This document shows, in pieces, positions 1 to 64,000 of a stretch of 64,000 nt of DNA. The DNA comes from Heterodontus francisci (lineage: Eukaryota), in the NCBI RefSeq assembly GCF_036365525.1, contig NC_090406.1, positions 12,824,254 through 12,888,253 on the forward strand, read 5' to 3'. Position numbers and translations under genes: made by a program. Position 1 is the first letter of the stretch, and the number at the start of each line of letters is the position of its first letter. The notes below the pieces were generated by a model. That model had not been told where the DNA came from. It made no database searches and saw only the letters and a program-made list of their open reading frames with translations.

Positions 1-257
1 AGAGATGGAGAGGTTTACGAAGGGAATTCCAGAGATAAGGGCCTAGCCTCTATTTCAGTTTTTCGCAGACTAGGTTCCATTGAGACTTTCCAGGGAGCCC
101 GCAAAATCATTAACCAGTGACTGGAGATGGGCTTGGTGTGAGTCAGGAGGTGTAGTGGAATGTGACCGCCACAAGTGCAGTGCAGAGTTGGTTGGCTGTC
201 TCACCTTGGAGGGAAGAGCACATGGAGGAGTGCTGATAGTGACAGGTAGATCCTGAA

Positions 258-590
258 CAATCATGACAAGGTGGATGTGGAGAGGATGTTTCCTGTTGTG
301 GGTGAGTCTGGAACTAGGGGTCACCCTTTTAGGACAGAGATGAGGAGATTTTTTTTCTCTGAGGGTTTTGCAACTTTGGAACTCTCTGCCTGAGAAGGTG
401 GTGGAGGTGGGGTCATTGAATATTTTTAAGTCGGAGGTGGATAGATTCTTGTTAGGCAAGGGAATCAAAGGTTATCGGGGAGGAGGGGGGTTTGATGGGC
501 GTGCGGAATTCAAAACACAAACAGATCAGCCATGATCTTATTGAATGGCTGAATGGCCTACTTCTCCAAATTCGTATGTTTGTAGGTTCG
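258..590 (+). mobile_element. CR1-type LINE 3' fragment
   Basis: Degenerate RVDVERMFPVVGESGTRG...RRFFFS..V..LWNSLPEKVVE coding remnant plus CR1 3' UTR (gatcagccatgatcttattgaatggc...ggcctact); homologous to the copies at 37.6 and 48.9 kb. Confidence 0.85.
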
Positions 591-1713
591 CAGTTACTAA
601 GGCTGTTGGTGGGTGCCAGGTGAGTTTAGCCTTGTTCAAGAGAGGGGAGCTTTTTAAACATCTAGATATTTAGATGAGCAGTTGAAATGCCATAGCATAC
701 AAGGATACGGACCAAGTGCTGGAAAATGGGATTAGAATAGATAGGTGCTTGATGGCCAGCATGGACACAATGGGCCAAAGGGCCTGTTTCTGTGATCTAT
801 AAGTAAGCCTCTATGACTTTAAGTACTTAAACTCAAAAGAAAGTGCACCAAAGTACAAGTTGACCCAGGTTTATAAAGTATTATAATTTAAATTTTGGTG
901 TTGGGGGAGGACCATAATTACTAACAAAATGACTCCTGACAACGCAGTGGCCCGCTGACGTCATCAGCGCGCTCCAAGATGCACATATGCACAAACGGTC
1001 TGTTGCCGCTCGCTGAGATGCTGCACATGAGCAGCCTATGTCTTGCCTTGCCAGGACAAACAGGCGCATGTGCAGAAAAATGATCTCCACCACCCCCCCC
1101 TCTCGGCCACTCACTGCTCGTTCCTTCCCCCCGCTCTCCGGCTGCTTGCTCTGCGCTCCCCCTCTCCCCTCCAGACGCTAGATCTAGGCTGCGCCACTTC
1201 CTTCCTCTCGGCCACTCGTTCCGCCCGAAGAAGCAAAGCGTGCCGGAGAGTGGGATGGTGGGGGGTGCGGGGAGTGAGAGGCTGGAGAGATGGCACTGAA
1301 ACCTCACAGAATTACGGAGGGTGTGCAACATTGTCAGAGGTGCTGTCCTGATGAGACCGTGTATGAAACATGTCCATTGCGAGCTGTCCGGGGTTGAAGT
1401 TGTTTTTCTGTGATAAATTGAACAGCGCCATCTTTAATCCTGGCAGCAGCCTTAACGTCGCAGAAAGCGACGTTTAAGTGGATGAGGCTGTATTTGCGCA
1501 TGTGCTAGTGCAGCTCCACCTAGTGGTTGCGTTGTACTAGCAAACGCAGCCAATTACTGATCCATTTGAAAAGGGGTTCTTCAACCCAAAACAGACCCCA
1601 TTGCACCGGCTCTGAGCCAGGTTAATGTACGCATGTGCACTGGATCATCCGGGTTGACCTTTGACCCAGCCTCCAAATCCCGCGATATTTGCCGCATCGG
1701 AAACAAGACTGAT

Positions 1714-1720
1714 CCTTTTT
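1714..1720 (+). promoter_or_regulatory. 5'TOP / TCT-type initiator pyrimidine tract (likely rps15 TSS)
   Basis: CCTTTTT about 20 nt upstream of the exon 1 ATG, typical of ribosomal protein genes. Confidence 0.75.
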
Positions 1721-1737
1721 AGCGAGAGCGGGTGAAG

Positions 1738-1740
1738 ATG
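1738..1740 (+). CDS. rps15: 40S ribosomal protein S15 (uS19), coding part of exon 1 (ATG only)
   Basis: AAG ATG|gtgggt donor directly after the TOP tract; exon 2 starts in phase 0 with no Met of its own. Confidence 0.9.
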
Positions 1741-2443
1741 GTGGGTGTTGGTAGATGGCGGTGCTGAGAGAATGTGATACAATCATTGTGAATCCGCTCT
1801 CAGATTAACACCACGGTTGCTATATCGCTGATAGTATTATAGACCGGGGTTTAAACTATGATGGTCGCTGTTTATTTTTTTTGACAATTTTACTTTTATA
1901 CTAGTAGATGGGGGTGACAATTTCTGTAGGCCTCAGGCTGTTTAATAAAGTGGCCGTAGCAATTACTGTGTAACATTGGTAAAGAGTTATTTTAAAATTG
2001 GCCCTGGTACGTTTTTATTGGGCGTGTGGTGGGTTAAGAGCCGGTGGCTTTAGCGCCTTTTGTCAGAACCAGCTTGCTTTGAAATTGTGAATTTTAACGC
2101 TGGGATCAAGCCCCTGTGTCTGGACTCCCCGAAGCAACATCAAACAGGCTGCACCGGGCGGATTCTGGGAACTTTGTGTAATACTTAAAGAAATATAATC
2201 GTGCTTTCAACAGCGAGCTGTTAAGGGGAGTGAGAATTGATTGCAAGAGCAATTTTTTAACACAGGAAATTGGGAGAGTTGATAGTTTTAATAGATGTAT
2301 TTTACAACATACTATTCAATAATTCCTTCTAGAAAAGTATATTTCCCCCAATGAACCAACCAAATGACTTTTCCCCCCCTAATGTGGTTTAAACTAGGAC
2401 AAGGGGTGTCTATGTCTCTGTAATTTTATATGTATTTTAATAG

Positions 2444-2532
2444 GCTGACCAAGTAGAACAGAAGAAGAAAAGGACTTTCAGGAAATTTACCTACAGAGGT
2501 GTTGATCTGGATCAGCTCCTTGATATGTCTTA
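2444..2532 (+). CDS. rps15: rps15 exon 2
   Basis: taatag|GCT...TCT TA|gtaagt; encodes ADQVEQKKKRTFRKFTYRGVDLDQLLDMS(Y), matching the vertebrate RPS15 N-terminus. Confidence 0.98.
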
Positions 2533-3004
2533 GTAAGTTGCATTGTGTTAAATAATTTCTGTTGTGTCAGATTTATAGAGGAATACGCTGTGGCCATGCT
2601 ATGTTTTTGGTTTCTAGAAAATGTTCAGAATGCAGTGTGCTAAGTTGATTTTATGTGTTTCAACTTTGCTGGTGTGAAACAATATGATTTCAAATTTTGA
2701 GGATGGGGGACTGTTGAGATCACTGCAGCCTCCCTGTCCTAACTTTGGTTACATTGTGACTTTTACCCAAGGAGATCATTGCTATTCCAGTTGAAAAAAA
2801 GACTTGCATTTATGTAGTGTTTTTTTACAACCACTGGATGTCTCAAAGCACTTTGCAGCCAATTAAAGCAGCACTTTTAAAGTGTAGTCACTGTCGTAAT
2901 GTAGGAAAAGCAGCTTCCGATTTGCAAACAAAAAGCTCCCACAAACAGCATTGTGGGAAAGACCAGATAATCTGTTCTGGTGATATTAATTGAGGGATAA
3001 ATAT

Positions 3005-3620
3005 TTTTTTTTTTATTTAGAGATACAGCACTGAAACAGGCCCTTCGGCCCACTGAGTCTGTGCCGACCATCAACCACCCATTTATACTTTCTTTGGCCT
3101 CCTTATCTCGAGAGACAATGGGTAAGCGCCTGGAGGAGGTCAGTGGTGTGTGGAGCAGCGCCTGGAGTGGCTATAAAGGCCAATTCTAGAGTGACAGGCT
3201 CTTCCGCAGGTGCTGCAGAAAAATTTGATTGTCGGGGCTGTTACATAGTTGGCTCTTCCCTTGCGCCTCTGTCTTTTTTCCTGCCAACTGCTAAGTCTCT
3301 TCGATTCGCCACACTTTAGCCCCGCCTTTATGGCTGTGCGCCAGCTCTGGCGAACGCTGGCCATTTATACTAATACCACATTAATCCCATATTCCTACCA
3401 CATCCCCTCAATTCCCCTACCACTACTTACACTAGGGGTAGTTTACAATGGCCAATTTACCTATCAACCTGCAAGTCTTTGGCTCTGGGAGGAAACCGGA
3501 GCACCTGGCAGAAACCCACGCGGTCACAGGGAGAACTTGCAAACTCCGCACAGGCAGTACCCAGAACTGAACCCGGGTCGCTGGAGCTGGGAGGCTGCGG
3601 TGCTAACCACTGTGCTGCCC
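3005..3620 (-). mobile_element. tRNA-derived V-SINE (HE1-like), interrupted by an RTE fragment
   Basis: V-domain (ggagtttgcaagttctccctgtg...ggtttcctccca) and A/B-box head on - strand; same family as 13886-14231 and 32030-32725. Confidence 0.85.
3090..3360 (-). mobile_element. RTE LINE 3' end, 5'-truncated
   Basis: Encodes CSTCGRACHSRIGLYSHSRRC, near-identical to the end of the 16.9-19.0 kb copy; 11-bp TSD CCATTTATACT at 3079-3089 and 3361-3371. Confidence 0.92.
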
Positions 3621-4796
3621 AGGACAATGGAGATAACCCCCCCGCTTTTCAAAATAGTGCCATGGGATCATCTTCGTTCACCGGAGAGAGCAGATGGGGC
3701 CTTGGTTTAAAGTCTCATCCGAAAGAGGGCATCTCTGTCAGTACAGCACTCCCTCAGTACTGCACTGGAGTGTCAGCCTTGATGTTTGTGCTCAAATCTT
3801 GGAGTGGCGCTTGAACCCAGAATCTTCTCAGAGGTGAGAGTGCTGCCAACTGAGTCACGGGTGACACAATAAAAATGTTTAATGATGTGTGCATATACAG
3901 AAATAAAGTTAACAAATAGAGAAATCTATATGGACAGGAATGTCAGTTGAAAATGAAATGTATATGCTGGTATTCATTGCTATCTATGGAGTCTTGTGCA
4001 CTTTTGTGGTAGTGTGAAATAATCTGAGATGTTTGAGAAATATACCAGGCATGTTATTTTCTGAGCTATGACGTGCTGATTATAACTTGTTTGCATCTGC
4101 CTCAGTTATATGTTGCTGCTGTGTAGTGAATTCAGAGTTTTGAAATTACAGCAGCATTTTGTATTTAAAAGAACAGCTGCTTGTACAATTGTTCAGAGAT
4201 CCCATTGGTCATTGTGTCTAACTGTAGACCTTCCTGGATAGACATGACGGCAGACTGAAAACTAACTAACATCCTGGCCAATGCCTGAAAAAATATGTTT
4301 GTGGGAGATTTGAAGTTGTGCACCAGACAGATGTATGTGCAATTTTCCTTCTCACCGGAGAGAAAAGGCTAGCTACTGTGGAAAATCAAGAATGTGCACC
4401 CTTATTCTATGACTTCGTAGTGTAGCATATGTCTTTATTTTCCTCTCAAAGGCTGTGAGAGCACTAGAAACAAAGCTTGAAGAAAATTCAACAGTTTGCT
4501 GTCTGCAAGATGACTCCTCCAGTGAAGTGGTCCCTCAGTACCGCACTGAAATGTTAGACTACATGCTCACATTCCGGACTGGGGCTTGAACCCACAGCTT
4601 TCTATCTCCGATGAATGCTGCCATCTGATCCTGGCTCTGAGTACCAATATATGCTGTGCTTCTAAGGTGTTATATAAGTCTGGTTTTAGTGAATTTGAAA
4701 ATGCTTGAGTATCCAGACCTGCCTAATCCTATTGCAAACCGCAGTAAACCTCCATTCTGCTTCAGTGAGCCAATAGTTTGGAATTGAAAAGTCTGA

Positions 4797-5057
<261 letters not shown>

Positions 5058-5444
5058 TGAATTTTCCCATGACCTTCTAGTAATTTTTAAAATATTTTGT
5101 ATGTACAGAATACAACAGCAAAGGCCTCTTTTATGATCTTTGAGCTCATGCTGCATTATATTGGTATGCATTACCACTAGGGACAGTGATGTAATCATAG
5201 AATGGTACAGCACAGGAGGCCATTTGGCCCATTGTGCCTGTGCTGCTGTTCGGAGCTATTCAATTAATCCTACCCCTGCTCTTTTCCCATAGCCCTGTAT
5301 TTTTTTTTCCATTCAAGTATTTATCTAAACAGTGAAGCCAACTATGAACTTCCTATGTTGCTAGAGCTAACTCAACATAAAAAGGAAGCACTAATCAGAG
5401 CCAGAGTGAACCTGAGGCAATAAAATGTACCCCATTGGCTAGTT

Positions 5445-6540
5445 ATAGAAAAGGGAGGATGAGCTGCCTGGCTTTTAGATATGTGGCACAGGAAAGAATT
5501 AAAGGGACAGTAGCAGCGTGGATACGAAATTGGTGGAGTGACAAGAAACAGACTAGATTTTGGAAGGTTTTTTTAGGTAGGAAAGGTTTGTAGAGGAGTT
5601 CCCCAGAGGTCAGCGTTGGGGCCCTTGCTCTTCCTGATGTATATTCATGACCTAGACCTTGGTGTACAGAGCACAATTTCAAAATTTGCTGATGATACAA
5701 AACTTGGAACAATTGTGAATTGTAAGGAGGATAGTGTAGAACTTCAAAAGGACATAGACAAGTTGGTGGAATGGGCGGACAGGTGACAGATGAAGTTCAA
5801 TGTGAAGAAATGTAAAGTGATTCATTTTGGTAGGAAGAACATGGTGAAACAATATAACATAAAGGGTGCAAGAGCAGAGGACTTGGGAGGTATATGTGCA
5901 TGAGTCATTGAAGGTGGCAGGACAGGTTTCGAGAGCAGTTAATAAAGCATACAGTGTCCTAGGCTTTATTAATGGGAGCATAGAGTACAAGAGCAAGGCG
6001 GTTATGTTCAATTTGTATAAGACACTAGTTCAGCCTCCACTGGTGAATTGTGTCCAGTTGTGGGTGCCGCACTTTAGGAAAGATGTGAAGGCATTGGAGA
6101 GAGTGCAGAATGGTTCCAGGGATGAGGAACTTCGGGTATGAAGACAGATTGGAGAAGTTGGGACTGTTTTCCATGGAGAAGAGAAAGCTGAGAGGAGATT
6201 TGATGGTATTCAAAGTCATGAGGGTCTGGACAGAGTAGATGGGGAAAAACTGTTCCTACTTGTGAAAAGATTGAGAACGAAAGGGTACAGGTTTAAAGTG
6301 ATTGGCAAAAGCAACATGAGGAAAAACTTCTTCACGCGGCGAGTGGTTAGGATCTGGAATGCACTGCCTGAGAGTGTGGTGGAGGCAGGTTCAGTTGAGG
6401 CATTCAAAAGGGAATTAGACTGTTATTTGAAAAGGAAGAATGCAGGGTTGCGGGGGAATGGCATTAGGTGAATTGCTCATTTGGAGAGCCGGTGCGGACG
6501 ATGGGCCAAATGGCGGCCTCCTGTGCTGTAACAATTCTGA
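5445..6540 (+). mobile_element. CR1 LINE, degenerate 3' part (RT domain remnant)
   Basis: SKFADDTKL, YKTLVQPPLVNCVQLWVPHFRKDV and RKNFFTRRVVRIWNALP in broken frames. Confidence 0.9.
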
Positions 6541-7109
6541 GAAGAGAGTAAAAAGAACTAAGCATGTGTTTCTGTATTGCATTGCTATGTACATGTGGCA
6601 TTGGTTCTTGTGTTGCAGGTGGCAAACGTAAATGTTTTGCTTTGTTGACGTCTTCGGGTCTTCTGACATCAGGAAAGAGCTACAGACTGAAACCTAAGCT
6701 TGCCATGGCATATCCCTAATTATTGGCACAAGAATCTGAAATATACCCACAGCATTAAAAAAAAATCTTGTGCTTAGATTTCTGAATGGATGTTTCCATT
6801 TTCCAGTGTGATGGACTTTATTCAGTAAAAAATCTTTATCTATATAATGAACTTTCTGCCTCTGGACTGCCATCTTCAGATGGCTAAATGTTGTATATCT
6901 GATGCCATTTGCACTGAAAGTTTCCACGAAGAGCCTGCAAATGATTGTGATTCATTCAAGCCATTTGCTACTAAGCCCTGACCACCACATGCACTTCACT
7001 CTTATAACTGGACTGTAAATGCAATGGGTAAGAGTAATTCTGATCCCTAAAATGGCTGCCTGTGTGAATCGAAGCAGATCAAATTAGAAATTTATATAAT
7101 GTCATCATT

Positions 7110-7480
7110 TACCTAAACATTCACTTGCTCCACCACCAGTGTACCCTGGCTGCAGCATGTACTTTCTGCAGGATGCACTGCAGCATCTCTCCAAGGCTTC
7201 TTTGGCTGCATCTCCCAAACCTTTGCCAACCAGCATGACATGGGAGCACCAATGCCTCCAAGTTTCCCTCCACATTGCACATTATTCCCAATGTGGATAT
7301 ATATTGTCATTCCTTCAACGTTGCTGGTTCAAAATCGTGGGACTCCATAGCTAACAGCACTGGGAGAATCCTCACACAGACTGTGGCAGTTGAAGATGAA
7401 TGCTCACCATGACTTTGTCAAGGACAACTTGGGATATGCAATAAATGCTGAACTTGCTAGTGATATCTACATCCTGAGAA
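7110..7480 (+). mobile_element. CR1/L2-superclade LINE 3' fragment
   Basis: Homologous to 52160-52770 (aacattcac...atgcactgcagca...caataaatgct). Confidence 0.7.
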
Positions 7481-8070
7481 TGTTTTTTTTTTAAAAAAAA
7501 AGTCCCCTTAACCCAATTTTCTTTGCCTCCTGTGCTTATAGACAGCATGCTTATGATTTGCCCCAAGCCATTTGCCAGTCTATACCAGTGGGTTTTAAAA
7601 TCTCCCATTTGGTATATTGGAATGATTCTGCAAACCAGTGCCAGTGTAGCTATCCAAAAGAAAGCTGCAGTTCATTGCACAAAAATATTTTTTTTATTGG
7701 TATATACAAAGTGAAATGCTAATTCAGGAAATCTGATAATGGATAGACTGAATCTGACCAATGTGGAATTCTCTGCTGCAAACTATTATAAATCCACATA
7801 TACTTTAAAAGGGGGAAAAAAAGTAGTTGGTGGTTAAAAAGGTATGGAGAGTGGGAGTAGTCCTTTTGGATGATGGAGAAAAACATAGGTGCAGGTTTGA
7901 TGGGGTGCCTGCCCTGTTTCTTTGAGCATTCTATTTCTGGGATGGAGGGAGCAGCCTAGGTGATTGCCTCTTGCTCAATTATAACATAAGCAAAGATACT
8001 ATTGTGTGGAGCTGTTGCTGATGTAATTCTCTGATCAGTGTGGTATAGTGTGTAGGAGCTTTCTGCCTAC

Positions 8071-8816
8071 TGTCAGGTAAAGCCCCCAGCTACCAAGACT
8101 GAGGCACCCATTATTTCGCCAAATGAACGTTAGAACTTAAAAGTGCAAGCTCCTGACTGGAAAGACCTTTTTGCATATCAACAGACGGTGTTGAAACAAT
8201 GGGGATCCAGTAGTTGCTTCCCCAATATGCAGAAGTGGTCAGACCAGTTTTAGTCACATGACTAACTGGCTGTTGCAGAGAGTTTGAACTACCAACAAAC
8301 GATTTTGAAGAGAACGCGTGTGCTCATGGACTGAGAACATCTCTCCTGTCTGCCAGCCTTCATCTCTTCCCATGGAACTGAATCTTATGAAAACACACAC
8401 AACTCGCGAAGAAGGTTTTCTCCGTGAACAAGGTTTTAAGAAGACTACTGGGCCCCAACGAAACTCAAGACCATATCTTCAATGAAGGACTAGGGAGTGC
8501 TCGAGAAACAGTAACATGATATTGCCTCAAACTGTTCTACTTGTCTTTTCTGCCCCTATCTGCATGTTTATATCGCATGCTAGCATGGGCGCGTTGTATA
8601 TCCATAGGCGTGAACCGTATTGGAGTTTAAGGTTTAATAAAGTTCATCTTTCTTCTTTAAAGCAAAGACAGCCTGTTTGTGCTCATTTCTTTGTCATATA
8701 ATTGGAAAGCTGTGAACGAGGATTCACGAAGGGGGAGTTCGAAACACTGTTAAAACTTCAACCCTGTTACAATAAGACCAGGTGAAGATAGATGCCTTTC
8801 TCACCTGGTCATATCA
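8071..8816 (+). mobile_element. Solo LTR in rps15 intron 3
   Basis: TG...CA termini, 4-bp TSD CTAC (8067-8070 and 8817-8820), internal AATAAA at about 8636; homologous to the inverted copy at 55953-56828. Confidence 0.88.
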
Positions 8817-10012
8817 CTACAAAAAATTGGAATCCCTCTTGATCTTTGCTGGTTGTAATTAGTGTGGAGCCCTGGCAAGTGGCTTTTAACACCAGTGATG
8901 TGCATTACTGTATAAAACCTATTTCCTGATTTACTTATGTGGCATAACAGGCTGTTAAGTATCGGTTTAGCTAATACATGTGGATAAGTAACTTGTGTAT
9001 TCCACAATACAAGTAATAGTAACTGAAAACAAGTCAATTCATTAATACTAATATATTAAACCCCACATATTCAATAAAACTCAACTACATTGTGTTTATC
9101 AGAAGCAGAGGTAAATAAGGGATGGCAGGACCTTTCCATAACTTCATTTTAAATTTACACAGCTACTGTTTGAAATTTAAATCTCATCCTTGCCAGCCAT
9201 TTTGATCCCTGCAGTCAGCAGGAAACTTATCAACTTCAGCTGGTTCTGTACTGAGTAACATGGATCAGCATCTTGGGCGCTGAACAAAAAGCCCTGTTCC
9301 TTCATTGGCGAAAGAGATATTTGCATTCTAGTGCAGAGTGTCCTCTGGTGAAAGCATTTTCTCTGGCTGTTAGGCTGCTGGTTTAAAAGGAAAAGGGTTT
9401 GTTTTCGCCCTCTGCAAAGGTAAGTAAAAGTTTCAAAATCCATAAAATGTAATGTCAGTCAGAGCAGATAGGCAGTAAAGCAGTTGACCTTGTTAATCCA
9501 GAACAAGTTAATTGCATTCAGTTGGGAGAAACCTAACTAGTCACTGTCTATTCATGACTGCACAATTTTTACCTATTTTGTGCGATGTTTTATTTGTCAC
9601 ATATAAACAACATGACTGGCTTTTACATTTCTGCTCCTTCTGCTTTCCCTCGTGTCTAGCACATGGTGCCATATTATTTATAAATTCAATATAATTATAG
9701 CTGTTCTAAAGACCGGATGACTTGTGGATTCTCTCCTTTGAAAAGTGGGGGAGATTATGAGCAGCAATTTAATTTTGTTTTGTTGGACATTGGAAAGGTG
9801 AAGGCATGTATACAAATCACAATTCTATTTGGTACACTAGGATCTTGATATTGAAACAGTTTGCCTGTTAACTTGATTCATCCCTTTTTAATGGAAAGAT
9901 TACTAAATGTTAGTCTAGTCCAGCTGCATCCTGAATACTCCGTTATAGTTGCAGAGCTTAATTTACGTTGCATGCAATTCTTTGATTTTGACCTGTTAGT
10001 TTATTTGGTTAA

Positions 10013-10150
<138 letters not shown>

Positions 10151-10176
10151 ACAGTTTACGATGGAAAGGCTGTGTA

Positions 10177-10182
10177 AATAAA
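10177..10182 (+). terminator. rps15 polyadenylation signal
   Basis: AATAAA 27 nt after the stop codon, followed by GT/T-rich sequence. Confidence 0.9.
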
Positions 10183-11519
10183 ACTCATCCCCAGTACAGT
10201 TTGACTTGGAGTGCTTATTCTTCAGATTTAGTAGCTTTCCCAACTCCTCGCAATACTATGCAATGGGCTAAAATCTAAAGATTTTGTTTGTATGAATGTA
10301 TTTATCATGCATTGTCAGTTTTCCCTATGCATAGAATTGATGCAAAAATTTAAACACATATTTTGCCTTAATCATTTTAGATCTTTTTATGCTTTTGAGA
10401 AGTTCAGGGCAACTTGCAAAATTTAAATCGTTCTGAAACGTGTTTCAGGGCATTTATGCAAACTGGACCAGGCTGATGACTTCTCAGCTTTGTCTTTCAC
10501 ATTGGGTGAGTTGGGCATTCAGCCAGCAGCCCAATTCTGTCCAGCTACATTGAACAGATCTGTAGGGGGTAGATTTAATGAATTGGTGAGATTAGGTGGA
10601 TGTGCTGACATCAACTTCAGAATTCCTTGCGTTCTGTTCTGTCTTGGAGAGCTCTGCATTAGGATGCTAATTCGTAAAATCTTTGAAATAGTAAAAATTG
10701 CTGGGTAAAGGAATTTGCCTTGAGTGGGAAAAATTGGGAGGAGAACAAAATAGTTGAAAGAAACAATGTACAATAGGGATTGGCACTGAGGAATGTTGAA
10801 AGGTGAAAGCTGTAGTCTGAGCTTGGACCCAAACAGTTGGGTGCAGTATATTCTAAATGGCATTTTCTTGTTCCAACTTAATTCATTGCATAGCCTCACC
10901 AAATGGTGGAAGTAATTCAGATCCAGTTGATCTGACCTCTCTTCCAGACAGGATGTCATCTTGGTCACTTCAAAGGTTGATGACATTCCCAAGAGTAGAT
11001 TGTGATTTCTTTTGGGGGTTGAGTGCTGGTGGGCGGTGGGAGCAGGGTTGAAGAAAACTGGAGGTGTGGGGATCCTGTCCAGCCCTATCCAGTCAATTTG
11101 AATTTCCTCATTCCTTGTGTAGCAGTTTTTTCTACTTTACACAGGAACTTAGAAAGGATGCTGGGTTTCTCGTGGTGCTGTTTATTGGTGGTTGTGACCC
11201 TGTAGCTGATGAAGTTCTGGCAAAAAAAGTCAGTCGGTGGTTAAGTTATAAAACTTTAATGCCTTCATACAAAACAATTTACAAGCAGAGTGGGAACAAA
11301 CAGTATAATAAACGTAGGTGTGCGTTCTCATCCTAACTAAAAGAAAGAAAATACTTAAATACTTGCTCAGCAAGTTGGAATTTTTCCCTCCTTTATTGGC
11401 CTTTTTACTGCACCTTCTAAGGTAATCTCTAGTGTAATTCTTGATATGTCTATTCAGTACAGTGTGTCAGCAACTCGTCTGCAGCATTCTTTTGAACGCA
11501 CTAACTGCATTATTTTCAT

Positions 11520-12035
11520 CTTGTGTGCAGTTTTGGTCTCCTTATCTGAGGAAGGATGCTCTTGCTATAGAGGGAGTGCAGCGAAGGTTTACCAGACTGA
11601 TTCCTGGGATGGTGGGATTGACTAATGAGGAGAGATTGAGTCAGTTAGGATTATATTTGCTGGAGTTCAGAAGAGTGAAGGGGAATCTCATAGAAACCTA
11701 TAAAATACTAACAGGACTTGATGGGGTAGATGCAGGAAGGATGTTCCCGATGGTGGGGGAGTCCAGAACCAGGGGTCATAGTCTAAGGATACAGGGTAAA
11801 CCTTTCAAGACTGAGATTAGGAGAAATTTCTTCACCCAGAGAGTGGTGAACCTGTGGAATTGGCTACCACAGAAAGCAGTTGAGGCAAAAACATTGTATG
11901 TTTTCAAAAAGGAGTTAGATATAGCTTTTGGGTCTAAAGGGATCAAAAGGTATGGGGCGAAAGCGGGAACAGGCTACTGAGTTGAATGATCAGCCATGAT
12001 AATGAATGGTCTACTCCTATTTTCTATGTTTCTAT
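11520..12035 (+). mobile_element. CR1 LINE 3' fragment
   Basis: CVQFWSPYLRKD...VQRRFTRLIPGM...NFFTQRVVNLWN plus (ttctatgt) tail. Confidence 0.92.
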
Positions 12036-13885
12036 CTTATTGTTTGGGTAATCTTTAACTCTTCCCCTCTATCTTGTGCATCAAAGTGCCTTTATTTTTT
12101 CTCTGAGTTATCTGTGTTTTACACCCATCTTTACATTAATAATCCTGGCTTCCTTTCTGCCGTTGCTATCTTATTACCTTTCCTCATTTTCTGTATCCTA
12201 TATTGACTTCCTCACACATCATAACACTGATCGGAATTACTAGTACTACACTTGTGCTATCACCGATCTCATCTGAAATAAATTTACACCAGTTTCCACC
12301 TCCCACCATTATTTCCTAGTTTCTTGATTACCTGTTCCATTTGCTTAGTATCTTGTAAATGTGCACGATATGTTTTTTCTGAGGTGCACTTTCTGTGGAC
12401 TATGAATTTCTGACTGAAGGATAGAGGGTATAAATGTCCAATGTTAGATCACTTGTGAGTAAACTTATAGAATCCATAGGACAAGTTGCAATAAGCAAAT
12501 GCTGAGAAAGGCATGATCTAAACAAGGATTTGTAAAGAACAATTGTCTAATGAATTTTGTTTTGGGGGGAGACCATGGAGATTAGGAAAAGCTGAGTAAA
12601 TGTAAATATGAGTCTTTAGATGTTTGCATAGAGACTTGTTACAAAAATGAAGGCTCGTATTAAATGGAATGTGTGTATAGTAAGCTGGCTAGAGGGCATG
12701 AGCAGAGGATGTTCTTCCACATTGGTTGGGTAGTGGTGTGCCACAGGGATGTGTGTTATGACTTGTCTAACATTTGGACAGACACAAGCTATCAAATTTT
12801 GTTGATGCCAAATTAGGTGAGACATTGTATTCAATAAAAATGGAGATTGTAAAAGGAAATCTACGTTGGAAATGGGCATAAAGGGAGCAGATGCAGTTCA
12901 GTATAGAAAACTAATGCAGTCCATTTTTGGTGGGATAGGATGAAAGGAAGTATAAAACTTAAATGGAAACTTCGAGTAAAGGAACACAGGGATTTTTAGA
13001 TTTATTAATTGAATTCAAATTTTGCCATGTGCCATGGTGGGATTCAAGCCCATGGCCCCAGACCTGGGCCTCTGGATTACTAGTTCAGTGACATTACCAC
13101 TATGCCATTGCCTCCAGATACAGATGGGAGTACAGATAAATGGGATTCTGGCTTTCATATATAGGCACATTGCATAAAACTGCATGTAAATTTGCAGAAG
13201 ACATTAGGTCAGAGTTGGAATATTGCGCACATTTCTGAAGGAGATTAGAGCCACAGGAGGAAGACAGTAAAGATTCACTAATGTCTGAAGTGAGGGTTTA
13301 CTGCTCACTGGAACAGATCTTATGGAAGGGATCTAACACTTAAAATTAACATTAAGAGGGTGAATCGAGATATTGCTGTAAGATTGTGTGTTTAGGGATG
13401 TTGACTAGCTTTTGACCCACAAGATACAAACTCTGGCTTCTTGATCAAGATAGAGAATTTATTAAGTACAGCAGGAATATACAAGCAATACTGAAAACCA
13501 ATGGCAGTAGTTATACAGCAGGATATAGGGTATCCTCAGTCCTTGCCTTCTGAGCTGCTGTGGTGCCATTTCCTTTCTTGAGGTGTTGATTGTAGGTTAG
13601 TTTCTTGAATTGGTGCGTGCTGAGTTGTCCCAGCACCTGCCATTTATGGCCCCTCCCTCAGTGTTCCTTCCATATTCGGTTATAATCCACCTTCACCCTT
13701 TGGTCAGGTTTAACCTCACCCTCTGTATATTGTCCTCCCTTGATTAGAATCATAGAAAGTTTAAGGTATAACAAGAGGCCAGTTGGTTCATCGTGTCTGC
13801 CGGCTGAAAAACAATCTACCTATTCTAATCACACCTTCCAGCATTTGGTTTGTAGCCCTGCAGATTACGTCACTTGAGTTATTCT

Positions 13886-14231
13886 TTAGTTTAGTTTAGA
13901 GATACAGCACTGAAACAGGCCCTTCGGCCCACCGAGTCTGTGCCGACCATCAACCACCCATTTACACTCATCCTACACTAATCCCATTTTCCTACCACAT
14001 CCCCACCTGTCCCTATATTTCCCTACCACCTACCTATACTAGGGGCAATTTATAATGGCCAATTTACCTACCAACCTGCAAGTCTTTTGGCTTGTGGGAG
14101 GAAACCGGAGCACCCGGAGAAAACCCACGCAGACACAGGGAGAATTTGCAAACTCCACGCAGGCAATACCCAGAATTGAACCCGGGTTGCTGGAGCTGTG
14201 AGGCTGCGGTGCTAACCACTGTGCCACTGTG
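13886..14231 (-). mobile_element. tRNA-derived V-SINE (HE1-like), full length
   Basis: A-box TGGCACAGTGG, B-box GGTTCAATTC, V-domain and (taaac)n tail on - strand. Confidence 0.88.
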
Positions 14232-14372
14232 ATAGCCCTAGTGATTAGTTTATAGTGATCAGATTACAGCAGATATGACCCTACCCTCTGTACATTGTTT
14301 TTGCAGACAGTTTGATGGCCTGAGTCATTTCACACAATGGGAATGTTTGCTGTTAATTCAAGTCTTGAATGG

Positions 14373-14500
14373 TGTTACGGCCAGGTGAGAAAGGAGTCTC
14401 TGGTTCCTCTCAGCTTTTTCCTGGTTTAGTCGTAACGGTTTAACTTTTAAAATAGTGTTTTTGGCTTCCCCTCTGAATCCTTGCTCACTGCTCTCTAATT
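14373..14500 (-). mobile_element. LTR fragment, same family as 8071 and 55953
   Basis: tgttacggccaggtgagaaagg...tgaatccttgctcactgct matches the terminus of 55953-56828. Confidence 0.7.
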
Positions 14501-14793
14501 GTGACTGAGTCTATCTTAGTAAATGTACAAAGGGCATCCTGTTTCATAACTCTACTTCTGCTATTGTTGCAATAAACATTGCCTCCTCCCATCTCCCTAA
14601 TATAGTATACCAATATACATTTAACATGATTCTAAACACAAAGTCCACAACTTATATCGCCATGTATTAGATTAAAACTATATATATGTACATACATACC
14701 AAGTATAGCTACTTCTGAACATATCTGCAACATAATTTAAAATCGTTCTAATTAAAAACATAGCATCTCATGAGAGTTTTATCAGACTATAAC

Positions 14794-16030
14794 TTTTTTT
14801 TTTTAGAATTAGAATATTACAGCGCAGTACAGGCCCTTCGGCCCTCGATGTTGCGCCGATCATCTGACCTACACTATTCCATTTTCATCCATATGTCTAT
14901 CCAATGACCACTTAAATGCCCTTAAAGTTGGCGAGTCTACTACTGTTGCAGGCAGGGCGTTCCACGTCCCTACTACTCTCTGTGTAAAGAAACTACCTCT
15001 GACATCTGTCCTATATCTTTCACCCCTCAACTTAAAGCTATGTCCCCTCGTGTTTGCCATCCTCATCCGAGGAAAAAGACTCTCACTATCCATCCTATCT
15101 AACCCTCTGATTATCTTGTATGTCTCTATTAAGTCACCTCTCCTCCTCCTTCTCTCTAACGAAAACAACCCCAAGTCTCTCAGCCTTTCCTCGTAAGACC
15201 TTCCTTCCATACCAGGCAACATCCTAGTAAATCTTCTCTGCACCCTTTCCAAAGCTTCCACATCCTTCCTATAATGCGGTGACCAGAACTGCACGCAATA
15301 CTCCAGGTGCGGCCTCACCAGAGTTTTGTACAGCTGCATCATGACCCCGTGGCTCTGAAACTCGATCCCCCTACTAATAAAGGCTAACACACCATATGCC
15401 TTCTTAACAGCCCTATTAACCTGGGTAGCAACTTTCAGGGATTTATGGACCTGGATACCAAGATCTCTCTGCTCATCTACACTACCAAGAATCTTCCCAT
15501 TAGCCCAGTACTCTGCATTGCTGTTACTCCTTCCAAAGTGAATCACCTCACACTTCTCCGCATTAAACTCCATTTGCCATCTCTCAGCCCAGCTCTGCAG
15601 CCTATCTATGTCCCTCTGTACCCTACAACACCCTTCGACACTATCCACAACTCCACCGACCTTCGTGTCATCCGCAAATTTACTAACCCACCCTTCTACA
15701 CCCTCATCCAGGTCGTTTATAAAAATGACAAACAGCAGTGGCCACAAAACAGAACCTTGCGGTACACCACTAGTAACTAAACTCCAGGATGAACATTTGC
15801 CATCAACCACCACCCTCTGTCTTCTTTCAGCTAGCCAATTTCTGATCCAAAGCTCTAAATCACCTTCAACCCCATACTTCCGTATTTTCTGCAATAGCCT
15901 ACCGTGGGGAACCTTATCAAACGCCTTACTGAAATCCATATACACCACATCCACGGCTTTACCCTCATCCACCTGTTTGGTCACCTTCTCGAAAAACTCT
16001 AAGGTTTGTGAGGCACGACCTACCTTTCAC
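14794..16030 (-). mobile_element. Young 5'-truncated CR1 LINE with an uninterrupted RT ORF (14869-15984, 371 aa)
   Basis: DFSKAFD, GVPQGSVL and FADD RT motifs; CR1 C-terminus; TTCTAA/poly(A) tail at 14794-14815. Confidence 0.95.
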
Positions 16031-16189
16031 AAACACCACCTATAGCTACTTCTGAACATATCTGCAACACCTTGTATAAATTCATCCAACAGATAAAATA
16101 TGGCAGAGGTTAACCCTTTAGTTCCTACATTGCAAAAGTCATGAGGAAGAACACAATTTTATTATCACTAAATGATTTTTCTTTATGCT

Positions 16190-16600
16190 CCTGTGCTCGG
16201 TGACCTACATTGACTCCCAGTTAAGGAATGCCTCAATTTTACAATTAGCATCCCTAGTTTCAAATTTTGCCATTGCTTCACCCTTCCCTATCTCTCTCGC
16301 CATCTCCTGCCCTACAAACCTCAGATATCTGTGTTCCTCCAACTCTTATGCATCACTGATTGCAGTGGTTTCACTACTGCTGAATGTGCCTTCAGCTACC
16401 AAAGCCCTAAGTTCCATCAGTTCCCTCCCTAAAGCTCTCTGCCCCTCTTTCCTCTAAGATGCTCCTTAAAACCTACATCTTTGTCCAAACATTTGGTAGT
16501 CTGTTCTAATATATTATGCACCTAGGTGTAAAATGTTGTTTGATGATGCTTCTGTGAAGCACCTGGAGCTGTTTTACTATGTTAAAGCTGCTATATAAAT
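16190..16600 (+). mobile_element. L2 LINE 3' fragment, degenerate
   Basis: cctgtgctcggtgacctacattg (PVLxDLHW remnant) and L2 tail ...ctatataaat. Confidence 0.7.
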
Positions 16601-16914
16601 AGCTTTATCAAAAGGAAATTGGGTAGATATTTAAAAAGCAACAATAAAATGTGGTGAGAAGGCATGGAAGTCATGTTGTCATTTCTGAGTAGACATCACT
16701 TTTTGTACCCATTCCTCAGCTTTTATTGATGCCTGAAAGCCTATCCTACTAGCTACTCGTTCCACCAATCTCTCCCTTTCATCATCACCAATTATTGTAA
16801 CCATTCACTTTCCTCTTCAAGTGCACCATTCCACAGCTCCCTGCTACTCAACCTGATTGCCAGCCTTCGTACATAATTAACCCTTGTGTGATACTCCACC
16901 ACGCCTCCATTTCT

Positions 16915-18960
16915 CATTCTTTTGGGCCTCCTTATCTCGAGAGACAATGGATACGCGCCTGGAGGTGGTCAGTGGTTTGTGAAGCAGCGCCTGGAGTGGC
17001 TATAAAGGCCAATTCTGGAGTGACAGGCTCTTCCACAGGTGCTGCAGAGAAATTTGTTTGTTGGGGCTGTTGCACAGTTGGCTCTCCCCTTGCGCCTCTG
17101 TCTTTTTTCCTGCCAACTACTAAGTCTCTTCGACTCGCCACAATTTAGCCCTGTCTTTATGGCTGCCCGCCAGCTCTGGCGAATGCTGGCAACTGACTCC
17201 CACGACTTGTGATCAATGTCACACGATTTCATGTCGCGTTTGCAGACGTCTTTATAACGGAGACATGGACGGCCGGTGGGTCTGATACCAGTGGCGAGCT
17301 CGCTGTACAATGTGTCTTTGGGGATCCTGCCATCTTCCATGCGGCTCACGTGGCCAAGCCATCTCAAGCGCCGCTGACTCAGTAGTGTGTATAAGCTGGG
17401 GATGTTGGCCGCTTCAAGGACTTCTGTGTTGGAGATATAGTCCTGCCACCTGATGCCAAGTATTCTCCGAAGGCAGCGAAGATGGAATGAATTGAGACGT
17501 CGCTCTTGGCTGGCATACGTTGTCCAGGCCTCGCTGCCGTAGAGCAAGGTACTGAGGACACAGGCCTGATACACTCGGACTTTTGTGTTCCGTGTCAGTG
17601 CGCCATTTTCCCACACTCTCTTGGCCAGTCTGAACATAGCAGTGGAAGCCTTACCCATGCGCTTGTTGATTTCTGCATCTAGAGACAGGTTACTGGTGAT
17701 AGTTGAGCCTAGGTAGGTGAACTCTTGAACCACTTCCAGAGCGTGGTCGCCAATATTGATGGATGGAGCATTTCTGACATCCTGCCCCATGATGTTCGTT
17801 TTCTTGAGGCTGATGGTTAGGCCAAATTCATTGCAGGCAGACGCAAACCTGTCGATGAGACTCTGCAGGCATTCTTCAGTGTGAGATGTTAAAGCAGCAT
17901 CGTCAGCAAAGAGGAGTTCTCTGATGAGGACTTTCCGTACTTTGGACTTCGCTCTTAGACGGGCAAGGTTGAACAACCTGCCCCCTGATCTTGTGTGGAG
18001 GAAAATTCCTTCTTCAGAGGATTTGAACGCATGTGAAAGCAGCAGGGAGAAGAAAATCCCAAAAAGTGTGGGTGCGAGAACACAGCCCTGTTTCACACCA
18101 CTCAGGATAGGAAAGGGCTCTGATGAGGAGCCACCATGTTGAATTGTGCCTTTCATATTGTCATGGAATGAGGTGATGATACTTAGTAGCTTTGGTGGAC
18201 ATCCGATCTTTTCTAGTAGTCTGAAGAGACCACGTCTGCTGACGAGGTCAAAGGCTTTGGTGAGATCAATGAAAGCAATGTAGAGGGGCATCTGTTGTTC
18301 ACGGCATTTCTCCTGTATCTGACGAAGGGAGAACAGCATGTCAATAGTCGATCTCTCTGCACGAAAGCCACACTGTGCCTCAGGGTAGACGCGCTCGGCC
18401 AGCTTCTGGAGCCTGTTCAGAGCGACTCGAGCAAAGACTTTCCCCACTATGCTGAGCAGGGAGATTCCACGGTAGTTGTTGCAGTCACCGCGGTCACCTT
18501 TGTTTTTATAGAGGGTGATGATGTTGGCATCGCGCATGTCCTGGGGTACTGCTCCCTCGTCCCAGCACAGGCATAGCAGTTCATGTAGTGCTGAGAGTAT
18601 AGCAGGCTTGGCACTCTTGATTATTTCAGGGGTAATGCTGTCCTTCCCAGGGGCTTTTCCGCTGGCTAGGGAATCAATGGCATCACTGAGTTCCGATTTG
18701 GTTGGCTGTATGTCCAGCTCATCCATGACTGGTAGAGGCTGGGCTGCATTGAGGGCAGTCTCAGTGACAGCATTCTCCCTGGAGTACAGTTCTAGGTAGT
18801 GCTCAACCCAGCGGTCCATCTGTTTGCGTTGGTCAGTGATTATGTCCCCCGATTTAGATTTGAGGGGGGTGATCTTCTTGATGGTTGGCCCAAGAGCTCT
18901 CTTCATGCCATCATACATTCCTCTGATGTTTCCGGTGTCTGAGGCCAGCTGAATATGACC
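16915..18960 (-). mobile_element. Young 5'-truncated RTE-clade LINE with an intact RT ORF of about 660 aa (stop at 16969)
   Basis: NYRGISLLS, QCGFR, FIDLTKAFD, GVKQGCVLAP, LLFADD, RRLRWLGHV and C-terminal CxxC..H..C motifs; no stops or frameshifts; endonuclease domain missing. Confidence 0.96.
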
Positions 18961-18996
18961 AACTGAATTACCCACCAACTAAATACAATGTCTTGA

Positions 18997-19002
18997 TTTA
19001 TT
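18997..19002 (-). terminator. Putative poly(A) signal of the connexin gene
   Basis: AATAAA on - strand about 150 nt past the stop codon, followed by GU-rich tttagttggtgggt. Confidence 0.65.
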
Positions 19003-19153
19003 AGCTAGTAATGTATCAGCTATTGGACTAATTAGTATAATGAAGACAACCTTGCTCACTGTCTAAACAAATATAAAACTTACACTGTAAATGATATCAA
19101 ATATTAAATAATGCACACGTGACATTTCATATACAGCTTTGGAAAGCACAACT

Positions 19154-19711
19154 TTACCAACTGAAGAATACATCTCTTACCCCTATCAATAGAGATGCAA
19201 ATGAACAAGTGTACATGAACATCACAAACACATTTTTCTGCTGACTTTTCAGCATAGTGCAGAAGACTGTCTTCTCACAGGGAGTTATAGCACATTTAAA
19301 TGTGCGTTGTCTCAGTACATTTGGGTACAGCATATGATGCCAAAAAAGGAAGATTGCTTCAATAAATATTTTGCCAAGCATGCTGGGAAAGCTGATTTTA
19401 AAGTTGTGCCTCAACTGTCTCGGGCTGCCTCCGTTATACAAAGAGTTTGCCAGCGCTAGGGTGAAAATGCATACAATTTGCAGTGTGAACAAAGTAAAGG
19501 GTGACAAAGGTGAAAGTTCGGTATAGCATTGGTGGTGACAGCCCACCTGGGTGGAATTACAGGTCAGATCTTGAAGGTCATCTTCCCAAACGGTATTTGT
19601 GCTGATGATAACTGCGAAGAGACGAATGGCGAAGAATGAGGCCAAACCGTTTCTGGTGCAAGAGGAGACATGGGATCCAGTGCCACTCAGCAAAGCCAAG
19701 GCCTGCTCCAT
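19154..19711 (-). CDS. Highly divergent minimal connexin (gap-junction family protein), 185 aa
   Basis: E1 VWEDDLQDLTC-x6-C-x3-CY and E2 C-x4-C-x5-C...KNVF..FM, matching connexin cysteine spacing; four hydrophobic segments; N-terminal LLSG as in beta connexins; ATG in strong Kozak context (GTTATGG); splice acceptor (pyrimidine tract...tatag) ends at 19724. Confidence 0.88.
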   Translation of the reverse strand: MEQALALLSGTGSHVSSCTRNGLASFFAIRLFAVIISTNTVWEDDLQDLTCNSTQVGCHHQCYTELSPLSPFTLFTLQIVCIFTLALANSLYNGGSPRQLRHNFKISFPSMLGKIFIEAIFLFWHHMLYPNVLRQRTFKCAITPCEKTVFCTMLKSQQKNVFVMFMYTCSFASLLIGVRDVFFSW

Positions 19712-19924
19712 AACCAAGCCCACCTATAGTTCCATTTAGACAAAGTGATGAGGGAAAAAGAACACAGGTGGATTAGCACTGGCACCTTCCTAATTACTGC
19801 ACTGATATTCCTGTACAGACACAGAAGCCTTACAATTTAATATTCTCTACGTAATCCATTAAGTTCAGGTCAGTTCATCCTGTCTGTCGCACCTTGCAAA
19901 TAAACACTTGTTCTTATTGATACA

Positions 19925-20056
19925 GAAGGAAAATACCGTGGATGCTGGAAATCTGCAATAAAAACAAAATGCTGGAAATACTCAGCAGGTCAGGCAGCAT
20001 CTGTGGAGAAAGAAACACAGTTAACGTTTCAGGTCGATGAACCAGAGTTTCGATGA
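19925..20056 (-). mobile_element. Penelope-like pLTR fragment
   Basis: Homologous to 24580-24700 (ggatgctggaaatctg...cagcatctgtggaga...gttaacgtttc); further decayed copies at about 20.87-21.1, 27.5, 29.7 and 38.1 kb. Confidence 0.7.
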
Positions 20057-20059
20057 AAG

Positions 20060-20800
20060 TTTACAGAGATTGAGAGAGACAATGTCGTGGAGGGGTTTGA
20101 TTGCAAGGATGAGAATTTTAAAATTGAGGCATTGCTGGACCGGGAACCAATGTAGGTCAGTGATGGGTGAGTAGGACTTAGTACAAGTTTGGGTGCAGGC
20201 AGCTCAACTTTCAATGAGCTAACGTTTACGGAGGATGGGAGATGGGATTCCAACCAGGAGAACATTGGAATAGTCGAGTCTGGAGGGAATAAAAGCATGG
20301 ATGAGGGTTTTATCAGCAGCTGTACTGAGGCAGGGGTTGGAGATGGGTGATATTAAGGCAGTGCACATAAGCACTATACTGATGGAGAGGATTATGGGGC
20401 TGGAAACTCAGCCAAAGGTTGAATAGAATGCTGAGGTTCCAAACAGTCTGGCCCAGACTCAGAGTGGCAAGGGAGAAGAATGGAATTGATGGCGAGAGAA
20501 CGGAGTTTGTGGCAGAGGCGGAAGACAACAGCTTAGGTCTTCCCAATATCAATTTGGAGGAAATTTCTGCTCAACCAATACTGGATGTTGGAAAAGATTG
20601 AATGCAATGCAGGGGTTGAGAGAGGTGTACTTGAGGTAGAGTTGGGTGCCGTCAGCATACATGTGGAACCTGACGTTTTTGTGGATGATGTCACCAAGGG
20701 GCAGCATTTGGCTGAGAACTAGGAAGGGGGGGGGGGGGGCAAGGATAGATCCTTGGGGGCCTCCAGAGGCAACAGTGGGAGAGTGGGAAGAGAAGCCATA
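20060..20800 (-). mobile_element. L2 LINE fragment, degenerate
   Basis: Reverse strand carries FHMYADGTQLYL and LTYIGSR/LHW-region remnants homologous to 25210-26060. Confidence 0.75.
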
Positions 20801-21195
20801 CTGAATTATAAATTGACAATCCTGGAAAGTACACAGTGGGTTTGGACCTGAAAGAAGTTAATGAAAACAGAAAATACTGGAAATCCACAGCAGGCCGGAG
20901 ATCCTCAGAGAGAGAAAGACCCAAACATTAAATAAAAAAAGCAAAATACTGCAGCTGCTTAAAATGAGAATCGGAAACATTCAGCACATCAGGGAGCATC
21001 TGTGGAAGATGGGGGTAACGTTTCATGTCGATGACCTTTTGCCAAGAGCAGAATGTCTTCAAGCTGGGTATTCCTGGAAGAGAATTGACCTGAAACGTTT
21101 TTGTTTCACTTTTGTCGCTGGGTTACCTGGAGTTAGAATGGTTTGTTGCAGTACTTAGTCCTGAAGATACAATTTTTCTAAATGTTTCCACATAC

Positions 21196-21330
21196 CTTTC
21201 GATCCTATTTGAAGTGATTCCAGATTAATATGTCTCACTCCTCTCAAAACGCGGACTCGGCTGTATCTGTGTGGTTCTTCTGTGGTGCTTTGTTTAATGG
21301 TAAATGAAGTTGAGGCGGTGTTTATATATT
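21196..21330 (-). promoter_or_regulatory. Candidate TATA box and non-coding exon 1 of the connexin gene
   Basis: TATATAAA (- strand, 21321-21328), an ATG-free stretch of about 100 nt, then donor AAG|GTATGT at 21196/21195; unique non-repeat sequence; fits the usual two-exon connexin layout. Confidence 0.5.
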
Positions 21331-22698
21331 TCGATGTTACCAATAACCGTCAAACCACAGGTAATGGGTCCAGAATGAAATGGAGGAGGAGCTAGGATTA
21401 GAAGCTTTTTTGGATTGGGCCTGAATTAAATTACCGCCCAGAAATCATCAGCTGTTATATAGTCTGAGATAAAGCAAAATTAAACGAACTAAAATGCAAT
21501 CACATAGTAATGCATCTATAATGTAGTGTATCTATACTTCAAACTGCATCAGCGGATGCTGGGGAAAAGGTTTTCATTCTAATAACCTAAAACTTTTGAT
21601 AGCACTTATTACAAAAAGTTTCGTTTTTACTATTGACGTTCCAAGTACCCAAACCGTGTAAGTTGGTTGTATTCAGTTTCTTTGTCACACCCATGTGTAT
21701 TTAGGACCTGTATCATTGTGTGCTGTGCCAGATGAGCCGAATTCCCAATATCCTCCCTGAATATTCCCGTCAAATCGAATTGTAATCAAACTGCTTAGTG
21801 ATAAGAAAAATGTGTTACGGGAAACTGAAAGTTGCACACCTGAGAAAACCTGAGTGCAACAATTGCAACAGCTTGCGTTTATGTAACAGCTTTAACAGGA
21901 AAACTTGCAAAGGTGCTTCGCAGGAGCATTATCAGACAAAATTAGACATCAAACCACATAAGGAGATATTGGGGCAGGTGACTATAAGTTTGGTTCTTAT
22001 ATTACAACAGTGAATGTATTGAAATAAAAAGTATTTCATTAGCTGTAAAGCACTTTGGGGCATCCTGAGGTTGTGAAATGTGCTATAAAAATGCAATCCC
22101 AGGAATTTTGAGGTCGGTATGTCTTCAGGGCAGTTTCCTGCATTACAACAGTGACTACACTTCAAAATTAATTCATTAGCTGTAAAGCGCTTTAAGACTT
22201 GAAAAGCGCTGTGTAGTACAATCCTTAAACTTGCACCATGCAATCTTAATGGTCAATGGGAGGTTGGTCAAACTCTTTCTTGAATTGGAAGGCTTTGCTC
22301 TTGTTTCTAAAAGTGCCCAGGGTTTGCAGGATGATTTAATTCCCATCCAGTTTGATGATTGTGATGGGTTTAGTGACGTGGCCCACCTGTCAGATTGCAG
22401 AGCCCACTCCCATTACCTTCATGTAAGTGTCAAAGTTCTAGGAATCTACCAGTCTCCATATGGCCAAGAACATCATCACCATGATGCTGGGCCAATGGGC
22501 AGAGGCAGATTCAAAAAACCTACAGTTCTGATATTAATGATATAAACGCACAGAGAAATGATACCCCAATCTGAATTTGAACCAGTGCCAAATATGCAAG
22601 TGCCTACGAATCTTGAATCTGGTATTAAGCAGTGGAAAATTCAGCTGACACTACCTTGGGGCTGTGAATCTGCCTAGCAGGAAGAGCTCTGCATATAT

Positions 22699-23741
22699 TG
22701 TTACAGACTGTGAAATGATAGGGGTGGTTTCCCTCTTCACCTCTCAACTGACCGAAGATGTTGTGTTTTATTAGAATTGTGTTTTAAAACTTGAGCATTT
22801 TAATAGTCAATAAACAAAGAACATGTTTTCTTGTAGGTTTAAAGAAAGATAAACGTTTATTAAACAATACCTGAAAATTATTTGCATCCTCACACACGCA
22901 CACACACACAAGAAACGATAGAGATTAAAAGATAGCATGCATTTAGGTCTGATGGTTTTAAAAAGAGTTAGTGGTGAAACCTTGTTTGTTTCCCCAGGAG
23001 GAAAATTTAAATGGTGCAGGCCTGGTTTTTCTTTTCCTGGTTCACTGAAGTCAAACTTGAAAAGTTTCAGGTGGCTGGATGCTTTGCTCTGGACTTCTTT
23101 GGTTAAATCTCAGTCACAGTTCAATGGTGAAAACTGCTGTTACAATCTCTCATGCAGGGAGTTTCCAAGGTCACCTTTCATTTCTGCCTCGAGATGGTTT
23201 TAGAAATGGTATCCGGCGGGGTTTGTTGAGATGGATCTCTCTCAGCCTCCTGGCTTCTGGCGGTATGTCTTTCTGACTCAGCAATGTGTCTTATTAAAAC
23301 CTCCTTATCAGAGACCTGGCTTCTGTCAGGTGGCCAAGGTTTCTCTCTCATTATATTGTCATAAATGGTTTGATGGTGCGGCCATTGTTAGACAGCGGAT
23401 TTGGATGTTGCTCATCACTGTGCCATCTTGATATGGTGGCGTTTTTTCCACACCTATTATTTTGAGTCTGGAGACTCTATGTCTGCAAAGTCATTGTTCG
23501 TCCAACTGGTTGGAAAAGATAGCCATTAACAATGGAATGGGCCATTAGCATTTCTAATGCTTTCTTCTACACTTGACAAGCCATGACATCTGGTTCAAAG
23601 TTCTAGCAGTTACCGTGTGTATTTGCGGTACAGGAGAACAGTACCTGTTCTCTTACTCCATTTGGTTTTGCAGCCCATTTTGGAGCTCAATTCCTCAGTT
23701 CATTTTTATAGTTCATAATTGCTCCTTGGGTGAACATAACA
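22699..23741 (-). mobile_element. Solo LTR
   Basis: TGTTA...TAACA termini, 4-bp TSD ATAT (22695-22698 and 23742-23745), AATAAA on - strand at about 22856. Confidence 0.78.
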
Positions 23742-24175
23742 ATATATGGTTACAAACACATAGTTTGAATCCCAGCTGGTAAATTTGTAATGTTTGTTCC
23801 CCCAACAGTTTAAAAAAAGAATCTGCGATGAATTTATGAAGTAGCCAAGTGGTCCAACATTTTGTACCCAGCTCTACACCAGACTGAAGTTATACTCTAC
23901 ATGGTGCCAAACCCCACAAGTAATGTGAAAGGGGGTCTAAGAGGATCTCACACCATTTGATTTTAGTACATTCCAAAATTGGATGGGACCTGACTTTTTC
24001 ACCAAACCAAAATACTGCACACTGACCATCTCAGCATAAAAGTGGTAATGTAGCTGCACCCTCATACACTTGGGCTTTGCACCTTCTGCAGTATAATTCC
24101 AGTCCATTATTTTGTTTCCATACATCCACTGGATAACATGCTTTTTAAATTCCTTTTTATCTAATATTCTGTCAG

Positions 24176-24700
24176 TGAACATTGAGTTCAATAATTTCAG
24201 AGCATGACAGCCCCCCACTTTACTTTCATTTTTAGTCATTTTTAGTTTTATTTTTTCTTCCTTTTTTTTTGCATTCCTTTTTACATTTTTTGCATTTATT
24301 TCATTTCATCTTAGTTTGTTCAGTTTGCTTACCCACTGTTTTTTTTCAGGTTTGCACTTGCTGCTGTTCAATATTCAGTGTATTTACACCTAATCTGTAC
24401 TAATGCTTTGTCTTTCAACACACCATTAACATATTGTTTGCCTTTGCTCCGTGACCTTTTGGTCAGCTATGTGGCCTGGTCCAATCTAGACCTCCTTTGT
24501 TATCTCTTGCCCCACCCCCACCTCACTTGCTTATAACCTGTGACTTTTCTAATATTTGTCAGTTCCGATGAAGGGTCACTGACCCGAAACGTTAACTCTG
24601 CTTCCCTTTCCACAGATGCTGCCAGACCTGCTGAGTGGTTCCAGCATTTCTTGTTTTTATTTCAGATTTCCAGCATCCGCAGTATTTTGCTTTTATTTTA
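24176..24700 (+). mobile_element. Penelope-like element 3' end with pLTR
   Basis: Starts with NIEFNNFRA* (resembles the GIY-YIG-domain C-terminus of Penelope ORFs), T-rich 3' UTR, pLTR with hammerhead-like core, tail cttttatttta. Confidence 0.8.
24561..24597 (+). ncRNA. Minimal type-I hammerhead ribozyme-like motif in the Penelope pLTR
   Basis: AGTT-CCGATGA-A-GGGTC/ACT/GACCC-GAAA-CG-TT-AACT: stem I AGUU:AACU, stem II GGGUC:GACCC, palindromic AACGUU at stem III; core has C instead of U4. Confidence 0.6.
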
Positions 24701-25209
24701 GTGCTGTTAGGAAGGGAGTTCCAGGATTTTGACCCAGTGACATTGAAGGAACGACGATATAGTTCCAAGTCGGGGTTGGAGGGGGAACTTGCAGTTGAAT
24801 CCAAAATTCAGTATTTGTTTTTCAAAATATGGGCAGATTTTGGTCACAAATAATCTCCTTTCTACCAGTTCAAGGATTACTCTTCCGTTCTCTCTCTTCC
24901 TCCTGACTCTTTGGTTGTGACATTTGAGCCTTTCTGTCCAATTAGATTCTCATTTGTATCATTCATTGGTAAGGTCTAACTCTGGCCCCATTGCTTCTGT
25001 ATAAGTTGTAAGGCACAAGCATGAGTTCTTGATTAATTATGCTAGGCCTCTTTTCCTCAAGATGTATCTATCCATTGAGACTATCAACTTCTCAATAACT
25101 GTCAATTAATTTTTTATTATGGATAATTATGTGTCCTTAATGTGTGCCAATTTAGACCATTGGCATTTCAGACAGCAGAGAGGCTTAGGGAGGGAATTCG
25201 GAGCTTCAA

Positions 25210-26065
25210 GCCTAAACTGCTGACCCCTCCATTGTCTCTGGTTTGTCACAATGCTTGTCCAACATCCTCCAACTAAATATTGGGAAGATTGAAGCCATTG
25301 TCTTCAGTTCCCACCACAAACTCTGTCCTTTGGCCATCGTTTGCATCCCTGCCAACTGACTGTTGGCAACCTTGGTATTGTGTTTGACCCTGAGATGAGC
25401 TTCCCCCAACGTATCCATTCTATCACCAAGACTGCCTACTTCCACCTCTGTAATAAGCGCCTAACTCCAACACTCATCTGCTGCTGAAATCCTCATCCAT
25501 GATTTTGTTACCTCTAGGGATGACTATTCCAATGCTTTCCTGGCTGACCTAACATCTTCTACCCTCCATAAACCTGTGCTCATCCACACTCTGCTGCCCG
25601 TATCTGAACTAGCACCAAGTCTCGTTCACTCATCATCCCTCTGCTCACTGACCTACAATGGCTCCCAGTCTGACCACACCTCAATTTCAAAATCCTCATC
25701 ATTGTTTTCAAATCTCTTCATGGCCTCACCTTTCCCTATCTTGGTAACTTCCTCCAGCCCCACAGACCTTTGAGATCTTGGCACTCCTTCAGTTCTGGCC
25801 TCTTACTCACCTTCAACTTTAATCGCTCCACCATTGGCAGTTGTGCTTCCAGCTGCCTGGGCCGTAAGCTCTGGAATTCCCTCCCAAAATCTCTCTATCT
25901 CTCTCTTCCCCTTTTAAGATGCTTTTTGTTGGTCATCAGTCCTGATATCTCCTTCTGTGGTTTGGTGTCAAAAATGTTTTTTTAAAATTGATAACCCTCT
26001 TGTTAAGTATCTTGGGACGTTTTGCTAAGGGCGCTCTATAAATGCAAGTCATTGTTGTTGTTGAA
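25210..26065 (+). mobile_element. L2 LINE 3' portion
   Basis: LQLNIGKIEAIVF, LIH..VTSR.DYSN and LH..P remnants, plus tail ctataaatgcaagtcattgttgttg. Confidence 0.82.
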
Positions 26066-26750
26066 GACACAGCTGCCACTGTTGGAGCGAAGAAAATCAG
26101 GGATGCGCAAGAGACCAGAATTGGAGGAGCACAGAGATCTTGGAGGGTAGGAGAAGGCTACAGAGCTAGGGAGGGTGGAGGGGTTTCATAACAAGGATGA
26201 GAATATTAAAATCAATTTACTATATATGTTACGATTGAAAGACTTTATGCAGAAGAGTGAGAAAAGGACAATTATTCTTTGGAACGTCTCAGTTATGTCT
26301 AAATGTTTAGAATGTTGCAGTTGAGAATCCATTGCAGATTGTGGGGATAAGTCTATAGATCCCTGGGTGGGCAAGCAGTGCAAACATTATTCAGTACCTG
26401 CTGTGAACATTAGGTGGTGCCAGTGTTCATTTCCTATTCACTTCTCGGATCTGCCAATGCTGAACAGTTCAAATCAGTGACAAGCATCTAAAAGAGAGGG
26501 AGAACCCAAGTTATTTTGTGAATCCTCTACTTCAGCAGTTAACTTTCTGAATTCTGACCCAACATTTCTTCACACTGTGTTGTGAATATTTTGCAGGTGA
26601 AGTATTTCATTATTCTGTGTGAATTATTTCACAGAATTTATTACTTATGTTATAAATTTGCCTGTTTATTTGGCTGCTGAATATTTAGATGTCGGATGGA
26701 TTTTAAACAAATGTGTTTTTCTTATATATTGTGCACGCATAACAGGTACT

Positions 26751-26764
26751 CTGCCATCTAGTGG
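26751..26764 (-). promoter_or_regulatory. CTCF-binding motif
   Basis: CCACTAGATGGCAG on - strand, a close match to the CTCF core, in unique sequence. Confidence 0.6.
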
Positions 26765-26995
26765 GGAAGCACAATCAGACAGAACAGACTGTACCCAGGC
26801 AGAGTGACACACAAACCAAGCCCATAATTGTGAGCCAGCCTCACAGCTGCTGACTGCAGCCCCTCGCCAGACACAATCTTTCATGGGTTTGCTTTGGCTT
26901 CTTTCATTTCTACATTCTTCTCTTTTTGGGAATGAGGTAAGTCTGTTTTGAATTGAATTGCTCAATATCTACTATGCTAAAGTAGGTTTTACTCT

Positions 26996-27020
26996 ATGTA
27001 TGTGTGTGTGTGTGTGTGTG
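26996..27020. repeat. (GT)n microsatellite
   Basis: Direct reading. Confidence 0.95.
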
Positions 27021-27804
27021 ATTTGCTGCTGCTGCTGTTTTTGTGTGTACATTTCATCAGTAATCTGAAGGCATAGCCTGCCAAGTTCCTCCATAGCTCA
27101 TGAATAATAGCATGAGGCAGCGATGCTTGGCGTTTGTTCTGCTTTGTGATTCTCTTCATCTCCTGCTCTAATCGGTGCTTTTTTTGCGGGTCCAATATTT
27201 CGAACCAGTAAGTGTTTACTATGTGAGCCATAGATTTATGTCCTCTCTATCAACAAGGTAAAATTATGCCTCTGTACGTCACTCGATACATTCGCGCGTG
27301 GAATCATGTTTATGTTTTTGAAGCGAAGGCTTCTCAATTCGTTCCCTTTTTCTCTCTCTCCTCCACACAAAACTAAAATTTGTAGCTGGATTGAAACCCA
27401 TCCCTTACGTTAGGGACTGGAACAGGTAAAAAAAACTGAACATTCTACAAATACAGAATTAGAACTGAAAATTCTGGAAATGTACAGTAGGGCCTCCAAT
27501 GTATGAAATAAATAGAGACTATCAAGTGATTCGGGCAGCGTTCTGACAAAGGTTTTCTATCTTAAAGGTTAGTGTTTTTTTTGAAATGCTGAAGTACCTG
27601 CAGTTATTTCCAGAATTTAAGTTCTTATTTAAGAGCTGTTTTTTGCACTGAGCTAAAGTGTTACTGAAAATTGGGTAATGGGCCAGCTAGTACCCTGCTT
27701 GTTCACAGTCTGGGCACCTTGTATGAAATAAGCATGTCTGGGAAGGAGTAATGTGTTGATGACAAAGGATTGAAGTGCTACAGATACAACATTTATCTGT
27801 GTGG

Positions 27805-28816
27805 TGTTTTGAAAGTATTTCCATTTTTTATTAAATTTTGAGGACTTGTGTTTTCAAACTGAAAAAAAGGATTCCATAGATGTTGGACTTTGTGTTTTCT
27901 TTTTAAAAAGAGGTTACGGAAGGTCTTTTGGACTTGATTTTCAAACAACATGTACTGTAAGTCACCTGTCTTCAGATAAATACCCAGCAGGAGTCTTTTT
28001 GACTTTGGGGAGATGTTTACAGAGAAGTGACAGGTCAAGATTTATAGGGGTCAGGAGGCTTGACTCTTGAGATATTGTTTTGGTTTCACTTTGGACAGTC
28101 AGTTGGAGTTTTACAAATCAACCTGAAGGACAAACCACCCCCAGCTCAGCCTGTTCCATCGCTTTGAAAAGCCTGCCAGCTTTGCCATCTCTTTGAGAAG
28201 CTTTTAGAAGCGAATGTAGGAAATAGAGAAATTGATGCTACATTCGTCCGGAAAGACCTGCTTGAAACCCCGGTTGCCGCATTTCTCCTGAGACGTTGGA
28301 AAAACCTGGAAAATCCTCGATGCCGCTTAAACGAATTGCTCCAGAAAAGGATCCCAGTGACAGCCATCTGTGCATATTTGGGATGCCAAACCAAAAAGGG
28401 ACAATTGACATCTTTCCATATCTTCTCTTTTTTTCTTCAAGAATTAGCAAGTATTTGGCCAAAGTATTCTTTTTTGTCTTTTTTTTGTAACAGAGCTCTA
28501 AAAATAAAATCTCTATTTTTTTCTAGTTAACCGGTGTGTATATGCGTGTATGTGTGGGGCTAAGGTAAAAAGGGAACTTTCATATTTCACTCTGTGTGTT
28601 AATGCTTTGCTTCATTACTGGTTATGTCTTGTTTTATAATAAACTGATAATTTTGTTGTTTATTAAAGAAACCTGGTTGGTGTATTTTATTCTGGGATAA
28701 AAATAGAGTCTATGATTGACTGTATCAGCAACTGGGTAAACATTTAAATTTCTGTTGTCACTTGTGGAGAAGTGGAACTAGAAAAACAGTGCATTCCTTC
28801 CGCCTCAGTTGGAACA
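27805..28816 (+). mobile_element. Solo LTR
   Basis: TGTT...AACA termini, 4-bp TSD GTGG (27801-27804 and 28817-28820), AATAAA at about 28638. Confidence 0.78.
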
Positions 28817-31159
28817 GTGGCAGTGAACAAAAACCGATTGGAAAAAGTGGAAAAAATGCATCATTTCACCTGACACTCTGTCCCCGAACCCCTCAGTTTT
28901 CTTCTCTCTTCCCCTGAACGTCCTAACTCCTTCTGGGCCAAATAGTCCACAGACACAGTCAGCCTTCAGTATCCTTGTCCAACTGCCCTGCCCAATCTGT
29001 GAGCCCAGACAGCGGTAGACTATTTGACTGCAGCGGTCATCATACACCCCACCGCAGTGGTCAACAGGTAGCAATCAGGAGCGGGAATCCTGGATGATAT
29101 GTGCATTCCTTTGCCCAGAAGTGCTGGCTTGGCACAGAGCACCCTTTGAATGCCCAGAGTAACAGACCACTGCACAAAGTAATTCTCTCTAATGGAATAT
29201 CAGAATACTGCAATAAATATGAAATAACTAATGGGCTGCAATCATGCTGTGCAATATAAATAACAAATGAGTAAATGCATTTGGATGGAAATCATATGAA
29301 AGTTCCATACGTGTGTTCTTTCCCCGAGTTTTTGGCTGGAGTTGACTTCTGTTGATTAGGCAGGGAGCAGAGAAACCTGGAGTTTCACAGCTATTGAATT
29401 CATGAGGAATAGTAAGTTTACTGTTTGGTAAACCTCCATTGGAAAGGTGGGGACTGTGCATTGAAAGTTGACAAAAGCACCAAAATGTCAAAGTGCCAAG
29501 TACTGTATTTGGGAGAGAGGCTTTTTTGTATGGCGACACCAATTGCTGAAAATATCAAACAGTTAGAAAGAATTTGCATTTATATAGCACCTTTCACAAC
29601 CTCAGGACATCTCAAAGCACTTTACAGCCAATGAAGTACTGTTTCTGAAGTGTAGTCACTATTGTAATTAGGACTGATAGTAGGAATTACATATAAAACC
29701 TTTCCTTTAATAAAAACTGAAAATGCTGGAAAACACTCAGGCAGCATCTATGATGAGAGATGTATGCAGTTAATGTTTCGGGCTGATGTTCTTTCATCTG
29801 AACAGATGATTGTTAGAAATGAACCGTTTTTTAAGCACAATGGGGTGGAGTGGGAGGTGCGGTTGGTGGCGAGGGGTGTGTGGCTTGCAGGGAATAAACA
29901 AAAGGGAAACGATCAGTGGTAGGATGGAGGGCAGGAGTGATTAAATGAAAAAAGTGACGATGGTGCAAGGCACAAGGATGTGATAATGCAACAAGTATGA
30001 AAACAAAAGATGGGTCCAAACGAAATGTAATTGGCTACAGAACATCCAAGAGAAAATGGGAGCAGTGGTTCATCTAAAGTTGTTAAACTCAATGTTAAGG
30101 CTTTGCTAGAATGGTCTCTGGTTCTGTGCTGTGTTCTGCAAATGGAATTTTATACTGTCAGGGGAGCAGGTTAAAATTCCCCGTGGAGCTTCTGGCAGAT
30201 TTCCAGGGAGTAAGTAACCTGGATGATTTTAATTGCCCACTTATCTGGTTTCTGCTGGATGGGTCAGTTTAAAATCACTCCCTGACCACCACCCCAACCC
30301 ACTCCCCCCAAGTGTCAACGAGGAATCATCACAGCCGAGTCTGATCCTCATTCGCCATTCAGCCATGCAAAACTTTCCATTAGTTATCTATAGGGAGTAA
30401 GATGCCAGGTTCCTAATAGTGCACAGCAAGCGAAAGCTAGGCTGGAAACTGAAAATATCCTTTGATTCTCAAATGGTTAATTTAATTATTATACAGGGAG
30501 GTTGTGACAGAAAATTAACACAGATACAAAAGAATGAAAAGACTCTCTGTGTCCTATTATAGGTTCAGTAAACATATATAATTAATTTACAATTCAGGCT
30601 AAGCTGTGCAATGCGAATTTGGGTACAGATGTCATACAGGAGCTGTGTGCTACTTCCCTCAGGGATTCTACACACTCACAGAGGAGAAGTACCCTGTTTA
30701 CGTGAATTAGTTAACCTCTTTCTCTGTCGAAGTGACCTCAATTCAAAAGTACTTCATTGGCTGTGAAGCTCTTTGGGACGTCCTGAGGTCATGAAATACA
30801 TTACATTAATGAAAGATCTGCCGCTTCTTCTTTCTGACTGCTGGCCCCACTTACAAAGAAGAGGGAAGTTGACAAAATAAGAACACAAACTAGAACTTGC
30901 AATGTTTAGCAACCATTTCTTTGTGTTTCTTTACAAAAACACAATGTGATGATGTAAACTTGTGAATAAAAGCACATTCTCCATCACATGGCAAAAAGAG
31001 AACTCCATACTTAAAGAAAGAAAAATTTGCCAAACAGTTTTTTTCTTAAAGACTTTAACAAAAATACATCAGTGCAACACCTGGCTTAAATCTGCCTGTA
31101 TTATAAAATTGGTGATTCTGCAATATGGCACTCCAGGTAGGGAGCAGGACTTATAGGGA

Positions 31160-31626
31160 CCATGTCTATCACCCGTGTGCTTGCTGATCATCATTGGCTC
31201 CTGGTCAAGCAAAGTCTTGATTTTAAAATTCTCATCCTTGTTTTCAAATCCCTCCAGGACCTTGCCTCTCCCTATCTCTGTAATCTCCTTCGGTCCCACA
31301 ACCCTCCAAGCTATCTGCCCTCCTCTAATTCTGGCCTCTTGTGCATACCCAATTTTAATAGCTCCAGCATTTGTGGCCACTCCTTCAGTTGCCTAGGCCC
31401 TAAGCTCTGGAATATCCTCTCTACACCTCTCTGCCTCTCTACCTCACTTTCCTCCTTTAAGACATTCCTTAAAACCTACCTCTTTGTCCAAACTTTTGGT
31501 CATCTGACCTAATATGTCCTTATGTGTCTTGGGTGTCATATTTTGTTTTATAATACTCCAGTGAAACGCCTTGGGATGTTTTGTTATGTTAAAGAAGCTA
31601 TATAAATGCAGTTGCTGTTGTTGTTG
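31160..31626 (+). mobile_element. L2 LINE 3' end
   Basis: ITRVLADHHWLLVKQSLDFKILILVFKSL...SFSCLGPKLWN...FKTFLKTYLF plus (gtt)n tail. Confidence 0.88.
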
Positions 31627-32029
31627 TACCATCAGTTTAAATTAATGACCAGAAAATCATGGGCTGTGTGCCCGTGGTTTCGCGAAATACATTCCCAGCA
31701 CGTGTCACGCCCGGCTCGGAACACCTAATCATCCCTAAAACATATCAATTTTAAAACATTAAGTGCTTGAAGGCGCTTTAATTGCAGGAATATGGAGAAA
31801 AGGCCTGGAGTGGGATTAATTAGATTGCTTTTTGAAAGAGCTGACACAGACTTGATGGGCTGAATGGCCTCTTCTGTGTTCTATGATTATGTGACACTGT
31901 CAATCTGTAGGGTTATGGCCCTTCATTTGTTTAAAAACTAGGCTTTGGAGTCAACCAGAAGTCAATATTTTCCAATGTGAATTTCCAAAATGGGAGGTAA
32001 GCTTTAAAAGATAGATGAAAAGATAGATA

Positions 32030-32725
32030 GGGCGGCACAGTGGCGCAGTGGTTAGCACCGCAGCCTCACTGCTCCAGGGACCCGGGTTCGATTCTGGGTA
32101 CTGCCTGTACGGAGTTTGTAAGTTCTCCCTGTGACCATGTGGGTTTTCGCCAGGTGCTCTGGTTTCCTCCCACAGCCAAAGACTTGCAGGTGATAGGTAA
32201 ATTGGCCATTGTAAATTGCCCCTAGTGTAGGTAGGTGGTAGGGAATATGGGATTACGGTAGGGTTAGTATAAATGGGACAAAAACAAGAAATGCTGGATT
32301 CACTCAGCAGGTCTGGCAGCATCTGTGGAAAGAGAAGCAGAGTTAACGTTTCGGGTCAGTGACCCTTCTTCGGAACTCAACACCAGGAGGGAAATAGAAA
32401 GCAATGAAGGTGAACAAGGTAAAAGAGACAAACGAAAATCCCGTCGGAGAGAAGAGCAGAACTTCTTCAAGGTAGGCATTCCTGGAAGAGAAGTGGCAGT
32501 GAAGTGTTCCGAAGAAGGGTCACTGACCCGAAACGTTAACTCTGCTTCTCTTTCCACAGATGCTGCCAGACCTGCTGAGTGAATCCAGCATTTCTTGTTT
32601 TTGTTTCAGATTTCCAGCATCCGCAGTATTTTGCTTTTATTTTAGTATAAATGGGTGGTTGTTGGTCGGCACAGACTCGGTGGGCCAAAGGGCCTGTTTC
32701 AGTGCTGTATCTCTAAATAAATAAA
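32030..32725 (+). mobile_element. tRNA-derived V-SINE interrupted by a Penelope insertion
   Basis: A-box TGGCGCAGTGG at 32041, B-box GGTTCGATTC, V-domain; resumes at 32642 and ends in (taaa)n. Confidence 0.9.
32278..32641. mobile_element. Penelope-like insertion with inverted pLTRs, each carrying a hammerhead-like core
   Basis: Perfect 99-bp inverted repeat 32278-32376 / 32506-32604; 14-bp TSD TTAGTATAAATGGG (32264-32277 and 32642-32655); pLTR near-identical to 24561-24700. Confidence 0.88.
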
Positions 32726-33960
32726 TGAAGATATGGAATAGTTTGATAAGGCAAGGGTTAGAAATGAGGGGTAAATAAAATAATTAAAAATAGAAAGACA
32801 GAGATGGAATAAGAAAAAAGACCTGAGTAAATGGAACACAGAGGTGGCATAAGTAAAATGGTTCAAATCTTTTCAATTAACATTATTAACTGTCCTGAGT
32901 TATCTAATAGAGTTACTGCTGATAGCCAAGATTAATTGCTCCAATTTTAAGGTTTTTAAAAAACTATCATGGCTGTCATCAAAAAGTAAAGATAGGCTCA
33001 TGTAGCCTCTACAGGCCAGAAAGGTTCAAGGGGCATCCACCATTGATGAAGCAGCCATCGAGCTTGCTGTCATTTTTGCTACGGCTATTTTTTGACGAGC
33101 TGTCCGATGGGATTAAAGGAACGGCTAAATGATTAATGCTGCTAATATATTCAAGCAGCTAAAGATGGGGCAATTCACAACTAGACTACCTATCTCTGTG
33201 CAGAGGAATGAGGATTTGTATGGGGTGAGAAGAGTGGCCGGGGAAGGGAGAAAGGGCAGCCATGCCTTTTGGATTGCCTAATAAAGTAATAAGTTCAATC
33301 TTGGCTCTGTGCTGAATTAGGTGATCCGAGACAGCATTAGGGGTGTTGCAATTAGTCTCAATGCTCTTGGGCTAGAGTATAGGGAAACATCATCCAGGGT
33401 TTTCACTTCTGCTTGTTATCTAATCAGTCCTGTGAGAAATGGTTGTGTCTGTGGACATGTGCTGAGGACACAATTGTGCTCCCACAGTGGAATAGCTCAC
33501 TGTCTAAACTCATGCAGGAATGGTGAGAGGGCGCCATGCACCACAGCAACTAGGGTGGTAAGAATGGCAATTCAACGAGACAAAATTCGTACACTTCGGA
33601 GAATACTTGCTTTCTGGGTCGTCATTATATTTCACAACTGGTGTGAGATTGCTAAGTGTAAATTGCAATTTGTAGCTGGTAAAACCACTCTGGGCACCAG
33701 GGGAAAGCTCTGCCCAATTGCATTCACACAGATGTGCATGGTTCTGCTCCCTGGTCAGAATTTACTTTTTGAGAGAGCAGGGCTGGACTTTTTAATTTCA
33801 CATAAAACTCTGCTTAAGTTTCAAAGTGCAAGTATAAAAGACCTCTACGACCATTTTTCAAACTTGACTCTAGACTGGAGTTTCTCCTCATGCAGTGTCG
33901 ACACCTCTCTGAGGGAAATCTCATACTGCTCTATTCCTCACTTTGGATTTAGATCAATAA

Positions 33961-34729
33961 TTTTTTTTTTATTTCCAAAATATACTTTATTCATAAAAAT
34001 CTGTAAAGATTACATTGCCAAACAGTTTCAAAACAGCACCAAAAAATACAAACATTGCAAGGGAGATCAGTTTCCTTCAATACTGTCATGAGTTTCTTCA
34101 CAACCCTTCCGATTCACAATTGTCATGTCAATTACAGTTTTACATTTACAGCAATTGAGAATATTAACGATACAGTTCGAGGGGTTTCCCATGGATCCAG
34201 CCCCTCCGTTCAGCTTGGTGGGGGGGGACCTTACACAGTGGTCCTTCCCCATTGAGCCTTTGCTGCGGCTGCCCCAAGCTTTAGTGCGTCCCTCAGCACG
34301 TAGTCCTGGACCTTGGAATGTGCCAGTCTGCAACATTCGGTGGTGGACAACTCTTTGCGCTGGAAGACCAGCAAGTTTCGGGCAGACCAAAGGGCGTCTT
34401 TCACCGAATTGATAGTCCTCCAGCAGCAGTTGATGTTTGTCTCGGTGTGCGTCCCTGGGAACAGCCCGTAGAGCACAGACTCCTGTGTTACAGAGCTGCT
34501 TGGGATGAACCTCGACAAAAACCACTGCATCTCTTTCCACACCTGCTTTGCAAAGACACATTCCAGGAGGAGGTGGGCGACCGTCTCTTCCCCACCACAG
34601 CCACCGTGGGGGCATTGTGCGGAGGGGGCGAGACTTCGGGTGTGCATGAAGGATCTGATGGGGAGGGCCCTTCTCACCACCAGCCAAGCTACGTCTTGGT
34701 GCTTGTTTGAAAGTTCTGGTGATGAGGCA
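33961..34729 (-). mobile_element. L1-clade (Tx1-like) LINE 3' end
   Basis: zf-RVT-type CP..GC..EETVAHLLLEC motif, poly(A) tail (T-run 33961-33970), TSD TTTGGATTTAGATCAATAATT (33942-33962 and 34730-34750). Confidence 0.9.
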
Positions 34730-34849
34730 TTTGGATTTAGATCAATAATTGTTGATGCAAAACAGCAACAGTATAACTGGCTTCTAAAATTTGCCTCAGT
34801 TGTTTCCAGCCAAGGTGCAATAATCACACATCAAAGTAAAACATAAAGC

Positions 34850-35200
34850 AAGGACTGGCATTTATATAGCGTCCTTCTGGATTATCGCTTGACGAGTAGT
34901 CACTGTTGTAATTTAGGAAATTCATACGCAGCAAGGCCCCACACATAGCAATGAGAATAATTTATTTTAGTGAAGTTGGTTGATTGATAGAACATCTCCC
35001 TGCTCAACTTCAAATGGTGCCGTAACAGACAGGACCTTGCTTTAATGTATCATCTGAAAGAGAGCAGGTCTAACAGTGCAGCACTCCCTCAGTATTGCAT
35101 TAAAGTGTCAGACTAGATTATGTGCTCAAGTGGAGCTTTAACCCACCCATGACCTAATGGCTAAGCAGCAAGGGTGTTACCACTGAGCCAAGGCTGACAC
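34850..35200 (-). mobile_element. Deu-domain SINE, degenerate
   Basis: gcatttatatagcg...agtgcagcactccctcagtattgca homology to other copies. Confidence 0.7.
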
Positions 35201-35489
35201 TATATCAGGATGAATAGGAAATTGTTTGAGCCTTTAGAATTCTAAGGTGAGTTGATTTACATTGTTATTAAATCATTGTCATGTAATTCCTCACAAGTCT
35301 TGCCCACGAAAGAGGTGCAGCCTCCTTCTCCATGCTTGGAAGATGAAGATTGTTTTAAAATTGATTGAACTCATAACAATGAGCAGCTCAGTGGCGAAGA
35401 AATAAAATTTTCAGTGCTCCAAGATTCAGAGCTCGCGGAGGCTGGATTTACACTCTTGCTGTAAATCAGAGTATTCTCCAAGTGGTGAG

Positions 35490-36200
35490 AAGCTAGTAAC
35501 TGTAGAGAGCAAAGGGATTTGGGAGTGCAAGTGCACAAATTCATTTAAGGCTAGTAGACAGGTACAAAAAGCAATCAAAAAGGCTAATGAAATGTTGCCC
35601 TTTATTTCCCGGTGGCTGGATTACAATGGGGAGGAACTTATGCTTCAGTTGAACAGAGCCTTGGTTGTATAGACCCTCCCATCTGGAGTACTGCATTCAA
35701 TCTTGGGCAACACACACACACACACACACACAAGAAGGGCATATTAGCCTGGGAGGGAGTGCAGCGCAAATTCAGAATGATACCAGGGTTTAGAGAATTA
35801 ATTAGGAGACAGGTTGAATTGTATTCTCTTGAGTATAGAAGATTGAGAGATGATCAGATTGAGGTGTTTAAAATGTTAAGAAGATTTGATAGGGTAGATA
35901 TTTCCTCCAGTGGGGAATCAAGAACGAAAGAACAAGGGGACATAAATATAAAATTAGAGCAGGGCCATTTAGGAGGGAAATCAGGAATCACTTTTTCACA
36001 CAAAGGGCTGTGGAAATCCAGAATTCACTCCACAAAGTGCTGTGGAATCTGGGTGCCAATTGGAGCTTTCAAGATTGAGATCGATAGATTTTTTTCTAAG
36101 CAACAGTATTAAGGGATATGGCACTAAGGCGGTTAAATGTATTTAATTGAATGGTGCAGTAGGCTTGAGTAGCTGAATGGCCTATTCCAGTTCTTATATA
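35490..36200 (+). mobile_element. Old CR1 3' fragment with an internal (CA)n at about 35710-35732
   Basis: ILAWEGVQRKF..MIPG and LYSLEYRRLRDDQIEVFKML remnants. Confidence 0.8.
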
Positions 36201-36239
36201 TGATGAACCCTTAGCGTTTGCTAAGGAGACCCAGTCATG

Positions 36240-37930
36240 TTTTCACTATAGAGGATACAAGTAACATCCCAGAATTAGCTGTAAGTCAGGAAATGGAAGG
36301 GAGGGAGGAACTCAAGAAAATTACAATCACCAGGGAAGTGGGATTGAACAAATTGTTGGAGCTGCGGGTTGGCAAGTCCTCGAGTCCTGATAGACATCAT
36401 CCTAGGGTACTAAAAGAAGTGACTAGTGAGATAGTTGATGCGTCAGTTTTAATTTTCCAAAATTCTTTAGATTCAGGGAAGGTTCCGTTAGATTGGAAAA
36501 AGGTGAATGTAACTCTTTTATTCAAAAAGGGAGGGAGACAGAAAGCAGGAAACTACAGGCCAGTTAGCTTAACATCTGTCTTAGGGAAAATATTAGAAGC
36601 TCTTATTAAAGACGTTATAGCAGGGCATTTAGAAAAATTGAACGTAATCAGGCAGAGTCAACATGGTTTTGTGACAGGGAAATCATGTTTAACCAATTTA
36701 TTGGAGTTCTTTGAGGGGTTTACATGTGCTGTGGATAAAGGGAAACCAGTGGATGTGTTGAACATAGATTTCCAGAAGACATTTGAAAAGGTGCCACTTC
36801 AAAGGTTGTTGCAGAAAATAAAAGCTCACTGTGTAGGGGGTAACATATTGGCATGGATAGAAGATTGGTCAGCTAACAGGAAACAGAGAGTAGGCATTAA
36901 TGGGTCATTTTCTGGTTGGCAAGATTTAACAAGTGGCGTGCCACGGGGATCTGTGTTGGGGCCTCAACTTTTTACAATTTATTTAAATGACTTAGATTGA
37001 GGGACCAAAGGTATGTTTACTAAATTTGCTGATGACACAAAGATAGGTAGGAAAGTAACTTGTGAAGAGGACATAAGGGGGCTACGAAGGGATATAGATA
37101 GGTTAAGTGAGTGGGCAAAGACCTGGCAAATGGAATATAATGTAGGAAAGTGTGAAATTGTCCACTTTGGCAGGAAGAATAACAAAGAAGCAGATTAACT
37201 ACATGGTGAGTGATTGCAGAGTTCTGAGATGCAGAGGGATCTGGGTGTCCTAGTGCATGAATTGCAAAAGGTTAGTATCCAGGTACAGCACATAATTAGG
37301 AAAGCTAATAGAATGTTATCGTTTATCGTGAGGGGAATTGAAATCAAAAGTAAGGAGGTTATGCTTCAGCTATACAGGGCATTGATGAGGCCATATCTGG
37401 CGTACTGTGTACAGTACTGGTCTCCTTGTTTAAGGAAGGATGGAAATGCATTGGAGGCAGTTCAGAGAAGGTTTACTAGACTGTTACCTAGAATGGGCGG
37501 GCTGTCTTACAAGGAAGGATTGATACAGGCTAGGCTTGTATCTGCTGGAATTTAGAAGAGTAAGAGGCAACTTGATTGAAACAAATAAGATCCTGAGGGG
37601 TCTTAACAGGGTGGATGTGGAAAGCATGTTTCCCCTTGTGGGAGAATCTAGAACCAGGTGTCACTGTTTAAAAATAAGGGATCACTCATTTAAGACAGAG
37701 ATGAGGAGAAATTTTTTCTGAGGGTTGTGAGTCTCTTCCTCAAAAGGCAATGGAAGCAGAGTCTTTGAATATTTTTAAGGCAGAGGTAGATAGATTCTTG
37801 ATAAGCAAGGGGTTATTGGGGGTAGGTGGAAATGTGGAGTAATCAGTTCTGCCAAAACTTATTGAATGGCGGAACAGGCTCGAGGGGCCGAGTGGCCTAC
37901 TCCTGCTCCTAGTTCATATGTCCGTATGTT
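36240..37930 (+). mobile_element. CR1 LINE, 5'-truncated, RT domain with stops and frameshifts
   Basis: NYRPVSLTS, QHGF, GVPRGSVLGP and KFADDTKIG motifs, CR1 3' UTR. Confidence 0.95.
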
Positions 37931-38964
37931 AAACTGGGGCACTTCGGTGATGGAGCTCGAAGGAAGCAAGGTAAGACTGCTCACTTGCCTAAACCTGTCT
38001 TGTATATTTCTTTTGTGGTGCATATAAACTCTTCTGTTAATACAATAAAATATTGGAACTGCACAACGTGTCCATCAGTATAACTAAAAGAAAAGACAGG
38101 TTAAAGTTTCAGCCTTTGTCAGACATCCCAGGGAAATCATGCTTGAAATGACGAGTGCTGGCAGACATGCTGAGTGTCTCCAGCTCTTACTGTTTCTATT
38201 TCAATTTTCTGTGATTTCCTTTTTCCTGTTCATGCACAATGGTCGTCAGGAAGCAGTCCCTGCCGTTTTGCTTCAAAGAGACACCAGGGATTTCCAAAGC
38301 TCCATTAATTCCAGTTAATGTGCTGGATACTGGTTAAATCCCTTGGGATCCAGTTGTTCCTCACTGAGTTTCAATGCGTCAAACCATTCTTTGGTCTGAT
38401 TCAATAGCCAGGACAGAGGAACTCAGCCAACTTTGCTGCGTTAAAAAAACACTATTTTTGTGATTTAGTTTACAATTTCCATACTAAATGTGTAAAGGTA
38501 TATTCAACAATTTTACTTTAATGTCCCCAATAAAAGATATACACAACACTTTTTATGGCGAAATCTAATTTAACGCTCTGTGAGCGTTAAACTTGAACAA
38601 GTTACTCCACCATTTAAAAGGAGGCTTCAATCCACAGACGCATTTTCCAGTAGGATTTATCAGGAGCACAAAGGATTTATATTCTCCCGAGACCAGAGGT
38701 GCTGAGGCCAAATGTAGCAGCTCTCCTGCCTAAGGCTAGCTAACTCATTGCAATCTAGGGATCAAATCTAAGACCTTCCTTGTCTGTATTGCTCAGTATT
38801 GCATTAAGTAATATACCTACCAAAAAATCCATCATGGCTTTAATTTTGTTTCGTTGTTCTCATATCAGGTTTGTGTGATACGAGTGTTTCCACAATGTTT
38901 TACAACTTGCTTCCATTTTAATAAAATGTACATAAATCTGCAAAATATTAAAAACCTTACCTGT

Positions 38965-39062
38965 ATGCACATTTCCCATCCACTTTTCCCATTCACTTCC
39001 TGTCAGCTTTTCCCATTCACTTTGTCCACATTTCCCATTCAATCCTGTCCACTTTCTCCTGT
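38965..39062. repeat. Imperfect pyrimidine-rich tandem repeat (TTTCCCATTCAC-like)
   Basis: About four to five degenerate copies read directly. Confidence 0.6.
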
Positions 39063-42000
39063 AAAAATCCTTACGTTCGCATTTATAATGGAAACTGCCA
39101 ATGTAAACTTGTCGGACTGCGGAGAGAGAGGCTTGGTGCCAAAGCAAGAAGCCCAAGGATTAATAGAAATTGGTCCTCAGGCTTTACCTGCATACTCATG
39201 GTGAGTGCTGGCATTTGTCTCACCTCCACAGGTATCTCGCCGCAAGGGAGAAACCAATTTCAAGCTGACTGCCCACCGACAGCTGCCCCCTGGTAAGTCC
39301 AGGGAGGGGGCTTGGTGAGGGATATGGGAGCGGGTGCAGTTCGGGTACCACTCCTGCTTCTCTTAGTTCCTTTGTAAGACATTGAATGATTGATAACATC
39401 TTTGGTTGGCAGCCATGAGGAGCCACTGAAGAATCCTGAGCTGAACAACTCCTGACTCCTACCCTGAGAGGGATCCTTTAATTAGTGCTAGATGCTAATT
39501 TACATATTCAAGGGGCCTCACATCTGTTTTGAGGATGCCTAAAAAATGTCCATGCTATTGATAAATTGGTATGTTTTGCATCCAAATTCACACTTGAAAA
39601 GTGGGGGCAATGCATACCAATTTCTACCCTTGCACTGTGGTGCCCCCACTGGCAGAAAGGTGCAATCACAGTGTTACAAGTTTACATAGACAGTTTCCAT
39701 TAAAACTGTTATCATAAGAATTGATAATAGAAATGTATACAAGAGAAAGATTTCATAGTTTTAAAATAGGGTCTGAATAATGTACCCTGGCAAAGTTATA
39801 CCCTGGCCTTCCAACACCTCTACCTGAACACTATTCTGGATCTTGACTGTCATGTGCAATGCCATGGGAGGGTGAGTATTATTATTTAAATATATTACTG
39901 ATGTGGTTATCTGTGACAGATATGCTGTTGTTGCCTCAGCTCTTTTCATTTGATTTTATATTAGTGTGAAGAAAGATTTAATTTACCTGACAACCTTTCA
40001 GCGTTGATTTTTGAAAGACATTTTTAATCTGCAGTCCTTTCTTCTGCTGTCAGAAGCATTTGATGTCTTGTGCCTTGCATTCAGCTCCCAAAACAATCAG
40101 AGCAGACTCCTTTCACAGAGATTGAGTCAGATGCTGATTCTGATAATTACACTGGCTGGGGAGGGAAACCGAATCAGATGCGGAAAGGACTCTGCAGAAT
40201 AAGGGCAAATAAAAGGTTGGACGTTTTAACATAACAGCCGTGAGATTAAAATCAATAGCTTGGCTATTCCAAATTGCCCAAGGAGTAGCTGGCACGTACA
40301 CACCAGGAAGGCCCCCAACTCAACCCCTGGTTCATGCTACTCCCACCCAGCTGGGCAGTAGAGCTATTATAATCAGCCTGAGTGTCTCTGGGTTAGGGAC
40401 AGGGGTGAAATCAGGTCATGGTTCACCCTCTTGGTCACCATTCAGTGTAACCCTGTTGGAAATGTGCCTGTGCAGATGTTGGATGTGATATTGGGTTTGG
40501 CTGTGATTTCACCCGCACCTCTCGCGCGGCTCATTGTCAAAGCTCATACATGCATAACGGCCATTTGGGTCAGATAATGCTCCTATGAAGCATTTTGGCA
40601 TGTTCTATTACGTTACAGGAGCTATATAAATACAAATTGTTGTAGTTGTTCAGATAATGGAGGCCACCCAAGACTTCTGGAAAGGCGAGTTGGTCAAAGC
40701 TTTCAGGAATGAAGAAGAGGGATGAAAACTGTTGAGAATAACCTGCTCTCCAAATAAGCACTCCTCGTCTTAGTTGCTGCTTTTAAAATAGCTGTAACCT
40801 GGGACTGGGTGGAAAGGTGCACCGTTGCAGAGGGAGCCACAGTGTTGTTGTGACAGAGGGAGGTTGAGCCACAGCAGTGAAAGCTGGCTTTGTGCACAGC
40901 ATGACTGTACAAAGCACATTCTATGAATCCCCTGTGTGTGTCTTATTGCAATTTATTGCTCCCAGTCATCTTCTCTCCCTCCGCTGACAGAGTTTAATCG
41001 GTTCAGAGGAGACAATGCAAGTGAATTTTTTAAAAGATTTAATTTGGAAGGAAAGACAGAGCAGAAAATATGAATAAAGTGAAGGAAATGCTTTATGCTT
41101 TTGAGCATAATTTCGGTTTGTGAATCAGTATTAGATTCCCGAATAACAGATTTTCTCCTTTGTTGGTTAAACATTACATACCGTAAATCACATGGTTTCT
41201 GTTGCCATGGTATCTTGTAACTTACAACCCTGCTGAGACCAGCTGACAACAGGGGATTCCTAATTTATAATAGTTTGTGTGTAATATATTCCAGTAATAT
41301 CATAAAGGAAAGATGTACATTGATATAAAATACCTTATTATATACATCAGAAACACCTCCAAGAGCCTCAGACTTTGGAGGTGGTGTAACTGTTACTACA
41401 CATAGTATATGGCAGCTGAGCTACACACAGCAAGATCCCACAAATGGCAGTGAGATGAGTGACTGGTTAATATATTTTTTGGTGATCTTGATTGCTGAAG
41501 GAATGTTGGGCAAGGAACCGCCCAGATCTGCTTAGAGGTAGTGAGATGAGAGGGTGTATTTTAACTGTCGGATGGCCAGCAGGCAGATGGAAGGGGGAGT
41601 GGGGGGCAGTGGCCTGATTCCTCAGGCTGGAGTCCTGCTCCATCTCTAGGACCAGGCTGAATTACCCGGAGTTGGCATAATATCCGATAGGCTGATCCAG
41701 CTTGACAAGAAGGTCGGTCCCCGAGATGTGGATGTTATCACGGGAAGTGGAGAAGAGAACGATCCAGAGTGACAGTGGCCTGCATTATCCTTGTGAAGCC
41801 TCGTCCTCCAGCCTCCATACTTCTTTTCGCCCTGTTCTGCTGTACAACTGGGCATTACCGAATCTAGTGTCCATGAAACACGCTTCACCCAGTCGGCCAT
41901 TAAAAATGCAAAGGTGTCCAATCTACATTACAGGATTCCGATTTGCACAAATGAATTGATTCAGGTGGGTGAATGGAACCTGGAAGGGGGCGGTAAACTC

Positions 42001-43357
42001 TCACCTCCATTTTAACTCTACGACTGAACTGCTTTGCCAGGTGGAAGGAGTTAATGTATCTCCTGTGATCTTATTAATGGAGCTACATGTTTTATTCAAT
42101 TCTCTTTTCTCCAACAAGAAAGAAAATGACAGGAAAAAAAGAGGGATAGGAAAAATTAAAGCAAGGACAATGACAGAGAGTACAAAAAAATGGCTTTTTT
42201 TGAGCATTTGTCAATGCGCCTCATATACAAGGGGTTATCTACAACACCATCTGCATTGGGTTCCCAAAGTTGGTTGGAGCTGCAGGTTTCATCACATGAT
42301 CTCCAATCTTCAACCACCCCGACTGGAAAAATACACATTATTTTAATGCTTCTATGACTTTTTTCCTCCTGGAGACTGATGTGTAATTCCTGAAGACTCC
42401 AGGGCAATCCAGTGAGGGTTGGTAGCCCTACATCCACATTGCATGCAGGAAGCTGTGCTCATAGGATATGCAGGTCAATCGGGTCTATAGCATTGTGTCT
42501 GTGTCTTTCACTCACGTCCCCATAGCTTAGCCACTGGGAACGTGAATATCAGAATTACACTGACAAAGGATGACTTTGGACTACAGAGACAATTCTATCA
42601 TGGAAAGACAGGCTTCATTTGAATCGTTTTCTCAATTAATAACGAGACACGTCCATAAAAATGCCACCGGATGTTATTTTGTTCCCTTCCTTCTGACAAG
42701 CTTGATGTTTTATAGATCCCCTGGCAAAGATATTCTGAATACTTACAGATGAATATAAAAAAACTGATTAAATCTTTGATACCTGAGTTTGGAATTGTGT
42801 GGATGTGGATTTTTTAATATACATGAAATATGGGTTAGCGCAGATCTCAGAATCAGTTTAAAAAAACATGAAAAATGCAATAAAATGTTTAATTGTTAGA
42901 AAGCAAAATCCCCTCTGCCTCTTTCAAAAATATGCACAATATATTACAAAGAAGAAGGCCCCCATTTCCTTCTCAGGACAGCTAAGCGTGGGCAATGCTA
43001 GCCCTGCCAGTGACACATCCCGTGAATGAACAAATAATAATTAAACACAAATATCACCTGTTATGTGATTTGCCATTACTTCTACATGCTGAGGATTGCG
43101 AACAGGATCCAAATGCACAGAACCAAAGATTCCTTCATAAGCAATCCTAGCCCTGAAATGAGGCCATAATATTCCAGGGTGTGAATGCTTTAGTCTGAAA
43201 CACTTTTCTGCTACGTTAGCGCAGGCACTAACCCATTTATTTTTGAACAGGTTGACACTTCCACTAATGCACTAAAATAGTGGAGGGGAGAATTTCAACG
43301 AATGTGTTACGCTCTTGGGGCCCTTGTATTGTTAACGGAGTGAGTATTGACACTGTT

Positions 43358-44001
43358 GGGCTGGATTTTCGGCCCCCTTCTGAGCCGGGATCAGAGACGG
43401 ATGGGAGCTAAAAGTAGCAAGTTTTGTGAGGCGGGATCAGGAGCTGGCAGGGCTACCGACTCGCATGTGGCGAGTAGCTGATCAAGCTCATTAAGAGCCT
43501 AATTGAGGCCAATTAAAGGAAGATGACTGGAATTTTTCAGTCAGCCTCCAGCTTTCCGCAGCAGTGCAGGCCAGTTTAGGTGTCTGGAGGTGGGCATCTG
43601 GCAGCAGGCTGGGGGTCCAGTGCTCCAGACAGGCCTACAGGCCCTGCCATAGATCACCCTGTAGAAGGGCTCTCCCCCCACTATGGTGGTCTGGCTGTTG
43701 AATCTATTATTTAATTATAGATTTAAAAATGTTCGAGAGAGAGGGTGCCTCCATTTTGAAGCACCCTCTCTCTTACTTACCTTCCATTGCAGCCTGCTGC
43801 TTCTTTCAAGCTGGAAGGCCTCTGATTGGCTCTCCAGCTTTGAAAGCCCACCCACCATCTTTAATTAGATGGAGGAGAACCTGTCTCCATGCCAATTAAG
43901 GGGGCACCACTTTGAAATTCCCAATTAGTGACTAGGGCAGGTTCGGGGTGAGGAAACAGTTCGGACCTCTGCTTCCTGTACTCCGAGGGAAAATCTAGCC
44001 C
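43358..44001. mobile_element. MITE (Harbinger-like TIRs)
   Basis: TIR GGGCTGGATTTTC / GAAAATCTAGCCC (12 of 13 match); interior resembles 49405-50013 and 57341-58032; TSD not intact. Confidence 0.7.
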
Positions 44002-44899
44002 ATGAGTTGGAAGTGGTCTGGGACTTACAGCAAATGGAGTCTATTTACTCAGCAAACAGCAAACAGAGTCTAGTTAAACACTAAACACAGCGTGTTGAAA
44101 CAAAGTCTCTACGAACTACAGCAAACAGAACTCATGACTGAAACTACAGCAGAGACTCCTGATAAAAGCAGAGTTATTTTTCCAGCAAAATACAGCGAGT
44201 GGAGGATAGTTACAAAATACAGACTTTTATACGTAAAATCAATCACAGTCACAGCAGCGTGGTTTCCATGCATGGTTGACAGGAGAATTACCCAATAAAC
44301 TCCATTCTGGCCAGGACTTGTGATCTCACAAAAGGAAGCCTGTAATTAATTCTTAAACATCTTATTTTAGGGCAAATACTATTTTGGCTACCTGGTGTCA
44401 GTAGGATGTTATGACATAGAGTAAAGCTCCATCTACTTTTCATCGACAACCTATCTCAGTGTCGTTCTATGTGACGTTTTTCCATTTCCTGCGCTAGCCA
44501 TCCTGATCTCACTGACTGAGATGACCAATTTTGTGCTATTGGCTCATTCATATTAGGAACTGCCCAAATTAATTTCAAGTAGGATCTTCGTGCCCAGCTG
44601 ACGGAGAAGGTTTGAAACCAGGCAATTGTATAATACACTCCTCTATCTTGTTGAGTGCTTTACATTTTTAATGAGTCTTGTACTTAGAGCAGAGAGCGGA
44701 AAAACATCAGCATCAGCACTAATTACATTGTAATAAACATTACTACTTCCTCTCTGATCCATCCAGTAGAAATATAACAGTCATTATTCAATTGTGGTTT
44801 ATTTAATCAGTGAAGTTTCTAGGTCAGGCTTAGAATTATAGGTAACTATACTGTGTAAAAGAATAACAGGCTGCGATCTTAAGTCATGCACACCTGTTA

Positions 44900-45345
44900 A
44901 CTATGGCTCAGTAGAAGGAATCTCCCCTCTGACACATAAGATTTGGATTCCAGTCCCACTCTAGAGACTTGAACACATAATCTAGGCTGACATTCCAGTG
45001 AAGTATTGAGGGAGTGCTGTGCTATTGGAGGTGCCATTTTTTTTGACAAGATACTAAATCAAGGCTCTCTCAGGTGAATGTAAAAGATCCCATGGCACTA
45101 TTTCAAAGAAGAGCAGGGGAATTCTCCCCACTATCCTGGTCAAAATTTATCCCTCAATCAACATTACGAAAACGGATTATCTATTTGGTCATTTATCTTA
45201 TTGCTGTTTGTGGGACCTTGCTGTGTGCAAATTGGTTGCCGCGTTTCCAACAGTGACTACACTTCAAAAGTACTTAATTGGGTGTAAAGCACTTTGGGAT
45301 GTCCTGAGGTCGTGGAAGGCGCTATATAAATGCAAGCCTTTCTTC
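44900..45345 (+). mobile_element. Deu-domain SINE, near full length
   Basis: tRNA-like head, Deu core (tttatccctcaatcaac...ttgctgtttgtggga..ttgctgtgtgcaaattgg), L2-like tail ggcgctatataaatgcaag. Confidence 0.85.
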
Positions 45346-45894
45346 TTATTTCTTTTTACCGAGGGGGACTTTCTAGTTCAATTCTTGGTCTGTGCTGAAT
45401 GCAGCCAGGCCAGTGGTGGGAGCATTACAGTTTGCCTCAGTGCCGCTAGGCTAGTCAGGAAAGAACGAACAATCTGGGTTCCTGTGTCTGATGGCCAACC
45501 AGTGACTCTTGCTGGAATGTGGTCATATGACCACGTTTGTTCAGAAATCATCACCCTGGCATGCAAACGAGACCTGGGACATGAACTACCCTGACCTCAC
45601 ACTGTGGTGGGGTTTCCTTTCACCTCCACACCTGCCCAGTTCCCATCTCCGAGTTAAAATCGGGGCTTTAAAGTTGTGTGGGATTTTCGGAACCATGCGC
45701 ACGTGGCTGCTTCAGTCTTGTTGCCGGTTCTCAGAATCTGCCCACAGCCTCACCACATCTCAGAGTCACTGCCTCTAAAAGACATTTCACAGCTGAAAGC
45801 TCCAGGAATGCCTCATAACAGTTCGATAGTAGAAAACAGCAGTCAACATTTACTCAGCATTCGACACTCAGAAACTGAAGAAGTGCGTTTCATT

Positions 45895-46567
45895 GGGCTG
45901 AATTTTACTAGCACGCCGCAAATTGCACTGGCGCCTTGATCTCAGCGGTCCGCCAGCGTGAGGCGGCCGTCGCTGAGCCCCTGCGATTTTTCGCGCAGGC
46001 GCCGGCGCCCTTTTTAAAGGACATCAAGCCCTTAGAAGAAATTTGAATTTTAAAGGCGCAGTGTTTAACATTGTCATTAAAAAATTAAATAAAAGCTGGT
46101 GGCCCTTTCCCACCCCCCCCACCACCACCACCACCTGCCCTCCTCCCAACTGCCAAAGTTTGTTTTTGGGCCTATCGGTCCAAAATTAACTATTACTTTT
46201 ATTCCCAACCCAAACTTACCTCCCAACCTCATTACCTTTGCCCTTCAACCCCTTCCCACCATCCCCACAGCCAATACAAAGTGTTTTCGCCGATTCCCCT
46301 CTCCCGCCCTGATAATTTCACTCCTCCCTCCTCCCCACCAGTGTCACTGGAGTTCCAGCCGGTGGCCGGAATATCGGTGTGGGACACCGGGACAAGGTAA
46401 GTTGATTTGCATTAATTTCAATTTATCTTAATGTTAAAATGAAGGCCCTGCCGCCAAGCAGCGGGGAGGGGGAGCCGCACTGAGGCCTTGCCGCCGCCGG
46501 TAAAATCTCCCGTCACACCCACCCCCGCCATGACCCCCAACATCGGAGGGCTAGTAAAATTCAGCCC
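45895..46567. mobile_element. MITE, PIF/Harbinger-like
   Basis: Perfect 18-bp TIR GGGCTGAATTTTACTAGC; 3-bp TSD ATT on both sides. Confidence 0.88.
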
Positions 46568-47490
46568 ATTGTCTTTGAGCTTCAAGGCTCACACTACCTT
46601 CCAATTAACGCCATATTCCAATGCTTTAGGTTTCTGAAACAGTTTCCACTACTATTTCTACAGTTTTGTTTTCTACATTCCTATATTTTTGAAGATTTCA
46701 GATAGTTATCTCAAAGAGATGAATTTGATTCTCCGACTTGCTCACTGGCCAATGTGATGGTGAGCGATACAGACTAGGAGGTTAGGCCCGTGTTGAATTA
46801 GCTGACCTCCGCTGAGGTTGGTAGTAGGGACGCTACACTTGCCCTCAGTGGCCCTTGTGTGGGCAGGGGCAAAATAAATCAACCAAGTTGTTTGCTGTTG
46901 GGATGCATCCTGAGAGAATTCCAAGAGTTTTATGATGTGTTTATATTGCATCTAAAGGAAGTAAGTCTGGGACGTGATGAGCCTGTGGGAAGATTCTGAG
47001 CATCGGCTGTTACGCAACTCTGGCTAAAAAGTGTGAGGGTGGGGTCTTAGAGTGAAGACAAGGTCACAATCAGTTGCCTAGTTTGCTGGCAACTGGGGAG
47101 GTTGAATTTCCAAGGGGTTTTCCCGGTGTTACTTTGGTGGAAAGCCTGGAATAACAATGTTTATCCTGGGGTTTTGGCGGCTGTTCCGTCAGAGTTATGT
47201 CAAAGAACACCCCCACCTTCCAGACATCTATGTGTTTTTCCTGCTGCCACGTGAATAATGACCACTTGAATAAGATACTTTAAGGTGGAAGCATAGGCCA
47301 ATAAGAGGAGAGGAAGGGAGGACATTGATAAGGCCCATCAGCTACAAGCATCTTGAAGTCCATTCCTACCCGGGATCTGAAACTATTTTCCAATTATCCA
47401 TTGATATAAGTTGCTAAAGTCATTATGTTGTCTATTAATGGGAAAAAATATGTTAGAACTGAATGGAATGTGCAAATAATGAAATTACAA

Positions 47491-49225
47491 TGAATTGAAC
47501 AGGTATTTTGCATCGGTCTTCACTATAGATGATACAAGGAACATCCCAGAATTAGCTGAAAGTCAGGAAATGGAAGGGAGGGGGGAACTCAAGAAAATTA
47601 CAATCACCAGGGAAGTGGTACTGAACAAATTATTGGAGCTGCGGGCTGATAAGTCCCCAGATCCCGATGGACATCATCCTAGGGTCTTAAAAGAAGTGGC
47701 TAGTGAGATAGTTGATGCGTTACTTTTAATTTTCCAAAATTCCCGAGATTCAGGGAAGGTTCCGCTAGACTGGAAAATAGCAAATGTAACTCCTTTATTC
47801 CAAAAGGGAGGGAGACCGAAAGCAGGAAGCTACAGGCCAGTTAGCTTAACATCTGTCTTAGGGAAAATGTTAGAAGCTATTATTAAAGACTATTCTATTA
47901 TAGCAGGGTACTTAGAAAAATTGAAGGTAATCAGGCAGAATCAACATGGTTTTGTTAAAGGGAAATCATGTTTAACCAATTTATTGGAGTTCTTTGAGGG
48001 AGTTACATGTGCTGTGGATGAAGGGGAACCGGTGGATGTATTGTACTTAGATTTCCAGAAGGCATTTGATAAGGTGCCACATCAAAGGTTGTTGCAAAAA
48101 ATAAAAGCGCATGGTGTACGATACAACATATTGGCATGGATAGAAGATCGGCTAGCTAACAGGAAACAGAGAGTAGGCATTAATGGGTCATTTTCTGGTT
48201 GGCAAGATTTAACGAGTGGTGTGCCACAGGGATCTGTGCTGGGGCCTCAACCTTTTACAATTTATATAAATGACTTAAATGAAGGAACCGAAGGTATGTT
48301 TGCTAAATTTGCTGTGACACAAAGATAGGTAGGAAAGTAGGTTGTGAAGAGGACATAAGGGGGCTACAAAGGGATATAGGTAGGTTAGGTGGGTGGGCAA
48401 AAATCTGGCAGATGGAGTATAATATGGGAAAATGCGAAGTTGTCCATTTTGGCAGGAAGAATAACAAAGAAGCATATTATCTAAATGGTGAAAGATTGCG
48501 GAGCTCTGAGATGCAGAGGGGTCTGGATGTCCTAGTGCATGAATCACAAAAGGTTAATATGCAGGTACAGCACGTAATTAGGAAAGCTAATAGAATGTTA
48601 TTGTTTATCATGAGGGGAATTGAATACAAAAGTAGGGAGGTTATGCTTCAGCTATACAGGGCATTGGTGAGACCACATCTGGAGTACTGTGTACAGTACT
48701 GGTCCCCTTATTTAAGGAAGGATGTAAATGCGTTGGAAGTAGTACAGAGAAGGTTTACTGGACTAATACCTGGAATGCACGGGCTGTCTTATGAGGAAAG
48801 GTTGGACAGGTTAGGCTTGTATCTGCTGGAATTTAGAAGAGTAAGAGGCGACTTGATTGAAACATATAAGTTCCTGAGGGGTCTTGACAGGGTGGATGTG
48901 GAAAGGATGTTTCCCCTTGTGGGAGAATCTAGAACCAGGTGTCACTGTTTAAAAATAAGGGGTCACCCATTTAAGACAGAGATGAGGAGAAATTTTTTCT
49001 CTCAGAGGGAGGTGAGTCTTTGGAATTCTCTTCCTCAAAAGGCGGTGGAAGCAGAGTCTTTGAATATTTTTAAGGCAGAGGTAGATAGATTCTTGATAAG
49101 CAAGGGGTTATCGGGGGGTAGGTGGAAATGTGGAGAAATAAGTTCAGCCATGAACTTATTGAATGGCAGAGCAGGCTCGAGTGGCCGAGTGGCCTACTCC
49201 TGCTCCTAATTCATATGTTTGTATG
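47491..49225 (+). mobile_element. CR1 LINE, 5'-truncated, one frameshift in the RT domain
   Basis: ORFs 47495-48328 and 48412-49209 carry the CR1 RT motifs; close paralogue of 36240-37930. Confidence 0.95.
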
Positions 49226-49404
49226 TACAATTTTAGTATACATCAAGTCTGATCAAAATCTCTGCTGGTTTGGAAAAGAACTTGCCTTGGATACATGTTT
49301 AATGCACCATGTAATATTGTATCAAAAAATATGTTACACTCAAGGTCATTACTGCAACCTACAAGCATAGCCATTCACAGGAAGTGTGCGATCTAAGTAC
49401 ATAC

Positions 49405-50013
49405 GGAAGGAATTTCGCCCCTGGAGGCCGGTGGGTGCGGAAATTTGTGCTGCCAGTCAGTGTGCCAATTTCAGCACCAACCCTGCCCCATTCCCCCAGG
49501 GCCATTTTCCCAGAATCAGGATGACAGTTGGCCGCTTGCATCAGGTAGCCAATTCAGGGGCTTAAATGGCCACTTAAGGCCTATTGTCAGAGGCCAACAA
49601 GTTGCCTGGAGGTGGCCTCCTGGCAACACACCAAGGGGCCATTACTCCAGGCAGGCTTTGAGGCCTTCCCCGCGTGCCTGGCTACCGCTGCGCAATGGCA
49701 GGCTCCACAATGGTGGCCCGGCAGCTGCGGCCATTTTTTCATTCCAAACTTTTAAAAGTTGGAGATAGGGTGCCTCAAGATGGAGGTTCTCTCTGTCTCT
49801 TAACTGAAAAGGCAGGCTGCTGCTTCTGCAGTGCTGAAGGGCCTCATATTGGCCCAGCACCTTCGAGAGCCAGCCCGCCATGCTTAATTGGATGGTGAGG
49901 CCACTAATTGGCCAATTTGGGGAAAATCACCGCCGGGTGACTGTTTTCCACACACTGCAGGGTTGCGACCCCCATTTGACCCTGACGTCAGGGTCCTGAC
50001 CCAAAACCTTACC
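49405..50013. mobile_element. Degenerate MITE related to 43358-44001
   Basis: Shared interior motifs (gggtgcctc, ctgattgg/taattgg), decayed terminal repeats. Confidence 0.5.
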
Positions 50014-52159
50014 CATAGTTACAATCCATCAAATCATCTCGCAATCACTCCTGTCAGATGCAAGCAGAACATTTCTAGGCGAACTAGCTTTGGAGACAGA
50101 CGAGGGAGTCAGGTGGCTCAAAAAGCTAATTGAGCCTTTGGCATTTATATCAAGAATTCTTTGCTGGGCAGCAGCTGAAGCGATGGACCCCATGCTGTTA
50201 GACCTCTACTTAGAGCGTGTGTCGTGAGCGCAGTCTGGGATCCATGTGACGCAGGTCTTGTTAAAGTAGAAAGGTAGGCAGTAAGGTTTATTATGGCCAT
50301 TTAGTCACATCACTAAAACCTTGAGTGGAAGAAATATGCAGTTATAGCCATGTGCAATCATCCACCTTCCCAGCAGGAATCACTGGATAGTGATTTTACT
50401 ATGGTAAAATAGGCCCCCGTCTGCCTCGGCCCTCCTGTCAGGAACATTACGATAGTGGGTATGCAGCCAGACCCACCCCCTGCCATCACAACCACCCTGT
50501 CCCTCGCTGGCACTGTTCCACCATTTGGCGGGAGCTGGGTTAAAATCCACACTTACGAGTCTCAAAGAATGTAAATCAGTAATGCTCATGCAGAGAGAGC
50601 AAAATTTACTAATTTTGCTTGCTGCTTTTTTTTTTAACAAAATGGAGGATTATTGATTTAACACACTTAAAACCAAAGGATGGAAGCTTCAAAATATTTG
50701 GGCAATAAACTAAGTAATCATTAATATTTAATAGTACTGCATTGTAATTGTGACCGTAATCTGTTTGATTTATGTAAGCAAGGGAGCAGAGACACTTTAG
50801 AGGTCTGCTGGGACTAAACATGTCATTCTTGTTGCCATGGTTATGAAAATCCCATGGCAGTGAGTGAAGGTTGTAGAATTCCTGGCTGTAATTCTCTAAG
50901 ACAGAATAATTGACATTTGCTGGTGGTGGAAAGACTGTGTGGTGGAACTGATCATTAAAAGTCATTCCGTTCCATATTCTCCAACAGCAACCCAAAACTG
51001 GGGTCTGAATCAGGAATATATTAAGATTGGTTCAAAATGGAGCAAAAGCTAATCATCAAATCTTAACCAAAAGAATGACTGTTAACATCAGAAATTGGCT
51101 AATGTTTGTTCAATGAACTTGACTTATCTGCGTATGAAGAGAAGATACTCTTCATCATCCAGTCTGCATACATAAATGATGTGGTATGGGGGAGGGGAGG
51201 GTGTGTAGTCCTGTTATTTAAATTACTGTTGAAATGATTCCAAAACATGAAGGGGGAAAAGAAATCGTGCCATATTAGCATCACAAGATAGGAGTGTTTG
51301 AGGCAAGCTCTGAGAATCTGAAGTGGTAGAAAGACTGTCAGAGTTATACAGATATTTCCCCCAGAGAATCGCCATACTTTATAAGTGAAAACTTTATACT
51401 GTACAGGCACCTATGTTTTTTTTAAGTCTTTTTCTCTTCATCTCCTTTTCTCTCCTGGAGATGCAGGCTGAGGCTGTCAGTTTCTGTGCTCACCCAACCA
51501 TAGTTTTCTGCTTGTTAAAATGATCGTTTGGAAAATCAGGGGTTCAGCCTAGTGAATGGAGAAGTGGAAAGCCCCAGTCACCGACTCTCACTGGAACATG
51601 ATTCCATAGACGCTGGCCAGCCTTCAGTACCTACTTTATCCAACTGGTCATTCTTGATGAGTGAGTCTGGCCAGGTTCTTCATTCATAGTAGGGCATCAC
51701 AGCTGAAACCAAAGCTATCCTCACCAGACGCCCACTTGCACAAAGAGGGCAGGGGTTAATGGCCAGAAATAGGAAACCTGGCTTATGTTACCCCTCCCCA
51801 GTCCAACGATAATTTAGCAAGACTGGGGATTGAACTAGTGCATTTGGTTCAATGCTACACATTGAGTCCTGTCAAATTAACTAACCTTTCAACATGGATA
51901 TCATTGCACATCAGCGACACATTGACCATTGGTATTTGCCATTGACAGTCCTGGCAAAAATACTTCTGCAGAATGCATGTTATAAAAGTATAGATACCAC
52001 AGTAGTTACAAGGCGAAAGAAAGAAAGATCTGCATTTACATAGCACCTTTTAAACCTCAGGACGTCCCAAAACACTTTACAACCAATGCAGTACTTTAGA
52101 AGTGTGGGCAGTGCTGTAATGTAGGAAATGAAACTGATTTGGAGTAGCCATATAAATAC

Positions 52160-52770
52160 CATGGCTACAAGAGCAGGTCAAAATCTAGGAATCCTGCAAT
52201 GAATAACTCACCTTCTGACTCCCCAAAGCTTGTCCACCATCTACAAGGCACAAGTCAGGATAGTGATGGAATACTCTCCATTTGCCTGGATGGGTGCAGC
52301 TCCAACAACACTCAAGAGGCTCGACACCATCCAGGACAAGGCAGCCTGCTTGACTGGCAGCCCATCCACAAACATTCACTCCCTCCACCACCGATGCACA
52401 ATGGCAGCAGTGTGTACCATCTACAAGATGCACTGCAGCAACGCACCAAGGCTTCTGAGACAGCATCTTCCAAACATACAACCTCTACCACCTAGAAGGA
52501 CAAGGGAGCAGTTGCATGGGAACCCCACCACCTTCAAGTTCCCCTCCAAGCCACACACCATCCTGACTTGGAACTATATCGCCATTCCTTCACTGTCACT
52601 GGGTCAAAATCCTGGAACTCCTTTCCTAACAGCACTGTTGATGTACCCACCCCACATGGACTGCAGTGGTTCAAGAAGGCGGCTCACCACCACCTTCTCA
52701 AGGGCAATTAAGGATGGGCAATAAATGCTGTCCTAGCCAGCGATGCCCACATCCCATGAATGAATTTTTT
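52160..52770 (+). mobile_element. CR1/L2-superclade LINE 3' end
   Basis: STIYKAQVRIVMEYSPFAWMGAAPTTLKRLDTIQDKAA; other copies at 7.1 (+), 58.56-58.86 (-) and 62.86-63.19 kb (-). Confidence 0.82.
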
Positions 52771-53443
52771 TAAAAGGCAGCCAAATTGCGCATAGCAAGC
52801 TCCCGTAAACAGCAATGACCAATTAATGATGTTTGTTGAGCTATCATCTATTTTACAATTCTGCACAAAGTAAAATCGACTGATTGTGTTAATCAAAGCA
52901 CAGAATGTTTCATTTATTCTTGGCATTTTCTGAATACACATTAAATTGTATCTGCTAATGTTTCATTGGTATTAAATGGATCAACTAATTAACATTCGAT
53001 TGTATTGTAATAGATGGCTCCTGGGCTATAAGCTCCCTAGGAAGCTCCCTTGCTGTTCAACTCTATCCATGGCCATCTGCTCCCTTTCTTAGTGCTTTCT
53101 CCCCCAATCTACCCTCTTAAACTGTTTAAATTCCCCTGGCTCTTTATTCAGTACATTTTAGCCCTAACTACAAGTTAACAGCTAGTTTAATGTTACCTGG
53201 GCCCACTGCCCTCCCCCAGCCATACCTGCTCTTTGTTTTCCTCATTGAGCACTCAATGAAATTGAATGAAATCCGGATGAAATTGCAAAGTACAGCTGGT
53301 GATACTCTGATCTTCTACCCTGTTGTCTACACCGTCCAGATTATCCGCGGCCACGGCGTGCGGTAAGTCCAGTGCAGACAGGAAGGAGCAGCGGAACCCT
53401 AGGGTAATAAGACTATTACAGAGGGGAAGCCTTGAGAAAAAGG

Positions 53444-53620
53444 TGCCCCGAACACGTAAAAAGCCACAAAAGGCTCCTCGGCCACAACTTCAAAGCGCCC
53501 GCGGGAGATGTGAGGCTCGTAGTGCATCTGCAGCACAATGTCGGCGAATTCCTGCTGGTACTGGCGCCCGAGGCTGTCACGCACCTCCCGGAGGACGCGG
53601 ATGAGCTTTCCCGACGTCGA
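53444..53620 (-). pseudogene. Bcl-2-family (Bcl-2/Bcl-xL-like) gene fragment, BH3 to BH1, with the NWGR segment deleted
   Basis: KLIRVLREVRDSLGRQYQQEFADIVLQMHYEPHISRGRFEVVAEEPF--VAFYVFGA aligns by eye to Bcl-xL [64 protein letters not shown]; no start codon and no BH2 or TM segment. Confidence 0.72.
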
Positions 53621-53654
53621 TGGTGGGAACTGATGAAATGGTTTATTACCTGCA

Positions 53655-53921
53655 CCCCCTTTCCCCCCCCTTCCCCCTCCCTTCCCCTTCCCCTTCCCAG
53701 CTCCACTCTCCCAGCTCACCCCCCCCGCAGACCCCTCCCCCACCCCCTTCCCCCTTCGCAACCCCTTCCCAGCTCCCCCCTCGCACCATCTTCCCCTGCA
53801 CCCCCCCTTCCCCTGTACCCCCCCTTCCCCCTTACAGCCCCCTTCCCAGCTCCCCCTCGCATCCCCTTCCCTCTACCCCTCCCCCTCGCACCCCCTCCTC
53901 CCACCAGCATCCTCCTACCCC
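53655..53921. repeat. C-rich low-complexity tract (G-quadruplex-prone on - strand)
   Basis: Repeated CCCCTTCCC / CCCCAGCTCCCC / CCCCTCGCA units. Confidence 0.9.
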
Positions 53922-53934
53922 TGTGTAGGGGCCC

Positions 53935-54362
53935 TAACAACCCCACTGCCTTGTGGGCGTCTCAGGAGAGAACAAGGCTAAGGGAGTAAACCCTAACAGA
54001 AAATCCGGAGCAGAACCCCGTAGGCGGTCATGTGTCATCTTTGGCATGTTTCCAGCAGTTCCTGCAGCCATACCGGTGCCAAACGTCATGCTCTGCACTC
54101 CTTTGGACCCCACCAGAAAGGCCGAGAGGGGGGTTTTGACACTTGGGCAACTCTCAACCTCCATACATTCGCCCAGGCATCCGCCATGGAGAGGTCACTC
54201 CATAGTCGCCTCACAGCGACTGAAACAACATGGAAGGCAGCAGTTACGGGTTATAAGTCCAGCTATTGGCCTTTCTAGCCACTCTAGGTGCTGCTCCACA
54301 AACCACTGACCACCTCCAGGTGCTTACCTATTGTCTCTCGAGACAAGGAGGCCAAAGAAGAA
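53935..54362 (+). mobile_element. Non-autonomous RTE derivative (putative RTE 5' UTR-like segment joined to an RTE 3' tail)
   Basis: 54262-54362 matches the 3' end of the RTE at 16.9 kb (cactgaccacctccagg...tctcgaga.aaggaggccaaagaa); assignment of 53935-54230 to an RTE 5' UTR is from recollection only. Confidence 0.55.
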
Positions 54363-54907
54363 AATGAATCTATACATCCTGAGACCCAATGAGCCTTGGA
54401 AATTGTCACAGGACCCAGGTTACTACTTTGGAAATTCTCAACACAGCACCAAATTCCAGTTGTTATTCCTCTTTTCGTTTTGTATTATTTTTCCAATTTC
54501 CCTCCTTTCCCTCTTTGATGTCACTGACACAGAGGCCACCTGTGCATTGTCAACACTCCCAAAACAAAGCCCATGTGGCCATTCCTCATATGTGAGTGCA
54601 GAATGTAAATGCCCCGTCACCCCCACTTCTCGTGGAAATTGGCAATGCAGAAAACTGCCCACTCCAAGCTTATACTCCACTCATCCCGATTGTGCAACTG
54701 CAGTGAGCCGCTCTTCAACTGTACTTGCCACCTGCTAGACCTAAGAGTTTTGAGCCCAACATCTTTACATTCTTTGTCGCACAGTTTAGGAACCTTCATC
54801 AAGAACTGTTGCGGTTTGTACAATAACTACTTTCCGGAATCAAGAGACATGGTGTTCCCTTGGTCCCACCTTGTTGCTGGAAGTGTCATGGAGTGGGGCT
54901 TATGACT

Positions 54908-55161
54908 GGAGTTACCAACTCTCCAGGATTGCCCTTGAGTCTCCAGAAAGTGAAGAATAATCTCCTGGACGCTGATGCGATCAATCCAGGAGAAAAATCA
55001 TAGGGGCATTACAAATATGAGTTTTTTCAATTTCTTTCATTTATTAGTTAGAAAGCTATTGGAGATAGGGGCAAAGGCTGTTTTCCTGGGCAGGGCAGTT
55101 GGAAGTGCAAGGTCATGTGATGAAATCTCCAAAGATATGTTCAACCACGGTTAGTAACCCT
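54908..55161. mobile_element. Short DNA-transposon-like element with (A)GGGTTRCCAAC-type TIRs
   Basis: gagttaccaac ... gttagtaaccct; related fragment inverted at about 42360-42430. Confidence 0.55.
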
Positions 55162-55499
55162 AAGTTACATGCCAGTTGTGACCCTTACCCATTTCCTTGG
55201 TTGGGGTCATTACCATAATTAGAACCTGTACCGGGGTCATTAACGCTGCCATTCTAATGCCTGCCTAAGGTCAATGAGGTTGGTTGTCACTGTGGTCAAT
55301 GGCTGCAACATTAGCAGGCCTGTGATTCTGGACCATCATTTAAAAAATATATTTGTAAAGTGGGCCCTAAGTTAAGTCAATCACTTGGCAATCACATCAG
55401 GGAAACTGGCCACTTAAAATTGAGCCCCCTCTCCAAGAAACTTTAGCAATGCAAAATACCAGGACGCTCAGCCATCACAAGCCAGCACAGCTGCCTTGC

Positions 55500-55935
55500 T
55501 AGCTCTGGTTCAGTGGGCAGCAACCCCAAATTGGAGTCAGAAGGCTGCGGGTTCAAGTCCCAGCCCAAAGAGTTAAGCATAAAATCTAGGTGGATACTTC
55601 AGTGCAGTACTGGGGGAGTGCTGCATGATTTGAAGTGCTGTCTTTTGGATGAGATGCTAAATTGGAGCCCCATCGCTCAAGCGAATGTACTATTTTTCAA
55701 AGAAGAGTAGGAGAGCTCTGGTCTCCTGGACAATATTTATCCCTCAATCAACATTCCTAAAACAGATTATCTGGTTATTATCACATTGCTGTTTGTGGGA
55801 ATTTGCTATGTGTAAATTGGCTGCTGCATTTCCTACATTACAACAATGACTACACTTCAAAAGTGCTTCTTTGGCTGTGATGCAATTTGAGATGTCTTGA
55901 GTTTGTGAAAGACGCTATATAAACGCAAGTCTTTA
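55500..55935 (+). mobile_element. Deu-domain SINE
   Basis: Same structure as 44900-45345. Confidence 0.85.
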
Positions 55936-55952
55936 TTTTTACTTTTTACAAT

Positions 55953-56828
55953 TGTTATGACCAGGTGAGGAAGCGGTCTAGGGGTCCCTTTCAGCCTTCA
56001 CCTGGTCTTACTGTAACAGGGTTTTATTTTTTAAACACACTGTTTTTAGTTCCCCCTTGGTGAATCCTTGTTCACCGCTTTCCAATTATAAGGCAAAGAA
56101 ACAAGCACAAACAGGCTTTCTTAGGTTTAAAGAAGAAAGGTGAAATTTTATTAAACTTAAACTCTAATTCGGTTGATGCTTACGGATACACGACGTGCCC
56201 ACACTAGCATACGTATGCGATACACACATGCAAATAGAGACAGAAAAGAGCAGAAGAAAAATTAAAGTGGAAAGGTTTGAGGCAATATCTGAAGAGTTGT
56301 TGTTCCGGTTCTTCGAGCTCACTTTAGAGTCCTTGTTTGTAGGTGGATCTTGCTTTTCGTTGGGGCCCAGTATTCTTCTTAAACCTTGTTCACTGTAGGA
56401 AACCTTTCTTTCTTGGAGTTCATGTGTCTTCAATGGGTTTTTGGAGTTCTGTGAGAAAGAGATGGGAGCAGACAGGAGAGGCTGTGGTCAGCCAGCCAGG
56501 AGAGGTCTTTTCAATCCAGGAGCAAAGAGCTTTCTGCCCAAACTTTCAGTTCAGCCTACTGTACAATTCAGAAAGAAACCCAGCCTGCCAAGCAGGTTAG
56601 TCATGTGATTAACTGGTTTGACCACGTCTGTTTGTGGATTGTATTGGAGCAGGGGAGAGCTCCTTTGTTGCAACATTATCTGTTGATATGCAAAAATATC
56701 TTTCCAGCCAGGGGCCTGGCAACCCCTTGTAACAGGCGTTCTCTTCTTCCCAGCAACAATTTGAAATTTAATGTCCATGTGGTGAAATGATTATGCCTCA
56801 TTCTTGAGAGGTGGGGGCCTGCATGACA
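55953..56828 (-). mobile_element. Solo LTR
   Basis: TG...CA termini, 4-bp TSD CAAT (55949-55952 and 56829-56832); reverse-complement homologue of 8071-8816. Confidence 0.9.
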
Positions 56829-57340
56829 CAATGTATTCCTACCACTCTCCTCTGGTTATGGTGGATGTATTGTATGTCTGCTCTGGTTTCCAACAGAAAT
56901 GCTAGACAGAGGTATGCCAGTGGAGCACATTATGTGTTCAACCAGCACTAACAATAATTTCAGCCGTATAAATTTATGCCAACAGAAGAGTTAATTTTTA
57001 ACAAAGTACCAGAGTTAATCTTGCACAGACAATCTTTCCTTAACCAGATTTCCAACAGCTCCAAATTGCTATTGGCTTTTCAGTCCCGATATTCTACAAT
57101 TAAAGTGACATATGATTATTCCATCAAAAGCTACAATATCATTATTAATGACCCCTGCTCTTGGCACTGGATTCAGCTGCAGGAACTTCCATTAAGCAGG
57201 ACCTTTAATTCAGTTGTGGAGCATGAAACCGATATTGGATGGAACCCCTGTCCAAGGCCATGCTAATACATATGGAACTAATGTCTAATGAGGCTGTTAA
57301 ATCTTCCTGCAAAGAGTGAAAGATCATGGTAGAATTTACT

Positions 57341-58032
57341 GGTCTGAATTTTACCAGCCCCCAGATGGCAGGAACGGAGGTGGGTGGGCAGGTAGTGAGC
57401 AGGTGGTGGGCTGGTAAAATAGCGGGGAGCCATGTTGGGACCCCTCCCTGTCCCTGTCCTGTCGCCAGGGAAGTTTCCCAGCAGTGGGCTGTGAGGCAGA
57501 GATGGACAGTCGATTTACATAATTAAGGGCCCCATTAAGGGCTATTTTATGGAGCTGCCAGCATTTTGCTGACAGCGGAGCAGCCTTCTGCTGCATGGAG
57601 AGGCTGCCAGCTTCTGGGGTTGGGGGTGGCGGGGGGGGGGGGGGGGGAGAGTAGTGGCTATCAGAGCCAGAGGCTCCATGCCCCACATTGGGGGTGGTCT
57701 GCGGGCAGGAAAGGCCGCCCCTGCAGCCGCAACAATTCCCTCAGGTGGCCCTTGCCATCCTGAATTTTTATTTTTATTGCATTTTGAGGCGCCCCAAGGT
57801 CTCCGACTTGCCTCAGCAGTGGCCACCTACTCTCAGTGGCACTGCTGAGGCTTCAGAGCTTCCGGCCCTCTGATTGGACCAGCAACATCAGGACTCTGCC
57901 AACCTCAGGCTCTCAGGTGGCCCATTAGAATGGAGGCTGCCCACAGTAAAATCGCTGAGCTGTTCCCACTGGGCTGGGAATTGCTTTTTACCCTGACTTC
58001 GGGGTCCCGAAGCCCATGGTAAAATTCAGCCC
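57341..58032. mobile_element. MITE, PIF/Harbinger-like
   Basis: TIR GG(T/G)CTGAATTTTACCA; 3-bp TSD ACT (57338-57340 and 58033-58035). Confidence 0.85.
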
Positions 58033-59969
58033 ACTGATTCACTGGTGAGTAGGTCTTATTTGCAACAGTAAATCTGACAGAGTGCAAGCATCTCTTGAAA
58101 TTGAAGATTTTTCCCTTATCATGGAACCTTAGAATAATACAGCTCAGGAGGAGACCATTCCTCCCATCATGCCAGTGCTGGCTCTTTGAAAGCTATCCAG
58201 TTAGTCCCACTCCCCTGCTCTTTATTTGGAGAGTTTGGAGAGAATGTAGCAAGCTAGACTTTTCAGTCAGATCAATTAAAAAAGGCTGAGAATTCCACAT
58301 GGCCATTGTCTATCCCAATAGCTCAGAGAAATGCACTGGTCGGTGTGGATGTGAGTTATACCAAATGAGAAAGGTAATAGATTCAACCTGAAATTGGTGC
58401 TCGGTTAACTGGTCTCAGCTGGGACAGCAGTTGTGGGACTTGCAATTGATCTCAGTGTCAATGGGCTGGAGACAGGAAAAAAACTTAGCCTGGTACCTAC
58501 TCCTGATTGCTATCCAGCAACAGTAGCTGGACGTATGTGTATGTCGGGGTGGATTGGGTTTGTTTATATTCATTCTAGAGATATCGCCAGCAAGACCAAT
58601 GTTTACTACCCAACCCTCGCCGCTGTTGAGAAGGTGGAATTGAGCCTCCTTTTTGAACCTCTGCAGTGCATGTGGTGAAGTTGTGCTTACGATATTGTGG
58701 GTGCGGGAATTCCAGGATTTTGACCCAGTGCCCATGAATGAACGGTGTTATAAATATCCAAGTTGGGATGGTGTGTGACTAGGAGGCGATGGTGTACCAA
58801 TGTACCTGCTGCCTTTGTCCTTCTAGGTGGTGGAGGTCATGGATTTGGATGTGTTGCCAGGTTTGGGCTCAGCTGTGATCTACACTTGATCAAATATCCA
58901 GCTGACACTTAAGGGTAGATTTAATGAATTTGAAAATTACTTTTCTGGTTTGAAAATCCTGGGGGACCTGCTGACCTCCAGGCCCAAATTCACAATGGGC
59001 TCTTGCTGTGCAAGTATTCTCACTGGATCTAGCTTTTAATACCTCGGGTCACACATGAAACACGGTCTTTCGGGCTAGGGCCTCCCAACCCCTTTACCCT
59101 TACATATTTCGTTGCCTTCAGGAACCAACCAGAGAATATTGGAGATGGAAGAAAAATGCATAAAGGAAGGACATTACAAGTTCACACTTTGTAATTATCC
59201 AATAAGGTAAAGAAAACTCAAAACTCATGAGCTGAGTTTACAAATTCTCATCCAAATTTGCACTTGTCATAAACTCAAAAACTGCAAACTGTTCCAATAT
59301 CGAAAAGAGAAAAAGATCATTTACATCCTTCCCAAATGTATCGACGTGCTTCAAATACAATTAATTACCACGACAATTCTTGCATAGGCAATCGCAGAAC
59401 TATTTTGTGCACCTCAAGATCCCATAAACTACACTAGGATGAAAGACTGGTTAATTGATTTTTGCTAGTGGTTATTGAGAGGAGACACTGGAAGGACTCC
59501 CTGCTCCTTTTTGTGTTATGGGGTCTTTAATGTCCACCAGAACTGCCTAAGTAGGAAGATGGAACCTTTATTTAATGTGTTGTCTGACAGGTCCCACCAC
59601 CAACAAAGCAGCACTCCCTTTGGTACTGCACTGAAGTGCAAGCCTCAGTCATATGCTCAAATCATCGAATGTGGCTTGAATGCATAGCTAGCTTTTTTTA
59701 AACCAATCTTTACTAGGGTGTGGTTGGAAATTATGGGTAGTGAGACTGCCAGACTGATGCAGTAGGGAATACTCTTGTGACTTTCATATATGGCATACTG
59801 TGAGGGCCGTGCAGAGAGAATTTGTGTGTGGGCCAACACTATATGCAACTGTCTTGCACATGATTTATGCTTCCCAAGGGAAAATGTTCAGTTTCCTAGC
59901 ACGGCCATCCCTCACCTTGATGATCTAACACATTCTTAAAAATAACCTTGTTGAGAATGCACAAAAAAG

Positions 59970-60562
59970 GGAAAGACGTGCATTTCTGTAGCTCTTTTCA
60001 CAACCACAGGATGTCCCGCAGCACTTTACAGCGAATGCAGTACTTCATTTGTGTCATGGAATCTTTAATGCCCACCAGAGCCACCTATGTAGGCAGATGG
60101 GACCGTTATTTAATATGTAATTTGAAAGGTCACACCACCAACAAAACAGCACTCCCTTGGCACTGCACTGAAGTGTCAGCCTCAATTATATGCTCAAATC
60201 CAAAATAGGGTACATTTTGAAGCGCTTTTGAAGTGTAATCACTGTTGTAATGTAGGAAACAGGGCAGCTAATTTGTGCACAGCAAGCTCCCACAAATAAC
60301 AATGGTATAATGACCAGATAATCTGTGTTTTTGTGATGTTGACTGAGGGATAAACATCGGCCAGGACATAACTTTCCTGCTCGTCTTTGAAATAACGTCA
60401 TGGGATCATCTACGTGCACCTGAGAGGGCAGACCGGGACACAGTATAACATCTCATCTGAAAGTTAACATCTCCAACAGTGCAGCACTCCCTCAGTACCG
60501 CATTGGAGTGTCAGCCTAGGTTTTTGTAGAGTGGGACTTGAACCCACAACCTTCTGACTCAA
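59970..60562 (-). mobile_element. Deu-domain SINE(s), nested or rearranged
   Basis: Intact core at 60225-60562; tail and a second fragment at 59970-60200. Confidence 0.75.
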
Positions 60563-62144
60563 AACATATAGGCAAGACTCAGCATAATCCTGATCTAATT
60601 GTCTGTAACAAAACTTAATACAGCAGCAAATCATCTGTGAAAAGCAATAAGCATCATATCATTTACCAGCATAGTGAGGGATTAAATTACACTCATGTCT
60701 AGACTGGATGTAGCATTTTAAGTTGAAACTGCTTGGTGCAGCTACTACCAGAACCCCTCTCATTCAATTCCAATCACCCGAATGGAATGATTCCACTCAC
60801 TGTAGATTTATTTTACCCAAAATATTTTCTTTAACTGCCATCACAATGTCCAGTTTCCCTTTTTTGTTCTCAAGGCTCTTAGTCTTGCTACGTTACGTTT
60901 CCATAAGTATCTAGAGACATTATTGGGCAAATTAGCTATTTTCACTCCTGTGTCAAGGCAGTGAGTGTCAGGAAGTTATTGAACCACAGAGGGCATCACT
61001 GTCTCGTTCTCCCGTAACAACAAAAACTTGCATTTATATAGCGCCTTTAATGTAGTAAAACATCCCGAAGCGCTCCATAGGAGCATTATCAAACAAAATC
61101 TGACACATAGGATACACATGCAAACTCGGCAGTGGTTGTGTTTAGAAACCCTGGCGTTGAGTGTGATGGTAATATCCCAATGGATGATGCCAGGGCTGAG
61201 ATCAGCAAACTTGGGATAGATCTTGAAGCAAACCTGAGCCTTTGTGTCATTATCATGCAGGGTGGTAAAAATACTAAAAATATTCTTATCCTTGAGTTCC
61301 TGAAATAGCGGTGACACATTAAAGTTGTAGTTGGTAATTTCTTCAACCTGCAATAAAGACAAATACAATAATTCAGTCCTAATCTTGTTTCTTTTTAATT
61401 ATTGCTATAATTTAGATTCTGAATCATTCCTGGGAGACAGAGTTGACTGATTGTTTTGTCTGATTGATTATTTGTGAATTGATCCAATTATCAAATTTGA
61501 ATAACGAGAACTGTACAGGAGGCAGAGGGAAAATATAGACAGCATAATAAAAATTGGATGAAGGCAAGTGACACCAAATCTGGTAAACGCTCACCGTATT
61601 TCACATAACATGGATTTTTTTGTTAAAATATTCAAATATATTCATGGACTATCAAGTGGAGGGCATAAACCTGCCATTCATCCAAATAACTTCAGCCACA
61701 GTTTGCATCAAATTGTGTGCTGACCACATTTGTCAAAGACGCATATACCAGTCTAACTAAGGGCTGCAGTCCCAGTGAACAGGAAATCTCAATAGGCAGC
61801 TACCTTCTTTGCTCCAGATTGAACAGAACCATAGCTGTAAAAGGTTAAGAAGATAATACAGTGACAAAATGAAGCATGTTTGTCCAGCTTAAACTTGGTA
61901 GTTCAGTTACAACACGGAATGGGAAACGGGGAGTGAGGTGAATTTCTTCACTATTTTCGGCATTCTTCTGGCGCATAATAAGGACAAGTAAATTTTTTGT
62001 GGTGGAAAAATTAGGCAGAAACTGTTTCCCCTAGTTCTCTATCCTGAAATCACTCCCCAGGTTTACTTTTTGGCCTTTATTTAAATTTATGGCAATGAGG
62101 CCCAGTGGCTCTGCAGCTCTGAGTTTTCTGCTTTTAAAGAAAAA

Positions 62145-62440
62145 AAGAATTTGAATTTATATAGTGACTGTCACAACCTCAGGACATCCCATAGTGCTTT
62201 AGAACCAATAAAGTGTAGTCACTGTTGTGGGGAAATGCAGCAGCCATTTTAGTGCACAGCAAACTTCCACAAACAGCAATTAGATAAATGACCAAATAAT
62301 CTTTTTTTGTTAGTGATGCTAACTGAAGAATAAATATTAGCCAGGATTTCTTGCTCGTCTTTGAAATAATGCCATGGAATCTTTTACACCCACCTGGAAA
62401 GGGCAGACAAGGCCTCGGTTTAATGTTTCAGCTGAAGGAC
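62145..62440 (-). mobile_element. Deu-domain SINE fragment
   Basis: Homology to other copies in the window. Confidence 0.75.
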
Positions 62441-62859
62441 GACTCTGAAGAGCCTGGAGAGTTTCACTAGCAAGATCTGTAACTGAAAAATACTTTTTGT
62501 AGCAAATTCTTTTGTTACCATTCTTCCTCCATGCACTAGGACTAGCTTCTGAACCCTGGCAGGTTATTGTTCCCATTCCCTGTCACTTTGAGGGCTTCCC
62601 AAGCGCTAGAATGGCAATCTCTTTGGGCATACCCTTCTATCATTATCACGGAGGAAAAGCAACAGCACAGGATGGTGAATCATGCGACATTTAGGAAGGA
62701 TGCATTATCAGATATTAATTGCTGATTTGCTTAGCCGTAGTACAAGATGTTGAGTTTGAGCCGCTTTAACCTGAATGCATTGTGAAGGGTAGGTTGCACA
62801 TGTTTCCTTAAGAGAGTCAAGAGGTACAAAAAGTAATCGAAAAGACTAATAGAATTTTT

Positions 62860-63190
62860 AAAAAATTCGTTCATTGGATGTAGGTGCTGCTGGCCAGCAT
62901 CCCTAATTGCCCTTGAGAAGGTGGTGGTGGTGTGATGCCTTCTTGAACCGCTGCAATCCGTGTGGTGTAGGTACACCCACAATGCTGTTAAGCAGTGAGT
63001 TCCAGGATTTTGACACAATGACAGTGAAGGAATGGCGCCATATGTCCAAGTCAGGATGGTTTGTGACTTGGAGGGGAGCTCTCCGGTGGTGGTGTTCCCA
63101 TGCATCTGCTGCCCTTGTGCTTCTAGATGGTAGAGTTTGTGTGATTGGAAGGAGCTGTTGAGAAAGACTTGGTGAGCTGCTGCAGTGCAT
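62860..63190 (-). mobile_element. CR1/L2-superclade LINE 3' end
   Basis: Reverse complement of the 52.4-52.77 kb segment. Confidence 0.8.
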
Positions 63191-63194
63191 TTTC

Positions 63195-63602
63195 TTGGTC
63201 TTTATCTCAAAGGTGTTTGAACAGGTGCTTCAGTTGCACAGGGCCTTGGTCAGACTGCATCTGAAATACTGTGTTCAGTTTTGGGCATGAAACCTTTGGA
63301 AAGATATTCTGACCCTGGAAATTGTACAGTGCAGATTGATCAGCATTCACCAGGGCTTAAAGGATTAAATTGTGAGGGCAGGTTACATTAACTTGGCTTG
63401 TATTCCCTTGAATTTAGGTGATTTAATTGAGGTGTTTAAAATGATAAAGGGATTTGATAGATACAGAGAAACTATTTCCACTAGTGGGGCAATACAGAGC
63501 AAGAAGACATAATCTTAAATTAGAGCTGGGCCATTTCGGAATGAAATCAGGAAGCATTTTTCACCCATTTGCGGCCAAATGGCATACTCCTGTTCTTATG
63601 TA
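63195..63602 (+). mobile_element. Old CR1 3' fragment
   Basis: ALVRLHLKYCVQFWA remnant and ttcttatg tail. Confidence 0.75.
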
Positions 63603-64000
63603 TTTTGATGCCCAGGAAGATAAGGTTGAATAGCCGATCCGTTAACTTGCCTGCCCTGGTGAGGTCATTGAACTTATTGCATCAATGATCTGCAGTACCC
63701 GGGGTGAAAGAGTTGGAACTTATTGCCAGTGCCACCTCCAACTAGATGGTGTGAATGAGGTTCCTGACCCAGCTACCCAGCAGTCTGTGACTCCTTAGCT
63801 CTACTTCCTCAATAAAGGCTTGGAGGTGCAAATATGTAATTTTCTGGGTTCTTCCTCCATGCCTGTCTGAAACCTGGGATATAAAAAGACCTCGGGTGTG
63901 AGTTTCGACTTGGATAGAGACACAAAGTGGATTGTATCATATCTTCCACCAGTTTTATTGAAGTGAATGGGAACTGATATTGGATGGGGTGTATAGCTGA

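Follow-up and report, generated by a model that had tools for sequence, protein, structure and literature searches.

Glycosylation is the usual explanation for pannexins staying unpaired. Pannexin docking is held to be hindered by extracellular glycans, and the extracellular sequons found in all chordate innexins are thought to have this effect (PMC8769644); Panx1 and some of the innexins with sequons have been reported to make junctions (PMC9171361, PMC8769644). Connexins are described as not glycosylated (PMC5983588). The docking contacts of Cx26 are N54, Q57, N176 and D179, of which Q57 is absolutely conserved in human connexins, and D46, E47, R75, R184 and E187 make up its calcium-sensing network (PMC5414816). 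Substitution R75W abolishes the conductance of Cx26 and W77R blocks its assembly (PMC13256757). The precedent for a connexin that forms hemichannels only is Cx31.3 (PMC11117596). Among divergent members of the family, gjz1/Cx26.3, which maps to zebrafish chromosome 12, has been described as an outgroup connexin conserved in mammals (Lukowicz-Bedford et al. 2022, PMC9073686), and an elephant-shark connexin was reported in the supplement of Mikalsen et al. 2021 as highly divergent and without chondrichthyan relatives, and was omitted (PMC7914757). Here we describe a connexin gene in a 64,000-nucleotide stretch of the horn shark Heterodontus francisci (contig NC_090406.1; the window, to whose positions coordinates refer unless another contig is named).

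The connexin gene and its locus

The gene is a single coding exon of 185 codons followed by a TAA stop on the minus strand (19154..19711, read from 19711 to 19154), and its product of 21.0 kDa was characterized by translation, Pfam, AlphaFold2 and Foldseek. An earlier note, made from the sequence letters alone, had read the same ORF and had placed it in unique sequence, and the connexin DNA is indeed single-copy in the H. francisci genome. It is located between rps15 and an APC-family gene. The proximity to rps15 that the note had proposed is borne out by a four-exon rps15 on the plus strand (1706..10196; exons at about 1706-1741, 2443-2532, 4817-5051 and 10035-10196), recognized by a PF00203 match and by blastn of an intronless copy. 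The two genes are convergent, and the last rps15 exon ends about 9 kb from the connexin stop codon. The APC-repeat gene, which by human gene order we take to be apc2, is about 170 kb further on the same contig, and the rps15-APC locus of the H. francisci genome contains no canonical connexin. Further rps15-family matches, some with stops, are found elsewhere in the genome (L024-L031); one of them, L024, is the intronless copy and shares about 95% identity with the window's exons.

A splice-acceptor-like site (19724..19765, minus strand) is recognizable by sequence upstream of the connexin ATG as a pyrimidine tract with an AG 12 bases before the start codon; at the position of this AG, where H. 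francisci has TAG, the gene models of orthologues have a Gln codon (CAG). The putative acceptor would imply an upstream non-coding exon. About 150 bases after the stop, the sole AATAAA/ATTAAA hexamer in 18900-19154 is a candidate polyadenylation signal (AATAAA, 18997..19002, minus strand), weak on its own. The window also contains reverse-transcriptase (LINE) fragments at 14869-16026, 16969-18978, 36215-37000 and 47483-48328, of which the 669-codon one, on the same strand as the connexin, starts about 20 bases past the candidate poly(A) signal.

Connexin identity and fold

The protein scores 99.1 bits (E 4e-28) on the Pfam Connexin model (PF00029), whose cut-off is 31.3, and its closest solved relatives by sequence are Cx26 and Cx32 (E 1e-22). 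The AlphaFold2 model (pLDDT 92.3, pTM 0.85), computed from an alignment of 77 rows with canonical connexins among them, comprises an N-terminal helix, four long helices, two extracellular loops and a cytoplasmic loop of about 8-20 residues. Compared with solved structures by Foldseek, it reaches TM 0.85-0.89 to Cx32/Cx26, the value of 0.89 being to Cx32. An alignment of 11 shark sequences alone gave a poor model (pLDDT 48.3), which was not used. Both cysteine signatures on which the note had relied are present, C51-x6-C58-x3-C62 in E1 (19526..19561, minus strand) and C140-x4-C145-x5-C151 in E2 (19259..19294, minus strand), the latter with K and F at the positions of docking residues N176 and D179; the landmarks R30, VWED, LQ, S110/K114/E118 and F162..FM were likewise found as described. 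The gene is confirmed as a real minimal connexin, one that appears to lie outside the named orthogroups. At 21.0 kDa the protein is not below every known connexin in size, since zebrafish gje1b is listed at 20.3 kDa.

An orthogroup from chondrichthyans to squamates

The gene had been thought to be lineage-restricted, which is not the case, as its orthologues run from chondrichthyans to squamates. The first search returned 10 shark orthologues with 60-67% identity and lengths of 192-217 aa, and profile searches added two batoids, a chimaera, sturgeons, lungfish, a caecilian, axolotl, frog, lizards, turtles and snakes. In all, 42 sequences from chimaera, rays, sharks, sturgeon, lungfish, amphibians, turtles and squamates share the diagnostic changes, and reading frames are intact from chimaera through snakes. 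A competing-profile test split the family from all other matches collected, with scores inflated by the family rows in the profile. A tree was built from 19 family sequences (out of 42), 25 canonical paralogues of H. francisci and 3 other rows, and in it the 19 make up one side of a branch (100/100). The stem of the family measures 1.72 changes per column and the supported inner splits match the species tree. The clade joins the tree among the beta genes, with no starred support for that position, and no named GJB orthogroup is its sister. The H. francisci end branch is 0.21 versus 0.16-0.41 in the other sharks. Identity of the H. francisci protein is 20-29% to any canonical paralogue and 26-35% to reptile members, and the family appears to evolve fast.

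RefSeq labels for the members are inconsistent, ranging from GJB1- to GJB7-like. Contigs bearing many of the family matches are small, which fits microchromosomes and is no proof of them. Indirect hints of transcription come from a caecilian and a catshark, in each of which one protein has several transcript accessions, and from a second elephant-shark record, presumably cDNA-derived, that differs from the first at three residues. No teleost, bird, crocodilian or mammal member is among the matches listed, which is weak evidence because the searches are too insensitive to prove loss: the profile search covered the best 150 of 561 matches with a shark-only profile, and the second search scored the best 8000 candidates and failed to recover 8 of the 16 rows in its own query. 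Judging from sequence, we regard the family as an unnamed, ancient, jawed-vertebrate orthogroup, a description of which was not found in full-text literature searches whose scope mostly left out subscription journals. It is now hidden in the vertebrate connexin inventory under GJB1- to GJB7-like names and adds one orthogroup to that inventory, and it can be studied in laboratory animals through its members in frog, axolotl, lizard and catshark.

Residues were tallied in the 42 family sequences versus the 25 canonical paralogues of the H. francisci genome, using Cx26 numbering. The three E1 cysteines, and five cysteines overall, are present in 42/42 members and all six in 36/42. The first E2 Cys is replaced by Phe in the other 6, which are snake sequences (P0187, P0188, P0190, P0192, P0193 and P0194) that have thereby lost one of three disulfides and have kept the E1 sequon described below. 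R32 (40/42), E147 (42/42), K188 (40/42), K/R22 (41/42) and K/R143 (42/42) are conserved, and W44, D46, E/D47, N54, P70, S72, Q80 and F191 are also retained family-wide, as is the acidic E1 vestibule (D46, E/D47, D50) along with the N-terminal helix. The scaffold residues of the connexin fold are retained by the family. The note was right in listing W3, W24, H73, R75, W77, P87 and RPTE as lost; these losses are family-wide and not peculiar to the H. francisci copy, and the family has also lost Q48, P58, D179 and R184 (R75, P87, D179 and R184 in 0/42 each). Family-specific replacements are themselves conserved, namely P73 in 40/42, F77 in 39/42, D50 in 40/42 and T42 in 37/42. The family would represent a nearly minimal scaffold that manages in another way without residues that Cx26 needs to work.

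Cytoplasmic loop, tail and frameshift

The short cytoplasmic loop remarked on in the note is real and common to every family member: the Q80-E147 span (TM2-TM3) has 34-51 residues in the family versus 54-115 in the canonical paralogues. The H. francisci loop is without 8-9 codons, including a Trp found in ten other sharks, and its protein departs at 6 columns that are invariant in the other ten sharks, the second highest number of 11 (range 0-7).

The stop about five residues after TM4 is true of the H. francisci copy but is not a family trait, as tails range from 5 to 49 residues in the family (versus 22-286 in the canonical paralogues) and a frameshift is present here. Tblastn of orthologue tails and comparison of codons place the loss of two bases in a short run of GA where TM4 ends (19166..19180, minus strand), leading to the early stop, because the frame from 19176 matches the catshark tail; the orphaned ancestral tail, 18 codons out of frame (19120..19176, minus strand), is 67% identical to the tail of catshark P0006 (E 0.015). 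P0006, P0007, P0009 and P0010 all have a tail of 17 residues, and their stop position reads TCA here, which suggests that the shift in the H. francisci copy is real and old. Most orthologues continue for 8-31 residues past the E209 position. The shifted frame supplies an Asp, also acidic, at this position and completes the TM4 helix. A bamboo-shark record (P0005/P0198) appears, from its protein only, to have the same shifted ending; the tail has 5 residues in Narcine and 6 in Rhinoraja, and the ray protein P0012 (tail 5) ends at the same position as that of H. francisci. Given the range of 5-49 residues in the family, the tail looks dispensable.

A sequon on the docking asparagine

The most telling feature of the family, missed in the earlier reading, is a sequon combined with the loss of docking residues. 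N52-S53-T54 (19550..19558, minus strand) is by motif an N-glycosylation sequon at the docking Asn N54 of Cx26. This N-x-S/T is found in 37/42 family members, that is, in every member with the Asn (57/66 family sequences with near-duplicates included), in 0/25 canonical paralogues and in 1/146 E1 motifs among non-family representatives. The +2 residue is Thr in 26 and Ser in 11, and the middle residue is never Pro. Four of the five Asn-less members are also without Ser/Thr at +2 (Fisher p 4e-5, with independence overstated as about three lineages are involved), and positions 57 and 58 beside the sequon vary among nine or ten residues. The alternation of Thr and Ser, the variable neighbours and the joint decay with the Asn form the pattern that selection on a glycosylation site would be expected to leave. 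The docking residue Q57 is present in 11/42 members, mostly retained in sharks, P58 in 2/42, N176 in 1/42 and D179 in 0/42, with nine different residues at the D179 position across the family; the H. francisci copy keeps N54 and Q57, not N176 or D179.

In the model, the sequon Asn follows TM1 by about 12 residues, within a loop of some 30, and adjoins a disulfide Cys; some 12 residues from the membrane is near the lower limit for glycosylation. Glycosylation of Cx32 has reportedly been engineered in two studies. E1 and E2 of five lizard sequences are devoid of a sequon of any kind. The lizards P0055, P0179, P0181, P0182 and P0184 (agamid, anguid, lacertid), which are without the sequon Asn, are natural controls for the glycosylation hypothesis. 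Full-text literature searches, with subscription journals mostly outside their scope, returned no naturally glycosylated connexin, and the conserved sequon on the docking asparagine appears to be new here. A connexin lineage with this Asn in a sequon all the way from chimaera to snakes would naturally test the rule that glycosylation keeps channels unpaired, and a single Asn-to-Gln change would ask whether the glycan alone decides between junction and hemichannel.

Proposed function

We propose, as the best of the readings considered, that the gene product is an N-glycosylated, non-docking hemichannel with pannexin-like behaviour, a proposal that we consider evenly balanced between right and wrong. 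It builds on what the sequences and the model show: a connexin fold, an orthogroup, a short loop, a conserved sequon, and docking and calcium-gate residues that have been lost. The connexin would be expressed and assembled into a hexamer with an open pore, each four-helix subunit carrying an N-glycan on its E1 docking Asn. Six glycans would then crown the hexamer and block docking, so that glycosylation of this Asn would lead to an unpaired hemichannel and not to cell coupling, and, in the manner of pannexins, the hemichannel would pass ions or small metabolites between the cell and its surroundings. The minimal loop and dispensable tail predict slight control by phosphorylation or scaffolds, and the channel would be gated by its N-terminal helix together with the acidic vestibule of E1 (D46, E/D47, D50). 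The frameshift costs the H. francisci copy nothing but its tail and is probably tolerated. Against the hemichannel stand the membrane-near position of the Asn beside a disulfide, the sequon-less lizards, the coupling by Panx1 and innexins, the pore-residue losses and the 6 private departures of the H. francisci copy.

Since the family has lost R75, W77, P87 and R184, a homomeric pore cannot be taken for granted. An alternative, which we regard as unlikely though worth serious weight, is a modulatory or non-conducting subunit that would form no pore alone and would co-assemble with beta connexins and prevent docking, or else a glycosylated tetraspan membrane protein. The R75/R184/E187 salt-bridge network, W3, W24, W77 and P87 are lost family-wide, equivalent single changes disable Cx26 (PMC13256757), and fast evolution of the family (26-35% identity of H. 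francisci to reptiles) points in the same direction. However, the conserved replacements P73, F77, D50 and T42 fit a rebuilt interface, and the N-terminal helix and acidic vestibule are retained.

It is decidedly less probable that the protein forms genuine gap junctions by a docking code of its own, the sequon being unused or its glycan compatible with pairing. All six cysteines are kept in 36/42 members, most sharks have Q57, compensatory docking contacts are thought possible (PMC5414816), and glycosylated innexins and Panx1 are able to couple cells (PMC8769644, PMC9171361). N54 is conserved in canonical connexins anyway, but this leaves the +2 Ser/Thr unexplained, which is absent in 25/25 canonical paralogues and decays together with the Asn, and the docking positions are variable rather than fixed, as the nine residues at the D179 position illustrate. 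That the family is functional with the H. francisci copy decaying, or that the frameshift is an assembly error, is possible and not favoured, indeed improbable: the frameshift, the loop deletion of 8-9 codons with its Trp and the 6 private departures are countered by intact helices, cysteines and sequon, by the Asp at the E209 position and an end coinciding with that of the Narcine protein, by the shifted ending shared with the bamboo-shark record (protein only), by TCA at the ancestral stop position, as expected of a real, old shift, and by an end branch (0.21) that is not long.

A second divergent connexin

A genome-wide Pfam search revealed another very divergent connexin, P0197, a single-exon protein of 221 aa (L071:1263-2087 = G000:C1104, about 831.3-832.1 kb, minus strand) with C-x7-C-x3-C in E1 and a sequon at the N54 position. 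The gene lies on an unplaced, GC- and repeat-rich contig that is possibly the MHC class III region, and about 5.5 kb downstream of the gene are exons for Sushi, VWA and trypsin, which is the factor B/C2 layout. P0197 is 17% identical to the rps15-linked connexin and falls outside the family clade, and a joint clade is not rejected (p-AU 0.295); two matching clusters in the ESM Atlas, of 100 and 94 members, are each nearer one of the two proteins. P0197 could be an orthologue of gjz1. Tentatively, and with more doubt than conviction, we envisage an ancient jawed-vertebrate class of N-glycosylated connexins without coupling that would have converged on the pannexin design, with two shark members, the rps15-linked gene and P0197, possibly an MHC-paralogous pair from whole-genome duplication; the rps15-linked gene would have persisted from chimaera to snakes, with apparent losses in teleosts, birds and mammals.

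Other connexin sightings include the teleost records P0018, P0021, P0032 and P0036 (teleosts named: Centroberyx, Seriola and Anabas), with two tandem connexin units per predicted protein of 363-459 aa; these may be connexins concatenated in nature or separate gene models that were fused. In the H. francisci genome, a broken connexin E2 fragment (L064, G000:C3) lies about 3 kb from a gja11-like gene, and an exon that we take to be GJE1-like (L062, G000:C13) is found on another contig.

Comparison with known systems

Cx32 (GJB1) and Cx26 (GJB2) are the best sequence and fold matches and share with the rps15-linked connexin the six-Cys spacing, a single coding exon behind an acceptor, and a short loop and tail. 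They differ in that the family is without W3, W24, R75, W77, P87, D179 and RPTE and has the N54 sequon. The chimaera member P0015 corresponds to the Callorhinchus 'gjb5-like' XM_007898730, the printed DNA start being matched by eye. The elephant-shark member was already in the supplement of Mikalsen et al. 2021 and was set aside there, its entry in that supplement giving no orthogroup, sequon or function (PMC7914757). Identity with gjb11, a chondrichthyan-specific beta gene, was rejected, since whale-shark gjb11 is canonical (MDW start, SHIRLW, RPTEK; tandem pair) (PMC7914757). As printed, gjb11 matches L055/L056 by eye, and these fall elsewhere in the tree.

Cx23/GJE1 has four extracellular cysteines, being without two of them, and several coding exons. 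Identity with it was rejected, as the H. francisci gene has six Cys and one coding exon; the two are alike in being divergent and similarly small, Cx23 having 20.3-23.9 kDa in zebrafish (PMC9073686). Cx31.3 (GJC3) is likewise a divergent connexin and forms hemichannels only (PMC11117596), whereas its E2 spacing is altered and it gives the weakest of the PDB matches. Zebrafish gjz1/Cx26.3 is, like the present family, a divergent GJB3-like outlier outside the named subfamilies, but it occurs in teleosts and mammals (PMC9073686), and none is named among the listed family matches, the two being compared by description only. We think it unlikely that gjz1 (ENSDARG00000086255) belongs to the family of the H. 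francisci gene; if it did, the orthogroup would be less novel and the novelty of the sequon would be unaffected.

Membership among the pannexins or innexins was rejected, as there is no Pfam PF00876 match and the fold likeness is weak, under the ESM Atlas naming bar. Pannexins have two cysteines per loop. They are unrelated in sequence (PF00876) and have long regulatory tails, whereas what they share with the rps15-linked connexin is a conserved extracellular sequon, carried in pannexins by a large-pore channel that is held to stay unpaired (PMC8769644).
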